This document shows, in pieces, positions 1-64,000 of a stretch of 64,000 nt of DNA (position 1 is the stretch's first letter; each line of letters starts with the position of its first letter). This DNA is from a virus. Taxonomy: Duplodnaviria; Caudoviricetes. The stretch is taken from positions 136,991 through 200,990 of IMG/VR virus record IMGVR_UViG_3300029305_004606. The stretch is one strand, 5' to 3'. The translations under genes were made by a program, and so were the position numbers. The notes beneath the pieces are model-generated. The model saw nothing but the letters and a program-made list of their open reading frames with translations, did no database searches and had not been told where the DNA came from.

Positions 1-2
1 TT

Positions 3-3000
3 GTAGCTCAAGAATTAGCAATGTGTAACTGTGTTGCTATGGGAACACAAGCATCTGTATTAATGGAAACTGCTTTTATGACTAACTCTAGAGAATCTGC
101 TTTATTACAAAGCGATGAATTCTGTGTAGAATGTGCTAGAGAAATTGCCCAAGGTATTTTCAATTATTTTGGTATTACAGATGCTGATGCTAATGTTTAT
201 GTAGTAGCAGCTGATAGAAGTCATACTGATGAAGATGATAAAGATATTATAAATGCTACTGTTACTTTAGATAATCCTGTAGTTGAATATTATGGAAATA
301 TAAATTGTCCTGCTCCTACAGTTGTATATGATGGAACAACATTATCTATCAATGTAGATTATACAGTTCAATATTCCAATAATATTAATGCTGGTATTGG
401 TATTGTTACTATTACTGGTATTGGAAAGTATACTGGAACGAAAAATGTAGAATTTACTATTAAAGCTAGAGATATTGGAACAGCTTCTTGGGTATACAGT
501 ACAGATGCTGATAATTGTATCAATATTGATCAATTAGGTTTAACTTGTATTGGTATGACTCTTGTAAAAAATACAGATTATACGTTGGAAGTTAGTTACA
601 AAGATCATGAAGGTTATAAATTAGCAATCTGTAATGCTTATGGTAAAGGAAATTACTATGGCTCTATCAATGGTGGATTCTTTGTTGAAAAATATCCAGA
701 AGATCCTAAGATTGATATCAATAGTATAAGTTTTAGTATAGACCAAAACGACTTTATTTATGATGGTAATGTACATAAACCCGAAGTATCAAATACAGGT
801 GGACTGATTGTAAATACTGATTATACAGTAACTTATAATGGTACATTTATAGATGCTGGAAATTATAAAGTTATAGTAACAGGTATAAATTCTTATGAGG
901 GTACTATAACATTTTCTGTTACAATACATAGAAAAGAAATTTCTAAAAATAATTTTACTATTAGTCAAAATTATTTCATATATGATGGTTCTATGCATAA
1001 ACCTGATGTGACAAATAATATCGGATTAATTGCAAATAATGATTATACTGTTTCTTATAATGGTGCATTTATTAATGCAGGAGAATATACAGTTGATATT
1101 GTAGGTGTAAATAATTATATTGGATCTATATCATTTCCTGTAACAATAGACAGAAAAGAAATTTCCAAAGATGATTTTAATGTAGCATCGAATTTAACAT
1201 ACAATGGATCTGTACAAAAACCTATTGTAAAAAGCTTGAAAGGTTACAGTATAAATACAGATTACAATGTAGAATATATAGGCGATTTTATCAATGTAGG
1301 ACAATATACAGTTAATATTACTGGTATTGGAAACTATATTGGAAGTGTAACTTATTCTGTTACTATAAATAGAAAAGATATTAACAATATATCATTTACT
1401 ATATCTGATAATATTTATAATGGATCGCAACAAACTCCTATAATTACTACATCAGAAAAAATAGTTGAAGGACAGGATTATTCTGTTGTATATATTGGAG
1501 ACATGATAAATGTTGGTACATATGATATTATTATATCTGGTATTAATAATTATACAGGAAATGTCAATACTGTAGCAAAAATTGTTCCCAAATCGATAAC
1601 TTATGACGATTTCGATATTTATCCTAAGACGTTTATTTATAATGGAGATAGTAAAGATGTAAGTATTTCATCTTCATTACGCTTGGGAAATGATTATACA
1701 GTATCTACTGAAGAAGATATGGTATCTGTTGGACCCAAAACACTTACATTCCAAGGTATTGGAAATTACACTGGAACTATAACAGATTCTATAGAAATAC
1801 TACCTTGTAATATAGATTCTATATATTTTACAGTAGAACCAGATAGTGCTGTTTATTATGGTGGAACATTATATCCTATTATAAGTTGCGGAAATGGTTT
1901 AATAGAAGGAACTGATTATAAAGTTTCTTATAAAGGTAAATTTATAGAAGTTGGTAATTATCAGACTATTATTACTGGTATTGGAAATTATACTGGTGAA
2001 CGAAGTTTTGATATGGTTATTACAAAAAGAGAATTGTCTACTGTAACTATTGATATTGAAACAGATAGTAAAGGATTTTATATAATTGATACTCTTAGAT
2101 TATATACAGAAACTGAAGAATTGGTAGCTGGAGAAGATTATAGTTTGACTATCAGTTATACAAACAACTTTGCTACATCTTACAAAGAAGCTACAATTAA
2201 AATTACTGGTATTAATAATTATAACGGAACAATAACCAAGGTGTATAATGTTTCTGATATTGAATATATAGATATCAATGATTGTATCATTATGGTAAAT
2301 ATTCCTGGTACTATATATTATTCTGGTTTTGCTAATAGACCTGAAGTTACTGTTAAATATGGTAATAAATTGCTAACTGAAAATATAGAATATAAAGTTG
2401 AATATAAAGATAATATCAATGCTGGTAATGCCAAAGTAACTATCTCTGGTATAGGTCTTTATGTAAATTCAAAAACTGAAATTTTTATTATTCAGAGACA
2501 AAATATAACCAATAGAGTGATAACTATAGAACAAACAAGTTATTATTTTACTGGAAAAGATATTACTCCTGCAGTGCAAGTAGAAGGACTAAAGCAAGGA
2601 TCAGATTATACTGTAACTTACAAAGACAATAAATATCCTGGAACTGCTAAAATTATAGTTAATGGTACAAATAACTATATTGGTACTTTAGAGACAGAAT
2701 TTACTATCGAAGGTGAAAATATATCTGATTGTATTGCAGAATATGGTACCCCTTCAAAGTATACTGAATATAGAGTAGAAGGTGCTTTTAATCTATATGC
2801 TGATTTAGAATCATATCAAGCTAAAGAAGCTTTGATAGTAGGAATTGATTATATTATTGCACATGAATCTAGAACAGAATATAGCGAATATACTTTGGTT
2901 GGTATTCTTGTAGAAGGATGTAATCTATATACTGGACAGCATAGATATAGTTTCAGAGTTATAGACAAAGATGAACCTCCAAGAGATATACCTGATGATG

Positions 3001-3608
3001 ATAACGGTGTATATAATTTTGGATATCTTAATATACCTGGTTCTGAAACTGCTGTTGGAGATTATGATTTTGGATGTCTTGATTGTGGAATTGATCCAGA
3101 AACTGTTGTTATAGACGAAAAAGATTATGATTTCAATATTCTTTGTGGAGATGGTCAATATGGTATTAGTCCTGGTGATATTTTTACATTGAAAAATACT
3201 TCTATTTATACAACTTGTAATGCTGAAGAGGTAGCGTTTAAATGTAATAAAACTATCTATATTTATGACAATATTATTGTTAATGGTAGAGTTAGAGTTG
3301 CTCGTATTGAAGATGCTGTAGATTCTCCTGCTAGAGTATTTGGATGGGTTGTAATAGATGATATTAAGAAACTTAATATTCTTCCTATTGGTGAAAAAGT
3401 TATTGTTACCGGAAAAATCTATGAAAATCCTGATGGTACTGGAAGCTATATTGAAAAGAGTGAAGCAACTATGTATATATCTGGACATGTTAATGGTATA
3501 GAAGAAAACAAATTTCAATACCCTTATATTGTATCTACTACTAAAACAAGTAGAATGCTTGGATATGTATCCAGATTATCAATAGTACAATACTCTGACA
3601 CATTCTAA
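3..3608 (+). CDS. N-acetylmuramoyl-L-alanine amidase (C-terminal part of Amidase_3 domain) fused to ~12 MBG/Ig-like repeats and a possible SH3-like C-terminus; 5'-truncated by window
   Basis: Frame is open from the window edge. 'SVLMETAFMTNSRE...CAREIAQGIFNYF' is the Amidase_3 C-terminal motif. There are 12 repeats of Y-x-V-x-Y...(I/V)xG(I/K)(G/N)NYxG. Confidence 0.8.
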   Translation, partial: VAQELAMCNCVAMGTQASVLMETAFMTNSRESALLQSDEFCVECAREIAQGIFNYFGITDADANVYVVAADRSHTDEDDKDIINATVTLDNPVVEYYGNINCPAPTVVYDGTTLSINVDYTVQYSNNINAGIGIVTITGIGKYTGTKNVEFTIKARDIGTASWVYSTDADNCINIDQLGLTCIGMTLVKNTDYTLEVSYKDHEGYKLAICNAYGKGNYYGSINGGFFVEKYPEDPKIDINSISFSIDQNDFIYDGNVHKPEVSNTGGLIVNTDYTVTYNGTFIDAGNYKVIVTGINSYEGTITFSVTIHRKEISKNNFTISQNYFIYDGSMHKPDVTNNIGLIANNDYTVSYNGAFINAGEYTVDIVGVNNYIGSISFPVTIDRKEISKDDFNVASNLTYNGSVQKPIVKSLKGYSINTDYNVEYIGDFINVGQYTVNITGIGNYIGSVTYSVTINRKDINNISFTISDNIYNGSQQTPIITTSEKIVEGQDYSVVYIGDMINVGTYDIIISGINNYTGNVNTVAKIVPKSITYDDFDIYPKTFIYNGDSKDVSISSSLRLGNDYTVSTEEDMVSVGPKTLTFQGIGNYTGTITDSIEILPCNIDSIYFTVEPDSAVYYGGTLYPIISCGNGLIEGTDYKVSYKGKFIEVGNYQTIITGIGNYTGERSFDMVITKRELSTVTIDIETDSKGFYIIDTLRLYTETEELVAGEDYSLTISYTNNFATSYKEATIKITGINNYNGTITKVYNVSDIEYIDINDCIIMVNIPGTIYYSGFANRPEVTVKYGNKLLTENIEYKVEYKDNINAGNAKVTISGIGLYVNSKTEIFIIQRQNITNRVITIEQTSYYFTGKDITPAVQVEGLKQGSDYTVTYKDNKYPGTAKIIVNGTNNYIGTLETEFTIEGENISDCIAEYGTPSKYTEYRVEGAFNLYADLESYQAKEALIVGIDYIIAHESRTEYSEYTLVGILVEGCNLYTGQHRYSFRVIDKDEPPRDIPDDDNGVYNFGYLNIPGSETAVGDYDFGCLDCGIDPETVVIDEKDYDFNILCGDGQYGISPGDIFTLKNTSIYTTCNAEEVAFKCNKTIYIYDNIIVNGRVRVARIEDAVDSPARVFGWVVIDDIKKLNILPIGEKVIVTGKIYENPDGTGSYIEKSEATMYISGHVNGIEENKFQYPYIVSTTKTSRMLGYVSRLSIVQYSDTF

Positions 3609-3621
3609 TTTTATGTAAAAT

Positions 3622-3654
3622 GGGCAAGCATTATACAGTGCTTGCCCCTCTTTT
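3622..3654 (+). terminator. Intrinsic terminator
   Basis: GGGCAAGCA/TGCTTGCCC stem followed by CTCTTTT. Confidence 0.75.
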
Positions 3655-3663
3655 AACCCAATT

Positions 3664-3675
3664 CACATATGAATA
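3664..3675 (+). promoter_or_regulatory. Late (nvRNAP-type) promoter CACA-N6-TA
   Basis: CACA-TATGAA-TA upstream of the GAAAGGAGG SD of the tape measure gene. Confidence 0.6.
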
Positions 3676-3702
3676 ATCTATTTGAAAGGAGGATAAACCA
3701 TT

Positions 3703-6700
3703 ATGGCTACAACTAATTCAAAGTCAAAAACTTATCTCAAAAATGTGGGAAAATCTTTTGGTTATGCTGCTATGGATGTATTCGAGCATTATAATCCTAC
3801 CCTCACAAATTTGTATAAGAGTAGTAAAGATGCTGTAACTGAAGCTAAACGTCTCTCTAGAGAAGCAAAGATGCAATTGCAGCAGGCTGAAGTTGACTCA
3901 GATAAGGGTGGTATGTCCTATATATTGGAAGATCTTGCTAGTGGTAAATGGTATAATAAAGAACGTCAAACTGAAGATGAAAGATACCTTAGCACGATCG
4001 CTAAAGAAGAAGATTGGGGAGATGACACTACGGCTTCTGCTGTAGCAGATACTGCCAGGGATGTAATGAAGCAAAACGAAGCAAGTACCAGAAAAATTTC
4101 TGATTCACTTGGTGGAGCTGCTCAGAGCATTTCAACATCTATTGGATATGCATCTGCACAATCTGCAGATTACATAGTGAAATCTTTTGGTGCTCAATCT
4201 AGAGCATTATATGGTCTTACAGCTAACGGGTTTGATAGAGTAACAAATGTGTTACTTAGTATAAATAATAGTATTGATGGGATTGCTAGTATGGGTGAAG
4301 GATTAAATGCTCATATGAAGAACTCTTCTATTTTTTATATTAATGCTACGCAGAGTTTGAATAGAATTGATACTAATATTGAAAAACTTGTTAAGATGCA
4401 GGAAGCTGCTAATAGATCTCCTAGAGGTATTAGTAGAAAAAATGTAAAAGGTATGGAAAACCTTATTGATTCTGATGGTAATATTGATCTTGTTGCTTAC
4501 ATGAAAATGGTAAAAGACAATATGGATCAGTATAAGACATTAGCTGAAGCTTTAAAAGATAAAAAGGAAGATTGGATCGGTAATAGAAAAGGTGGAAACA
4601 TGCTTTCCAATACTGTTGTTTCTGTTGTAGATGCAATGATTCCTAAAATGACTAAAGAAGCTATGAAGATAATGAACGAAACTCTCAGAGATGGTTTGAT
4701 TGCCGGATTAGCCCGAGGTGGTATGAAAGCTAGAAGAAGTAACAATCCTGTTGCTAATCTTTTAGGCGAAATGTTCTTACCCAAGGATGGTTACAAGGAT
4801 AAGCTTGATACTTCCAATTATGAAAAAGGTCAGGTTGCTTGGGATGGTATTGCTAGAAAATCTTTAGTGGAAGTTATCCCTACATATTTGGCTAAAATTT
4901 ACGCTGCTTTAGGTGGTGAAGAAAAGTACTTTGATTACGAAACAGGAAAGTTTGTAAAACTTGAACAAATAAAAGCTGATCATGAATATGACAAGAGAGT
5001 ATCTGCTGTTAGAGCTGGAGGAAAAATGAGAACTGATATCCTTGCAGATATCAGGAAGAATGCACCGGCTCAAAGACAAGCTCAGTTAGAAAATGAAGTT
5101 GAAAGTTTCTTTTTACAAGCTTTTGTTGATGGATATGATTTTGTAGAAATTGCTCATATGATAAATGATGCTAATTTTAGAAGAAAGTATGGTATTACCA
5201 GAGAATCTGCTAAATATATCATTGATTATGTTGGAGCAAAAGATGCTACAAAAGCAAGAAGAGCTACAGGATTTGTAGCAGGTGTTGCTAGAGGAAGAAA
5301 TGAATTTGGTAATACTATGAGAAGAAGAGAAGCTGCAGGTACATCTAATCTTGTATATGCTTCACATGGATTTGATGGAGGTCCTGCTGGAAATGCTATC
5401 AATCAATTTGCAACAATGACAGATAGTTTCGGCAAGACTCAGGCTTATTATCTTCGTGGTATTTATATGATGACTGGTAATATCTACGGAGCACTTCAGG
5501 GACAAGTTGGAGGTTCTTATAGAGTAAGACCTGATAGAAGAGCAACTGCTTCTACCTACTTTAATCCTGATACTGGTAGATATTCTAGAAGAAGACCTAG
5601 AATGACTGGTGGAGAAAGATCTAATATGGATAATCGCCAGCAAAGACAGGCTGCTTCTACAACAACTAGAAATCGTAATATAAGTATTGAAGATAGAGCA
5701 AAATATTATGGAATGTCAGATGATCAGATTCTTGAAGCAAAGAGAAGAGAAGAAATGGTCAAGAGAGCTCAACAGGCTTTTAATGGTCAGGAATTCACTC
5801 CTATTCAGGGAACAAGTGAAGATGGTCAGCCTAGAGTTAGATCAAGATTTGGTTCAGCTCTTGCTAAAGTAAAAGATTGGTATCAAGCTCCATTTGCTGC
5901 TATGACAGATATGATCAATAGCTTTACTCTCGGAATAAACAACATGTTCTGGGGAACAAAAGAGCGAAAAGGTCTTATTGATAAAATTTCTGATTATATG
6001 AAATCTCTTTGGACAAAAGTCTTTGGAGATGAAAATGGTCAGGGTGGAATTGGTATGCAGGCTGCCATGAAAGAAGAGTGGACAAAAATTAAGACTAAGG
6101 TTAAAGATAAAGCTCGAAATTTCATGGGTAATGTTGGTGCTAGAGACCGTGCTGCTGGACAAAGAGAAATTGCTCAAGCAGTGGCAAATCAATTTTCAGG
6201 TACTCAAGAAGTACCTGCTCATGCCCGGGGTCGTAGAATAACGAAGACTGGTCTTATTGCTGTATCTGAAGGTGAATTAGTAATTCCTTCCGAATTTAAT
6301 CCATATTATCATGGTAGAACTAACAAGAGACAGCAGATTAGAAATGAGCAGAGAATAATCAATAAATTCTATGGTGGATTTGCTACAGGTGGTACTGTCG
6401 GTGGAGCGTATACTGATGGACAATTTGTAGAAGATGTAGATCCAATTACAGGAGAAAAAATATACAAATTTGTTAAACCTGATGGAACTGTAATTAGACT
6501 TAAGAAATCCGAATATGCCAAAAGATTAGCACAATGGAAGATTAAGCAAACTACTCAGGCTATTGATGATAATACTGGGGCAATTACAGCTGCAAAAGAT
6601 GGTGTAAATCTTTTAGGTTCAGGATTAATGGATTTCATTAAAGCTTCTTTATTTGGTACTGATAAACAGCAGGAAGAAGATAAGAAGAAGATTAATATGA

Positions 6701-9700
6701 AAATGACTGATATCTTTAAAGAGATGGGTCATGAAAAAGGAGCTATGGGTATTGGAGCTATCGGCGGACTTGGTGTATCTTTGTTAACTGGTGCTGTTGT
6801 GGGTCCTTTAGCTGGTGCTGCTTTAGGTGCTGGTGTTGGATTATTAGCAAAATCTGAAAAAGTTCAGAAGATGCTCTTTGGTGAAGTTGATGAAAATGGT
6901 AATTATGAAAAAGAATTTGGAAACTTTGTAATGAAGAAACTTCCTAATATTGGTGTAACTGCTGGACTTGGTTTGGCAGGTGGAGCTCTATTAGGATCTC
7001 CAATTATTGGATTAATTGCTGGTTCTGCTATTGGATTTGCTGGACAATCTGATGCTGTTAAAGATAGACTGTTTGGTAAACTTGATGAAAATGGTGAAAG
7101 AAGTAAGGGTGGTTTAATTAATAAGGAACTGCGTGACAAAATTAAGAAAGCTGCTCCCAATATTGCTGCTGGCGGAATTGCTGGTTTATTAGTTGGACCT
7201 TTTGGTTTAGCTGGCAATTTGATTGTTGGTTCTGCCATTGGATATTTGTCAACTGGAGAAAAATTCCATCAGTATTTCTTTGGTGATGGAAAAGATGACA
7301 AAGGTCTTGCAGGAATTATTCATGAAAAGATTATTAAAGGTCTTGATGATTTAATTCATAATACTGGAAATGCTCTTAAAGGATGGATGAGAAAGACTGG
7401 AGCTAAAGTTGGTAGTAAAATTATGAGCTTTATTAGTAAAGCTCAGAATAAATATGAAACCGGTAAAGCTTCTGGATTAACTAAAGCTATAGGTTGGGCT
7501 GCAAGTGTGCCAGGTAAAGCTCTTAAAGGTGCAACTAATAAAGTTGGAGACCTTGTACAGGGATTAGCTGGTCATAGAAGAGCTAGAAACTTAGCTGAAG
7601 GTTATGATGTTTGGAATGCTGAAGCTGGTAGAAATGCTACTGCTGCTGAAAGATTAGGAATGAGATCTGATGATGATATTTCATCTGCAGCAAATATGGA
7701 TAGAGCTATTGCTGGAGCAGACGCTGAACAACTTGCTCAGCTTAAGAATATGCTTACTGACCTTAGAGATCCTAAACTTGCTTTCCAAAAAGTAAAGGAC
7801 AAATCTACAGCTACATTGTATTCTGAATTAATGGATGCAGGTATTACAGATAAGAAGCTTATTAAGAAAATTATCAAAGAAGCTGGATCCACAAATAGTA
7901 CGATTAGATTGGAAGATTTGATAACAGGATATTCTGAAGATCAACAGAAAGCTATTAGAAAAGCATTTAATAAATCTGATAAAGAAATACAGGCAGCTAA
8001 AGATACTAAAACTGTTACTAAAGGTAATCTTGCATTACTTAAAGATAAGTTTGGTATTAACTTAGAGGGAAGTTCTAATGCTGATATTGTAAATTATTTG
8101 AAAGCTATCGAGCATGATGAAAAAATACGATTCGGTGAAGATGGATCAGATTTAAATGCTAAAGAAGAAAAATATCAGGATAATGTAGTAACATTGTTAA
8201 CTGATATGAATAATAATATCTCTTTATTTACTGAATATATTACAGGTAAGCGTAATGCTGCAGGTAGATTTGATGGTAATATTGACAAAGAAGGTAATGC
8301 TCATTTCTGGGTACATGGTGACAGAGCAGTATCTGCTGAAGAAGCTATTGCTGGAGCAAGAGGTCAGAGAGATATTATGGAATTTGGTAGAGATACCAAG
8401 AATGCTATTGCCGAAACAACTACAAAAGTTATTGATACTGTAACTGAACCTATTAAAGATGCAGTTGTAGGTACATTTGACTTTGTAAAAGAAAAAGTTG
8501 TTACTCCTTTGTCTGATACTGTAAAAGCTGTAGCTCATACTGCTCAAGATTTATATGGTATCGGTATAAGAGGATTTAATGCTGCAAATCCTGATATTGA
8601 TACTAGCAATTATTATGGACCTACATCTGGAATTGATGTTGTAAATACTGCTCAGAGAACAGCTACAAGAGCTAGTTATCTTGGAGGAAGACTCAAGAGA
8701 GGAGCAGGTGATGTAATAAAAGCTATTAGAGGCAAAGCTGAAGGTGGCACTATTTCTGGAGATAATACTTTCTTAGATATGCTTGCTGATAAAGTAATCG
8801 AAAAAGTTGGTGGAATCGGAGATTATCTCAAAGGTAAAATGGAATCTGCCAAAGAAAAAATCACTACACATGTTGATGCTTTTGGTAACGTTCATAAGAT
8901 GACTACTAATAATCAGGGCGAAACTGTAGCTGCTACAAATGATTCTACAACAAAGAAATCTAAAGCTGCTATGGATAAGTTTATGAATTCTGTAAACTCT
9001 ATTCCTGGTATGGCTACTGCTATGTCCGGACTATCAAGTATGTTTGGTGGTTTAAAAGACAAACTTCTTGGTGGAGATGAAGAAAAAGGACCTGGATTAC
9101 TAGAACAACTTGTAAATGGTTTATTTGATGATACAGACGGATTTATTCCAAATATAATTAATCTTATAACCGGTGGTCAAGGTGGTGGTAAATTTGGTGG
9201 TATTACTTTAAAAAGTATATTTACAAATTTAATTGGACCTGGATTATTAGCAGCTGGATTTGCAGGAGTTTTTGATAATGCTTTTAAGGCTGCAACTGGT
9301 GGTGCTTATGGTAAAAAAGATAATGAAGAGTATTACGATAAAGAAACTGGTCAAGTTGTACAAAAAACTGCTGATGGACAATATACTGATGCTAATGGTA
9401 ATATTGTATCTGGAAATATAGGTGTTAGACAGAACGATGTTGCTAGTTTTAGTGACAAATTGAAAGAAAATACAGCTAGAGGTGTTTTAACAAATACTTC
9501 TTCTGTTGCAAGTAAAGTTCTTGGAAATACTAATATTGGAAAGACTATAAGTGCTGCTGGTAGAACAGTTGTTAAAGCTGTTGGTGGAGATGCTGCTGCT
9601 ATGGCAAGTATTACAGATACTATATTAGATGCTTGTATTAAATTTACAAGTATGCTTGGCAAAATTCCTGCATTAAAAGGTATTGCTGGTAAGATTGATG

Positions 9701-12700
9701 ATATGGGTCTCGAACTTGCTGAAAAGATTTCAACTAAACTTGCATCATCTGGAGCAAAATCATTACTTAGTAATGCTGCTAATTTTGTTGTATGGGCTAA
9801 AATTGCATTTATTGTAGTAGACTTTACAACAGGTTATGAGGATGCTAGAACTACACTTGGTATTATAGATGAACCTACAGTTCCTCAGAAAATTATTGCA
9901 GGTTTATTACGTGCATTAAAGAATTTAATTCCTGTAGTTGGTTCGTTAATTCCTGATAGTTTAGTAATAGATGTATTCTGTAAGTATATTGCTCCATTCT
10001 TTGGTATTGAACCTGAAGGTTTAATGAAACAGAGAGAAGAAGCAGAAGCAAAAGTTGCAGAGTATAATGCTGCTAACGGTACAAACTATTCTGTAGGTGA
10101 GTATAATAAGGCTGTATTGCATGATTATACTTGGACAGAAAGAATCGGAAATGCTGCAAAATCTACTGTAAACGATGTTAAAGATAAATGGAATGCTGGT
10201 GTAACTGCTATTAAAGAAAAAGGTTTAGGAGGAGCTATCAAAGATGGAATCTCTAATAACGTTGATATCTTTAAAGAAGCATTCAAAGGTAAAGATGGAG
10301 GTCTTGCTGGAGTTACTTCTGGTATAGGTGCTGTATTAGGAAATCTTTTACCTGGTGTCTTTGGAGAAGTTGCACAAAAGAACACTGAAATTCAAGCTCT
10401 TGCTTATAAGGGTGAGATTGGTGAAATGTGGAAAGTTGCTTTAAGTGACTTCAGTAAAGGTAGTGATGAGGAAGCAAATGTTGGTATATTTAGTAAAATT
10501 ATCGGACAGATTCCTTTATTATTTACCAAGATTAATATGACACCTTTAGCTTTAATCAATAAGGTTATTAGACCTATTATGGATAAAGCTGGAGATGCTT
10601 TTAAGGGTATCATCGAAGGTGGAAAATATATTGCTACTCTTCCTGCTACTGTAGCTGCTGACACTAAAGCACTTGTATACAGTAAAGAAGATACAGATTT
10701 GAAGGATTTCTTCAATGTATCTAAGTATGAACAGCAAGGTGAAAATGGTTTCTATAATGGTATTATTAAGGCGGTCGCAATGACTAGCCGTGTAGCAAGT
10801 TTAGGAACTATGATAGTTGGTGCTGTAGGTAAGAGAATTGGAAAAGCTTTTGTTGAAATTAAGGATAAAGTAGTAAACATGGGCAAGGCATTTATTAGCC
10901 TTGATACAGGTATTACAAGGAAAGCGTTAGAAGGTGACGTATCTAACATGTTCTCCTATGTATCTTCTTCTACTTCAGAAGATGCCAATAATCCTCTTGG
11001 ATTTATTGGTAAAGTATATGGATATACTACTGCAGCCTTAAGAACTCCTCTTGCTTTAGTTTCTAAGGCAGGTAAAGCTATTGGTAAATTCTTAGTTGAA
11101 ACAAAAGATAAAGTTATTACCATGGGTCAAGCTTTTGTAGCATTAGACTCTGGTATCACTAGAAATGCTTTAGCAGGTGATATTGGTGGTATGTTTAACC
11201 ATGTATCTTCTTCTACTTCAGAGGATGCCAATAATCCTCTTGGATTCGTTGGTAAGGTGTATGGCTATGTAAATGCTGCTATGAAAACTCCTCTTGCTTT
11301 AGTTTCTAAGGCAGGTAAAGCTATTGGTGGATGGTTGACAAGTGTCAAAGATAAAGTAGTTACTGCTTTCTCTACTATGGCTACGATGGATCAAAGTATT
11401 ACTGCAAAAGCTACAGCAGGTGATATAACTGGAATGTTTGACTATGTAGCTGGAGCTACATCAGAAGATGCCGAAAATCCTCTTGGATTTGTAGGTAAAG
11501 TATACGGTTATGTAAACGCTGCTGGTAAAGTTCCTCTTGCTTTATTATCTAAAGCAGGTCAAGCTATCGGTGGATGGTTTGGTGAAAAAGTAGATGCGTT
11601 TAAGACAGACGTTGGAACATTAGATTCTGCAAAAGAAGCTCTCAAGGGTATGAGTCAAGATAAATCTAGTTCTATTGGAGATATCATGGGCTATACAACA
11701 GAGTTTAGTGATAATAATGTATTCAAGGGAATTTTTAACGCTATTTTCGGATTCCAAAAGATTTTCTATAGTGCTGCTAAACTTCTCGGAAATGTATTTG
11801 ATGCAATCAGTGGAGTTGTAGATGGTATTAAAGATAAAGTCGGTGGAGTTGTAGATGCTGTTACTGAGAAAGTGTCTGGTGTTAAAGATGCTGTAGTTGA
11901 GAAAGTAGAAGATGTAAAAGAAGGAGCTAAGAAAGTTGTTAATAATGTTAAAGAAGGTGCCAAGAAAGCAGGAGAAACTGTCAAAGGATGGGGAGAAGCT
12001 GCTTGGGATGGTTTAACAGGATGGATAACTGGATCTGGTTCTGGATTTGTTTCTCAATATGATCCTAGATATCAGAATTATAAAGTATCTGGACAGAACT
12101 TTGCTGCTAAGGGTTGCGGTCCTGCTGTAGCTGCTATGGCTGGTAGAGCTCTTGGTAAGAATATTTCTGTTAATGATGCTGTAAATGGTTCTATTGGATA
12201 TCAGAATGGTAACGGTGTATCTATTGATTACTTCCAGCAAATGCTTGGTTCTAAGGGAATCAATACTAGATATATTAGTGGTGGTTCTTCTGCTGATTTA
12301 TATAACTCTATTGCTAGTGGTGAGAAGGTTGTATTACTTGGTAGAGATCCTTATAATACTTCTAAAGAATATTCTCCTTTTGGACCTAACAATCATTATG
12401 TATTAGCTACTGGTATCGATAGAAGAGGAAATGTTATTATTAACGATCCCGAAGCTAGAGGACCTAGAGCTTATAATCCTGCTATTTTGAATTCTGCTAA
12501 GTTTGGTGTAGCTGGTTCTAATAGTGGAATTGGAAGAAGAAGTTCTATTAGAAGATCCTCTAAAGTAAGAAATATTTTCTCAGGCGGATCTTCATATGAT
12601 ACAGAAATTGCTAAGCAAGTTTGGGCATTCTTTATTAATAAGGGATACTCTCCTGAATGTACTGCTGGTATTATGGGTAACATGTATGCTGAATCTGCAA

Positions 12701-14379
12701 TGAATCCTAAAGCTATTCAAAACAATGGCAAAGGACCTGCTGCAGGTATTTGTCAGTGGGAAAACTATAATACTCAGTCTGGTAGATGGAGAAATCTTTA
12801 CGAATATGCTAAAGGTAATAATAAAGCTTGGACAGATCTCGATATACAGTTAAGATTTATTCACCATGAGTTACAGTCCAAGGATATTGATAATAGATTA
12901 TCTGGTAAAACTGCATCTAGCAATATTACTAAGACTGGTCTTAATATCAGTAAAGCTATGCCTTATGCACAGTGGAAAGTATGTACAGATATTCCTACTG
13001 CTTGTTGCTTGTTCGAAGCTGCTTTTGAGCGTGCTGGAGTTGTAGCAATGGAGAAGAGAATAAATGCTGCTACTGCTTACTACAATTTATATTCTGGAAA
13101 GAGTTATAGTTATGATGGGTCTATCGGATCTGCTTCTTATACAAGTGATCCTAGTACATCTAGCTCTGATTCTTCTAATAATCCTGGATTATTCAGTAAT
13201 ATCTGGAATGTTGTTGGAGATATAGGAACTGCATTTTCTAATGCATTCGGAAAAGTCTTCAATAAGAATGATAAATCTGATAATCAGGAAAGACAAGTAT
13301 ATGGTAATAATAGTACTGGTTCTAGTAAAGCATTAATAGCTACAGGAACTGCTCCTACAGGAGATATGGCAAATAACTTCCCTTACTTTGGTCAAGGTGA
13401 AGCTCCTTGGGCTACTGAATCTTATGGACAAGGAACTATTAAGTCATCTGGATGTGGTCCTACATCTATGGCTATGGTTGCTAAATCATATGGAATCAAC
13501 ACTGATCCTGACAGATTAGCAGATTGGTCTGTAGATAATGGACATAGAATTCCTAATCAAGGTACAAGTTGGGCATTCTTCCCAGCTGCAGCTAAAGAAT
13601 TAGGATTAACGGCTGATCAATTCTCTTCTCCTGCAAAAGCTAAAGAATATCTGAATAATGGAGTACCTATAATCGGATCTATGATGCCTGGTGATTTTAC
13701 CAAAGGTGGTCATTATATTGTATTCAGTGGCTTAAAGGGTGATAGAGTATATGTTAACGACCCTGCTTCTAGAAAGAGAACTGGTAATGTTTGGAATGTA
13801 GATTCTGCATTTAGTCAGGCTAAACAGTTCTGGGCTATTTCTAATAATGGTGTAGGTTCTATTGATAATTCTAAATTATCTGCTGCAGGTTCAGGCTTAG
13901 TAAGCTATGAAGACCTTGCAAATATGTCTGGTGGTTCTTCTGGTATATTAATGAAAGCTAGACCTGGTTCTAGAAATAATATGCCTGCAAGATTATCTAA
14001 CGGAAGATTAGTTCCTGTATCTAGTTTCTCTGGTGGAGCTACCACAGATGTAATGACTACTCAAACACAAGCAATGCTTACTAATATTAGTAAGAATGCA
14101 AGTAAATCTAATAGTGGTATAAGTCCTGAACTTGTAACTAAGTTGCTCACTTCTATTACTCAGATCTTGCAGAATATTGCTAATAATACTGCTCCTGTAG
14201 GTAAGATTTACCAGGCACTTCTGGCTTATGTACAGGCTGGTGGAGATTCAGGTATCAAGAATGATACTCCAACTCCTATCAAAGTCGATAAGACTAAGAA
14301 TAACCAAACACCTGAACCTGAGATCGATTCAAGTATCGCAAATCTTGTAGGTGTTCTTGCAGAACTTGCAAAGGGTTAA
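3703..14379 (+). CDS. Tape measure / tail-associated lysin with C-terminal C39-like peptidase, phage tail lysozyme and second C39-like peptidase
   Basis: 3558 aa, helical and Gly/Ala-rich with glycine-zipper hydrophobic segments (~6740-7260). Motifs: 'SQYDPRY..GCGPAVAAM..HYVL..INDP', 'AGIMGNMYAESAMNP..GICQW', 'YFGQGEAPW..SGCGPTSMAM..GHYIV..VNDP'. Confidence 0.85.
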   Translation: MATTNSKSKTYLKNVGKSFGYAAMDVFEHYNPTLTNLYKSSKDAVTEAKRLSREAKMQLQQAEVDSDKGGMSYILEDLASGKWYNKERQTEDERYLSTIAKEEDWGDDTTASAVADTARDVMKQNEASTRKISDSLGGAAQSISTSIGYASAQSADYIVKSFGAQSRALYGLTANGFDRVTNVLLSINNSIDGIASMGEGLNAHMKNSSIFYINATQSLNRIDTNIEKLVKMQEAANRSPRGISRKNVKGMENLIDSDGNIDLVAYMKMVKDNMDQYKTLAEALKDKKEDWIGNRKGGNMLSNTVVSVVDAMIPKMTKEAMKIMNETLRDGLIAGLARGGMKARRSNNPVANLLGEMFLPKDGYKDKLDTSNYEKGQVAWDGIARKSLVEVIPTYLAKIYAALGGEEKYFDYETGKFVKLEQIKADHEYDKRVSAVRAGGKMRTDILADIRKNAPAQRQAQLENEVESFFLQAFVDGYDFVEIAHMINDANFRRKYGITRESAKYIIDYVGAKDATKARRATGFVAGVARGRNEFGNTMRRREAAGTSNLVYASHGFDGGPAGNAINQFATMTDSFGKTQAYYLRGIYMMTGNIYGALQGQVGGSYRVRPDRRATASTYFNPDTGRYSRRRPRMTGGERSNMDNRQQRQAASTTTRNRNISIEDRAKYYGMSDDQILEAKRREEMVKRAQQAFNGQEFTPIQGTSEDGQPRVRSRFGSALAKVKDWYQAPFAAMTDMINSFTLGINNMFWGTKERKGLIDKISDYMKSLWTKVFGDENGQGGIGMQAAMKEEWTKIKTKVKDKARNFMGNVGARDRAAGQREIAQAVANQFSGTQEVPAHARGRRITKTGLIAVSEGELVIPSEFNPYYHGRTNKRQQIRNEQRIINKFYGGFATGGTVGGAYTDGQFVEDVDPITGEKIYKFVKPDGTVIRLKKSEYAKRLAQWKIKQTTQAIDDNTGAITAAKDGVNLLGSGLMDFIKASLFGTDKQQEEDKKKINMKMTDIFKEMGHEKGAMGIGAIGGLGVSLLTGAVVGPLAGAALGAGVGLLAKSEKVQKMLFGEVDENGNYEKEFGNFVMKKLPNIGVTAGLGLAGGALLGSPIIGLIAGSAIGFAGQSDAVKDRLFGKLDENGERSKGGLINKELRDKIKKAAPNIAAGGIAGLLVGPFGLAGNLIVGSAIGYLSTGEKFHQYFFGDGKDDKGLAGIIHEKIIKGLDDLIHNTGNALKGWMRKTGAKVGSKIMSFISKAQNKYETGKASGLTKAIGWAASVPGKALKGATNKVGDLVQGLAGHRRARNLAEGYDVWNAEAGRNATAAERLGMRSDDDISSAANMDRAIAGADAEQLAQLKNMLTDLRDPKLAFQKVKDKSTATLYSELMDAGITDKKLIKKIIKEAGSTNSTIRLEDLITGYSEDQQKAIRKAFNKSDKEIQAAKDTKTVTKGNLALLKDKFGINLEGSSNADIVNYLKAIEHDEKIRFGEDGSDLNAKEEKYQDNVVTLLTDMNNNISLFTEYITGKRNAAGRFDGNIDKEGNAHFWVHGDRAVSAEEAIAGARGQRDIMEFGRDTKNAIAETTTKVIDTVTEPIKDAVVGTFDFVKEKVVTPLSDTVKAVAHTAQDLYGIGIRGFNAANPDIDTSNYYGPTSGIDVVNTAQRTATRASYLGGRLKRGAGDVIKAIRGKAEGGTISGDNTFLDMLADKVIEKVGGIGDYLKGKMESAKEKITTHVDAFGNVHKMTTNNQGETVAATNDSTTKKSKAAMDKFMNSVNSIPGMATAMSGLSSMFGGLKDKLLGGDEEKGPGLLEQLVNGLFDDTDGFIPNIINLITGGQGGGKFGGITLKSIFTNLIGPGLLAAGFAGVFDNAFKAATGGAYGKKDNEEYYDKETGQVVQKTADGQYTDANGNIVSGNIGVRQNDVASFSDKLKENTARGVLTNTSSVASKVLGNTNIGKTISAAGRTVVKAVGGDAAAMASITDTILDACIKFTSMLGKIPALKGIAGKIDDMGLELAEKISTKLASSGAKSLLSNAANFVVWAKIAFIVVDFTTGYEDARTTLGIIDEPTVPQKIIAGLLRALKNLIPVVGSLIPDSLVIDVFCKYIAPFFGIEPEGLMKQREEAEAKVAEYNAANGTNYSVGEYNKAVLHDYTWTERIGNAAKSTVNDVKDKWNAGVTAIKEKGLGGAIKDGISNNVDIFKEAFKGKDGGLAGVTSGIGAVLGNLLPGVFGEVAQKNTEIQALAYKGEIGEMWKVALSDFSKGSDEEANVGIFSKIIGQIPLLFTKINMTPLALINKVIRPIMDKAGDAFKGIIEGGKYIATLPATVAADTKALVYSKEDTDLKDFFNVSKYEQQGENGFYNGIIKAVAMTSRVASLGTMIVGAVGKRIGKAFVEIKDKVVNMGKAFISLDTGITRKALEGDVSNMFSYVSSSTSEDANNPLGFIGKVYGYTTAALRTPLALVSKAGKAIGKFLVETKDKVITMGQAFVALDSGITRNALAGDIGGMFNHVSSSTSEDANNPLGFVGKVYGYVNAAMKTPLALVSKAGKAIGGWLTSVKDKVVTAFSTMATMDQSITAKATAGDITGMFDYVAGATSEDAENPLGFVGKVYGYVNAAGKVPLALLSKAGQAIGGWFGEKVDAFKTDVGTLDSAKEALKGMSQDKSSSIGDIMGYTTEFSDNNVFKGIFNAIFGFQKIFYSAAKLLGNVFDAISGVVDGIKDKVGGVVDAVTEKVSGVKDAVVEKVEDVKEGAKKVVNNVKEGAKKAGETVKGWGEAAWDGLTGWITGSGSGFVSQYDPRYQNYKVSGQNFAAKGCGPAVAAMAGRALGKNISVNDAVNGSIGYQNGNGVSIDYFQQMLGSKGINTRYISGGSSADLYNSIASGEKVVLLGRDPYNTSKEYSPFGPNNHYVLATGIDRRGNVIINDPEARGPRAYNPAILNSAKFGVAGSNSGIGRRSSIRRSSKVRNIFSGGSSYDTEIAKQVWAFFINKGYSPECTAGIMGNMYAESAMNPKAIQNNGKGPAAGICQWENYNTQSGRWRNLYEYAKGNNKAWTDLDIQLRFIHHELQSKDIDNRLSGKTASSNITKTGLNISKAMPYAQWKVCTDIPTACCLFEAAFERAGVVAMEKRINAATAYYNLYSGKSYSYDGSIGSASYTSDPSTSSSDSSNNPGLFSNIWNVVGDIGTAFSNAFGKVFNKNDKSDNQERQVYGNNSTGSSKALIATGTAPTGDMANNFPYFGQGEAPWATESYGQGTIKSSGCGPTSMAMVAKSYGINTDPDRLADWSVDNGHRIPNQGTSWAFFPAAAKELGLTADQFSSPAKAKEYLNNGVPIIGSMMPGDFTKGGHYIVFSGLKGDRVYVNDPASRKRTGNVWNVDSAFSQAKQFWAISNNGVGSIDNSKLSAAGSGLVSYEDLANMSGGSSGILMKARPGSRNNMPARLSNGRLVPVSSFSGGATTDVMTTQTQAMLTNISKNASKSNSGISPELVTKLLTSITQILQNIANNTAPVGKIYQALLAYVQAGGDSGIKNDTPTPIKVDKTKNNQTPEPEIDSSIANLVGVLAELAKG
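10850..11585 (+). repeat. Three tandem ~81-aa (243-bp period) repeats inside the tape measure protein
   Basis: 'TSEDA(N/E)NPLGF(I/V)GKVYGY..PLAL(V/L)SKAG' recurs at ~10971, ~11214 and ~11457. Confidence 0.9.
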
Positions 14380-14387
14380 AATACAAG

Positions 14388-14423
14388 TAAGTTGGAGATA
14401 GTGTAACAACTATCTCCAACTTA
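14388..14423. terminator. Hairpin/terminator overlapping an AACT-N6-TA promoter-like motif
   Basis: TAAGTTGGAGATAGT/ACTATCTCCAACTTA perfect stem. Confidence 0.6.
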
Positions 14424-14456
14424 TGAATAAAAATAAAGAGAAAGGTGGAACAAGTT

Positions 14457-15920
14457 ATGCCATCACAATTAAGCAATTATCTAACAGATGAAGAATTGGA
14501 AGCTTATATTACTGGTAATGACGAATCTAATGTAGACCAGACAATATCAAAGATTATGACTACCAGAACTAATGGTATAGAAGGTTTACCTTATCAGTTT
14601 ATGGAATCTGTTGATCGTAGAGTTGTTACAGAAACAGAAACAACTGATGTTGGAAGAAAGTATGGTGAAAGGATATTCTCCAGATTACCTCTTTTATTCT
14701 TGACTCCTTGTGAGCCACTGTTTATGGACGAGTTTACTAGAACTGAAAGAAGAAGTGTAGTTGGTAATCTTCTTGGAAATCTTTCTGGAGACGCTTTACA
14801 AACTCTCAATTCTTCTGGAAGATATTATACTATAGACTTCAACTACGTTGAATACTATAAGTATTTGAATACAATGCTATCTGCTCTTTCTGTATATCTT
14901 GAATATAACGGAGATAGCTTATACAATACAAAAATTAAAATTGGAGATCAGGAACCAAAAAGAATAGGTACTATTGACTGGTCAAAGGAATTGAATAGTG
15001 ATTTTAAGACTTTCTTCTCCGCTCAAGAAAATGTAGTATTCTATTTAGACGGATTAACTTCCATTTCAGAAAGTTTTGGAAATGATACCACTGAATCATC
15101 TCTAGCATCTCAGATTAATGGTTTCTCGGACACTGCTAGAGAAATTCGATATTTGTTCGGTTCTAGAGGAAATGCTGCTGCTGAATTGGTCAATTCTGGT
15201 GCAAGTATAACAAGTAGTATTACAGAAAGTATGTCTGGAGCACTTACAAATGTATTTGGTGGTATTGTAGGTTCTATTTCAAACAATGGTGTTAATACAC
15301 TATTGAATGGTGGAAAAATTATATTCCCTGAAATGTGGTCTAACTCTAGTTTTGATAAGTCTTATACAATAGATATCAAACTTAGATCTCCTGATCATGA
15401 TAATTTAAGTATCTTTTTGAATGTCTTGAAACCTTATTGTAAAATTCTTGCATTAGTTATGCCAAGACAAACAATATCAGATAGTTCTGGTGACCCTAAT
15501 GGATATTCTGCTCCTTTCCTAGTAAAGGCATATTGTAAGGGAATGTTTAATATTGACATGGGAATCATTAGTTCTCTTTCTGTTACAAAAGGTGCTGAAT
15601 GTTGTTGGAATGATGATGGTTTACCTACACAGATTGATATTAGTATTGAGATCAAAGATATGTATAAACATCTTGCTATGTCAACACTTGATATTACACA
15701 TCCAATTCAGTCTGCAAGGAATATTGTAAATAATACTGCTTATATGGATTTCTTAGCTAATATGGCTGGATTAAATATAGGTCAGATGGAAGTTGGTAGA
15801 CGAATTACAATGTTATATTATTTGTCACAAAACTATGTATCAAGATCATCTTCCTCTGTATTCCGTAAGTTTGATCAGGGTGTAACAAAATTGATAGGTA
15901 AAATGTACAGAAGTATATAA
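14457..15920 (+). CDS. Baseplate/tail-tube-initiator-like virion protein (T4 gp48/gp54-type fold)
   Basis: 'FPEMWSNSSFDKSYTIDIKLRSP...APFLV...IISSLSVTKG...DGLPTQIDISIEIKD' pattern; follows the tape measure gene; ATG 14457 fits SD spacing better than GTG 14445. Confidence 0.55.
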   Translation: MPSQLSNYLTDEELEAYITGNDESNVDQTISKIMTTRTNGIEGLPYQFMESVDRRVVTETETTDVGRKYGERIFSRLPLLFLTPCEPLFMDEFTRTERRSVVGNLLGNLSGDALQTLNSSGRYYTIDFNYVEYYKYLNTMLSALSVYLEYNGDSLYNTKIKIGDQEPKRIGTIDWSKELNSDFKTFFSAQENVVFYLDGLTSISESFGNDTTESSLASQINGFSDTAREIRYLFGSRGNAAAELVNSGASITSSITESMSGALTNVFGGIVGSISNNGVNTLLNGGKIIFPEMWSNSSFDKSYTIDIKLRSPDHDNLSIFLNVLKPYCKILALVMPRQTISDSSGDPNGYSAPFLVKAYCKGMFNIDMGIISSLSVTKGAECCWNDDGLPTQIDISIEIKDMYKHLAMSTLDITHPIQSARNIVNNTAYMDFLANMAGLNIGQMEVGRRITMLYYLSQNYVSRSSSSVFRKFDQGVTKLIGKMYRSI

Positions 15921-15928
15921 AATGATTT

Positions 15929-15960
15929 AAGAGATACCCTATTATAAGGGTATCTCTTTT
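15929..15960 (+). terminator. Intrinsic terminator
   Basis: AAGAGATACCCT/AGGGTATCTCTT stem followed by T tract. Confidence 0.8.
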
Positions 15961-16051
15961 ATTGTATATCATTAGATTTAGTAAAAAATAACAAAAAAAG
16001 TAACGGTTTAATAATTACTAAACTTACTTTTGGTAGAAAGTGAGGTAAAGT

Positions 16052-16537
16052 ATGGATTATAATAATATTATAGTACCAATTTCATTTGATCCGTCTCTAA
16101 TTGGTCATAATTTTATAATGATAGATGTACCAGGAGAACCTTTTGCTAAGCAGCGACCGAGAGCAGCTAAGAAGGGTAGATATATAACAATATATACTCC
16201 TAGAGAGACGAAACAATATGAAGAAAAAGTAAGAAAAGTTTATAATGCTATGTATGGAAGTTACCAATTAGAGGGTGACTTAACTGCTGAAATAGAAGGA
16301 ACTTTTTCTATTCCTAATTCTGTTTCCAAAAAGAAACGTCAAGAAATGATAGAAGGTAAAGTTCCACATACTAAAAAACCCGATTGTGATAATATGGGTA
16401 AAATTTGTTTGGACGCATTAAATGAAGTAGCCTATCCTGATGATGCAGCAATAAACAAATTATGGATTTCTAAAGAATATGGAGATATTGCTAAAGTGAG
16501 AATCACTATAATAGAAAATAAAATGATATCAGAATAG
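16052..16537 (+). CDS. rusA: RusA-family Holliday junction resolvase
   Basis: 'VPGEPFAKQRPR', 'YTPRETKQYE', 'KKPDCDNMGKICLDALNEVAYPDDAAI' catalytic motif. Confidence 0.92.
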   Translation: MDYNNIIVPISFDPSLIGHNFIMIDVPGEPFAKQRPRAAKKGRYITIYTPRETKQYEEKVRKVYNAMYGSYQLEGDLTAEIEGTFSIPNSVSKKKRQEMIEGKVPHTKKPDCDNMGKICLDALNEVAYPDDAAINKLWISKEYGDIAKVRITIIENKMISE

Positions 16538-16551
16538 GAGACTGAATAACT

Positions 16552-16926
16552 ATGGATATGAGTAAATATTATGAATATAGGCAAAAAATTAGAGCACTGT
16601 ATGATCAGGAGCCGTTTAGTAGTAATGATCTTGGAAGTAAAATTCTTGAGATTAAAGATAAAAATAGGTGTATTGTATCTATGTCTTTAGATCTAAATGC
16701 TTATTACATCCAGGCTCAGTTTGAAGATGGAACACCGTTTGAGAAAGTTAATAAAATTTGCGATTCAATTCTTAAAAGAATTGGATATTATTTATCAGAT
16801 AATATCGATTCTATTCCTGATCTTGAACCGGAAGATAAAGATGCGATTAGATCGATGTTAAATAATCCTGCAGCTACATATTGTGATCATATTGTGATTG
16901 GAAACATGGTTAAAATTAACCTGTAA
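16552..16926 (+). CDS. Hypothetical protein
   Basis: 124-aa ORF with AGGAG SD. Confidence 0.75.
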   Translation: MDMSKYYEYRQKIRALYDQEPFSSNDLGSKILEIKDKNRCIVSMSLDLNAYYIQAQFEDGTPFEKVNKICDSILKRIGYYLSDNIDSIPDLEPEDKDAIRSMLNNPAATYCDHIVIGNMVKINL

Positions 16927-16928
16927 CA

Positions 16929-16940
16929 AACATAAATATA
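16929..16940 (+). promoter_or_regulatory. Late promoter AACA-N6-TA with no protein gene downstream
   Basis: AACA-TAAATA-TA; perfect match to the motif found upstream of structural genes. Confidence 0.55.
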
Positions 16941-17041
16941 ATGAGTCGGATTGGACACCCGATCTCATAGCTTTTGGATAAAGCTAAAGTTGACATCACC
17001 TCAAAGCAGAACCCCTAAGGCATTGCTGCCTTAGGGGTTTT
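16940..17041 (+). ncRNA. Candidate ~100-nt small RNA (two hairpins, single-stranded ACATCACCTC, terminator)
   Basis: Promoter, then hairpins 16941-16968 and 16969-16985, then terminator 17012-17041, in the gap between convergent genes. Confidence 0.45.
17012..17041. terminator. Terminator between convergent genes
   Basis: CCCCTAAGGCA/TGCCTTAGGGG stem followed by TTTT. Confidence 0.8.
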
Positions 17042-17050
17042 GTATTTTGA

Positions 17051-18538
17051 TTATTTCATTCCATCTAATACTTTCTTAATATAAGCAGAATCTACTTTAT
17101 CAAGCTGCAAAGTATTAACAGTTTCTAAGAAACCATACATAACCTTAGAAGCTTCTACAATAAGATCTGTATCAAGAGTACCGGATTCGGTAATATAATT
17201 TTCTCTTACAACTTCATCTTTGATGATACTTCTAGAAAGGTTTCTAGACATCTTTTCGAATACTGTCATATTACGATGCTCTTTAATACTGTCGATATGT
17301 CTCTTATAGATTCTAACTGATTCTTCAGCAATCTTAGCTTTAGTTTCATCTTTACCGTCAAGATCTTCAATAGTCTTAACATTGTTAGAAATCTTGTTAA
17401 GAAGTTCATCAATCTTTTTCTTATCTTCAGCATTATTTCTGATGAAAGTTTCCTCAGCATCTGCGATTCTAGAACGAATGATTTCTACTGCTTTCTGAAC
17501 ATCTTCTTCTTTGTTAAGTTCATCGAAGATTTTACCATCATTTCCAGTATGTCCATCAATAGTAGTATCCTGATCTACACCATCATCATCTAACGGTTCA
17601 CCAAGTTCATCATCAACATGATCCTCTACATCTTCTTTAGAAGGCTCGTCATCAGAATCATCGTCTTCATCATCCTCGTCATCGTCATCCTTGTCATCAT
17701 CTTTAGGATCATCTTCAAAGGTAGTATCTTTCAAAGGATCTTCATCTTCTTTCTGCTTTTCATCTTCTTCAGATTTTTCTTCACCAGCAGGTTCTTCAGG
17801 AGCTTCTCCTTCTTCCTTTTTATCTTCACCTTCTTCAGGTTTATCTTCAGATTTAGGAAGCTGAAGTTCTACTTCTTCCTTGCTTTCATTGTCTGCGTCT
17901 TCTTCAGCAGCTTTCTTTTCTTCTCTCTTTTCTGCAGCCTCTTCAGATTTTCTCTCTTCCTCTTCTTTAGCAGCAGTAAAGATCTGACTCATAAAGTCAT
18001 GTACATCTTTCTTTCTTGCAGTTTTAAGAAACTCTGCAGCAGCTGCAATAGCAGCATCTTTCTTCTTTGAACCTGAATTTTCTTTTTCATCAGAATCTTC
18101 AATAGGTTCTTCTGCTTCGATTTCTTTTACATCTGCTTCAGCAGCATCTTCTACAATCTGAGTAATTCTAGAAAGCAAATATGTTTTGTTTCCTACTTTA
18201 CTAAGAATAGCAGATGCACCACCATTTTCTTTGATCCAGTTTTCTACCATACTCTCTGCAAGAATGATACCATCATCTGTGAGGGTAGAAGCTTCAAGAG
18301 CTCCGATATAGATAGCTTTGATAACTGTACCAAAAGCTTCATTTCTAGCTGCTTCCATAAGAGCTGCTCTAGAAGAAGCCTTACGATTTCTCATATCCAT
18401 AATAGTATGATACTTATTGTTGAACTGTTCTCTCACAGCAACTTTCTCGTTAACAGCATTGATTTCTCTCTGTGCTAACTGAGAACGAGACTCAGCGAGA
18501 TTCTTATATGATTCTACAACTTCGTTTTCACGTCTCAT
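17051..18538 (-). CDS. Acidic virion/inner-head protein
   Basis: 495 aa, D/E-rich middle, many (L/I/V/M)xE-(A/S) sites; AAAGGAGG SD and late promoter. Confidence 0.65.
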   Translation of the reverse strand: MRRENEVVESYKNLAESRSQLAQREINAVNEKVAVREQFNNKYHTIMDMRNRKASSRAALMEAARNEAFGTVIKAIYIGALEASTLTDDGIILAESMVENWIKENGGASAILSKVGNKTYLLSRITQIVEDAAEADVKEIEAEEPIEDSDEKENSGSKKKDAAIAAAAEFLKTARKKDVHDFMSQIFTAAKEEEERKSEEAAEKREEKKAAEEDADNESKEEVELQLPKSEDKPEEGEDKKEEGEAPEEPAGEEKSEEDEKQKEDEDPLKDTTFEDDPKDDDKDDDDEDDEDDDSDDEPSKEDVEDHVDDELGEPLDDDGVDQDTTIDGHTGNDGKIFDELNKEEDVQKAVEIIRSRIADAEETFIRNNAEDKKKIDELLNKISNNVKTIEDLDGKDETKAKIAEESVRIYKRHIDSIKEHRNMTVFEKMSRNLSRSIIKDEVVRENYITESGTLDTDLIVEASKVMYGFLETVNTLQLDKVDSAYIKKVLDGMK

Positions 18539-18566
18539 TAGAGTAAACCTCCTTTATATTGGTTAT

Positions 18567-18578
18567 TAATTGGATGTT
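18567..18578 (-). promoter_or_regulatory. Late promoter AACA-N6-TA
   Basis: Minus strand AACA-TCCAAT-TA. Confidence 0.65.
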
Positions 18579-21289
18579 TAAACAAGTTCGATATAGATGT
18601 TAGGAACTAATCGATTTGTTTCTTTGTCCTTATGATTCCTAATATTGATAAATTCAGGAACAATTACAGGACTTTCCTCTGATATATTAATAATATGCTG
18701 ATCATCTGCATCAAATCTATTAAAACCAACAAATTCAATGAACCAGATTCTTTCAGAAAATTCATTAATAATATCTCTAATAAGATTAGGAGCGTGCCAA
18801 TCAGAAATATCATTGAGATCTTCAATATAATTCTTAATAGCAAGAGCAACCTCATCTTTAATACTAATATCAGAAGCATCTTTTATAGATAACTTAAATC
18901 TCATAGTAATATCAATATCACCAATAAGAGTACTCTGATCTTCCAGAGAATAAGTTAATGAAGGACCATAAGTATTGAAGAATTTAAAATCAATATTCAT
19001 TGGATTCTCAAGTAAAGCAAGACAATAATTGATATAAGCTTTCTTTTCTTCAATAGCTTCTAATACATAGTTAGCCCCAGCATCAGTATCCAAATAATGT
19101 CTACCAATACAAGGTACACCATTAACGATATAGTCAAATTTATTATCAGAGTCTACATCGATTCTGGTATTTGTAATACTGGTATAATTCTCAAAGAAAT
19201 TAATACCTTCTACAGCTTTATAGATATTAACTACTGTAAAATCACCATAGTCTGGAGCAATCTTATCAATATCCATTCTAGGATGTATAGTAGTATTAGT
19301 TGAATCAAATCTAGCTAATACATAAATTGCAGCTTCTGTATTTTCATCAACGTATCCATAGATCTCATGAGAAGAACCTGCTTCTTTCATACCTAATACT
19401 TTTAATCTATTATGATCATCCATCATATTATCTGTAGCAATTACAGTGTTAAAATTATAGATACCATTATAAGCATTTTCATTATCCCACTCATATTCAC
19501 ATTCTGTCCATCTATAAGGTACACCTTCTCTGTACAATACAAGAACAACTTTAAGATTTTCAGTTTCAATTCTCGAAACGTTTTTAGTTCCATCAGGATT
19601 AGTAACAATTTCTTCTGTAAAGTAATTGAATACTGTTTCATGATCAACGATAGACTGAGCAATACCAAATCTAATATTATAATCAGATTGTTTAGTAATA
19701 ATCTGTCTTGAGAAATGGAATCTATTTGCAATAAACTGTACATCACAAGCATCATTTACATAATCATATACAAAATATGACTGATAATTAAATCCTGTAA
19801 AATAATATGCTGTATATAATGGATCGTGACACACAACGATATTATACAAGCTTGTATAGTAATAATATCCGGAATTGAAATAAGCATCTGAATATAATTC
19901 AGGTATTTCTGCATCACTTACAGGTTCTGCAATCATAGTTGTAGGGTCAAGTTTAAAGAAAGTACCAGCAGGAAGAATATATCTACCATCATCACAAACC
20001 ATTAAGAATATACTATCAAGAGTAATTCTTAAATTAATTGTATTTGTAGGAATAATGTTTCCAAACTCATCTTTCAACAAGTTATAAGCGTACCAAATTC
20101 TTTCTAACTGATTATCTCTTTTCTTTTTCATAACAATACGATTTTCATCAGTATTAATCATATTGAAATAACCCTGTAAATCTGTCTCTGTAGTGATACT
20201 TCCTCTTGACATAGCAGCTTTAGGAATTAACTTCTGAAGTTCTGCTTTAGTTTTCTTATCACTACCACCTTCAGAATCAGTAACTGCTACAAAATAACAA
20301 CTAATAGCTTTGTATCCATACTTATCAGATTCCATATCAACATACAAGCCTTCGGAAGTTCTGTCAATTCCAAGATATTCGAAATTACCAGACTTACCTA
20401 AAGTAGTATATGCTTTAATTTCAATCTGAGTATTTAATCCAGGCATATAAGATTTATTATCAAATGTAATTCTTACAGTATTATCTGCTGTAAAGATATA
20501 CCAACAATAATTCTCAATATCAGGATTAATTACAGATCCATACATATAAGGAGTAACTAAAGTTTCAACTCCGTTATCTGTACAAGTAACTTTGAAGTTA
20601 GCAATTTGATTATCATATTGGAAAGTGTAAGTTTTGTTCTCAATGATAGAATCAGATACCATAGAATCAGTGGTAACTTCTACTGTACATTGTCTGAGAG
20701 TAGCCTGGATACCAAGATACTTTTCAGGACCAATAGTAATAATAAAAGGTTGCTTCAAATAAGGGTTAGTTATATTGCTTAGAGGGTTATAAATCTTATC
20801 TCCATCTTCATCAGTAATAATATACTGAGCTGAATATGAGTAATTATTTGTAGAAATTTTTCTTCTTCTAATCCTTACATCATAATCAAGATGAAATTCA
20901 TAAGTATCAATGAAGATAGGACAATCTGCATCAAGATAGAAGCAGTTTTCATCATTGTACTTTTCAATGTCAGATAACTTAACACAGATAGTTGCTGTAA
21001 TTCTTGCAGGAGTTGCATTGATATCAGTAATACCATGATAAGTAGCATGAGCTAAGACATTTTTTGTAAGGTTTGCTCTTGTAGCAAACATTTCGTTGCC
21101 TAACTGTCCAGCCATAATTGTAGAAGTCTGAATCTTCTTAGCTTCAGTATCAGCAATAAAACCATATATACCGAGAGCTAGAGTAGTCTCATCTTCGTCT
21201 TCAATATATCTAGCTTGAACTTTCTTAACTGAGTCTAATATATCATAGACATCAGTATTGATTGACCAATCAGTAGTCTTCTTTCCCAT
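18578..21289 (-). CDS. Baseplate wedge protein (T4 gp6/J-like)
   Basis: 903 aa; 'NEMFATRA...NVLAHA', 'YTTLGKSGNF', 'SEGGSDKKT..ELQK...SITTETDL' match the gp6/J pattern. Confidence 0.7.
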   Translation of the reverse strand: MGKKTTDWSINTDVYDILDSVKKVQARYIEDEDETTLALGIYGFIADTEAKKIQTSTIMAGQLGNEMFATRANLTKNVLAHATYHGITDINATPARITATICVKLSDIEKYNDENCFYLDADCPIFIDTYEFHLDYDVRIRRRKISTNNYSYSAQYIITDEDGDKIYNPLSNITNPYLKQPFIITIGPEKYLGIQATLRQCTVEVTTDSMVSDSIIENKTYTFQYDNQIANFKVTCTDNGVETLVTPYMYGSVINPDIENYCWYIFTADNTVRITFDNKSYMPGLNTQIEIKAYTTLGKSGNFEYLGIDRTSEGLYVDMESDKYGYKAISCYFVAVTDSEGGSDKKTKAELQKLIPKAAMSRGSITTETDLQGYFNMINTDENRIVMKKKRDNQLERIWYAYNLLKDEFGNIIPTNTINLRITLDSIFLMVCDDGRYILPAGTFFKLDPTTMIAEPVSDAEIPELYSDAYFNSGYYYYTSLYNIVVCHDPLYTAYYFTGFNYQSYFVYDYVNDACDVQFIANRFHFSRQIITKQSDYNIRFGIAQSIVDHETVFNYFTEEIVTNPDGTKNVSRIETENLKVVLVLYREGVPYRWTECEYEWDNENAYNGIYNFNTVIATDNMMDDHNRLKVLGMKEAGSSHEIYGYVDENTEAAIYVLARFDSTNTTIHPRMDIDKIAPDYGDFTVVNIYKAVEGINFFENYTSITNTRIDVDSDNKFDYIVNGVPCIGRHYLDTDAGANYVLEAIEEKKAYINYCLALLENPMNIDFKFFNTYGPSLTYSLEDQSTLIGDIDITMRFKLSIKDASDISIKDEVALAIKNYIEDLNDISDWHAPNLIRDIINEFSERIWFIEFVGFNRFDADDQHIINISEESPVIVPEFINIRNHKDKETNRLVPNIYIELV

Positions 21290-22434
21290 TATACAACGTC
21301 ATCTCCTCTCCATTTAAGTTTATATACATATCCAGTAGGAGAAGCTTTAGCAGCTTCTGTATCTGTTTCCTTTACAATATAAGCTGCTCTAGCAGGTCTC
21401 ATATCAGCATGATCTAAAACTCTATTATGAGGTGTAATCTGATAAGGCTGAGCATTATAATAAGGAAGCGACAAATTATTAAAGTCAGCAATAATATCAG
21501 GTCTCATATCTTCGTAGAATGCTGCTCTGAAATCAACACTATATGAAATACCATTGTCAAAGTTAGGATTTGAAAATACATCTCTAGGAAGAGATTTAGG
21601 TACCACACCATACATCTTTCCATAATAAATAATAGTTTCCATATCCTCATCTACAATGAATTTATAGATAGCAAACTGATCATGTAAGATCTTGTTTACT
21701 GTGTAATACTTACTGGGAGCTATTACACCATGATGTTTCAAAGTTTCATATTCCTCATAAGCTTTGAAAAACATATAGGTATCTAAATACCTTGTATCCT
21801 TAAACTCAAGAGAAAATTCAGGGTTATCATCTGATGCTTCAGATGATCCCCTATATGAATATCCAACACCATACATATTAGTTGGAGTATCGATCATTTC
21901 AGAATTCAATGCAGGTACATCAAGATTTGATATAACCTGGTTCTGTAACAGGTGATTGAAAGGATCTGCTGAGCCGACAGATAATTGTAAAGATTTGAGA
22001 GTTGTATCTTTTCTTGTATTAAACAAGTCTACCCAAAAAGGAATATCTGCCAATGCAGCATTAAGTTCACTGGTCTTAAGTACAACGCCATTATCATCCA
22101 TTGGTAAAATATGCAAATCGGGTCTAGTGAAGAATAAATATTCTCTAGCTGTAGATATTGCTCCATATGGATTCGTTAAACCGAATCTAAATGTCTTATG
22201 ATGTAATGCATTTTTGATCTCATTTCTTTCAAAAATATTTGCACCATGCATTGCAGCTTTAAGCATAGAAGAATTACTTATACCTGATCTGTCAGTGATA
22301 TTGTTTAATATATCATCTCCAGTTAATATAGTTGATGCTCCGCCATCATCATGTGATTCAGGCACAGGTAAAGGTTTCTTAATATTTTCATCTCCATTTT
22401 GCCCTCTTGTTACATCTTTTGATCTTGTTGGCAT
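21289..22434 (-). CDS. Baseplate/tail-tube-like virion protein
   Basis: 381 aa; 'YLFFTRPDL', 'FSLEFKD', 'YGVVPKSLP...YSVDF' tube-like pattern; translationally coupled to the wedge gene. Confidence 0.55.
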   Translation of the reverse strand: MPTRSKDVTRGQNGDENIKKPLPVPESHDDGGASTILTGDDILNNITDRSGISNSSMLKAAMHGANIFERNEIKNALHHKTFRFGLTNPYGAISTAREYLFFTRPDLHILPMDDNGVVLKTSELNAALADIPFWVDLFNTRKDTTLKSLQLSVGSADPFNHLLQNQVISNLDVPALNSEMIDTPTNMYGVGYSYRGSSEASDDNPEFSLEFKDTRYLDTYMFFKAYEEYETLKHHGVIAPSKYYTVNKILHDQFAIYKFIVDEDMETIIYYGKMYGVVPKSLPRDVFSNPNFDNGISYSVDFRAAFYEDMRPDIIADFNNLSLPYYNAQPYQITPHNRVLDHADMRPARAAYIVKETDTEAAKASPTGYVYKLKWRGDDVV

Positions 22435-22461
22435 TATCTTAATCCTCCTTTCCGTAAGAAT

Positions 22462-22473
22462 TATAGTAATGTT
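22462..22473 (-). promoter_or_regulatory. Late promoter AACA-N6-TA
   Basis: Minus strand AACA-TTACTA-TA. Confidence 0.65.
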
Positions 22474-22500
22474 TGCAGATTACCAAATCTACAGATGATT

Positions 22501-22517
22501 ATATAATATAATAATGA
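22501..22517 (+). promoter_or_regulatory. Early (virion-RNAP-type) promoter
   Basis: ATATAATATA-ATAA-TGA. Confidence 0.5.
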
Positions 22518-22675
22518 AACAAGAGATAATTATTCTATTTTTATAAGATTTTTAACCTATAATTTCTTTGAATAAAGTGTACTGTATAATCTCAATTTAG
22601 ACTATTATAACTCTCCCCTCACCTTAAAGTTGTGCTTAAACTAAGCATTAAATTTTATTAGGTGGAGGTGTTGTA

Positions 22676-22867
22676 ATGGGTGTAGATAGAAGATTAATCC
22701 AGAGTGTTATGAACCATTCTGTAGTCGAAGAATTTCTTATCGGAAAGGATAAAAAAGATGGATATATGATCATGAAACCACAAGTAGATTTTAAGATCAA
22801 TGCTGATATAAACTGGGACAAAAAATGTGCTAGTTTAAGCATACAATTTAAGTTATTTTTCATCTAA
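22676..22867 (+). CDS. Small hypothetical protein, RBS sequestered in a hairpin
   Basis: 63 aa; GGAGGTG SD pairs with upstream CTCCCCTCACC. Confidence 0.55.
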   Translation: MGVDRRLIQSVMNHSVVEEFLIGKDKKDGYMIMKPQVDFKINADINWDKKCASLSIQFKLFFI

Positions 22868-22902
22868 ATAGAGCCTAAAATTACAGAACACTTTATTTTT
22901 TG

Positions 22903-22914
22903 AACACTCATATA
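22903..22914 (+). promoter_or_regulatory. Late promoter AACA-N6-TA
   Basis: AACA-CTCATA-TA. Confidence 0.65.
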
Positions 22915-22941
22915 AATATTACCGAAAAGGAGGGTAAATCA

Positions 22942-24474
22942 ATGCATAGTGTGTTGAATGAAGGTAGCTTTATGGATGCCATTACTAGCGTTGCAAGTGA
23001 CGTAGCTAAGGATGCTAAAGAAGCTAGAGATAAGAACAAATCGACATACATGTATGGTTCTATTTCTAAGTATACTCAGAAATTAATCTTGAGCTTTCCT
23101 ACCATTTGTGATAATACTATTCCAATGAGTACTGCACAGATGATCAGTAAAGCACATGAGAAGAACCTGGTATCCATGTTTGAGATGCTGTTCACTTCTA
23201 TGTCTTTATCCGGAAACAATGGTATTGAAATCTTAAAAGCTTTACATCACAATTTGAATGATAATGCAAGTATTGACGATATTATTGATGCAATCGAAAA
23301 AGCTGTAGGTGAGGCAGGTTGTCCTTTTACTAAGGCTGAAATTAGAGATATCGTAAATGAAATGTGTTATGATCTTAAATACAAGCAGAAATCTCTGCCT
23401 GTAGATTCTTTCTCTGAAAGATCTCTTGGTGATTATCTTGTAAGAGAATCTTATTCTGGTACTGTAGTTATGGAAGCTCCACAGCCTAAGACTCATACTC
23501 AGCAGGATGTAGATGATGCTTATCAGAGAGGTAAGAAGGAAGTTGAACAGGGATATGCTGGTAACAAAGATCGTAGAGATCAGGAAAGATATGAAAGAGA
23601 AAAGAAATCTTGGGAATCTAATGATCCCAAGGATACTGATCAGACTGTAGAACGTCATCGTAAAGAAGATGCTGAGCGTCGTCAGAAAGAAAGAGAAGAA
23701 GATGCTAAGGCTAGAGAAGCTGATATTAAGCGTCGTCAGAAAGAAAGAGAAGAAGATGCTAAGCAGAGAAACTTTGAAAATGAAGTTAGACTTGCTCAGT
23801 CTCGTGTAAAAGATGTTGATTACAAGAAGGCTAATGAACTTCAGCCTACTCTTATGACTGTTGCTTACACTGAACTTGGTCCTGATAATAAAACTGTTAT
23901 CGGTAAGAAAGCATTTGTTGCTGGTATCAAATCTCGTATGGTTGGTTCTGATGCTATGGAAATTGTTGAAAGACTTTCTGCTACAGCTAAGAACAAACTT
24001 ACTTTCAAGGATCTTATTCGTGCAACTACCGGTGAAATTTCTTTAGTAAAAGATTTTATTGCTGCTACCAAGCAGGCTAAGATCAATGCTAGAAATGCTG
24101 CTAAGCGTGGAGAAACTGCTAAGATGTGGAATCTCTTATCAGCTAGAGCTAAGAAGAATAAAGTTACTGGTACTGGTATGAGATCTAATGAAGCAGCTTC
24201 TATTACAACTCTGATTATCAATCAGGAAACTGTAAACTTCTTGGCTGCAAATTATAAGCTTAACTTAGATTCTCCTAAGGAAGCTGCAGAAATTATGGAT
24301 GCTTTCAATTTGTTAGCATTAGTAATTGCTGATGAAGCTAATGAGGTTGCTAAGTTCTTATATGACGGAAATAATAGCTTTGAAATGCTTGCATACTCTA
24401 GCTTATCTAAAGATATGAGAGATGACAAGAATTACAACAAAGCTATCAATCTGATTAATAAATCCGGGAGGTAA
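22942..24474 (+). CDS. Virion (head) structural protein
   Basis: Start re-assigned to the ATG after the AAGGAGG SD; LNE-G, VRE-S and VME-A sites; charged insert with an internal repeat. Confidence 0.65.
   Translation: MHSVLNEGSFMDAITSVASDVAKDAKEARDKNKSTYMYGSISKYTQKLILSFPTICDNTIPMSTAQMISKAHEKNLVSMFEMLFTSMSLSGNNGIEILKALHHNLNDNASIDDIIDAIEKAVGEAGCPFTKAEIRDIVNEMCYDLKYKQKSLPVDSFSERSLGDYLVRESYSGTVVMEAPQPKTHTQQDVDDAYQRGKKEVEQGYAGNKDRRDQERYEREKKSWESNDPKDTDQTVERHRKEDAERRQKEREEDAKAREADIKRRQKEREEDAKQRNFENEVRLAQSRVKDVDYKKANELQPTLMTVAYTELGPDNKTVIGKKAFVAGIKSRMVGSDAMEIVERLSATAKNKLTFKDLIRATTGEISLVKDFIAATKQAKINARNAAKRGETAKMWNLLSARAKKNKVTGTGMRSNEAASITTLIINQETVNFLAANYKLNLDSPKEAAEIMDAFNLLALVIADEANEVAKFLYDGNNSFEMLAYSSLSKDMRDDKNYNKAINLINKSGR
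23675..23763 (+). repeat. In-frame 35-bp direct repeat, 54-bp period (RRQKEREEDAK x2)
   Basis: AGCGTCGTCAGAAAGAAAGAGAAGAAGATGCTAAG at 23675 and 23729. Confidence 0.85.
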
Positions 24475-24480
24475 CTAACG

Positions 24481-26124
24481 ATGATTTTAAACGAATATAA
24501 TCAGATTGTCAATGAACACTTTGACTTATCTGACAATTATACTCGTCGATTCATTGCTAGTCTTAACGAAAGTGGACAGGAGCAGCTTATCGCTGCTCTT
24601 TCTTCTGCTTTATATGAAAAGATTGTAGCAAAAGTTGACGAAATCGATTTTGGTACTATCCCTCAGTCTAGAGGTGATATTACAAAGGTTCAAGGATTTG
24701 TAAATACTGAGCAGTGTATTGATATTATTAGAAAGCTGGTTATTCAGTATAATCAGAAGACTGATATTATTGATTCTATTATTACTGCTATTAGTAATAT
24801 CAAAGACAGAAAGAATCTGTTCACAAAGGCATTTGCTATTAAAGCAGATATGCCTGTTATGATCTACAATTTGATGGTATTAGCTGTTGAGAGATCTGTA
24901 TCTCTTATTATTGCTACCTGTATTCAGTTTGTTAAGGACCCTCAGTCTTCAAATGTAAAGACAGCCCTTGATAAAGTTGCATATGAGAAAACAATGGATG
25001 ATATGCTTTTCAAGCAGCTTATTACTTTCAATGCATTATGTAAGACCGGTACAATGGATAAGACCCTCAACAGTTCTATGAAATCGAATACTGTTCATGA
25101 AGAAGTAGATATTGTAGGATCTGTTCTTGGTAGAGAAGATAATGGTGAGATTGGAAGTGGAGAAGAAAAAACTCCTGAAGTAAATGCATTTGCTCCGGAT
25201 AACACTGCATCTATCTTTGGTGATTCTGAAGCTGAGCCTGTTGCTACTCCTGAAGATGATAACAAAGATGATGAAAAATTCGATGTATATAATCCGGCTA
25301 ACAAACCTGAAATCAATCCTGCTACTCCTCCTGTTTCTATTGAAGAACCTGAAGGATCTAAGGTTACTTTTGATGATAATGGAATTGATAAGGAAAAAGA
25401 TTATCAGGGACTTCCTGGTACTTTGGTAGCAAGAATGGCTAAAATTATTATTCCTGGAAAACCTGAAGAACCTAAGCCGGAAGAAGTTGAATCTCCTAAT
25501 GATGGAGTAGAACCTGAAAATATTCCTGCAGTTACTCATGATGATGAAGATCCGTCTGTAATGGACGAACCTATTACTGAAGATGAACTCCAGGAAGGTG
25601 TATTAGGTGATTTGACCAATACTACAAGAGGAAAAATTGTTGATGCAGTTAGATCTTACAGTGGAGCTGATAAGAACGATAATACTATGACTGTTATTGG
25701 CAAGACTCTTAAAACTCTTGGTCAGAGAAATAAGAAAATCTTTGCAGTAGGTGGAATTATTGCAGGTGTAATTGCACTTCCTTTTGCAGTTGTAAAGATT
25801 ATTATTCCTTTTATCAGAGGATGCGTATATTACTTCTATTATACTAAGATGAAAGTATCTGATTATCTTGAGATTCAGGCTGAGCTTATTGAAGCTAATG
25901 CTAATGATCTTGAGAATTCTACCGATTCTGAATTAACAGAAGAAAAGAAAGCTAAAGTTGCTGAAAGACAGCGTAAGTGGGCTGACAGACTTCGTAAGTG
26001 GGCTAATGCTTTTGCTATCGATCATAAACAGGCAACTAATGCTGCTAAGAAAGAGGCTGACAAAGACTCAAAAGAGAAGAAAACTGTTCGTAAGGATGAA
26101 GATGGAGACGACAGTATCTTCTAG
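24481..26124 (+). CDS. Virion head protein with acidic linker and C-terminal transmembrane-like segment
   Basis: 547 aa; 'LQE-G' followed later by 'KKIFAVGGIIAGVIALPFAVVKIIIPFI'. Confidence 0.65.
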   Translation: MILNEYNQIVNEHFDLSDNYTRRFIASLNESGQEQLIAALSSALYEKIVAKVDEIDFGTIPQSRGDITKVQGFVNTEQCIDIIRKLVIQYNQKTDIIDSIITAISNIKDRKNLFTKAFAIKADMPVMIYNLMVLAVERSVSLIIATCIQFVKDPQSSNVKTALDKVAYEKTMDDMLFKQLITFNALCKTGTMDKTLNSSMKSNTVHEEVDIVGSVLGREDNGEIGSGEEKTPEVNAFAPDNTASIFGDSEAEPVATPEDDNKDDEKFDVYNPANKPEINPATPPVSIEEPEGSKVTFDDNGIDKEKDYQGLPGTLVARMAKIIIPGKPEEPKPEEVESPNDGVEPENIPAVTHDDEDPSVMDEPITEDELQEGVLGDLTNTTRGKIVDAVRSYSGADKNDNTMTVIGKTLKTLGQRNKKIFAVGGIIAGVIALPFAVVKIIIPFIRGCVYYFYYTKMKVSDYLEIQAELIEANANDLENSTDSELTEEKKAKVAERQRKWADRLRKWANAFAIDHKQATNAAKKEADKDSKEKKTVRKDEDGDDSIF

Positions 26125-26147
26125 TATCTAAACTGGAGGTAATGATT

Positions 26148-28541
26148 ATGAGTGATACTCAATTATTATCTTTCGTTGGAGAATCTGCTAGACCTTATAA
26201 GTCTATGACTGAAGGTGAAGCTTCTAATTATATGGAAGAGCTCAATAATATATCTGAAGGTACCCGGAATATCTATAGAAATAATATTAGAGCTCTCCGT
26301 GAAGAAGCTGAATACGAATTAGATTCTATTCAGTGTAATTTTAGAAGTTTCATTACAGAGTCTGATGATATGAATGATACAGAAGAAGAAAAACTTAAGG
26401 CTATAGAGGATAAAAAGTCCTCTATGGTCAAAAGTTTTATAGATCGTATTTTCGACAATTCTAATTCTATCAAAAGAATCTCCGCGAAAGCAAATGATGA
26501 AGCAATTAATATGATATCTGCAGATAGAAAAACTTTCAAAAACTTTTTATCTGCTCTTAGAGATAAGAAAAATCTTGAAGGTTTTAAAGGTATTAAGGAT
26601 TTTGTATTCCCTGGAGATAAGTTCGATGATTGTATCAAACTTGTTATCGATCAAACTGATACTGTTGTTAATCTTCATAGAAAGTATATGAATTATTTCT
26701 TACAAGCTTCTTCTTTAGAATCATTAAAGAGATATTATAAGCTTTATGATGAAGAAATGATGGTTGAAATTGCAGATAAAATAGATATCAAACTTAATAC
26801 AGAACTTAAGGTAAAAACTCCAAGATGGACACCAACAATAAAAGATCTTTCTTTTATGATCAGATTTGTAAATAATCCATCTGTTATTACTTGTTCTATT
26901 GCTGATGGTTGTAGACATGCAATTGGTAATCTGAACAAGTTAACTCATAATAGCGAAATATTATTTCGTAAAGTAAATGGAGAATCTGATCTTGATATGA
27001 TCAGATTAAATTATATGTATAGATGTACAAGTTATGCTAACAGACAAATCGGATCTATTTTCTTTCAATTCAAAGATCTTACTATTAGAGAAATTGCAGC
27101 TTATAGAAAGTCTGTAATGATTGCTGGTAGATATGCTAATGATAAGAAGGACAAGAGAACTCGTTCTGTAAAAGAATGGGCTATCATGGAAGATGTAATG
27201 TCATCTGCTTCTGATTTATATGTCTTTGATAAATTATCCGGACCATGTTTTGATACATCTATGAATAATATTATTGAATCTGAAACATCGATTATGTCAG
27301 AAACAATCAATATTATGGTTGAGAAAATTGTATCTTATTTAACAGAAGAATCGGAAGGATCACAATCTAAGATTGATTATTTTGAAGAATTAAAGGATGC
27401 ATTTGCCAGAGGACAAGAAAATGCTTCAAAATTCTTTGAAGATGAAATTCAAAGATTTAGTGCAGAATTTGATGATTCTAAATGTAGATACTTTATTAAT
27501 CCTCCAATGATTAATAGTATTGGCAAAGATCATATTCTTGGTTATGTTCATTCTTATGATAAATTGGGAAATGTAAAACCTACTGAAAGATGTGTCAATA
27601 TTATTGCTCAGATGTGCCATATATTTGAAAATCTTAATAAAGATCAGATGTCTGGTAGTAGAGCTTGTGAATTAATATCTAAAGATATTATCAGAAATAT
27701 TTCTGGTATGGAAACAAGATCTATGGAAGATATTGATGAGCATTATAAAGAATATCTTACAGGACATATTGTCAAGGTTGATAAATTCTGGTTAGAAAGA
27801 AATCTTCAGCATATAACTAGAGTTATTTCTGGTGACGAACTTATGGATGTATTAAAAGAGATGGAGTATATGGAGAAATTAATTCGTGCAGGTGCTCAAT
27901 ATGCTATTGAACATTCTATGGATCATGAAGATATTTCGAATACTCTGAATATTTCTCATTACTCTCTCATTACAAGTTGTATGAATACTATGCATAAATG
28001 TAATGCTATAATTCTCGATGTATATTATAGACAATTTGTAGAGTATAAGAATATTATATCTCGTTTGAATCATTATTGTCCTGAATTATCAGAAGATCAA
28101 AGAACAATTGATAATAAAATGTCTCATTTTGATATGAAACCTACAGAATTAGCACTGACGTCTACCAAAAAGAATGATTCTGCTGATTCAGTAGAATTTC
28201 AGAATAAAAATATCGCTAAAGCTGTTCAAGAAGCAGGTTTAGATGATCTGAAACAGAAAGTTGCTAATATGGGAGATAAAGTTTCTCAAATTGGTACTGC
28301 TTTCCAAAATATCAAATCAAAAGCTGCAGATGCTGCTCATAAAGTAATTGATGCTGCTGTAGGTAATAATAATCCTAGTAGTCCTAACGGTTCTATTGCT
28401 AGTAAAGCTGTAGATTTTATTAAAGGTGCTAAGGAAAAAGTTAGCGGATTTGTAAGTAATGTAAAAGATAAAGTTGCTGACAAAGTAAGCAATGTAAAAG
28501 ACTTTATTACTGACAAAATTGATATTATGAAGAATAATTAA
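26148..28541 (+). CDS. Putative inner-head polyprotein
   Basis: ~797 aa, clusters of xxE-(S/A/G) sites; amphipathic repeat tail after 'VQE-A'. Confidence 0.6.
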   Translation: MSDTQLLSFVGESARPYKSMTEGEASNYMEELNNISEGTRNIYRNNIRALREEAEYELDSIQCNFRSFITESDDMNDTEEEKLKAIEDKKSSMVKSFIDRIFDNSNSIKRISAKANDEAINMISADRKTFKNFLSALRDKKNLEGFKGIKDFVFPGDKFDDCIKLVIDQTDTVVNLHRKYMNYFLQASSLESLKRYYKLYDEEMMVEIADKIDIKLNTELKVKTPRWTPTIKDLSFMIRFVNNPSVITCSIADGCRHAIGNLNKLTHNSEILFRKVNGESDLDMIRLNYMYRCTSYANRQIGSIFFQFKDLTIREIAAYRKSVMIAGRYANDKKDKRTRSVKEWAIMEDVMSSASDLYVFDKLSGPCFDTSMNNIIESETSIMSETINIMVEKIVSYLTEESEGSQSKIDYFEELKDAFARGQENASKFFEDEIQRFSAEFDDSKCRYFINPPMINSIGKDHILGYVHSYDKLGNVKPTERCVNIIAQMCHIFENLNKDQMSGSRACELISKDIIRNISGMETRSMEDIDEHYKEYLTGHIVKVDKFWLERNLQHITRVISGDELMDVLKEMEYMEKLIRAGAQYAIEHSMDHEDISNTLNISHYSLITSCMNTMHKCNAIILDVYYRQFVEYKNIISRLNHYCPELSEDQRTIDNKMSHFDMKPTELALTSTKKNDSADSVEFQNKNIAKAVQEAGLDDLKQKVANMGDKVSQIGTAFQNIKSKAADAAHKVIDAAVGNNNPSSPNGSIASKAVDFIKGAKEKVSGFVSNVKDKVADKVSNVKDFITDKIDIMKNN

Positions 28542-28554
28542 GTTTCAGAAGAAA

Positions 28555-28566
28555 AACATTATTATA
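28555..28566 (+). promoter_or_regulatory. Late promoter AACA-N6-TA
   Basis: AACA-TTATTA-TA. Confidence 0.65.
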
Positions 28567-28569
28567 AAT

Positions 28570-28619
28570 GAGATTATTCTGCGGTAGGTAGGAATAGTCT
28601 TCCTACCTACCAATTTTTT
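28570..28619 (+). promoter_or_regulatory. Terminator hairpin with a mutually exclusive anti-terminator (attenuator-like)
   Basis: GGTAGGTAGGA/TCCTACCTACC plus T6, versus GAGATTATTCT/GGAATAGTCTT. Confidence 0.45.
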
Positions 28620-28635
28620 AAAGGAGGTTATAATC

Positions 28636-29694
28636 ATGGTATTTTCTGTTGAAACAATTAAGGGAAATAAAAATAGAACTCTTAATTCCAGAGAAGAAGA
28701 TTTAATTAACTATGAAGAAATGAACATGTTTCAACTAGCGTTAGAAATGGTATTAGAAGAAAATGTAGAATTCAATAATATGATTTGTACTACAGAAGGT
28801 ATTGGAGATCTTATTGTTGGAGCTGCAGCTGATGCTTTGAAGAGAACCTTGCAGGCTTTAAATCCATATAATCTTTTATCTAAGATTTTTGATTGGTTTG
28901 TAACTTCTCTTGCAAAGTTAGGTAGACATTTTGAAGCTTTTTTATTAAACTTCTTAAACAATGATATTGAGTTAGCTGCTTATAAAAAGAAATTGGAGAA
29001 CTTCAGAAAACCTGTACGAATGCTTGACTCTTATTTTGAATATAAGAATCTTAATCTTTCTACATCTTATACAACATATGAAGCTGAAATTGAAAGAGAA
29101 TATGATATGCTAATCAAAGATCTTTCTAATCTCAGATATATGAAGAGTAATATGGAAATTGCAGAATATATCGACAGTATGGCTGCTATGAATCAGTTTG
29201 AAGAAGCAGATATTGATGCAATGAGAGGAAGAGTATTAGGATTAAACTATCCGGTAACTAAGGAGAATTATGCAGATGAATTGTTCTTGTTCTTTAGAAC
29301 AACTGCTAATCCTATTGAACCTAAGTATAGTTTTGGACAGAAGAATATTTCCGGTGAAAGAGTACATGAAGCTTATAAAGCTTTTTATAATTCATCTGAA
29401 CAGAGAACTCAAATCAGAAGAGATATTAATAAGATGAAGAGAGAAGCGGATAAAGAAAAAGTTAAATGTAAACATGTTAAACCTGATGATTTTATTCCAC
29501 CTCAGTTTTCTATGGATTCTGCTGTAATTAGAATCTACAATGGTATTGTAACTAATAAGTGCAAGAAAATACAGGCTGTTTGTGATGTTTATGTGACTTT
29601 ATTTGGAGCAAAAATAGATGCTCTAAAAGAATACAATAAAACTAATAAGAAAATTTTATTAGAAGCTTGTAAAGAAATTGTAAGGGAGGGCTAA
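28636..29694 (+). CDS. Putative inner-head protein
   Basis: 352 aa; acidic propeptide-like N-terminus ending 'TTE-G'. Confidence 0.65.
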   Translation: MVFSVETIKGNKNRTLNSREEDLINYEEMNMFQLALEMVLEENVEFNNMICTTEGIGDLIVGAAADALKRTLQALNPYNLLSKIFDWFVTSLAKLGRHFEAFLLNFLNNDIELAAYKKKLENFRKPVRMLDSYFEYKNLNLSTSYTTYEAEIEREYDMLIKDLSNLRYMKSNMEIAEYIDSMAAMNQFEEADIDAMRGRVLGLNYPVTKENYADELFLFFRTTANPIEPKYSFGQKNISGERVHEAYKAFYNSSEQRTQIRRDINKMKREADKEKVKCKHVKPDDFIPPQFSMDSAVIRIYNGIVTNKCKKIQAVCDVYVTLFGAKIDALKEYNKTNKKILLEACKEIVREG

Positions 29695-29696
29695 TC

Positions 29697-30677
29697 ATGA
29701 TTTTGAAAGAAGATTATATATTATCTTATAATCTGTTCTTAGCAGAACATGAATTATTTGATTCTCTTATCAATAAGAGCTCCATTGTATTACAGGAATC
29801 TTTGTCTGTAGAAGATTATTCAATTTTGTGCGAAGGTCTTCAAGATACAATAACAAACTATATCAACAAAGTAACTGCAAGTATGCAGCAAGTATGGGAT
29901 AGATTTATTGCTACAGTTGGAACCGATGCTCAGAAAGATTATCTTACAAAAGCTGCTGATAAAGTAAAATCTGGTAATCCTAAATTTGTAATCAATAATT
30001 TTCCTAATTATGATACAAATGTATTTATCGGATATAAAGTTCAGAGATACAATCGTCAAACAATGACTGATGATTTAAAGACTCAGAAAGGTTATATGCA
30101 GAAGAATTATGCTTCGTTATATTCAGAAAGAAATAATATGAATGTAATGTTACAAAAAGCAGTTACAAGAGGTTATACAAATATCCGATGTGATAAAGTT
30201 GTATTAACCAGAGCTTATAACTTTTGCTCTACAGGATTTTATGAGATTAGACAATCTATCGAGAATGATATTAATATTATCAATGAATCTGCTAATACTA
30301 TATTGCAAGGTTTACAGATGGTTCAGTCTACTCAGGAATCAAATATGTTCTATGAAAGTATCATAATTGAAGCTTTAACATCAGGTACACCTGAAAATAA
30401 GGCTACAAAGATGAGTTTCGTTGATAGTGATGGGGCAAAAGTAGAACCTGGTGCAAAAGGTGCTCAAAACCAGAATAGTTTTATCAACCAGATTTCTAAT
30501 TATATGAAGATTAGTACAAACTTAATTAGTGCAAAGATGAAAGCACTGACCAGGATGTATAAAACAAATCTTGATATTGTAAGACATTATGTTGATATCA
30601 CTCAATATGGTGATCCTGTTCCTAATGCTTCGGTACAAAAAGTTGTTACTCAAACTGATCAACAGTCTACAAATTAA
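29697..30677 (+). CDS. Putative inner-head protein
   Basis: 326 aa; LQE-S, LCE-G, FYE-S and IIE-A sites. Confidence 0.65.
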   Translation: MILKEDYILSYNLFLAEHELFDSLINKSSIVLQESLSVEDYSILCEGLQDTITNYINKVTASMQQVWDRFIATVGTDAQKDYLTKAADKVKSGNPKFVINNFPNYDTNVFIGYKVQRYNRQTMTDDLKTQKGYMQKNYASLYSERNNMNVMLQKAVTRGYTNIRCDKVVLTRAYNFCSTGFYEIRQSIENDINIINESANTILQGLQMVQSTQESNMFYESIIIEALTSGTPENKATKMSFVDSDGAKVEPGAKGAQNQNSFINQISNYMKISTNLISAKMKALTRMYKTNLDIVRHYVDITQYGDPVPNASVQKVVTQTDQQSTN

Positions 30678-30683
30678 AAATAA

Positions 30684-30712
30684 TCCCTAGGAAAGATAAT
30701 CTTTCCTAGGGA
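30684..30712 (+). terminator. Terminator (CCCTAG family)
   Basis: TCCCTAGGAAAGA/TCTTTCCTAGGGA. Confidence 0.75.
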
Positions 30713-30718
30713 AAATAA

Positions 30719-30730
30719 AACATTTTAATA
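30719..30730 (+). promoter_or_regulatory. Late promoter AACA-N6-TA
   Basis: AACA-TTTTAA-TA. Confidence 0.65.
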
Positions 30731-30754
30731 AATATTTTAGGAGGTATAATTATT

Positions 30755-31459
30755 ATGATTATAAATGAAAATATTCAGAATATGATTATTAGTAAAAGAT
30801 TGGGTATCCTTGAATCTGAATTGTCAGATTTTAGAGAAGATTTTAAAGCTATTTTGAATGAAGATTTCTCTATTGTGTTAGAAGAAGGTACAGACACTAA
30901 TAAAGAAATGATTGCAATGTTTAGAGCTGATGTAAAAGAATACAAGGCTTATTTCAAATCTGGTATGAAGGCATATAAAGCACACGACAACCAGGAAGCT
31001 ATTGTTCAGTTTACTCGTGCTGTTAAAGTTATTACAGAATTGGATAATAAATTAAGACATATTGATTTATCTACCAATTCTGCTCTTATTAGTAATATTT
31101 TAGGAGCATTAATTTTATTAGGACCATATACAATTGCTCAGTGCTTTTTCTTCTATAATATGAATAAAGCTGAGAAGAATATTCCAATGTTTGTTTGGGC
31201 TACAAGCGATGAAGAAATGGATGCTAAAATGAAAGTTATTAAGAAAGAGAAAGCAAAATATTATGGTAGTGCTGTTGGCAGTATTATAACATCTCTTGTT
31301 GCAATTGTAAAGAGTACAAAGCTTATTAAAACAAATTTAAGCAAACGTTTTTATGGTAAGCCTAGTGTTCTGAGAAATATGCTGGTTAGCTATATATCAA
31401 ATTTTAAAGATGTATGTGAAAATTACATTAAGATGTGCAAAGAAGCAGATAATAAATAA
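30755..31459 (+). CDS. Putative head protein with hydrophobic segments (paralogue family with 44642 and 45685)
   Basis: Propeptide ending 'LEE-G', helical hairpin, hydrophobic stretch, C-terminal 'LRNMLV..ISNFK'. Confidence 0.65.
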   Translation: MIINENIQNMIISKRLGILESELSDFREDFKAILNEDFSIVLEEGTDTNKEMIAMFRADVKEYKAYFKSGMKAYKAHDNQEAIVQFTRAVKVITELDNKLRHIDLSTNSALISNILGALILLGPYTIAQCFFFYNMNKAEKNIPMFVWATSDEEMDAKMKVIKKEKAKYYGSAVGSIITSLVAIVKSTKLIKTNLSKRFYGKPSVLRNMLVSYISNFKDVCENYIKMCKEADNK

Positions 31460-31463
31460 AAAC

Positions 31464-31493
31464 ATCCCTAGACTCGATAAAGAGTCTAGGGAT
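31464..31493 (+). terminator. Terminator (CCCTAG family)
   Basis: ATCCCTAGACTC/GAGTCTAGGGAT. Confidence 0.75.
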
Positions 31494-31522
31494 ATAATTT
31501 GTAAAACTTATCAATTTTGATA

Positions 31523-31539
31523 ATATATTATAATTATGA
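31523..31539 (+). promoter_or_regulatory. Early promoter
   Basis: ATATATTATA-ATTA-TGA. Confidence 0.6.
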
Positions 31540-31609
31540 TAAAGAGTAGAAGCCACTGAGTCCGAATCAGTGGCTTCTAAATCTTCTCTTTATTATGGTG
31601 GTGAGTTTT

Positions 31610-31777
31610 ATGGGTTTTGTTGTCAAAGAACCATATTACTTAGCTAATCAGCCTAACAAAGCTGTATGGTTAACACCCTATGAAGCCTATTGTGTAGAAC
31701 ATAGATTGTTCAACCAATTCGGCTTATCTTTGGACACTTATATGTCCTTGATAGATCCTAACTACCCAACATGTTAG
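31610..31777 (+). CDS. 55-aa hypothetical protein inside a fold-back RNA structure
   Basis: GGTGGTGAG SD-like sequence before ATG 31610; preceded by a 13-bp hairpin at 31547-31579. Confidence 0.45.
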   Translation: MGFVVKEPYYLANQPNKAVWLTPYEAYCVEHRLFNQFGLSLDTYMSLIDPNYPTC

Positions 31778-31905
31778 GTATTCTATCTATTTTTAGGATT
31801 ATTTCTCTATAAGTCATAAAGACTATAAAATAGATTAAGAGTTTGGCTATCTTTTCCAAGTCTCATTTCCTATCAACCACCATTATATTTATGTATACTT
31901 GTGGT

Positions 31906-32241
31906 TTATTTTTTAGCCTCTTCAAGATAATTTAATAGTCTTGCTTTTTCTTCGTCTGTCATAGAATCTTTATTATTAAGCATTTTTGTAAACAGATTTT
32001 CAAAATCATCACTTTCTGCTTTCTTTGTATCATAAAGTCCTATAGCAATTCTTAATGCTTTAACCTTTGTAGTATTTACCTCTACGATTCGTTTCATCTC
32101 TATAGCTTCTTCATGAGTTATTATTTCATGTTTAATTAATAACTGCAATGAAGCTTGAGATAATACTAATGCTTCATAAGTAGATTCTGCTAAAACAGAA
32201 ATATATCTGGACAATAATTCAGTATCATTATATTTTGACAT
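31906..32241 (-). CDS. Hypothetical protein
   Basis: 111 aa, AAGGAGG SD. Confidence 0.75.
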   Translation of the reverse strand: MSKYNDTELLSRYISVLAESTYEALVLSQASLQLLIKHEIITHEEAIEMKRIVEVNTTKVKALRIAIGLYDTKKAESDDFENLFTKMLNNKDSMTDEEKARLLNYLEEAKK

Positions 32242-32294
32242 TTTATAATCCTCCTTCTATTTATAAAGGAGTAAAAAATAATGTAAAAATAAAA

Positions 32295-32327
32295 TACCTT
32301 CTAAGAGAACAATTCTCTTAGAAGGTA
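32295..32327 (-). terminator. Intrinsic terminator
   Basis: TACCTTCTAAGAGAA/TTCTCTTAGAAGGTA, T tract on the minus strand. Confidence 0.75.
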
Positions 32328-32340
32328 CTAATTAAAAATA

Positions 32341-33162
32341 TTAATTACGATGATAATCAGTATCCATTTGATATTCATCTGTATATTTATCACCTGCAGA
32401 CTGCAACCAATTATTTTCTTTATCATATTTGATTTTGAATGTGGTTTTAACAGTTATATTTTTACTACCAGAAGGTACTTTGTTAGCAATAATTTGTAAA
32501 TTATATGAACAATCACCTTTAGAAGATATATGAAAAGAAATACCAGATATTTTCATTCTAGATCTTATATCATTTTCTGAAGGAATTTCATATCCATCAT
32601 CTTTCAAGTCTGTGAATTCAAAATCATCTTTAATAATTTCCAAATGATCTTTAGAAAAAGTACTCAAATATTTCTCTAATCTCTTTTTAAAATCTGAAAT
32701 GGTAGCTTTACATTTTTCATTATACTTATCAATATTATATGATTTATTATAAACATATTGAATCATGGTATTATGAACTGATATATTAGAAGGCTCTGTG
32801 CTACTTTTTTCAGATTCATTCATAATTTTCAAAACAGATTCTGCAACATTTTCCTGTTCTTTTTCTTTCTTCTTATCAGCAATCTTTTTTGCAATAATAC
32901 CAGCACCAGCTAATGTAATTCCTGCTGCTCCAGCACCTGCTGCAATTTTCTTCCCAACTCCAGATCCACTATCAGTAGATTCTTTATTGACTCTTGATTT
33001 AATTCTATTAGCAATACTAGCTACCTTATCAATACCTTTGTTAACTTTTTCTGTCTTATTAGCATACTGAGCTGCAGCTTTTTTCAGTTCTTCTACAGTT
33101 GCTTCTTTAATAGATTCTCTTTTATCTTTAATCAAAGAATTTGTATATTCATTAATAGTCAT
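32341..33162 (-). CDS. Putative head polyprotein with a Gly/Ala hydrophobic peptide
   Basis: 273 aa; IKE-A, NKE-S, VAE-S and MNE-S sites flank 'KKIAAGAGAAGITLAGAGIIAKKIADKKK'; TACA-N6-TA promoter at 33190-33201. Confidence 0.6.
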   Translation of the reverse strand: MTINEYTNSLIKDKRESIKEATVEELKKAAAQYANKTEKVNKGIDKVASIANRIKSRVNKESTDSGSGVGKKIAAGAGAAGITLAGAGIIAKKIADKKKEKEQENVAESVLKIMNESEKSSTEPSNISVHNTMIQYVYNKSYNIDKYNEKCKATISDFKKRLEKYLSTFSKDHLEIIKDDFEFTDLKDDGYEIPSENDIRSRMKISGISFHISSKGDCSYNLQIIANKVPSGSKNITVKTTFKIKYDKENNWLQSAGDKYTDEYQMDTDYHRN

Positions 33163-33216
33163 AATATAACTACCTCCATTTCTATAATTTAATAATTTGT
33201 AATTAATAAAAATATC

Positions 33217-33241
33217 CCCTAGGGTTTTATTAACCCTAGGG
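33217..33241 (-). terminator. Terminator (CCCTAG family)
   Basis: CCCTAGGGTT/AACCCTAGGG. Confidence 0.7.
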
Positions 33242-33252
33242 AATTGCCTGAT

Positions 33253-33549
33253 TTATTGTAATACAAATTTGATCTCTACGTCCGATATAACTTCAATGTT
33301 GACTACAATATTTCTACCGTATACCACAACAGGTCCAGATTGAACTATAGCTATTGCCTGATTTTTATATTCAGGAGAGCTAAACTTCACATTGAACGAT
33401 ATCATATTGTCAGTAGATTCACCTACTGTAACTTCACCGCGATCTTCAACTAATCGTTTCAGAGCAATGAAGTGGTCAAAGAAATGAACAATCATTTCAG
33501 GATAGTTAATACCAGCAATAGAATTGAAGAAATTCAATCTATCAACCAT
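33253..33549 (-). CDS. Hypothetical protein
   Basis: Start re-assigned to the ATG (MVDRL) after GGAGG. Confidence 0.7.
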   Translation of the reverse strand: MVDRLNFFNSIAGINYPEMIVHFFDHFIALKRLVEDRGEVTVGESTDNMISFNVKFSSPEYKNQAIAIVQSGPVVVYGRNIVVNIEVISDVEIKFVLQ

Positions 33550-33570
33550 TGGAATATACCTCCACAACTA

Positions 33571-33798
33571 TCAAGTCATAGCATCTTCGAGTTCATCTTG
33601 CATCTCTTCAGCTTGCTGTGCTTGTTGTTTTTCTGCATCTTTCAACATTTCGATATATTGTTTATATATCGTATGTGAATAATGGTTAGGCATGTTTTCC
33701 AATTCCATCATTGTAGTACATCCTTTAAGATACTTTGTTAGGTTGATTAGCTTAGTGATGTATTCACGAGGCTTCCTAACTGATAACGGGTAAAAACC
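33571..33798 (-). CDS. Probable -1 frameshift extension of the tail/baseplate chaperone (T4 gp51/lambda gpT-like segment)
   Basis: Overlaps the upstream gene in its -1 frame at G GTT TTT; 'MELENMP...IY..YIEML' resembles the gp51-like motif; no clear SD of its own. Confidence 0.55.
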   Translation of the reverse strand, partial: GFYPLSVRKPREYITKLINLTKYLKGCTTMMELENMPNHYSHTIYKQYIEMLKDAEKQQAQQAEEMQDELEDAMT

Positions 33799-35597
33799 AG
33801 CTCTTCTGCTGTTGTCCTCTGTTTCTCTGTAGTATTGTGACACTTAGGACATTCGATAGCAGGATAAACATATCCAATACCGCTTGTCTTTTCAGCAATA
33901 GCCTTAACATAAGCTTTGATGATAGCAAACTCATCAACAGACAGAGTTGAAAGCAGCTGATTGTACTTCTGCACCTTACTTCTGATAGTTCTCTGATTAT
34001 TGTCAGCAAACATCTTGTAGCCGATAGGTGCAAGCTGCTGGTTTTCCATATCGATAGAATAGATCTGATCGATATAAGGAATATAATCAATGATAGAAGA
34101 ATATTCTGCTCTTGTCTTATCATCCATAGAAGCGATCTCAAATACATTGTAAATAGAAGGCTGTCTAAAAGCGATAGCAAGTTTCTCATTCATAGGAACG
34201 ATTTCTGTACAGAAAATACCTTTACCAGCAGGTGTAGCTTCACTCTGGTATAAAGATACAAATTTCTTCTTAGCATCATCATTCTCGAATTCAACCATGC
34301 TCATAATATCAATATCATCAGACAAGAAAGTTTCCTTACAATCTTTATTGATACAATCAGCAGGTAAATAATTTGCTCCCTTAAAAGATGCAATATAGAT
34401 AGCAAAGAAATAGCTGTCTACATCATCAAAAGGAGTAGTCTTTAACCATGTATCGAAAGCGGCAGGCTTAGGACTCATGATATGAGAATAAATCATATTG
34501 AATCTTCTGTTCAAAGCATCAACAGATCTTGCATTCTCAGAATATTCTCTTAATTTCTCAAGTTCTGCACCTGAGAACTCTTTCATCAGAACGATTGACT
34601 GCTGGGTAGGAAGTACCCACTTCGCAACTCTAGCAGAACTTTCTTTAAACATAGGAGTTACATTTGATACCGGCTTCTTAAGAACTGTAAATGAGCTAAT
34701 ATTAAGCTTCTTAGATACAGGTTTAAGTTTTTCTGTAGCAAGAGCCTGAAGATGCTTTAATACGTCTTCATTGTCTGTCTCAGATACAACTTCTTCTTCA
34801 TCTTCTACGATTTCTGTAGCCATAGGGCTTTCATCTGTAACAACGTCTACGTTAATATCTACATCTACTGCCTGAGCAGGAGCAGCATGTTCAACATTCT
34901 TATCTTCTTCAACGACTTTAATATCTTCATCAAATTCGTCTACGATTTCTTCTTCAACTGTCTCTTCAACAGCTTCTTCCTCTCCTAATAATCCAGAGAG
35001 ATCTTCATTTTCAATATTACTCATATTATATGAACCTACCATTCTCTGATCTTCTACCATGTCACCGGCTACAATAACTCCTTCATCACTGTTAGAATCG
35101 TCATAGTCGTCAGTTACCTCATCTCCAAAAGATCCATCAGATTCAGCATTCATTGCAGCTTCCTCTTCAAGAACTCTCTTTTCTTCTTCTTTTTCAGCAA
35201 TCCATTCTGCAGCTTCTGCGTCTTTTTTAGCTACATATTTGCTAAACATTGAATCCGGATTATCGATATCCAACATATCATGCTCTGGGCTAATATGAAT
35301 ATCTTCATCAGGAGCTTCAGGCGTTCCAATAATATCGATAGACGCAACTGTTCTGGATGCAGCAGGAGCAACGTTCTTTTCTTTCGGCAATACAATCTGG
35401 TGATTACCTTTCCTCAAATTACCAAGATTCATTTCGCTTGATTCTGCAGGAGCTTCGACAGAAACACTATCAGATCCACCTGTCATGTCAATGTCCATAG
35501 CTTCACCAGCTTTTACTGTTTTCCCAGTATTAGCAGGAGCAGTTGCATCAAAAGAAATAATCCCAGAGCCATTTTTCAGCTTATCAATTGCACTCAT
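33747..35597 (-). CDS. Baseplate hub / tail assembly chaperone (T4 gp26-like) with long acidic N-terminal extension
   Basis: 'D..YFFAIYIASF.G...C..KDC', 'FRQPS', C-terminal 'CPKCH'; lies next to the gp25-like gene; ATG 35597 follows GGAGGT. Confidence 0.6.
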   Translation of the reverse strand: MSAIDKLKNGSGIISFDATAPANTGKTVKAGEAMDIDMTGGSDSVSVEAPAESSEMNLGNLRKGNHQIVLPKEKNVAPAASRTVASIDIIGTPEAPDEDIHISPEHDMLDIDNPDSMFSKYVAKKDAEAAEWIAEKEEEKRVLEEEAAMNAESDGSFGDEVTDDYDDSNSDEGVIVAGDMVEDQRMVGSYNMSNIENEDLSGLLGEEEAVEETVEEEIVDEFDEDIKVVEEDKNVEHAAPAQAVDVDINVDVVTDESPMATEIVEDEEEVVSETDNEDVLKHLQALATEKLKPVSKKLNISSFTVLKKPVSNVTPMFKESSARVAKWVLPTQQSIVLMKEFSGAELEKLREYSENARSVDALNRRFNMIYSHIMSPKPAAFDTWLKTTPFDDVDSYFFAIYIASFKGANYLPADCINKDCKETFLSDDIDIMSMVEFENDDAKKKFVSLYQSEATPAGKGIFCTEIVPMNEKLAIAFRQPSIYNVFEIASMDDKTRAEYSSIIDYIPYIDQIYSIDMENQQLAPIGYKMFADNNQRTIRSKVQKYNQLLSTLSVDEFAIIKAYVKAIAEKTSGIGYVYPAIECPKCHNTTEKQRTTAEELVFTRYQLGSLVNTSLS

Positions 35598-35645
35598 GTA
35601 ATCTAATACCTCCATTATTATTTTCTATAAATATTATGAAATATC

Positions 35646-36017
35646 TTAATGAAGATCATCCAGTGTAATAGGTTTACTAGTATTATTGGAATCGTAGATA
35701 TACTTCATACCTCCAAGTGATATTTCAATATTAACAACCTTATCAGGTGTCCTAATAATTGCAACATCAGCATTCTGGTAGAACGGTAAGTATGTTTCAA
35801 TCTGTTTCTGGACTCTTGCTCTCAAATCTTCCAAATTAGAAACTCCATATCTGAAAGTTCTAAGACCTACTCCCATATCAGGATGAAGTGGATCATCACC
35901 AGGCTCCATCATAATCAATTCCATTAATCTAGTACCAATAGCTTCCTTATCTTTTAATACAGTCGGCTTATTGAACTTATCAACACCAAAAGAATACTCT
36001 CTGTTTTTGATACTCAT
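35646..36017 (-). CDS. Baseplate wedge subunit, T4 gp25-like
   Basis: 'EAIGTRLMELIMMEPGDDPLHPDMGVGL...QIETYLP' gp25 motif; GACA-N6-TA promoter at 36040-36051. Confidence 0.75.
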   Translation of the reverse strand: MSIKNREYSFGVDKFNKPTVLKDKEAIGTRLMELIMMEPGDDPLHPDMGVGLRTFRYGVSNLEDLRARVQKQIETYLPFYQNADVAIIRTPDKVVNIEISLGGMKYIYDSNNTSKPITLDDLH

Positions 36018-36100
36018 AATTATCTCCTCCTTTTCGGATTATTATCATGTCTTAATTGTAAAATGTTACAAAAATATTATTATTTTGTGACTGATAGAAC

Positions 36101-36112
36101 CACATCTAATTA
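36101..36112 (+). promoter_or_regulatory. Late promoter CACA-N6-TA
   Basis: CACA-TCTAAT-TA. Confidence 0.6.
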
Positions 36113-36135
36113 ATTTGAAATAGGAGGAGAATATT

Positions 36136-38001
36136 ATGTCTAGAATTGTAACGTATAAATGTTTATATTGTGATAATAGATATACTCGCCAAGATTTAGT
36201 AACTCATATAGAAGAAGAACATGAACACGAAATACCAGAAGGTTTTTCTGCTTTTAGACTTGTATTTAATTATGTAAATCATAAGCCACTAAGTTATCAC
36301 GGTAAATGTACAGAATGTGGTAAGCAGACACCTTGGGACGAAAACAAGGGAAGATATGATAGACAGTGTGGTAGAAAGGTTTGTCATGATAGTTACGTTA
36401 AGAAGTTTGAAGAAAATATGATGAAAACTAAAGGTGTAACTAGAATATCTGCTACTGAAGAAGGTCAAAAGAAAATGTTGGCAGCTAGAAAAATATCCGG
36501 AACTTACAAATTTAGTGATGGTGGAGAGAAAACTTATTGCGGTTCTTATGAAAGAAAAGCATTAGAATTCATGGACAAAGTTTTGCAAATTAAATCTGCT
36601 GATATTATGGCTCCCGGTCCTATATTAGAATATGATCATGAAGGTAAGACACATCTTTATATTACCGATTTCTATTATCAACCGTATAATCTTATTATCG
36701 AAGTTAAAGATGGTGGAGATAATCCTAATAAGAGAAATATGCCTGAGTATAGACAGAAGCAGATTGAGAAAGAAAAGTATATTATCAAACATACTAACTA
36801 TAATTATTTAAGATTAACAAATAATGATCTCGAACAGTTATGGTCTGTATTTAGTATGCTCAAATTACAGATGATTGAAAATACAGGTGAAAGAGTTATT
36901 CATGTAAATGAAGCTGTACTTGATAAAGATGTATCAGAATCAGAAATTTCTGCTCCATATTTTATTTATAGTAAAAATGGAGTAGCAAATTGTTGTGTTG
37001 ATATTAAGGGATTTAAACATCCTTTTAGAGCACGATCAACAATGATTCCTTTAAGATATAATAATGGTAAACTTGAAGTATTTGCTAAATGCAAAGAAAA
37101 ATACGGTTTTAAATATCATTTTCCTGGAGGAGGATGGGATCCCAACGAAGATCCTAAAGATGCAGCTATAAGAGAATCTCAAGAAGAATGTAGGCTTAAT
37201 GTAAAAGAAGTCAAATTATGTACAGATATGCTTGAATATGACTCTAATAAAGTTGCAAGTTGGGTAAAGGAAAATGTTCCTGAAGAACATTGGTGGTATG
37301 GATATTATAGTAAAATTTATGCAGGAATTTATACATCAAAATTCAATGGTAAAATTGAAGATGTTGATAAAGATCCTGAAATGTTATCCGGACAGTGGTA
37401 CATATATGAAGATATTAAATCTGATCTTCATGAAAAGTATGTAAAAGCTATCGAGTTTTATATTAATAAAACTAAAAAGATAAGTCCTCTTAATGAGTGG
37501 ATGAATGCTCTTATGTCTGGTAAAGTTGTTGGTATGGAAGATTCTGATGCTTATATTGTAAATTATCTTCCTAAACAAACTTTTACTGGAGAAGAACCCG
37601 AATACAAACAGACACCTAATAATCTTAAAAGAAAATTAGCTGTTTCTAATGGTACTTTTACTAAAGTTGCTCATGTTGATAAAGATGGAATTTTATCTAC
37701 TGGTAACTTTGACGAAATTATTGACGTTAAATCTGCTTCTTATTACAAACTTGATAAAACAGTCAAAGAAGTATCCAAGATATTGGAGTCTCACCTTGGA
37801 GAAGAAGTAAATGATGCCTTTATTTATGAAAGTTTAGTTGGCAAGAAATTGTATACTTTTGACCAGATTCCTTTTACTCTTGAATGTATCGATGATAAAA
37901 TTGTTGATATTCCTGAACTGGTAAAACAAACAATTATTCCAGACAAACTTTCAGAAATTGAAAAATCTATTGAGGAGGTGAAAAATAATGGACAAGTATA
38001 A
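36136..38001 (+). CDS. Zinc-finger + TnsA/T4 gp4-like PD-(D/E)xK nuclease with an inserted Nudix hydrolase domain
   Basis: C2H2 'CLYC..HIEEEH', CxxC pairs, 'GSYE..YITDFY..LIIEVKD', Nudix box 'PGGGWDPNEDPKDAAIRESQEEC'. Confidence 0.75.
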   Translation: MSRIVTYKCLYCDNRYTRQDLVTHIEEEHEHEIPEGFSAFRLVFNYVNHKPLSYHGKCTECGKQTPWDENKGRYDRQCGRKVCHDSYVKKFEENMMKTKGVTRISATEEGQKKMLAARKISGTYKFSDGGEKTYCGSYERKALEFMDKVLQIKSADIMAPGPILEYDHEGKTHLYITDFYYQPYNLIIEVKDGGDNPNKRNMPEYRQKQIEKEKYIIKHTNYNYLRLTNNDLEQLWSVFSMLKLQMIENTGERVIHVNEAVLDKDVSESEISAPYFIYSKNGVANCCVDIKGFKHPFRARSTMIPLRYNNGKLEVFAKCKEKYGFKYHFPGGGWDPNEDPKDAAIRESQEECRLNVKEVKLCTDMLEYDSNKVASWVKENVPEEHWWYGYYSKIYAGIYTSKFNGKIEDVDKDPEMLSGQWYIYEDIKSDLHEKYVKAIEFYINKTKKISPLNEWMNALMSGKVVGMEDSDAYIVNYLPKQTFTGEEPEYKQTPNNLKRKLAVSNGTFTKVAHVDKDGILSTGNFDEIIDVKSASYYKLDKTVKEVSKILESHLGEEVNDAFIYESLVGKKLYTFDQIPFTLECIDDKIVDIPELVKQTIIPDKLSEIEKSIEEVKNNGQV

Positions 38002-39646
38002 TATTATTAGTATGACTACTGATATTGATGAATTGAAAGCAGATATGGCTAATTGGTGTATGCTTCCGTATGAATTGAGAATGAGAAGTATTGATGATTG
38101 TCGTAGATTATACAATGGAATGTCTGTTATTGATTTATATAATCATCTCAAAGATACTATTCTTAAACATAAAGATATCAATGATATTGATCCTGATAAT
38201 CTTGTAAAAGAATCAGTTGCTACAGATTATGATAATTATGAGAATTTGTTAGCTCAGTCCAAAGAGTTACAGAAATCTCCTTATATTGTAATTCTTGATC
38301 CTGATATTAAAGATATTGATGAGTTAAATGAGAAGTATTATTCATATTATTTGCTCAATGATAACAATAAACAGTTATCGGATACTTATTCATGGAAGAT
38401 TTGGGGAAGAAATATATATTCTATGTATATGACTCTTGCTGCAGAAATTCAATATAATGATGGCGAAGGCGAAGCAGATAAATCTAATCTGATTAAAGTA
38501 GACGAATCTAATGATTTTCTTAAAATCGGAGAAGCTGTACATGCTGTAAATGATTTCTTTAATGAAGCATTGATGGCTAGAGATATTGTTACAATGTATA
38601 AATATAAAGATAACCTTGTTTCTAGAGCAAATACAGTAACAGGTATGCTTGAATCTCTTGTTATTGATAAAGAAAAAATCTGCAAAGAAAGAAAGTTTGA
38701 TACTAGTATTTTGCCTTCCTGTGTACCTTGGTTTGTTGCAAATGAAAATGCTACAATAGAAGAACCTATAGACACACACAAATTCTATTCAGTATTGAAA
38801 TCAGTATTAAATAAATCTGATAGTTCTGATTCTGAAAAAGAAATTTTAGGATTAGGATGGAATCCTAGTGTTCCTCTCAATACAGCTTCTATGGTTTATT
38901 CGAAACAACGACAAGCTAATTTCTTTAATCATGTAGACATTATGGATCTTAAGAATTTTAAAGTTCCTGAAGGTTTAGATGTATACTGGAGAAATGATCA
39001 ATTATATCCTGTACTATTTTTCTTTGGATATGATAAGAAACCTGATCATATTACACAAACTTTGCCTAACTATAACAAAGTAGGTGTAGCATTTAAGGAA
39101 AATATAGCAAGAGTTTATACATTCGATGGAGTTGATAATACTTTTAAAGGTTTTAAAGTTGAAGGACCTTATGATTATTATTATCTTGATATTGTTGTAT
39201 TTTATATGGACAAAAAAAGCTATTTGCAGCTGCTTAATAATGTAGCTAATATTAATAATGAGAAATATATGAAGATTAATTTTAATTCTATTTTCTCTAT
39301 TTTATCAGATACTGTAAATAAATTATCTCCTGATAATATGAAGATTATCTATTCGAGATATATTAATATGCTGCTTAGAATTACTAATATCTGTAATATA
39401 GATAAAGTACCTGAAATTAGACAATATGCTAAAATGAATGACAATCTGAATATCTATAAAGTTTATTCAGGATATAGTTTAAACTTTGATAGAGAAACAG
39501 CTGCCAATATTTTTAGCAAACTTAAAGCTATTTCTGATAATCAGTTCTTAAGTTCTTCTATTACAGAAAGTATCGGTTATACATCTGAAGAATTGTTTAA
39601 CAGATTAAAAGCAGTTCCTTGTATTATGCACATCGACGAAGAGTAA
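37988..39646 (+). CDS. Putative virion protein
   Basis: 552 aa; multiple xxE-(S/A/N) sites; 'LGWNPSVP' motif; coupled to the upstream gene. Confidence 0.6.
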   Translation: MDKYNIISMTTDIDELKADMANWCMLPYELRMRSIDDCRRLYNGMSVIDLYNHLKDTILKHKDINDIDPDNLVKESVATDYDNYENLLAQSKELQKSPYIVILDPDIKDIDELNEKYYSYYLLNDNNKQLSDTYSWKIWGRNIYSMYMTLAAEIQYNDGEGEADKSNLIKVDESNDFLKIGEAVHAVNDFFNEALMARDIVTMYKYKDNLVSRANTVTGMLESLVIDKEKICKERKFDTSILPSCVPWFVANENATIEEPIDTHKFYSVLKSVLNKSDSSDSEKEILGLGWNPSVPLNTASMVYSKQRQANFFNHVDIMDLKNFKVPEGLDVYWRNDQLYPVLFFFGYDKKPDHITQTLPNYNKVGVAFKENIARVYTFDGVDNTFKGFKVEGPYDYYYLDIVVFYMDKKSYLQLLNNVANINNEKYMKINFNSIFSILSDTVNKLSPDNMKIIYSRYINMLLRITNICNIDKVPEIRQYAKMNDNLNIYKVYSGYSLNFDRETAANIFSKLKAISDNQFLSSSITESIGYTSEELFNRLKAVPCIMHIDEE

Positions 39647-39650
39647 ACTA

Positions 39651-39685
39651 TAATCCCAGAGTATTGTAAAAATACTCTGGGATTA
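39651..39685 (+). terminator. Terminator
   Basis: TAATCCCAGAGTATT/AATACTCTGGGATTA. Confidence 0.75.
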
Positions 39686-39700
39686 ACTCTATTAATAATC

Positions 39701-39717
39701 ATATATTATACTTATAA
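39701..39717 (+). promoter_or_regulatory. Early promoter
   Basis: ATATATTATA-CTTA-TAA. Confidence 0.55.
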
Positions 39718-39746
39718 TAAAATATAGTATAATAAGGAGTAAAAGT

Positions 39747-39983
39747 ATGTCTAAATCTAATAACCTTATAGGTTCGATGGAATTAAGATGTTTATCATGT
39801 ATATGTGCTGGATGTATTATAGAAGATACATGTAAAGATAAACCATGTAATAAATCACCTAGAAGTGTATATGAATGCACAGATGTATCATTTCAATGTG
39901 ATATATTAGACAGGTTGAACGGTGCAGAATACGATGACAGAGATTTTGATATTGATTTGTACGGAAGGAGAAGATTAATATGA
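39747..39983 (+). CDS. Small Cys-rich hypothetical protein
   Basis: 78 aa with 8 Cys; AAGGAG SD. Confidence 0.65.
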   Translation: MSKSNNLIGSMELRCLSCICAGCIIEDTCKDKPCNKSPRSVYECTDVSFQCDILDRLNGAEYDDRDFDIDLYGRRRLI

Positions 39984-40363
39984 GTGAAGTAAAAGAAAGA
40001 AAAATTGAAGCAGGTTTGTCTCAAGATGTAATTAATAAGTACTCTGAATTAGAAATTCAGCGAGGTATTAAAGTAGTTGAAAATGATGTATCTATATTTT
40101 GTATGGATTTTGGTGATGCAGTGAGGGCTTTAAAAGATGGAAAAAGAGTCGCAAGAAAAGGCTGGAATGGTAAAGGTATGTTTTTGTATTTTGTACCTGC
40201 TGGAAATTATAGTCCGTGTACTGAAGTGGCTAAGCAGCTGGTAAATGAAGATGGACTGGTTCCTTATGCTCCGTATATAGCTATAAAGACAGCACAAGGT
40301 TCTGTTGTACCTTGGTCAGCTTCTCACACTGATATTTTATCAGACGATTGGGAGATTGTATAA
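39980..40363 (+). CDS. tad2: DUF2829 / Thoeris anti-defence 2 (Tad2)-like nucleotide sponge
   Basis: 'MDFGDAVRALKDGKRVARKGWNGKGMFL...PYIAIKTAQG..VPWSASHTDILSDDW'. Confidence 0.85.
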   Translation: MSEVKERKIEAGLSQDVINKYSELEIQRGIKVVENDVSIFCMDFGDAVRALKDGKRVARKGWNGKGMFLYFVPAGNYSPCTEVAKQLVNEDGLVPYAPYIAIKTAQGSVVPWSASHTDILSDDWEIV

Positions 40364-40686
40364 TGAAACTCGATAAACGTAAACCTCATACAAGTACTGA
40401 ATTTGTATGTGAATTAACAAAAGACATTGATGGTATTACTTTACTTGATCATGATGATGAGATTTATCACTTTTTTCATCATTATTTGATGCTTGATGAA
40501 TTTACTATTAATCATATTAATGATGGTATACCTATAAGAGTTCCTGGATCAACAGTTGGAGGAGTTTGGGTAGATGATAATATGGTAATAACTAAGATTG
40601 TTCTTGGTACTACTAAAATTATGAGATATCCAGATGATATTGACGAAAAAATGAAAAAATATATAGGAGTGAAGATTGAACTATGA
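40363..40686 (+). CDS. Hypothetical protein
   Basis: TAATG coupling with tad2; 'IPIRVPGSTVGGVWVD'. Confidence 0.7.
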   Translation: MKLDKRKPHTSTEFVCELTKDIDGITLLDHDDEIYHFFHHYLMLDEFTINHINDGIPIRVPGSTVGGVWVDDNMVITKIVLGTTKIMRYPDDIDEKMKKYIGVKIEL

Positions 40687-41747
40687 GAATCTATAACATG
40701 CTTGGTCAAAAATTATTTAAAGACTTAGGAAATGGTTCTATTCATATGATAAGAATTGTAGGTATGAGAAAGCCATTCAAAATTACAGCCGCTACCCCTG
40801 ATCCTACAGAAATTATTATATACGATTATAATGTTCAGCAAAAGAAAAAAGTAAGAGTTTCTGAATTATCAGAATATCATCCTCTTAAACCTGATGGAAT
40901 ACTTACAGTATCAGCTGTTTGGGTTAAAGATGAAAGAGGAAAGATAACAAAAGATGTTATCATATCTGCTACAAAGTACTTAAATTTAGAATTAAAGATT
41001 TCTCAAATTCCTTTTGCTGCTTGTAGACAAAGTATCACTGATATATGGTATAATCTTTTTATCAATGACGAATCTCAGATGATGGTTGGACTTGCTGTAA
41101 ATCAGAATAACTGTCCTAGTAACTTTGATTACAGATACATGTTTGCTTGTGATAATATTGAATATTCTGATTTTATCAATTTCTATAGGACAGATACATT
41201 AGAAGATCTATATCCAATGATGGATATTAACAAGTTTAATACAGTATTATCAGATCTTTATAAGAGACATGTAAAAGCTACTAAGAAACCTGAATTAGCT
41301 TTCCGTTCAGAAGATGGTGGTTGGTGTAAAGATCTAAAAACATTATTGTCTCAGAATAATTTCCAGTATGATATTAATGAAATGCTCGACATTACAGCAG
41401 TAAACTTTACTATTGCTGATTTCTTAGAAGAAAAAGAATCTGTAGATGGTAAAGTTAAATATCCGGTAGCAAGAGAAGATTTAAAATACTGGTTATCTAT
41501 GCAGTATAAAGAGAATATCTCTGAGGCAGCATTTGTTGAATATGATCATGATATTAATCTTGGTGATTATCAGAAGAACAGATATCTCTTACTGAGAGAT
41601 AATACCAACAAATTATATCTTGTTGTATATACAATTGAAGGTCAGTTTTTTGAAGCAGATCTTGTTGAAAAATCTAAACAGATGGATTTCAGTACAAAAT
41701 TCAAAATGGATTTTTACAATAAGTACAACAAAGATAATAATAAATAG
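40683..41747 (+). CDS. Hypothetical protein
   Basis: 354-aa ORF, ATGA overlap. Confidence 0.8.
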   Translation: MRIYNMLGQKLFKDLGNGSIHMIRIVGMRKPFKITAATPDPTEIIIYDYNVQQKKKVRVSELSEYHPLKPDGILTVSAVWVKDERGKITKDVIISATKYLNLELKISQIPFAACRQSITDIWYNLFINDESQMMVGLAVNQNNCPSNFDYRYMFACDNIEYSDFINFYRTDTLEDLYPMMDINKFNTVLSDLYKRHVKATKKPELAFRSEDGGWCKDLKTLLSQNNFQYDINEMLDITAVNFTIADFLEEKESVDGKVKYPVAREDLKYWLSMQYKENISEAAFVEYDHDINLGDYQKNRYLLLRDNTNKLYLVVYTIEGQFFEADLVEKSKQMDFSTKFKMDFYNKYNKDNNK

Positions 41748-41773
41748 CCAGAATAGTAAAGCTAATTATGGTT

Positions 41774-41790
41774 ATATAATATATTAATGA
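41774..41790 (+). promoter_or_regulatory. Early promoter
   Basis: ATATAATATA-TTAA-TGA. Confidence 0.55.
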
Positions 41791-41948
41791 TAATAACGAG
41801 GAAGAATCACATTCCGTAGCATCTTATTTTTATAGGTATATTCAATTTGTGTCACTTTGTAGTGGTATAAATACTCGGTCGAACATACTTACAGTCACAG
41901 TCACAACTAAGATGACTAATGAGAAATGATAGATATCTCCCGTTGTTA
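41791..41948 (+). ncRNA. ~160-nt rod-shaped structured leader / candidate ncRNA
   Basis: Nested pairings TAATAACG/CGTTGTTA, CATCTTA/TAAGATG, TAGGTAT/ATACTTA, ATTTGTGTCACT/AGTGGTATAAAT. Confidence 0.45.
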
Positions 41949-41974
41949 AATAAATTATTTAGGAGGAACCTAAA

Positions 41975-42709
41975 ATGAGCGATGTAAAGAAAAACAACGC
42001 AACCGAAACTGAAACCAGAACACCTTATTCTATCGAGATGAATCCTCTTCCGTTTGAAGAAGATTTCAGCGGTAAGATCATTACTTCCGTACAGCTTTGT
42101 AAGCTGACTAACCAGCTCTATAGAGCAGGTTTTGCTGATTATGCTGGATGTACCTTTGAGGTAGTAAACGGAGTTCCTGTAATGAGCATGTACTTCAATC
42201 ATACTCGTCCTACTGAGGATGGTGTATACGCTTGTGAGCGTGGCGATGGTAAGGCAGCTGGTAATACGATTCTGGATCGTTCTAGAAATCGTGATCGTCA
42301 GATGAGAGAAGGAGATCGTTATAAGATCACTGAAGATGGCAAGGACGTAATTGCAAAATTACTTCATCCTCGTTTCTACAACAATGGCAAGCCTCAGTGG
42401 GGCAACCTTGTAAGTGATATTACTGACAGATCAGCAGCAAACTTCTACAATCCTAACGCAGCCGTTCAGTTAACAAAGATTACCGGTATCGATCCTCGTC
42501 GTATCTGTGCTAAGCTTTGGGGCAGCGAAGATGATTCTGACTATGGTGTTGAAGTTAAGAGCAATCTTGCATTCAACAGCCCTGCAATGCCTGCAGGACA
42601 GCAGAGTCCTAACTATGTATTGTCTATCACCAAGGCGTTCTCTGAGAACATCAAGAAGACTTACGAGTCTCTTGGTATCGGTGCTATGGGCAGCAACATC
42701 ATTCGTTAA
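41975..42709 (+). CDS. Hypothetical protein, probably highly expressed
   Basis: 244 aa; AGGAGG SD; visibly enriched in AAC/TTC/ATC/CGT codons versus neighbours. Confidence 0.8.
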   Translation: MSDVKKNNATETETRTPYSIEMNPLPFEEDFSGKIITSVQLCKLTNQLYRAGFADYAGCTFEVVNGVPVMSMYFNHTRPTEDGVYACERGDGKAAGNTILDRSRNRDRQMREGDRYKITEDGKDVIAKLLHPRFYNNGKPQWGNLVSDITDRSAANFYNPNAAVQLTKITGIDPRRICAKLWGSEDDSDYGVEVKSNLAFNSPAMPAGQQSPNYVLSITKAFSENIKKTYESLGIGAMGSNIIR

Positions 42710-42755
42710 TAATTCGATCAGGAATTGTTGCGAGTGATACAAACATGAATGAGGC

Positions 42756-42782
42756 GAGCCTAGGGTTTAATTCCCTAGGCTC
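42756..42782 (+). terminator. Terminator (CCTAG family)
   Basis: GAGCCTAGGG/CCCTAGGCTC followed by T tract. Confidence 0.75.
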
Positions 42783-42849
42783 AAATTATTTTTTGATTTC
42801 TATATAACGATAATATAAAAATCTTTAATATAAAGGAGAGTATATAAAA

Positions 42850-43290
42850 ATGGCTTTTGGAGATGCAAGTAGTTTAAGATACCATGTATTTAAGGATTAT
42901 GATATTCCGTTTGATGAAAAAGGAACTACATGTGGGGTAGTAAGATTATCTCAATGGGTTAAAGAAGGTAGTGAACCTGATGAAAGTAAAGCAAAAGTAG
43001 AGATTAGAAAAATCTATACCAGTGGAGCAGAAGAAAAAGTTGGAAAAGGATACACATTCAGTACACCTGAAGGTCCTGGAGAACTCGCTGTTGGTTTGGT
43101 AAAAGCTGGTTTTGGTGAAACAAAAGAAATTCTTAAAGCTGTAAGAGAAAGAGATGATTTCTTAGAAGCAGCAAAAACTATCAATGATGATCCTGATGCA
43201 GGAAGTGATGGAGAAATGTTTGATATGAGAGATCTTCTTTTATCTGAAGATTCTGGAAATGATTATGAAGATGATGAGGATGATGAATAA
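42850..43290 (+). CDS. PC4/YdbC-like ssDNA-binding protein with acidic tail
   Basis: 'RLSQW...KVEIRKIY...EKVGKGYTF' PC4-like pattern. Confidence 0.5.
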   Translation: MAFGDASSLRYHVFKDYDIPFDEKGTTCGVVRLSQWVKEGSEPDESKAKVEIRKIYTSGAEEKVGKGYTFSTPEGPGELAVGLVKAGFGETKEILKAVRERDDFLEAAKTINDDPDAGSDGEMFDMRDLLLSEDSGNDYEDDEDDE

Positions 43291-44387
43291 TGGGAAGAGA
43301 TGATGGAATAAAGATCAATCTTTCAAGTGTCATCTATGGAGCATATACAAAACATGATTTATTAAGAAATCTAGTATACCAAACATATGGTAATTCTAGT
43401 ATTGCAGAAGCTACAAAGTTAAATATCTTTGTTGATCTCAATTCTATATTGCATGGTTTATATAGTGAGCATAACCGTATTATATTTGATAATATTACAG
43501 ATATATCTGCTGGTATTATCAATTTATGTGCTCATTATAGACAGTTCTTCAGATATATAGGAGTTGATACTAGATTTTTCTTGATTAATTCATTGAATAC
43601 TTGTGATATAAACTGTAAGTTTGTTAATGAGTATAATGCAGAATTTAAGAGAAAAACTCAGATTACTCAGACATTAGGTGTTATTGAGAACAATATGAAA
43701 CTGTTGAAAATATTATGTCCTTATCTACCTGCAATATATTATGTAGATTCAGAACAGAATTTTGAAGTAGCAGTAATTATTGCTCATATTATAGAGATGC
43801 TTAATGATCCAAATCCTAATCTGATAATTTCAAAAGATTTTTATCCAATGCAGCTGGTTGTTAAATATAGATGGACCTCTTATTTATCTCCTCATAAGAG
43901 TAGAAATCCTAATGATGGATTTATGGGCGATACATCTTGGATGTTACCTATCAATGAGAAAGCTAATTTTAAGGAAGAATTCTGGAAGAGAATTTCTATA
44001 ATCAGAAATTGTAGCTACAATATACTACAAACTATGAGTCCTATAAATTATACTCTCTTTGCTAGTATGACCAAGATGCCTGAAAGATATTTGAAACCTC
44101 TTGTACAGAACAACAAAGCAAGAGATTTAATAACCAGTATGGTTGGTTCAGAAGATGTAAAGATTCAGATGTCTCAAGTGTTAAATAATCCTAATTTAGC
44201 TGATTATCCTTTAGCAATGATAGATGCTAGATATAAAGCTGTAGATATTGATTATATGCTTCATATATACAGAAATAGTCCTGAAGCAAAACAATTACAA
44301 TTTGTAGACTTGGAAGATATATCAGCTGTTAATAGAATAGCTGCAAAATATTATGCTAACAATCCGTTAGAATTACAAAAACTTTAA
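43290..44387 (+). CDS. PIN/5'-3' exonuclease (flap endonuclease/RNase H)-like protein
   Basis: 'LNIFVDLNS', 'FEVAVII', 'NLIISKD' spacing of a PIN fold; some acidic residues look degenerate. Confidence 0.5.
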   Translation: MGRDDGIKINLSSVIYGAYTKHDLLRNLVYQTYGNSSIAEATKLNIFVDLNSILHGLYSEHNRIIFDNITDISAGIINLCAHYRQFFRYIGVDTRFFLINSLNTCDINCKFVNEYNAEFKRKTQITQTLGVIENNMKLLKILCPYLPAIYYVDSEQNFEVAVIIAHIIEMLNDPNPNLIISKDFYPMQLVVKYRWTSYLSPHKSRNPNDGFMGDTSWMLPINEKANFKEEFWKRISIIRNCSYNILQTMSPINYTLFASMTKMPERYLKPLVQNNKARDLITSMVGSEDVKIQMSQVLNNPNLADYPLAMIDARYKAVDIDYMLHIYRNSPEAKQLQFVDLEDISAVNRIAAKYYANNPLELQKL

Positions 44388-44391
44388 TATC

Positions 44392-44417
44392 CCCATAGAG
44401 GTTTAAACCTCTATGGG
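44392..44417 (+). terminator. Terminator
   Basis: CCCATAGAGGT/ACCTCTATGGG. Confidence 0.75.
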
Positions 44418-44641
44418 AAGTTTTATTTTTTATATTTATTTCAATACAATATATAAATAGTAGATTATAGAATATATATGAACTATCTTTTAGTAATATA
44501 TTTTTTATATATTTAAGATTTATTGCTTCATAATATTTATAATAAAGTAATAATTTTTGAATATATTTTTCTTTTTACTTTATATTAATAGTGTCACAGC
44601 TATAATATATTATATAATAGAAAAATGGAGGTAAAAACAAA

Positions 44642-45518
44642 ATGAGTTATGTTGATGACATGATTGCTTCCAGAAGAGAAGCTATTAATGAAGAAGTTGA
44701 ATTAACTCCTGAACTTGTATCTGAATTTAAAGATGCAATGTTAGAATGTACTATGAATGCACTATATACAGAAGAAGAACCTTTTATTATGGTTTCTGAA
44801 GGTGCAAATATCGAAATGACCAAAGCTTTTAAAGATAGAATGGGAGAAATTATTTCTCATATGAATGCTGCAAGTAAAGCAAATGGTTCTAAAGATTGGG
44901 AAACTTCGAGAGAAGAATTAAAGAAGGCTCTCAAAGCTACAAATGATCTTGAAAATGATATCAAGAAATTGGATTTTACTGTAGGTTCAGCTTTCTTTGG
45001 ATTATTTGTAGGTAGATTTATCAGCAAAGTTCAGATGTTTATTCCTAATTTTATGGTTAAACTTGCTGCAAAAGATCTTGCTAAAAAACAGGGTATTGAT
45101 GGTAAGAAAACAGGGTATTGATGGTAAGAAAACTGTATCTGGTATGTTAGGTTCTTTGAGTAAATTAGTTCATATGGATCCTGATAGCAGTGATTTTGAA
45201 AATGGTGTACAGGATATGTTTTCAGATTATCTTGATGATATAAACAAAGTAATCAATACTGCAGGAGATCCGGAAGTTGTTAAAGCAAATAAGAGATTGC
45301 AGGTAGCTAATACTTTCAAATCTATCGTTAGTTTAGTAAAAGAAATTAGAGGTCTTGTTGCAATCTTTGGTAGATATAGAAAAGGTGATACTAGCAAAGA
45401 AGCTCTTAACCTTTACAGAAATAAGATGCTCATGGTAGTATCTGATCTTAAGAAAGTATTTTCTGCTATGATTAAGAATGTAGAGAAGAAAATTGAGATT
45501 GAGAAATCTGCTGAATAA
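44642..45518 (+). pseudogene. Head-protein paralogue split by a 22-bp tandem duplication (frameshift)
   Basis: ORFs 44642-45121 and 45063-45518 join into one frame if one copy of AAAACAGGGTATTGATGGTAAG (45085-45106 / 45107-45128) is removed. Confidence 0.75.
45085..45133 (+). repeat. Perfect 22-bp tandem duplication
   Basis: Two adjacent identical 22-mers plus a trailing AAAAC. Confidence 0.95.
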
Positions 45519-45530
45519 TATGTAATTTTG

Positions 45531-45559
45531 ATCCCTAGGCTAGAAAATAGCCTAGGGAT
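45531..45559 (+). terminator. Terminator (CCCTAG family)
   Basis: ATCCCTAGGCTA/TAGCCTAGGGAT. Confidence 0.75.
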
Positions 45560-45632
45560 ATTTATTTTTACCTTAATTAATAATATAAATATATAATCTA
45601 TAGATGATATTATAAATCTATTTAATATGAAT

Positions 45633-45644
45633 AACAATAGTATA
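45633..45644 (+). promoter_or_regulatory. Late promoter AACA-N6-TA
   Basis: AACA-ATAGTA-TA. Confidence 0.6.
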
Positions 45645-45684
45645 AAAATACAAATATTATTTTTTTAGAAAGGAAATAATTATT

Positions 45685-46338
45685 ATGGTTGTAAATGAAT
45701 ATGTTGATTTATTGATTGAATGTAAAAAAGACGAATTATTAAATGAAGCTTCAAATTCTGAAATTATCAAAGTATATAAAGATTATCATAAAAATATCAA
45801 AAAATATACAAAGTCTGCAAAAAATAATAAAAAATCAAAATTGTATAAAGCAGCTATTGATGATTTAGAAAAAGCTTTAGATGAAGTTGAAAAGATGGAA
45901 AAAGATATTAAAAATATGGACGCTACAACATTTGGAACTGTGACTAGCATTCTTATGAAGTTTTCAGGATTAATTTTCTTTAATATTGCATTAGAAGGAT
46001 ATAGAATGTTTATAATATCAGGTATGCTTTATCCAAGCGTTAGAATTACAGATATTCCAAATTTATTAAGAGCTTATGTATCAACAGTAGCAACACATGG
46101 AGGAATATTAGTAGATGGAATTTCAAGAGTTATTCCTACTCTTTTGAATACTGGTATAATTTTGTTAAAAAGTATTAAAATTCTCACTGATGCTAACGAG
46201 CAAATTAATAATGGGGAATCTTTAACTAATTCTATGAACCAGTATAGAACAATGATTTTAAATTCTTGCAAAAAGTCAAAAGAGTTTATCAATAAAGAAA
46301 TCGATGCTATAAAAGAAATTATGTCTGCTGAAAAATAA
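45685..46338 (+). CDS. Putative head protein with hydrophobic segments (paralogue family)
   Basis: Propeptide ending 'LNE-A', same layout as 30755 and 44642. Confidence 0.65.
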   Translation: MVVNEYVDLLIECKKDELLNEASNSEIIKVYKDYHKNIKKYTKSAKNNKKSKLYKAAIDDLEKALDEVEKMEKDIKNMDATTFGTVTSILMKFSGLIFFNIALEGYRMFIISGMLYPSVRITDIPNLLRAYVSTVATHGGILVDGISRVIPTLLNTGIILLKSIKILTDANEQINNGESLTNSMNQYRTMILNSCKKSKEFINKEIDAIKEIMSAEK

Positions 46339-46417
46339 AATGATTTATATTTATGACATAATTACTTCAAGAAGAAAATCAAGATTGAAAAATATACTGA
46401 ATAATATTATTAATTTC

Positions 46418-46444
46418 TCCCTAGGCTCTTATCAAGCCTAGGGA
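46418..46444 (+). terminator. Terminator (CCCTAG family)
   Basis: TCCCTAGGCT/AGCCTAGGGA. Confidence 0.75.
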
Positions 46445-46549
46445 TATTTATTTTTACTACCTATATAACTTTTCTATAATGAGATTATTTACATTATATT
46501 ATTTATTATCTATTAAATTAAAATCTAAAAGAAAAGAGGAAATGAAACT

Positions 46550-47344
46550 ATGGCAATCGGTGGAAACTATGAAAACAATTACGGTAACTCAAATGGTTAC
46601 CAGTCCAACGGCTCTCAGAATTCTAACAAGGCTTATGAAGCTACATATTATTCTCGTTTGAGATTTAAGAATAAGAATGATATGCTTACTATCAACTATC
46701 GTTCCGGTCTTATGATTCTTGATTTGGGTTCAGTTGGTTCTGAAGGATTTAAGTTCAATTCTGCAATTCAGATTTACTTATCTCCTACAAAAGCTCATTT
46801 ACTTGTTGATCAGATGAATGCTTTCTTAAAGTATAGAGCCGGAGATGATATTGATCCTGCAAGAGGATTTGGTGTAAATACCGGTATGGGTGAAAAAGTA
46901 TCTTTCATTGCATTTTCTACAGATGCAGATAAGATTATCTATATCAACATTGGTAAGTTTGACGGTAATGGTGTAATTACAGAGTCTTACAGATTTGCTC
47001 TTAATCATGAATACAACTATGCTCTTGAGTGGTCTGATGTAAACGCTAACAAACTTTCAAGAGTATTTGATGAAGAAGTAGAAATTACAATGCTCAAGAA
47101 TGCTATTGAAGACTTCTCTAGAACTTCTAATGGTGCAGTTGGATATGCTGTAGCAGATATGGCTCGTTGGGATACTCACAGATTGAACAGAAGAATTGAT
47201 CAGATTTTTGATAAGCTTGGAATTGAGCGTCAGTCTTACAATGGAAATGGTGGTAACAGAGGTTCTAACAACTTCCTGGACAATGCTTCTTCATCTTCAA
47301 GAAGTACAAGTTTGGAAGAAATGGAAGACTTATTGGAAGGTTAA
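46550..47344 (+). CDS. Hypothetical protein, possibly ssDNA-binding
   Basis: 264 aa; beta-rich core, G/N/S-rich linkers, acidic C-terminal tip. Confidence 0.55.
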   Translation: MAIGGNYENNYGNSNGYQSNGSQNSNKAYEATYYSRLRFKNKNDMLTINYRSGLMILDLGSVGSEGFKFNSAIQIYLSPTKAHLLVDQMNAFLKYRAGDDIDPARGFGVNTGMGEKVSFIAFSTDADKIIYINIGKFDGNGVITESYRFALNHEYNYALEWSDVNANKLSRVFDEEVEITMLKNAIEDFSRTSNGAVGYAVADMARWDTHRLNRRIDQIFDKLGIERQSYNGNGGNRGSNNFLDNASSSSRSTSLEEMEDLLEG

Positions 47345-47347
47345 GCT

Positions 47348-48079
47348 ATGGCTGCACAGATTAAAAGTGCTAGTAGATTATGGGGTGAATTTGAAATAAA
47401 ATTCACCCCACTTATTAGTTTCTATACTATTGTAGATAGAGATATGGGTCTTATTAAAGATATCTTAATAAATTATAGGAACGAAAATGTATTTGACCTA
47501 AAGAAAGATAAAAGATATTTTGAGATTCTTGCAGAGGTCTATAAAAGAAAAGAAGAGAATCCTTTATATTGTCTGCTTAAAATTGATAATGTTGAATCAA
47601 GAGCATTTGTTGATGAATGTTATGAAGAGTTTATAACTGAAAGGGAAGCAGAAATTTTATCTTATGCTGTTACTACAGATATATACCATCTTGTAAGACA
47701 GTTTATCAATTCTTCGGAAATAATTCCTACAATTTTGTATTATACTCAAGCACAGAAAGAAGTTATTGATAAAGATCCATTGTTATCTAAGATTAAGTCT
47801 ATAAGTATTGAAGAATTGACCAATCATCCTGAATTAAAAGATCAGTTTGAACAGTTTTATTTTAAATACTTGGAAGAAGCAGAAATGTTTTGGGAATTAA
47901 AAAATAGAACTTTTTACTTTTCAACAACTGCTAGAAATCTCAATGATAATAATGATGATATTAATATCTCTAATGAGGAAGTATTTGAGATTTACAAAAA
48001 AGGAAATAAGATAAATCTATTTGATATATATCGAATGGATATTATAGGAGGATATAATAATAATGGAAGTAGTGAATAA
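47348..48079 (+). CDS. Hypothetical protein
   Basis: 243-aa ORF in an operon. Confidence 0.8.
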   Translation: MAAQIKSASRLWGEFEIKFTPLISFYTIVDRDMGLIKDILINYRNENVFDLKKDKRYFEILAEVYKRKEENPLYCLLKIDNVESRAFVDECYEEFITEREAEILSYAVTTDIYHLVRQFINSSEIIPTILYYTQAQKEVIDKDPLLSKIKSISIEELTNHPELKDQFEQFYFKYLEEAEMFWELKNRTFYFSTTARNLNDNNDDINISNEEVFEIYKKGNKINLFDIYRMDIIGGYNNNGSSE

Positions 48080-49916
48080 ACATAATTTAGCTGCCGATAT
48101 TATCTTCAAAAAAGAGGACATTGCAGTTGAAGAAACGTCCAATGAAAGTATTGAGATCAAGGTTCCTGTAAATACAGTGAACGTTGTAAGTGGAGAAAAG
48201 TTAAGAAATATCCAGAGTATCACTTTGAATCAGACAAAGGATTTCTTATCCAAAACATTTGGTCCTATGGGTTCCAATACAAAGATTGTAAAAGGTGCTC
48301 AGCAGTCAGAAATTTCTTCATCTTATTCAAAAGATGGATTGAAAGTTTTGTCTAATATTATTAACTCTGCTCCAATCGAAGCGTCTATTGTAGATGAACT
48401 TGTATCTGTTACAAGAGCAGTTGAGAAAGAAGTAGGTGATGGTACTACATCTACTGTAATTCTCTCATCTATTATCTTCGACAAATTGACAAAGATTGAA
48501 AAGAAATATAAAGTACCACCTTTCCAGCTCTGCAGATTATTCCAGCAGGTTGTAGATAAGATCAAAAAGGATATTCTTTCTAGAAAGAGAGAATGTACTG
48601 TAGATGATATCTATAATATTGCTATGATTTCTACAAATGGTAATACATTTGTATCTCAGAATATTGCAGATGTTTATAAACAGTATGGTATGGATGTGGA
48701 GTTGTCAGCAGGTATTTCTAACTCTAATGATACTGTATTGAAAGTATATGATGGTTTGACTATCACTGAAGGTATGTCTGATCCGGTATATATCAATAAT
48801 AAAGCTAATAATACTGCAGAGATTCACAATGCCAATGTTTACCATTTTGTAGACCCTGTAGATTCTATGGATATGATTGCTTTATTTGAGGCTATTTTGC
48901 AGCAGAATATTTATGAGCCTTTAAGTAATCAGGAAGATCCTATTCCTACTGTTATCACATGCCCCAAATTATCAAAGGATATGGCAGCAACTCTTAAGAT
49001 GCTTGCTAATCATTTATATCAGTATAATGAAGCTGGAGCAGAAGCAGCTAAGCCTCCTATTCTTATCATTACTGATGTAATTGCTTCAGATGAAGTTATT
49101 ATGGATGATATTGCTAATCTTTGTGGATGTAAGAGCATCCGTAAATATATTGATGCTAAAGCATATGAGAAAGATGTGGCTGCAGGTATTGCCCCTACAG
49201 TTGAAAATGTTGTAACATTTGCTGGTAAAGCTGAATTGGTTGTTGCTGATTCTAAGAAAACCAAGTTTATTAATCCGGTACATATGATTGGAGAAGATGG
49301 AGATAAAGATCCTATTTATACAGCTATGGTTAATTTCTTAGAAACAGAAATTGAACAGGCTAAAGGTTCTGAAAATGCTGGAACTATTGGTCTTCTTAAG
49401 AAGAGATTATCTGCTCTTAAGGCTAATATGGTTGACTATCTTGTAGGTGGTGTAACTATTGCTGAAAGAGATATGGAAAAAGACTTAGTTGAAGATGCTA
49501 TTAAGAACTGTAAATCTGCATCTCTATATGGTGTAGGACATGCAGCAAACTTTGAAGGTATGCTATCAGCTTTAAATGTATACTCAGAAATTTTCAATGA
49601 TGAGTCTACTTCTGATATTGAAGAAGATATTGCTAAAATCATCTTTACTGCTTATACAGAGATTAGTACTATTCTCTATTCTACTGTAGAAATGAATGAA
49701 TCTACTGTTAAAGAATATATTCTTGAAAGCTTAAAGAATGGTCAGCCTTACAATATTTCTTCCGGTATGCTTCCTAAGACTGATGAAGAAAATCCTGAAG
49801 TATTATGTTCTATCATGCTGGATATTAATATCCTTGATACTATCGCTAAGATTATCACAATGATGGTTACATGTAATCAGTGTTTACTTCAGCACCCTAA
49901 TCTTAACAGATATTAA
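48063..49916 (+). CDS. groEL: Phage GroEL-like chaperonin (Cpn60/TCP-1 family)
   Basis: 'TFGPMG', 'SKDGLKVL', 'VGDGTTST', 'VGG.T..E..M.KDLVEDA'. Confidence 0.88.
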   Translation: MEVVNKHNLAADIIFKKEDIAVEETSNESIEIKVPVNTVNVVSGEKLRNIQSITLNQTKDFLSKTFGPMGSNTKIVKGAQQSEISSSYSKDGLKVLSNIINSAPIEASIVDELVSVTRAVEKEVGDGTTSTVILSSIIFDKLTKIEKKYKVPPFQLCRLFQQVVDKIKKDILSRKRECTVDDIYNIAMISTNGNTFVSQNIADVYKQYGMDVELSAGISNSNDTVLKVYDGLTITEGMSDPVYINNKANNTAEIHNANVYHFVDPVDSMDMIALFEAILQQNIYEPLSNQEDPIPTVITCPKLSKDMAATLKMLANHLYQYNEAGAEAAKPPILIITDVIASDEVIMDDIANLCGCKSIRKYIDAKAYEKDVAAGIAPTVENVVTFAGKAELVVADSKKTKFINPVHMIGEDGDKDPIYTAMVNFLETEIEQAKGSENAGTIGLLKKRLSALKANMVDYLVGGVTIAERDMEKDLVEDAIKNCKSASLYGVGHAANFEGMLSALNVYSEIFNDESTSDIEEDIAKIIFTAYTEISTILYSTVEMNESTVKEYILESLKNGQPYNISSGMLPKTDEENPEVLCSIMLDINILDTIAKIITMMVTCNQCLLQHPNLNRY

Positions 49917-49934
49917 GATATAAAGAGTTAATAT

Positions 49935-49960
49935 TGGGTAGCCTATTATATGGCTACCCA
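49935..49960 (+). terminator. Hairpin / terminator
   Basis: TGGGTAGCC/GGCTACCCA. Confidence 0.55.
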
Positions 49961-49988
49961 TATAACTCCAAGAGAGGTGATTTGTAAA

Positions 49989-50771
49989 ATGAAACTTACA
50001 ATGGAACAATATATAACTAATCCTATGCAGTCTCCTATATTGACAGCAACAATGCGAGAATCCATGAGAAGTAGTTATATTAAGAAATTTAATGCTCTAT
50101 TGTTAAGAGAGCATGGTGTTATCAATTATTTCCTCTATAAAGATGAGGAGAATCATAAGTATTATGCTTATTTTAAGATTCCATCAGAAACAATCGAAAG
50201 ATTTTATTATGATACTATTATAGAATTTTCTGCCGATCATACTGTAAAAGAAGCAGGAAATAATCTATTTAAATACAACGTAAGATTTTATTCAAATGAT
50301 CCATCATTTGTTTACAGTTACGCATATGTATTTAGTCGCAAAGGATTATTTATTAATCAATTTGCAGATAAAATGAGTCAAAAAGCATTAAGAGAACCTG
50401 CTAAAGAAAAGAATCCTGCCAACCAAGTTGGTTATGTAAAGAGTATTTATTTTGCTTATCTTTTCATGAAGCTTAGATCTTTTAATGATATAGATAAATT
50501 CAAAGCACAAGCAAGTGTTTTAGATATAGGCAATCTTATAGCTACAGTAATGCCTGCAGATCAGAAACTTGGTGAAAGAGAAGATGCTGGAGAGAGACTT
50601 AGTAGAAAGAAAGAGATTGCAAAGAAGAAAGCCAAGAGAGAAGAAGAAGCTGCTAAAAAGAAAGATTCTGAATTAGCAGTTAAATATACCAAGAAAGTTG
50701 GTAGAAGTAATGTTAAAACTACTTCTATGGTCAAAACAACAAAAACTACCAAAAGAACGAAACGGAAATAG
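49989..50771 (+). CDS. Conserved jumbo-phage-type hypothetical protein with basic C-terminal tail
   Basis: ATG after GAGGTG; 'KIPSE...YD..IEF', 'YSNDPSFVY'; K/R/T-rich tail. Confidence 0.75.
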   Translation: MKLTMEQYITNPMQSPILTATMRESMRSSYIKKFNALLLREHGVINYFLYKDEENHKYYAYFKIPSETIERFYYDTIIEFSADHTVKEAGNNLFKYNVRFYSNDPSFVYSYAYVFSRKGLFINQFADKMSQKALREPAKEKNPANQVGYVKSIYFAYLFMKLRSFNDIDKFKAQASVLDIGNLIATVMPADQKLGEREDAGERLSRKKEIAKKKAKREEEAAKKKDSELAVKYTKKVGRSNVKTTSMVKTTKTTKRTKRK

Positions 50772-50775
50772 AATT

Positions 50776-50792
50776 ATATATTATAATTCTGA
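50776..50792 (+). promoter_or_regulatory. Early promoter
   Basis: ATATATTATA-ATTC-TGA. Confidence 0.6.
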
Positions 50793-50844
50793 TAGATGGA
50801 AAGTATTCTAATCTGTCAAAAATGATAAAGGAGCAGCAACAAAT

Positions 50845-52344
50845 ATGTCACAGAAAAATGTAATACCATTAGCTGATGAGTGGAAACCTTCAGCAGAAGA
50901 TGTTATTTTTACCAATGCAAAAGATATTGTAGTAGCACCTGTGTCTAGTTACTATCATCTTGAAGATCAAACTCATCGTATCAATTATTTCTGGATTAAG
51001 CCTAAAAAGTCGTATAATTCAGATTTACTTAGAGATCATTGTTGTCATTATGCAAATTACTTTGAAAAGTTCTATGATGCAGAGAAAGAATATTTTACAA
51101 ATCTTTGTTACTTGAAATTTATGGTTGATTGCGTTGGACAGTATTCTACTCAGAATTTTATGTTTGACATTAATCGTTATATTTTGCAGCCGAGTATATT
51201 TGAAAAAGTAAGAAGAATGGTTGATGATAATTATGCATTGGAATTATCATATAAATCTGCAAATAATCCGCAGTTACAGTATACAGATGGACATGCAAAA
51301 ACATTATTACAAGCTAGTATTTTGATGAATCTCTGTATTCCTATTATCTGCCACTTTGCTTATTCAAGAAAGATTGGTGATATCGATGAGTTCTTACTTG
51401 ATGTATATGATAATATTCTTTATGCACCTCAGTTTTCTCATTGTAATATTACCAGCAAACTTTATGAAACTAGTATTTCAAATGTAAATAGAAATGCTAA
51501 GAATAATGCAGTTATTTGGGCTAAGCAGGATATTAGAGGTAAGGATACGATTACTCATTCTATGGGTGCAGTAAGAAATATTATCTTGAATATTATGCCT
51601 AAGTATACTTTTTCTCAGAATATGGTATCTTTGAATTATACTAGTATTCAGAAGAGCAATAAGTATCAGGTTACAGATATTCAGTATGAATATTCATATG
51701 TATCTTTATCATCATCTAAGCGAGAAGGTGAAGATAATGTATCAGATTTTGATAGATTTGAAGCAAATCTTACAAAAGCAGATGAGTCCACATATCTTAT
51801 GATGAAATATAATTATGAGTATATTATGGATAGTATTGAAAAGCAGTATGGACCTTTTAGTGAGGATGAAATTAATTTCTATAAGAAAGAATTAACAAAC
51901 TCCAATGGAGAAATCATCAACAATTTCCAAAAGCAGCTTGTATTTAATCTTTTTTACAAGTTCTTTGGTGATACAGTATCTATCAAGAGTATCAACAATG
52001 ATGATTATATCAAACTTATCATCAGTGCTAAGAGAATGCTTAAAGGTAGTTCTATGGGATTCTTGCCGTACATAATTTCTGGTAAAGTGAATAAGATTGT
52101 TTCTAGAAAGAGTCTCAATAAAAAAGAGATATCGGAAATGGAATCTTCACAATACTATAATTATGTAGTGGACAAATACAAAAATCCTAAGATACTTCAG
52201 CAAATTCTTGGAACAATTGCTACAATTATCACCAGTAGCTTTTCTGTAATAGATCCGTTTGATCCTAATCTCAATGGAACACCGATTACTGTTGAAAGTA
52301 GAATTATTATCGAGGAAACTTTGTTATATACACTACTTATTTAA
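50845..52344 (+). CDS. Candidate non-virion RNA polymerase promoter-specificity subunit (AR9 gp226 / phiKZ gp68-like)
   Basis: 499-aa helical protein two genes from the chaperonin (AR9 gp228-gp226 spacing), under an early promoter, with AR9-type late promoters across the window; call rests on synteny, not alignment. Confidence 0.5.
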   Translation: MSQKNVIPLADEWKPSAEDVIFTNAKDIVVAPVSSYYHLEDQTHRINYFWIKPKKSYNSDLLRDHCCHYANYFEKFYDAEKEYFTNLCYLKFMVDCVGQYSTQNFMFDINRYILQPSIFEKVRRMVDDNYALELSYKSANNPQLQYTDGHAKTLLQASILMNLCIPIICHFAYSRKIGDIDEFLLDVYDNILYAPQFSHCNITSKLYETSISNVNRNAKNNAVIWAKQDIRGKDTITHSMGAVRNIILNIMPKYTFSQNMVSLNYTSIQKSNKYQVTDIQYEYSYVSLSSSKREGEDNVSDFDRFEANLTKADESTYLMMKYNYEYIMDSIEKQYGPFSEDEINFYKKELTNSNGEIINNFQKQLVFNLFYKFFGDTVSIKSINNDDYIKLIISAKRMLKGSSMGFLPYIISGKVNKIVSRKSLNKKEISEMESSQYYNYVVDKYKNPKILQQILGTIATIITSSFSVIDPFDPNLNGTPITVESRIIIEETLLYTLLI

Positions 52345-52373
52345 AACAACAAGAAAGGTATAGGTGGGATCAA

Positions 52374-52682
52374 ATGATATCGAAAATTTTTAGATGTATT
52401 GCTGTATTAATGGTGAGAATTGCAGGAATTGCATTTGTAATTGTAGCTATTGCTATGCTTTGGAAGAGTGTTGGTATTTGTCAGAATTTATCACAGTGCT
52501 TAGCACCATCTGCTCAAATTGGAATTAGTGCTTTAAGATTAGCAGGATTATTTGTTCTCAATTTTATAGCATTGTTGTTTGATTGGTGCATTGCAGCTAC
52601 ACTGGTTGTAATTGCGGTTGCTATGATTTTATACAAAACAGAAGCTGCTGACAAAATTGCCAATATGAATGTAATAGATTAA
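52374..52682 (+). CDS. Small membrane protein
   Basis: 102 aa with 2-3 hydrophobic helices. Confidence 0.7.
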   Translation: MISKIFRCIAVLMVRIAGIAFVIVAIAMLWKSVGICQNLSQCLAPSAQIGISALRLAGLFVLNFIALLFDWCIAATLVVIAVAMILYKTEAADKIANMNVID

Positions 52683-52693
52683 TGATTAATTCT

Positions 52694-52726
52694 TATACAG
52701 AGATAGAGAAATCTATCTCTGTATTT
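52694..52726 (+). terminator. Intrinsic terminator
   Basis: ATACAGAGATAGA/TCTATCTCTGTAT followed by T tract. Confidence 0.75.
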
Positions 52727-52744
52727 TATTTATAGGAGCAAAAT

Positions 52745-53809
52745 ATGATAAGTCCAGAATTATATCGAAGTCATCTTTTGAATTCGATACCTACTGCTAT
52801 TATTGCTAGTGGTGGTAGACAAATCAATTGTAGATGTTTCTTTTGTCCGGACGGAAAGAGTGCTAGTTCTAAGCATTTTTATATCTCTATACCTCAAAAT
52901 GAAAAAGAACCTAGTTTATATTATTGTCATAAATGTCATTCTAGTGGAGTAATGAATTACAAGAAACTCATTGAATGGGATATATACAATGATGAAGTTG
53001 CTATAGAATTAATTAATCATAATAAACATTGTGATGTAAATTCTATGAGAAAATATACTGATAAGACTCATTATATTATGAGATGTCTAACTACATCTGA
53101 TACAAATGTGTCTGCTATAAAGTTGAAGTATATAAACGAAAGATTAGGAACTAATTTTAGTTATGAGGATTTAAGAAAGCTGAAGATTATTTTAAATTTG
53201 AAAGATCTTTTAAGAGACAATGGAGTAACAAATTTAACTAGAAATGCTAATATAGTAGATCAGTTAGATATTAATTTCTTGGGATTTTTATCAATAGATA
53301 ATGCTTTTCTTAATATGAGACGAATCTGTGATGAAGGATTAGTTTATGAAGGTATAGATAAGAGATATATAAACTATAAGATCTTTGACAAGTTTGATAC
53401 TTCTGAAAGATTTTATACTATACCTACAACTATCAATGTTCTGGATGCTAATAGAATTAAGATTCATATAGCAGAAGGACCATTTGATATTCTGTCTATA
53501 TATAAAAACGTAAGAAAAGAAGAACCTGGTATATATACTTGCATTGCAGGTTCAAACTATAAAGCTATAGCTATGTATTTTATCGAAAATTATAAGTTGC
53601 CTTTAGTAGAATTACATTTTTATCCCGATAATGATAAATATGGTGCTACAACTAAAATACAAAAAATAGCTCAATATTTCTTTCCCATGAATATTCCTGT
53701 ATATTTGCATAGAAATACATTTCCTGGACAGAAAGATTTTGGAGTTAGTCCAGATAAAATACAAGAAGCTATTCAACCATTAAATCCTTATTATATGACA
53801 GGAGTATAA
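52745..53809 (+). CDS. dnaG: DNA primase (zinc-binding + TOPRIM)
   Basis: 'CRCFFCPD...YYCHKCHSSG', 'IAEGPFD', 'YPDND', 'KDFG'. Confidence 0.85.
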   Translation: MISPELYRSHLLNSIPTAIIASGGRQINCRCFFCPDGKSASSKHFYISIPQNEKEPSLYYCHKCHSSGVMNYKKLIEWDIYNDEVAIELINHNKHCDVNSMRKYTDKTHYIMRCLTTSDTNVSAIKLKYINERLGTNFSYEDLRKLKIILNLKDLLRDNGVTNLTRNANIVDQLDINFLGFLSIDNAFLNMRRICDEGLVYEGIDKRYINYKIFDKFDTSERFYTIPTTINVLDANRIKIHIAEGPFDILSIYKNVRKEEPGIYTCIAGSNYKAIAMYFIENYKLPLVELHFYPDNDKYGATTKIQKIAQYFFPMNIPVYLHRNTFPGQKDFGVSPDKIQEAIQPLNPYYMTGV

Positions 53810-53812
53810 CAG

Positions 53813-54001
53813 ATGAAGAAGATTATTTATCCAATTATGATTATATTGGTATCATGCTTTATTGGATATAAATGGTACCATAATAAAGCAAGATATATTA
53901 AGGTTGAAAAACAGAAACCTGTGTGCGTGAATGCAAAAAATTGTGAAAGATGTCCGTATCAAATAGAATGCTACGGGATTGATGATGATACTGATTTATA
54001 A
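53813..54001 (+). CDS. Small membrane-anchored Cys-rich protein
   Basis: N-terminal hydrophobic helix, 'CVNAKNCERCPYQIEC'. Confidence 0.6.
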   Translation: MKKIIYPIMIILVSCFIGYKWYHNKARYIKVEKQKPVCVNAKNCERCPYQIECYGIDDDTDL

Positions 54002-54007
54002 TAACAA

Positions 54008-54046
54008 ATAAACTCTAGGGTACACAAGCCCTAGAGTTTATTTTTT
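54008..54046 (+). terminator. Terminator (CTAG family)
   Basis: AAACTCTAGGG/CCCTAGAGTTT followed by T tract. Confidence 0.75.
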
Positions 54047-54058
54047 CACAATAGATTA
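54047..54058 (+). promoter_or_regulatory. Late promoter CACA-N6-TA
   Basis: CACA-ATAGAT-TA. Confidence 0.6.
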
Positions 54059-54090
54059 ATGTAATACTGGAGAAAGAGAGGTGTAGTACT

Positions 54091-55311
54091 TTGGGTAAGA
54101 TTTTAGAAACTACTTATCATGATTCTGTAGAAAAAGTCACCCAGTTTCATGGTGCATTAATAAAGAATCCATTTTACAGTTTAAGCGATAAGAAGCCTAC
54201 TATCGTAACTTATTATAATATTAACAAAGAAGCTAGTACATTAGATCCTGGTTCTAAGTTAAGTTATGATAATATTGGTAAGAAATCTCCGCTACGATTT
54301 AATAAGATTGATGATTTTATGCTCTACGGGTTTACAAGAATAGAGTTGAATACTGAAAATGATGAATTTGGATTAGAGGCAGATAAAATTACAGGAGAAT
54401 GTTATATTCTTCCTAATACTATCAAACCTACAGAAGGTGATTATTTTGAAGTAGAGCATATTACTGATTCTACTTGGTTATTCATTGTAACAGATATTCA
54501 GAAGGATACTCTTGAAAATGGATCTAATGTTTATAAAATTACTTATAAGCTTGAGTATGTAGATCATGAAAGATTACTTGAACAGGTAGTTGGTTCTTAT
54601 AGAATGATTGAAAAGAGAGAAGGAACCAATATTGCTAAAGTAGTAGAAAATACTAAGTATGATGTTGCAAAAACAATGGATGAGATTGCTGTTAAACTGA
54701 AAACAACTTTTAACGAGTTATTTTACAATCAGTATGTACAAACATTTATCTATATGGATGTAACTGAGTGGAGAATATATGATGAATATATGATAGAATT
54801 TCTTATTAGAAATAAGATTCTTAATAATGGAAATGATTCATATATTCATGTAGGACATCAATTACAAGTTGATAAAACTTTCTCTATTGATTATGACAAT
54901 ACATTATTCAGAGCATTTGAAAAGAGAGATAAGAATATGTTGATTAAATCTGATAGAGCTGTTCAACCTATGAATATTATAGGTTATGGAACTACTTTCT
55001 CTTCTAGATTTGAAACTTATTTTAAAGCTAGATATACAAATCTTGATGGTGGATATAGTACTTGTTGCTTAGAAGATGATATTATCTTTAGAGTACAGGA
55101 TCATAAATTGGTAGAAGAAGTTGATTCTATTGTAGAAGATATCGAATTATGGAAAAATATTATTGTTAAACATTTCTATGATGAAGATTTTACTACAAAA
55201 GAGATAGAAAGTATCAATAATATTAGGTTTGATGTATCATATAAAGCCTTTTATTTGATACCTTTATTCATTTTATGCCTTGAAACTGCTATTGAAAAAG
55301 CATTAAAATGA
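54091..55311 (+). CDS. Putative virion structural protein (neck/head-tail region)
   Basis: TTG start after GAGGTG; 'ILPNTIKPTEGDYF...WLFIVT' beta-barrel pattern; late promoter. Confidence 0.6.
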   Translation: MGKILETTYHDSVEKVTQFHGALIKNPFYSLSDKKPTIVTYYNINKEASTLDPGSKLSYDNIGKKSPLRFNKIDDFMLYGFTRIELNTENDEFGLEADKITGECYILPNTIKPTEGDYFEVEHITDSTWLFIVTDIQKDTLENGSNVYKITYKLEYVDHERLLEQVVGSYRMIEKREGTNIAKVVENTKYDVAKTMDEIAVKLKTTFNELFYNQYVQTFIYMDVTEWRIYDEYMIEFLIRNKILNNGNDSYIHVGHQLQVDKTFSIDYDNTLFRAFEKRDKNMLIKSDRAVQPMNIIGYGTTFSSRFETYFKARYTNLDGGYSTCCLEDDIIFRVQDHKLVEEVDSIVEDIELWKNIIVKHFYDEDFTTKEIESINNIRFDVSYKAFYLIPLFILCLETAIEKALK

Positions 55312-55322
55312 ACATGTATATA
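55311..55322 (+). promoter_or_regulatory. Late promoter AACA-N6-TA
   Basis: AACA-TGTATA-TA. Confidence 0.65.
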
Positions 55323-55379
55323 AAATCTAGCATTATTTGCTGATATATAACAAAATAATCCCTATAAGGAGGAACTACA

Positions 55380-57107
55380 ATGAAAGTAGCAAAGAATATG
55401 GATTCTGTGTTTGCTAAATGCACACAGGACGAATTAGATTTTGATCTTCTCTTTGATAATGATGATACTATTATCGATTTCATTGCTGGTGTTGATGAGT
55501 CTGGAGAACTCTTAACTGGTCCTAACTTTGATTACTCTATTTTAGAGGAAACTGATATGTTAGAAGATCAGGATGATGCTGAAGCTAGAGATGGTAAAGC
55601 TGATCATGAACCTGCACCTGCTGAAGGATCTAAAGATACAGATCTTGAAGTAGGCGGTGAAGTTGGTGATGGTAAAGAAGTTACTGGCGAAGAAAAATCC
55701 AAAGAAAGTGAGGCACATGACATGACTAAGTTAGGTTATGAAACTGCTCAGCAGACTGCTATTCAGAAAGCTATGGAAATTTCTGCTCAGAAATTTGCTG
55801 ATCAGAAAAATGATTGCTGTAAAGAAAATGCAGAGTATGAAGGTTATGAAGAACTTGTAGAAGCTGTTGTTAACGGTTTCATGAGTGAAGAAGAAATTAT
55901 GTCTGAAGATGCTAGCCAGATTGCTATTAACACAGCTGATTATCTTATCAGTGAATGTGCAGATGCTGAAGCAAGAGATGGTAAAGTAGATCCGGACAAC
56001 AAGGATAACATTGAAGGTGTTAAATCTGAAGTTATCGATAATCAGACTAAAGGTGCTGCTAATGAAGATCCTATTGCAGATGATTCTGATCAGGAAGCAA
56101 GAGATGGTAAAGTAGCTCCGGATAAGAATGTTGAAGGTGTTGCTAACAGAATTATGGGAGCAGCAATGGAATCTGCATCAGGAGATATTCATAAAGATAT
56201 TGATGATCAGACTCTTGATAATGGAGTAGAATCTATGAATAAGGATATCGTTCCTGATTCTGTTCGTGTAAATGATGATTCAAATGATATTGATATCAAG
56301 CAGGAAGCTTCTAAGGAAGTGGAAGATTCTTACAAAGATCTTATCGGTGGAATGAAAACTGGTCTTCAGAAATTAGCACTTGCTGATGCTATGAATGAAT
56401 CTGTTCTTGAAGCTGCTGATGCTATTTATGAAGCATCTGAAGGTAATGTTGAAGCTTTTGATGAGTATGTTGAATATCAGGAAATCTGTGAAGCAGTTAT
56501 TGCTGCTATGAGTGATGAACAAATTAACTTAGAAAATGCTTCTGAATTAGTAATCGAAACTGCAAACTATATTATCTCTGAAAGATCTGCATTGAGAAGT
56601 CTTAAGAGAGGTGTAGAAAGAAACCAGGCTAAGAATGCTGCTCCTGAAGTTAAAACAGGTATTAAAGATAAGATTGCTGGTGCTGTTAAAGGTGCTGGAA
56701 ATTGGGTCAAGAATAATCCTGGTAAAGCTGCTGGTATCGGTGTTGGTGTAGCTGCTGCTGGAGCAGGTGCTGCAATCGCTGCTAAGAAGATTTCTGATAA
56801 GAAGAAAGCTGCTCAGGAAAATCAGGAAGAAGTAAAAGAGAATTATGAGTATCCTGAATATGCTAGTCTTATTGAAGCAGTAGTTGCTAGTTTTACAGCA
56901 GAGGAACTTATGGAAGAGAATGCTTCAGAGTTCGCTTGTGAAGTAGCTGATTATATGATTGAGAATGCTGATGATTATTTACTTGGTGATGATGACGATG
57001 AAGATATCGAAAGCATCGCTAATAACAATGATCCTAAAGTTGATTTACAGTATGACTATGACGATGATGAATTAATCGACATGGTTGTTAATGACAAAGA
57101 ACTGTAA
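55380..57107 (+). CDS. Acidic scaffold-like head polyprotein with internal repeats and one basic hydrophobic peptide
   Basis: 3x 'EARDGK'; 3x ~42-aa 'EY....EAV.......E(N/D)AS......A(D/N)Y.I.E' module; many xxE-(A/S/N) sites. Confidence 0.7.
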   Translation: MKVAKNMDSVFAKCTQDELDFDLLFDNDDTIIDFIAGVDESGELLTGPNFDYSILEETDMLEDQDDAEARDGKADHEPAPAEGSKDTDLEVGGEVGDGKEVTGEEKSKESEAHDMTKLGYETAQQTAIQKAMEISAQKFADQKNDCCKENAEYEGYEELVEAVVNGFMSEEEIMSEDASQIAINTADYLISECADAEARDGKVDPDNKDNIEGVKSEVIDNQTKGAANEDPIADDSDQEARDGKVAPDKNVEGVANRIMGAAMESASGDIHKDIDDQTLDNGVESMNKDIVPDSVRVNDDSNDIDIKQEASKEVEDSYKDLIGGMKTGLQKLALADAMNESVLEAADAIYEASEGNVEAFDEYVEYQEICEAVIAAMSDEQINLENASELVIETANYIISERSALRSLKRGVERNQAKNAAPEVKTGIKDKIAGAVKGAGNWVKNNPGKAAGIGVGVAAAGAGAAIAAKKISDKKKAAQENQEEVKENYEYPEYASLIEAVVASFTAEELMEENASEFACEVADYMIENADDYLLGDDDDEDIESIANNNDPKVDLQYDYDDDELIDMVVNDKEL

Positions 57108-57125
57108 TCTTGATCAAAATATATT

Positions 57126-57157
57126 ATGACAAGGAGATATAAAAATCTCCTTGTCAT
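57126..57157 (+). terminator. Terminator
   Basis: ATGACAAGGAGAT/ATCTCCTTGTCAT. Confidence 0.75.
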
Positions 57158-57170
57158 TTATTATTCGATA

Positions 57171-57182
57171 AACAAAAATATA
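57171..57182 (+). promoter_or_regulatory. Late promoter AACA-N6-TA
   Basis: AACA-AAAATA-TA. Confidence 0.65.
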
Positions 57183-57222
57183 AATCATGAAGAAAAAATG
57201 AACTCGAAAGGAGAGCAAAAAC

Positions 57223-57789
57223 ATGTCAGATATGTTTCTTTATACTGTAAAACCCAGAAAAACTATTGTTGGGCTTTCTGGTTCTGCTAAAGTTGTAAGA
57301 ACTAATAAGAGTCTGTATCTTACCAAGGAAGATGTTTTAATCTGTCTTAAGAATGCATCTGTGTATCGTAGATTTGCAAACGAAGGAATCAATGAAAGAG
57401 TAACAATTGATAATGTAGACAGAGTACACAGAGAAAATTATATTGCTGAGGCTGATTGGGCAGCATTTTGTGCTCAGGAGAAATCTAAGGACCATGGTAC
57501 TGTAAAGGTTCCTGGTGCTGAAGATGTAGAAAAGAAAGATGAAATCGTTGCACCTGTAGATGAGATCGTTGGATCTACAGATGATACCGATAAAGAAGAA
57601 TCTGAACAGACTGAAGAAGTTTCAGAAAATGTAACTGAAAACAAAATTGAGGATACTCTTCCGGTTAATGAATCAATTGAAGCTGCTTCTGAAGAAGTAG
57701 TTGAAGATACTGCCGAAATTTCTCAGGATGTTGAAGATGATACAGCTGTTGAAAGTGACGATGACGAAGAAGTCGAAAAAGCAGAGTAA
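57223..57789 (+). CDS. Hypothetical protein with acidic C-terminal half
   Basis: 188 aa, AAGGAG SD. Confidence 0.8.
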   Translation: MSDMFLYTVKPRKTIVGLSGSAKVVRTNKSLYLTKEDVLICLKNASVYRRFANEGINERVTIDNVDRVHRENYIAEADWAAFCAQEKSKDHGTVKVPGAEDVEKKDEIVAPVDEIVGSTDDTDKEESEQTEEVSENVTENKIEDTLPVNESIEAASEEVVEDTAEISQDVEDDTAVESDDDEEVEKAE

Positions 57790-57791
57790 AG

Positions 57792-57895
57792 TACTTCATA
57801 AAAGAAACTGGTACAATTGAATACAAAAACAGTTAGTAGAATATGTGATTCTTACTACAATATCCCACTCTTTTATAGTTTCTTTTATCAAAGTA
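57792..57895 (+). ncRNA. Structured 3'-UTR element (long closing stem, large bubble, apical hairpin)
   Basis: ATAAAAGAAACT/AGTTTCTTTTAT and TAGTAGAAT/ATTCTTACTA pairings. Confidence 0.35.
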
Positions 57896-57952
57896 GGAAT
57901 AGAAAAAATAAAGGTCAACTTATCAACAGACGTTGTATGAACAAAAGCAGAA

Positions 57953-57981
57953 TCCCAGTAGACTGTTAAAGTCTACTGGGA
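57953..57981. terminator. Terminator between convergent genes
   Basis: TCCCAGTAGACT/AGTCTACTGGGA. Confidence 0.75.
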
Positions 57982-58000
57982 CAATGTTTTGTTTTTAGAA

Positions 58001-58210
58001 TTAGAAGATTAAATACGTTGGATCGATCATTATATTATTATTTGTTAGAACTATAGGTCTACTTTTAAAGTTCTTTATTTCTATAGATGGTAGTATTATC
58101 TTTATTCCTTGAACTCCAATAGTCATATGATCATCTATTGGACATACTATCAGATCCTCCACTGTTATATCTCCCAATACATTTCTAATTTTATTTCCCA
58201 ATTTTGTCAT
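58001..58210 (-). CDS. Small hypothetical early protein
   Basis: 69 aa, AAAGGAGG SD, early promoter upstream. Confidence 0.7.
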   Translation of the reverse strand: MTKLGNKIRNVLGDITVEDLIVCPIDDHMTIGVQGIKIILPSIEIKNFKSRPIVLTNNNIMIDPTYLIF

Positions 58211-58235
58211 GATTATAAACCTCCTTTGTTATATA

Positions 58236-58252
58236 TCATAGATATAATATAT
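58236..58252 (-). promoter_or_regulatory. Early promoter
   Basis: Minus strand ATATATTATA-TCTA-TGA. Confidence 0.6.
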
Positions 58253-58284
58253 AATTCAAAATAAGAAGATTTACATTTACAAAA

Positions 58285-58917
58285 TTAATACTTAGAAATA
58301 GAATTATGAAGAACGTTATATAATAAATCCTCTACAATTTCTTTTGTTTTTGGAGATAATGCAGCTTTTTCATCTTTTGCATCATTTTCATACCATTTCA
58401 GTGTACTTGTACCGAATTTAAGACTCATCGCTTCCCAGTCACAAAGCATTTCTATAATTGCATCTAAACTCATATCCTGAGCAATGTTTGTTTCAGGATC
58501 TACCCAATGTTTTGGATGATGTTCATTAACTCTATAATGATGTTCCCAACACTTATCATATCTTTCAGATACAATTTGTTCAAATTCTTTATCTTCAGAC
58601 ATTTTAGCTTGTTCTGCTTTAGTAGCATACCATTTCATACGATATCCATCAAATTCACTGTCACTAAATTTGCTAGCATCATGAGTAGGAATTAAAGGAT
58701 GTAATCTTCTAATAGCTCCTATTAAATCTTCATCTGACACTAATGTAGAAATATTGTTCATGCTCAAAAGATTAAGCATATACATATTAAATGCTTTGTT
58801 TACAAAATCAATATGTTCTTTAATGTAATCAAGATACTCCTGTTCTTTTTCTAATCTTGTTGCAGAATCATCTTCAATCTGTGTAATTAAGGAATTTTCT
58901 GTAATAATAGTTCCCAT
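58285..58917 (-). CDS. HD-domain protein (DUF5662-like)
   Basis: 'H...V', 'HDASKFS..EF', 'WEHHYRVNEHHPKHW', 'EMLCDWEAMS'; ATG 58917 follows AAGGAGG. Confidence 0.7.
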   Translation of the reverse strand: MGTIITENSLITQIEDDSATRLEKEQEYLDYIKEHIDFVNKAFNMYMLNLLSMNNISTLVSDEDLIGAIRRLHPLIPTHDASKFSDSEFDGYRMKWYATKAEQAKMSEDKEFEQIVSERYDKCWEHHYRVNEHHPKHWVDPETNIAQDMSLDAIIEMLCDWEAMSLKFGTSTLKWYENDAKDEKAALSPKTKEIVEDLLYNVLHNSISKY

Positions 58918-59024
58918 AGTATAAACCTCCTTGAGTGATATAATTAATATAAAGTAAAATGTAGAAAATAATACAAATTTTGACATTAATATAAATTAGA
59001 CTTTTTTCAAAAAGGAGAAATACT

Positions 59025-59681
59025 ATGAACCCTGTAGAACAGATCAAAGGAATTAAAGATGTAAAAAGATTAGCTCAATTAATAGTACAGAGATCTTATT
59101 CAAAGAATGAAGATATAGATTTATTACAAAATAATGGTTATGATGAAGATTGTGCGACAGCATATATGGATGGATATGTAGATGGATTATCACATGTTTT
59201 ATCTTTTATTTATCCTAAATTAGATTTTGAATCATACATAGAAGCAATGATAAAAAATCCTGTTAAAGATATTAATATTGAAACTATTAAACCGGGTATG
59301 ATTATTGCAAGTAAAAAAGTTCCAGATTTTTGGAATAATCTCAATTTAGTCCTCAGTGTTCAAACAATTACAGAAGGTGTAAGTGTAACATTTGCTGCTT
59401 TAATATGTGAAGATTATCTTGAAAATAAATATAGATATGAAAGAAAATATGAAATTGAAATTTCCGGATTACCTACATTATATCCTCAAAAACTTGCTAT
59501 TGATTTGGGCACAATGTATCCTACAACTATGAAACAATCTCAGGGTAATGATATTGGAAAATATTTCTCTATAATACATCAAATTCCTGAAGAACAGGTT
59601 AATGAAATTATCAAAGCATATGAAGCTTATGATAAAGAAATGGGAGAATTGTATGACATTGCTACAAGAGAAAGTAAATAG
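59025..59681 (+). CDS. Hypothetical protein
   Basis: 218 aa, AAGGAG SD; GACA-N6-TA at 58982-58993. Confidence 0.75.
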   Translation: MNPVEQIKGIKDVKRLAQLIVQRSYSKNEDIDLLQNNGYDEDCATAYMDGYVDGLSHVLSFIYPKLDFESYIEAMIKNPVKDINIETIKPGMIIASKKVPDFWNNLNLVLSVQTITEGVSVTFAALICEDYLENKYRYERKYEIEISGLPTLYPQKLAIDLGTMYPTTMKQSQGNDIGKYFSIIHQIPEEQVNEIIKAYEAYDKEMGELYDIATRESK

Positions 59682-60129
59682 GATAACTTATAAACTTATA
59701 AAAGATGCTATGGGAAAGAAGGTGAATAATTTGTCTAAAAAATTAGAGTTATTAGATTGGCAGAATCATAAAATTATGTCTCCTGGAGAGATTCATAATC
59801 TTGACGAAACTCTTTTATGTCTTAGAAAAGTAGACGAATTAAGAGAGAAATATGATAAAATTGTTGCTGCTATAAACGAGTTACAAAGACAAAAGACTGC
59901 ACTTGAGAATAATAAACGTCATGTTATTAAAGAAATTTCTATCAATTTCTATTTTAATACTACCGATGCTGTTACTATTTTTCAGGATGATGTAAATAAA
60001 TATAATTCTGATGAATGCTTATCTGCAATTGGTAATCGTTTAGATGATATTATCGATATATTAATCGAAGATCATTATAAGAAATTAGAAGTTTTGACAG
60101 AAGAAATAAGACGTTTGTATAAATCTTAA
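59653..60129 (+). CDS. Hypothetical coiled-coil protein
   Basis: Start re-assigned to the ATG after GGAGA. Confidence 0.7.
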   Translation: MTLLQEKVNRITYKLIKDAMGKKVNNLSKKLELLDWQNHKIMSPGEIHNLDETLLCLRKVDELREKYDKIVAAINELQRQKTALENNKRHVIKEISINFYFNTTDAVTIFQDDVNKYNSDECLSAIGNRLDDIIDILIEDHYKKLEVLTEEIRRLYKS

Positions 60130-60146
60130 GTAAAGGATGATATATT

Positions 60147-60542
60147 ATGAACGATGGTACCATTATTAAATTCTCTGAAATTTCTGTAACTTTACCTTTT
60201 GATGATCAATCTGTCTGTTTATATAATAATATAAATTCTAACGATAGATTACCATCTATAGATCTTAATAAACTTGAAGGTAGTTTGATCTGTATGTATA
60301 ATTGTCCAGCTGGATATCTAAAAGAAATTATTATCAGCAACGATAAAAAACGTATAGAATGTATTATATCTCCAAGTTTAATGTTTGCTCAACATGCTAT
60401 GTTGAACCAATGCATAATATCTATGAAAATTGATATGAATAATCTTGCAGGATATGTTAAGAATATAGATGTAAAATTATCAATATATAATTTAATGATT
60501 GGGTTATTAGAAGATAAAGTTGAAGAATGTTGTTGTAATTAG
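60147..60542 (+). CDS. Hypothetical protein
   Basis: 131 aa, AAGGA SD. Confidence 0.7.
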   Translation: MNDGTIIKFSEISVTLPFDDQSVCLYNNINSNDRLPSIDLNKLEGSLICMYNCPAGYLKEIIISNDKKRIECIISPSLMFAQHAMLNQCIISMKIDMNNLAGYVKNIDVKLSIYNLMIGLLEDKVEECCCN

Positions 60543-60551
60543 AGCAAAGAT

Positions 60552-60587
60552 TAGGGATAGCTGGAAACAGCTATCCCTATTATTTTT
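60552..60587 (+). terminator. Intrinsic terminator
   Basis: TAGGGATAGCTG-GAAA-CAGCTATCCCTA followed by T tract. Confidence 0.8.
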
Positions 60588-60632
60588 ATTAATCAAGATA
60601 TAAACTTGTTACACTAAGATTTATAAAAATAT

Positions 60633-60664
60633 ATACTCTAGAGGTATTAACACCTCTAGAGTAT
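60633..60664 (-). terminator. Terminator closing cassette 1
   Basis: ATACTCTAGAGGT/ACCTCTAGAGTAT. Confidence 0.75.
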
Positions 60665-60693
60665 TATTGATTTTTAGCGAACACAAAAATATT

Positions 60694-61275
60694 TTATTTT
60701 AATACTGCATTAACAATACCAAAACGTATCCAGTTATTAGATGATGCAAGATTGTTAGTAAGCATTTCAATCGAAATGGAAGAGTATCCTGATATATTTA
60801 TTGAATAAGTAAATGTACCAGCTAACTCACATACATAATTTACAACAGTAGTAGAAGATGCTGTTTTTGTTTCAATTAAGGTGGATCCACTATAAATTTT
60901 AGTATATAAATATTTAGGTGCTGCATCACCTGTTGTATTTGAACTAATTGTTATTTCTAACGTACTGGCACCATTAGTATCAATAGCACCAGTTTTCATA
61001 GACCATGCTCCACCATTACCATTTACATGCCCTACAAGACCATATGTGTTTTTTCCATAAATATTTAGAGTACCAGTTCCCATTGAATGTCCTTGATAAG
61101 AAAAAGTAGGTGTAGTTATACCTGATTGTAATACACCATCCTTTACAATCCATTTTTCAGTTACAACTTGCCATACGGTAGTGTTATTGCATATCACTTT
61201 AGTTAAACTGGTACCATTGTATTTAATATTACCTGCTGCAGCAGGTATTTCAGTTCCATTAACTTTTATACTCAT
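60694..61275 (-). CDS. Putative tail-fibre tip adhesin / receptor-binding partner (cassette 1)
   Basis: N-terminal ~36 aa shared with 63444-63959; beta-rich variable C-terminus; GAGGTG SD just after the fibre fragment. Confidence 0.65.
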   Translation of the reverse strand: MSIKVNGTEIPAAAGNIKYNGTSLTKVICNNTTVWQVVTEKWIVKDGVLQSGITTPTFSYQGHSMGTGTLNIYGKNTYGLVGHVNGNGGAWSMKTGAIDTNGASTLEITISSNTTGDAAPKYLYTKIYSGSTLIETKTASSTTVVNYVCELAGTFTYSINISGYSSISIEMLTNNLASSNNWIRFGIVNAVLK

Positions 61276-61290
61276 ACTATCACCTCATCT

Positions 61291-61833
61291 CTATGAATAG
61301 GTAATAGTAAGAACAGTACCTGATAATGACATACTAATATTACTCTTTTTAGCATAGTTAGCAGTAGCTGCATATGTAGCAGATGTAGCACTGGTAGCTT
61401 TGCTAGGTGTAGCCCATTTACCATCGCCACGTAAGAAACTATCTTTAGTAGCAGTAGTAGCAGCAGGTACAGCACCAGCAGTTCCAGATGCTGCAGTAGT
61501 AGCTCCTTTATAATTAGGTATAGCTTTAGCATAATTAGCAGTACTAGAATAAGTAGCACTAGTAGCAGATGTAGCTTTAGCTGCAGAACCAGCATATGTT
61601 GCTGTACCTTCATGAGGTGTTGACCATGTACCATCACCTCTAAGGAATTTTAATCTAGTTGCAGTGGTAGCTGCAGGTACTAATCCTTTAGTTCCTGCTG
61701 CAGCTGTTGTAGCACCTTTATATTGAGGAGCATTCTTAGCATAATTAGCAGTAGAAGAATATACTGCTGATGTAGCACTAGTAGCTTTAGCTGCTACTTT
61801 AGTACCATCTCCATATCCAACTAAATCATTATT
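61291..61833 (-). pseudogene. Start-less tail-fibre C-terminal cassette 1 (180 aa, intact frame)
   Basis: NNDLVGYGDGTKVAAKATSATS...GLVPAA...FLRGDGTW...FLRGDGKW...SLSGTVLTITYS*; upstream in-frame TGA, no start codon or SD; missed by the ORF track. Confidence 0.8.
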
Positions 61834-61834
61834 A
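61736..61834 (-). repeat. 99-bp cassette anchor, copy 1
   Basis: 92/99 identical to 63220-63318 by manual alignment. Confidence 0.9.
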
Positions 61835-61885
61835 GATAATATTCAACTTTGTAATAAGGGGAGTCTTAAGAAAGGAGACTTTGTT

Positions 61886-62320
61886 ATGATATCAAATGAA
61901 ACCATAGTAGAAATACTTAAACATATATATTCTTATAGCGATTTAACAAAAACAGAAAGAGATTCTATAGATTTAATGATAGCTAACGAATTAGATTCAG
62001 TAAACTATTATGATAATCAATTTAAGATACTTCCTGTTACTAAACATGATTATGATCATTTACATTATAAAATAAAAAATGAATTCTTTGATGTATTTGT
62101 ATATCGTGATTATAATGTAGATAAAACAAATATGTATCAGATTGTAATGTGTAATAACTATACAGATATATATAATTTTGAAGATGGAAAATATGATAAT
62201 AGAATTAAAGTATGTTCTTTTAAAGTTCCTGTATCTATATTTTCTTTCTTTGACAATAGTATTATTGTAGTTAAAAATAGTTCATATTCTGAATGTAATT
62301 ATGATGAAATTGTTCTCTAG
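61886..62320 (+). CDS. Hypothetical protein between cassettes
   Basis: 144 aa, AAAGGAG SD, AACT-N6-TA promoter-like motif at 61845-61856. Confidence 0.75.
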   Translation: MISNETIVEILKHIYSYSDLTKTERDSIDLMIANELDSVNYYDNQFKILPVTKHDYDHLHYKIKNEFFDVFVYRDYNVDKTNMYQIVMCNNYTDIYNFEDGKYDNRIKVCSFKVPVSIFSFFDNSIIVVKNSSYSECNYDEIVL

Positions 62321-62340
62321 GGTGATAAACCCTAGAGAAC
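62312..62340. terminator. Bidirectional terminator closing cassette 2
   Basis: GTTCTCTAGGGT/ACCCTAGAGAAC. Confidence 0.75.
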
Positions 62341-62363
62341 TTTTTAATTTGATAAAGCGAACA

Positions 62364-63317
62364 CTATTGAGCATAAATTTGACATATACCAACAGCAACT
62401 GAAGGTTTATAAAATCCTGTAACTCGTCCTGTTGCTGTAATTGTTTGAGAAACAGTACTTTTAATTCTTACAATTTTATATGCAAATGTACCATTTCCTG
62501 CTACCATACTTCCTTGTTCAGTAATTACTTCAATAGTATTATTAGTTTTATTAGAAGTTACTGTAAATGATTGTATTCTCCAGTTCTGATTTGGATATGA
62601 TGAAGCATTTTGCCAGTTATCTGCAGAATATCCTGAAACTACAGCACCACAAGCTACACAAAACAGAATATATGTTTTTCCTGCCGCTAATGTTATACTT
62701 TTGGAAGCTGTTGCATCTCCTGTATTGACAGTAGTTACTTGAGGTGCTATTGCAGAAGCTAAACCAGACCAAGTAACAGACATTGAAGATGACTCTATAG
62801 ATGCTATTTTTCCAATAGCAGTAGCAATATCTGCAGGAGAATTACTTGCAGGCGTACTACCTTTAGCTGTAACCGCCTGCATTATTGTATTACAGCCACC
62901 CTGAAAAGACGTTTCTAATGCACCAATTTTTTGTACAATACCCTTTATATTGGTATATTGTGTTGTGGTGCTATCTTTATATCTAAAAATAATATTATCA
63001 TCTTCGTGATAAATATATGGAATAGCAGTACTAGATGTTCCAAAATGTAATCCAGGTAAATAAGCAGAACCATCTCCAAAACCGATTTTTCCAGTTTCTA
63101 ATGTACTAATACGAGAAGCTACTGTGGATGGTACAGCTTTAGCATAGTTAGCAGTACTAGAATAAGTAGCACTAGTAGCAGATGTTGCTTTAGATGCAGT
63201 AGTAGCACCAGCTGAAGATTTAGCATAATTAGCAGTAGAAGAATATACTGCTGATGTAGCACTGCTTGCTTTAGCAGCTACTTTAGTACCAGATCCATAT
63301 CCAGCTAAATCATTATT
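62364..63317 (-). pseudogene. Start-less tail-fibre C-terminal cassette 2 (317 aa, intact frame)
   Basis: Frame of ORF 62364-62882 stays open up to NNDLAGYGSGTKVAAKASSATS...; includes 'SFQGGCNTIMQAVTAKGSTPASNSPADIATAI' fibre motif; no ATG/GTG/TTG upstream before an in-frame TAA. Confidence 0.8.
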
Positions 63318-63318
63318 A
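63220..63318 (-). repeat. 99-bp cassette anchor, copy 2
   Basis: Direct repeat of 61736-61834. Confidence 0.9.
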
Positions 63319-63330
63319 AGAATTAAAATA

Positions 63331-63358
63331 TCTCCAGAGGTTTAAAAACCTCTGGAGA
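63331..63358 (-). terminator. Terminator closing cassette 3, 12 nt upstream of the cassette 2 anchor
   Basis: TCTCCAGAGGTT/AACCTCTGGAGA followed by TATTTT on the minus strand. Confidence 0.8.
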
Positions 63359-63443
63359 CGTATATTTTGACGAACACAAAATATATTGATTTTTAAAACA
63401 GTATTATATCATAATATCAAGATACATCCATTATTAAAAATCA

Positions 63444-63959
63444 TTATTCATTATAAAATTCAATAGAATATATTTTAAGCTCTGCTGTAAAATATGCTGT
63501 ACCATCTGTTGCATGTATATAAAAATTTATATTATCTCCAGATATATCAAAAACGATAGTTCTTCTTTCAGCCTGAGCTACAGATGTTGTATTATAAATA
63601 TGAAACTTATCAGTTACTGCTTGATAAGCTGAATATCCATCATATGCATAGTATTCAACTTTCATCTTATTACATCCACCTGTTGGTAAAGTTGCAGTTA
63701 ATCTAGTTTGTGCAGCATGACCAACATTTGGACTCTTTTTTGCATATAATCGAAGTTCATTTTGTAATATTTGATAATCATTATCATCTCCAGATTGAGT
63801 AGAATAAGTCCAATTATATTTTGTAAAATCTGTAATAGTATATGGTGTACTTGCTCCCCATACAACAACTTCGTTAGCAACAACTTTTGTAATATTAGTA
63901 TTATTTGCTTTTATAGTACCAGAAACCGGTATTTCAGTTCCATTAACTTTTATACTCAT
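63444..63959 (-). CDS. Putative tail-fibre tip adhesin / receptor-binding partner (cassette 3)
   Basis: MSIKVNGTEIP..G.IK.N.T..TKV..N...VW N-terminus; unrelated beta-rich C-terminus. Confidence 0.65.
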   Translation of the reverse strand: MSIKVNGTEIPVSGTIKANNTNITKVVANEVVVWGASTPYTITDFTKYNWTYSTQSGDDNDYQILQNELRLYAKKSPNVGHAAQTRLTATLPTGGCNKMKVEYYAYDGYSAYQAVTDKFHIYNTTSVAQAERRTIVFDISGDNINFYIHATDGTAYFTAELKIYSIEFYNE

Positions 63960-63971
63960 ACTATCACCTCT

Positions 63972-64000
63972 TTAAAATGTAATAGTAAGAGTAGTACCAG
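63972..64000 (-). CDS. 3' end of a third tail-fibre segment (runs off window)
   Basis: ...GTTLTITF* homologous to ...GTVLTITYS* of cassette 1, followed by the same GAGGTGATAGTATG junction. Confidence 0.7.

Follow-up and report, generated by a model that had tools for sequence, protein, structure and literature searches.

An AR9/phiKZ-type jumbo phage very probably carries a multi-cassette shufflon for its virion fiber, or receptor-binding protein, dispersed across tens of kilobases of its genome. The observations behind this reading are short sites, reading frames that begin at them without a start codon, an expression gene, exact alternative joins within one phage, and reshuffling of gene blocks between strains. 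The window (the whole 64,000-nucleotide stretch of DNA that was analyzed) ends where a 201-kb contig stops, and the genome comprises this contig plus at least 30.7 kb. The phage meets both the RNA polymerase and the >200-kb criteria for an AR9/phiKZ-type jumbo phage; it encodes a multisubunit RNA polymerase, with a beta-prime subunit about 30% identical to those of Listeria LPJP1 and of Bacillus and Staphylococcus jumbo phages. It is described here as infecting livestock-gut bacteria.

The window contains two complete start-less frames (Table 1), at exactly the coordinates given by a first-pass annotation of this DNA. That annotation had taken them for unexpressed donors spliced onto a single expressed fiber N terminus, and this core interpretation is supported. 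Three open codons precede cassette 1 and eight precede cassette 2, with no in-frame ATG, GTG, or TTG among them, and the first methionine is codon 168 in cassette 1 and codon 146 in cassette 2. The annotation reported no usable SD sequence, and GGAG/GAGG near 63323-63345 lies in the stem of the hairpin upstream of site A. This hairpin is inferred to shield cassette 2 from read-through. The hairpins said to close the units are real, and terminator-like sites number 12 against 1.0 in shuffled sequence. A sigma-70 promoter scan gave no excess, with matches at chance level. Silence of the stored cassettes remains an inference, without RNA or ribosome data; no RNA run was found to cover the region. 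Gene callers annotate an internal 172-amino-acid open reading frame within cassette 2.

Units 1 and 3 are each followed, as annotated, by an adhesin-like gene; these small genes are related to each other, and both have a strong SD sequence. The 193-amino-acid product, whose Atlas model matches CBM/NPCBM-type domains (TM 0.5 to 0.6), is inferred to be a probable tip adhesin. The 144-amino-acid gene moves together with the cassette-2 block between samples and strains. The three units share one orientation inside the window, as had been claimed, although the contig end cuts unit 3 down to the final 29 nt of its cassette, and across the genome sites occur in both orientations.

Table 1. Features of the fiber cassette region (positions in the window)
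Feature	Position	Strand	Details
Terminator-like hairpin closing unit 1	60633..60664	minus	preceded by GTGTTCG, 60678-60684
Partner gene travelling with cassette 1	60694..61275	minus	193 aa; conserved 35-aa N terminus, variable beta-sandwich C terminus
Fiber cassette 1, start-less, inferred silent	61291..61833	minus	180 aa; peptide starts NNDLVGYGDGTKVAAKA; C-terminal motif SGTxLTITx
Recombination site B	61821..61836	minus	degenerate left arm plus TAATGATTTAG at 61831-61821
Ordinary gene inside cassette-2 block	61886..62320	plus	144 aa
Bidirectional terminator-like hairpin closing cassette 2	62312..62340	both	preceded by GTGTTCG, 62358-62364 (minus strand)
Fiber cassette 2, start-less, inferred silent	62364..63317	minus	317 aa; peptide starts NNDLAGYGSGTKVAAKA
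Recombination site A	63305..63320	minus	degenerate left arm plus TAATGATTTAG at 63315-63305; seen in three different joins
Terminator-like hairpin immediately upstream of site A	63330..63359	minus	preceded by GTGTTCG, 63371-63377
Partner gene of cassette truncated by contig end	63444..63959	minus	171 aa
127-nt repeat, identical to contig start in reverse complement	63874..64000	minus	cassette tail (63972-64000) plus partner-gene start

Further silent copies had been predicted elsewhere in the genome, and the 201-kb contig contains 11 start-less frames (2 of them in the window), all beginning at TAATGATTTAG. The 11 copies of this sequence fall in the terminal 25 kb, against 0.05 expected, with none in the other 176 kb; they occur in both orientations, including head-to-head pairs. 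The full form of this 10- to 11-bp site is CTAAA-TAATGA-TTTAG (16 bp), which the N-terminal gene reads in frame as L-N-N-D-L. Its left arm is degenerate at silent copies and invariant at the expression site (9/9). Cassettes 1 and 2 do share a 99-nt head (93% identical), which had been proposed as the anchor of the exchange. The join point lies there, but 5 of the 11 cassettes lack the GYG.GTKVAAKA head yet have the short site; the functional key is the 10- to 11-bp site and not the 99-bp anchor. The variable spacers (4, 8, and 10 nt) at head-to-head sites were considered as evidence of homology-free recombination, which was rejected; because the left arm of the expression site is invariant, they are more readily taken for very small blocks flanked by two sites.

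The full-length gene with the anchor in frame, expected outside the window, was found in another assembly (IMGVR 3300029305_001403). It is absent from the studied contig and sits on a 30.7-kb segment missing there and recovered in other samples. The gene has a ribosome-binding site and encodes a constant 124-amino-acid N terminus made of a hyaluronidase/Mtd_N-like attachment domain and a coiled coil. The best match of the N-terminal model (pLDDT 88) is a streptococcal phage hyaluronidase tail fiber (Foldseek E 0.03); a VIA search with the same model returned matches dominated by generic helices. In about 95 homologous fusions the break falls at NNDL, after which the sequences divide into 72 tip families, most of them without homology beyond this point. 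At least 14 alternative C termini are available to the phage studied here, 11 in the contig and 3 in the missing part, 1 of these 3 being currently expressed.

PHROG matches among the fiber proteins include hyaluronidase (38/104), tail spike (30/104), and many tail-fiber families, and Pfam matches in the family are H_lectin, Peptidase_S74, and gp53-like_C. The window's own cassettes have no Pfam match, and their sole PHROG match is a family of unknown function. Folded from a single sequence, the 441-amino-acid fusion of N terminus and cassette 2 reached a pLDDT of 40, and for its tip nothing more specific than a generic beta-sandwich was recognized (Z up to 6.1). Identification of the product as a tail fiber or receptor-binding protein relies on family-level matches that are weak for the window's own tips, and its presence in the virion, receptor binding, and a change of host recognition upon switching are inferred. 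No cultivated phage was found to carry the N-terminal gene.

Alternative joins at the anchor, a further prediction of the first-pass annotation, were found in the same phage. Contig L178 follows the expression segment for 1920 nt at 100% identity and then window positions 63320-60903 for 2418 nt at 99.96%, fusing the 124-amino-acid N terminus to the 317 amino acids of cassette 2 with no residue differences (441 amino acids). In sample 3300018494, cassette 2 is the expressed C terminus of the 441-amino-acid gene, whereas seven other contigs express a different cassette, the 181-amino-acid ANKQ. The gene order of ERZ27248370 suggests that the ANKQ block is stored behind the 144-amino-acid gene. 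The flank of site A (695 nt, 100%) is joined to cassette 2 in six assemblies and to site S0 instead in L021, L022, and L177, from three samples. Joining partners have in common only 15 nt (N terminus and cassette 2) or 13 nt (S0 and site A), which is too little to account for the joins by chimeric assembly of short reads or by ordinary homologous exchange.

Contigs from other samples, 100% identical to the sequences they span, link the expression segment with both the end of the window and the start of the contig. The "inverted terminal repeats" of the contig are an assembly break rather than true genome ends, the 127-nt repeat lying within coding sequence and being bridged by other contigs. 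The junction evidence comes from short-read contigs throughout, and the JGI samples may stem from one campaign. Only two contigs show the join of N terminus to cassette 2, one from this phage and one from a related strain, and the contigs examined yielded no reciprocal junction. Candidate joins 63322-60621 and 63319-62299 are not independent evidence, as paralogous terminator-plus-cassette copies explain both.

In the proposed mechanism, one gene with a ribosome-binding site supplies the constant N terminus ending in the full site, and each stored C terminus, lacking its own start, opens with the 6-bp overlap and right arm behind a degenerate left arm. Conservative site-specific recombination within the invariant TAATGATTTA would join one cassette to the N terminus, the partner gene and terminator travelling with it where present. 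The same recombination would also reshuffle blocks of ordinary genes between sites.

A recombinase had been expected close to the cassettes and is not there. The sole tyrosine recombinase of the contig, an XerD-like protein of 359 amino acids (contig 82418-83497), lies 63 kb from the nearest site; its catalytic set R-K-HxxR-H-Y is intact, with the catalytic tyrosine at position 342. We infer, with some confidence but without activity data on the sites, that this distant enzyme performs the exchange in trans. A host Xer-type recombinase or an unrecognized phage protein might act on an otherwise identical shufflon, an unlikely arrangement that nevertheless gains from the position of the phage enzyme, 40 to 130 kb from the fiber locus in every genome checked, and from the part of the genome still missing. 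It has to contend with the absence from the contig of any other tyrosine recombinase and of resolvase, large serine recombinase, and IS110 domains (PF00239 and PF07508 absent; part of the genome missing), with the lack of a tyrosine recombinase (Pfam PF00589) in two 30-kb segments, including the 30.7-kb one, and with the conservation of the phage enzyme at 51 to 94% across the clade. In three relatives, recombinase and fiber locus are on the same contigs. No cassette arrays were detected beside 33 to 45% identical homologues outside the clade, in temperate phages and bacteria; the detector did recover known arrays.

That the exchange proceeds by inversion is likewise inferred. A stretch of about 195 nt is identical in two cassettes at the assembly break, and this repeat leaves it ambiguous which way the window units point relative to the expression site. 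If they are direct to it, as L177 and 3300029705 suggest, both new joins would be deletion products, and the same sites and enzyme class could work mainly by integron-like excision and reintegration between direct repeats. Runs of cassettes in the same orientation exist, and cassettes are also replaced, since cassette 2 diverges far faster between strains than its neighbor (dS 0.54 versus 0.026). We nonetheless regard this as improbable: the L177 and 3300029705 contigs cross the ambiguous repeat, L019/L020 and L185 favor the opposite pairing, which makes both joins single inversions, excision between site A and S0 would delete the structural module, and the sites include head-to-head pairs. 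The inversion-based shufflon may extend to the genome scale, a proposal that we consider evenly balanced between right and wrong: the distant recombinase would act in trans to flip all 30.7 kb of the structural module, which has the expression site at one boundary and a site without a cassette at the other, against the pool of at least 14 fiber tips, some with their own docking adhesin, while new tips would be drawn from a clade-wide pool of >70 families and essential genes repositioned as passengers.

The exchange into an expressed frame that the first-pass annotation proposed holds as site-specific exchange and not in its pilS/vls-type variant, gene conversion or homologous recombination of silent donors via the 99-bp head. 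As the main route the latter is largely refuted and very improbable, even though the cassettes look mosaic and have Ala/Thr/Ser-rich repeats of 60 to 380 nt in common. Inside such a repeat (160 nt), L019 connects cassette 1 with another cassette, at contig position 10008, a join that may be chimeric. The pilS and vls archives have extended homology flanking the variable part, whereas the joins here share 13 to 15 nt, the 72 tip families are unrelated, and the cassette takes downstream terminators and ordinary genes along with it. Gene conversion may be a secondary source of the mosaics. Readings of the frames as short genes expressed on their own, as decaying duplicates, or as assembly artifacts can hardly be sustained, for while gene callers put internal starts in several cassettes and dN/dS of cassette 2 is only 0.54 to 0.63, frames run intact from the site in almost all of the roughly 45 silent copies, 33 of 35 have no in-frame Met upstream, the exact 441-amino-acid fusion exists, and the sequence shared at joins is shorter than usual assembly k-mers.

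Relatives each contain 6 to 14 start-less cassettes within 15 to 20 kb, in both orientations. Blocks of genes between sites are reshuffled between strains, and cassette order differs among relatives, as had been predicted. The exact site motif is absent from two 250-kb relatives, G004 and G005; in G004 the N terminus is fused and roughly four start-less frames carry a drifted site, and no N-terminal homologue was found in G005.

The general features of a shufflon are met: a constant 5' part with several silent 3' parts, a short in-frame site in both orientations, and alternative joins at that site. By analogy, the system would work like the Rin, Min, and R64 shufflons. The Rin shufflon of Bifidobacterium prophages (PMC6109161) and Eggerthella lenta clade 1 prophages (PMC8778435) likewise has a constant receptor-binding protein N terminus, several unrelated variable C termini, a short asymmetric 11-bp crossover repeat, and a predicted tyrosine recombinase. 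Its rix site, TTCCCTAACCC (PMC6109161), does not correspond to TAATGATTTAG. Rin is a compact five-variant locus of small temperate phages flanked by its invertase gene rin, whereas the jumbo phage has at least 14 cassettes over tens of kilobases, interspersed with ordinary genes, one of them for an RNA polymerase subunit, and no recombinase in proximity.

In the R64 shufflon (Rci, sfx sites, pilV), the asymmetry of sfx has been proposed as the reason that Rci carries out only inversions (PMC11852207). Both systems swap adhesin C termini at an in-frame site with a conserved core and right arm and a variable left arm, with tyrosine recombinase geometry. The R64 site has a core of 7 bp and a right arm of 12 bp, compared with an overlap of 6 bp and 4 to 5 conserved arm bases here; the four contiguous R64 segments serve the pilus adhesin pilV of a conjugative plasmid, with rci adjacent, rather than a phage fiber gene, and the extra C-terminal domain of Rci is not evident in the phage candidate. 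Min (p15B), Cin (P1), and Gin (Mu) also exchange tail-fiber C termini at an in-frame site (PMC6109161). They are serine invertases with far fewer variants and compact loci, and no serine invertase is present in the contig, part of the genome being missing. In Mu, the U/U' partner genes travel with the fiber tip, as in the jumbo phage. In a BV01-like gut phage of Phocaeicola vulgatus, directional 10-bp motifs separate non-homologous distal tail-fiber cassettes (PMC13596623, preprint), but this temperate phage has a 1.7-kb locus with three cassettes, six variants, and an adjacent recombinase. Roseburia phage Shimadzu, considered as a carrier of such a shufflon, proved on checking to be a wrong lead.

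Receptor switching of a programmed kind is known from small temperate phages and from plasmids, and a literature search found no paper on a shufflon in a jumbo phage. The novelty is that the principle of small-phage shufflons appears here on a larger scale, scattered among ordinary genes. A clade of 230- to 290-kb gut phages storing 6 to 14 or more interchangeable tips would have a third host-range route beside point mutation and DGRs. The system lends itself to experiment: its 16-bp site is defined, an enzyme candidate is at hand, and >70 tip families occur naturally on a single scaffold as a library for mapping ligands. A recombinase exchanging segments tens of kilobases long at a 10-bp core would enlarge the small shufflon-invertase toolset. 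The stored tips would also explain why these genomes break in assemblies and are mislabeled as complete with inverted terminal repeats.

The two complete minus-strand units of the window are start-less, as the first-pass annotation had described. Read from the peptide NNDL, they stay open for 180 codons (unit 1) and 317 codons (unit 2, here cassette 2), and neither the 3 nor the 8 open codons upstream of NNDL, respectively, include an in-frame ATG, GTG, or TTG. The claim of three terminator-closed units stands for the terminators, as three strong hairpins close the units, but the contig stops within the third unit, leaving no more than a cassette tail of 29 nt. Units 1 and 3 are each followed by a small gene whose ribosome-binding site is strong. 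A GTGTTCG motif approximately 15 to 20 nt ahead of a 12- to 14-bp hairpin was found only at the ends of cassette blocks, with one stray copy lacking a hairpin, and may belong to a block-specific terminator or a regulatory element.

The array extends beyond the window, and the further silent copies that had been predicted are present. The sequence TAATGATTTAG occurs 11 times (0.05 expected) in the 200,990-bp viral contig, whose final 64 kb are the window, and all copies fall into the initial 19 kb or the terminal 3 kb, with zero copies in the other 176 kb. Every copy heads an open frame of 180 to 383 codons. The copies are split four to seven between the strands, with two head-to-head pairs, and are separated by ordinary genes, among them that of an RNA polymerase beta-prime subunit whose identity to its counterparts in Listeria LPJP1 and in Bacillus and Staphylococcus jumbo phages is approximately 30%. 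No copy in this contig lies inside a long gene, and therefore the expressed gene is absent from it.

At its start the contig repeats its own last 127 nt in reverse complement, and IMG/VR labels its ends as inverted terminal repeats and the record as 100% complete. This label is an artefact of an assembly break: G001, a 30.7-kb contig from another sample, overlaps both ends, and the record lacks at least 30.7 kb of structural genes. G001 carries these and collagen-like genes, and further contigs run from it into the window end or the contig start at 99.9 to 100% identity. The full-length gene expected outside the window is found in G001; its ribosome-binding site is strong, and its first 124 codons end in the site, reading in frame LTTL-NNDL. 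A motif matching the AR9-type late promoter consensus (AACA-N6-TA) is present upstream of the preceding Mtd_N gene. A hairpin lies approximately 55 nt upstream of the expression gene start in contig L005, and a different hairpin occupies the same place in L007. Also upstream of the expression gene in L005 are several glycosyltransferases and two long collagen-like genes with GPTG repeats (1312 and 477 codons), possibly pointing to glycosylated fibres.

Exchange at the site is documented within one phage, and the phenomenon is real. Contig L178 matches the expression segment over 1920 nt at 100% and then window positions 63320 to 60903 at 99.96%, fusing the constant N-terminus to cassette 2 in a 441-aa protein that agrees with both parts at every residue. 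At this position a different cassette, of 181 aa, stands in seven other contigs, and other heads occur in three more, which come from strains at the 99% level or more distant. The left flank of site A, the site that heads cassette 2, is 100% identical over 695 nt but continues into cassette 2 in six assemblies and into S0 in three, so that alternative joins occur as predicted. S0, which heads no cassette in G001, has the orientation of the expression site, bounds the far end of a 30- to 33-kb structural segment in two phages (G001 and G002), and is recombined in L021, L022, and L177. In a related strain the N-terminus is again followed by cassette 2, its terminator, and a 144-aa gene; the comparison of cassette order proposed earlier revealed another strain in which blocks of genes that lie at the two ends of this contig adjoin. 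The expression-site join in L183 runs into a stop 11 codons past the site, reflecting either a frameshifted cassette (a fibre-off state) or an assembly error.

How the window units are oriented is ambiguous in the contigs, because two cassettes share approximately 195 identical nt across the assembly break. If the pairing in L019, L020, and L185 is right, the window units point opposite to the expression site, and one inversion each, exceeding 30 kb in one case, accounts for the two new joins. If that in L177 is right, the two joins would be deletions, the one between site A and S0 taking out the structural module. Inversion is preferred, though not shown, because nothing is lost and sites are present in both orientations. 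Assembly chimerism is unlikely, since the parental sequences share only 15 nt (N-terminus/cassette 2) and 13 nt (site A/S0) at the joins, below usual assembly k-mers.

In nine expression sites the six bases ahead of the core are invariant, giving CTAAA-TAATGA-TTTAG, with 5-bp inverted arms flanking an asymmetric 6-bp overlap. This layout is the geometry of a tyrosine-recombinase site. In silent sites (n = 35) the overlap and right arm are kept, whereas the left arm is degenerate and rich in AT. The sfx sites of R64 share this asymmetry, which has been proposed to restrict Rci to inversion (PMC11852207). A single tyrosine recombinase, its catalytic residues intact, is encoded in the contig, which has neither a serine nor an IS110 recombinase. 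The suggestion of a nearby recombinase did not hold: this enzyme is distant, and in three relatives homologues (51 to 94% identity) share a contig with the fibre locus, always more than 40 kb off. We infer, without activity data, that it acts on the sites. No cassette arrays adjoin its homologues outside the clade. An HNH endonuclease gene directly follows the recombinase in two relatives and is absent here.

The system works in the manner of four known shufflons, Rin, Min, BV01, and R64. It nevertheless fails their specific membership tests, through its different site, its dispersed layout, a recombinase not adjacent to the array, and the lack of a serine invertase. A literature search combining "jumbo phage" and "shufflon" found no paper in the library covered.

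Features and their coordinates
Feature	Sequence	Position	Strand
Unit 1	window	61291-61833	minus
Cassette 2	window	62364-63317	minus
Site A	window	63305-63320	
GTGTTCG motif	window	60678-60684, 62358-62364, 63371-63377	minus
GTGTTCG motif	contig	434	
GTGTTCG motif	L005	about 10997-11066	
GTGTTCG, stray	contig	100314	
Tyrosine recombinase	contig	82418-83497	
HNH endonuclease	L174	4180-5424	
HNH endonuclease	L176	4326-5375	
Cassette-less site (S0 type)	G001	30611-30622	
Cassette-less site (S0 type)	G002	33429-33440	
Early-stop join	L183	2792-2830	
Upstream hairpin	L005	9373-9400	
Collagen-like genes and glycosyltransferases	L005	1630-7082	
Acidic protein	window	55380-57107	

Among 234 homologues of the N-terminus, all of similar length, 95 of the best 120 break at NNDL or a close variant, with tips from 72 families. 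Four relatives each hold 6 to 14 start-less cassettes inside 15 to 20 kb, and a more distant 250-kb genome has the same layout with a drifted site. The window was located in sequencing runs from metagenomes of animal faeces and bovine gut. Another window product is a 575-aa protein of very acidic composition, with internal repeats, a basic Ala/Gly-rich segment, and no assigned function.

Full-length fusions matched PHROG hyaluronidase (38/104), tail spike (30/104), and many tail-fibre families. Among single tips there are matches to H-type lectin, S74 chaperone, and gp53-like domains; the window's own tips matched no named family. For the N-terminal model (pLDDT 88), the top match is the N-terminus of a streptococcal phage hyaluronidase tail fibre, weak yet above all other matches. 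An SGTTLTIT-like strand terminates six of this phage's cassettes, and a related small partner gene follows all six but none of the other cassettes examined. The Atlas model of the 193-aa partner, which follows unit 1, resembles carbohydrate-binding beta-sandwiches. In T2, gp38 is a separate tip adhesin on gp37, and a similar role is the likeliest for the partner, resting on model and analogy without binding data. The proposed dN/dS analysis gave 0.54 to 0.63 for cassette 2, whose silent-site divergence is approximately 20 times that of its neighbour gene; this points to replacement from a diverse pool.
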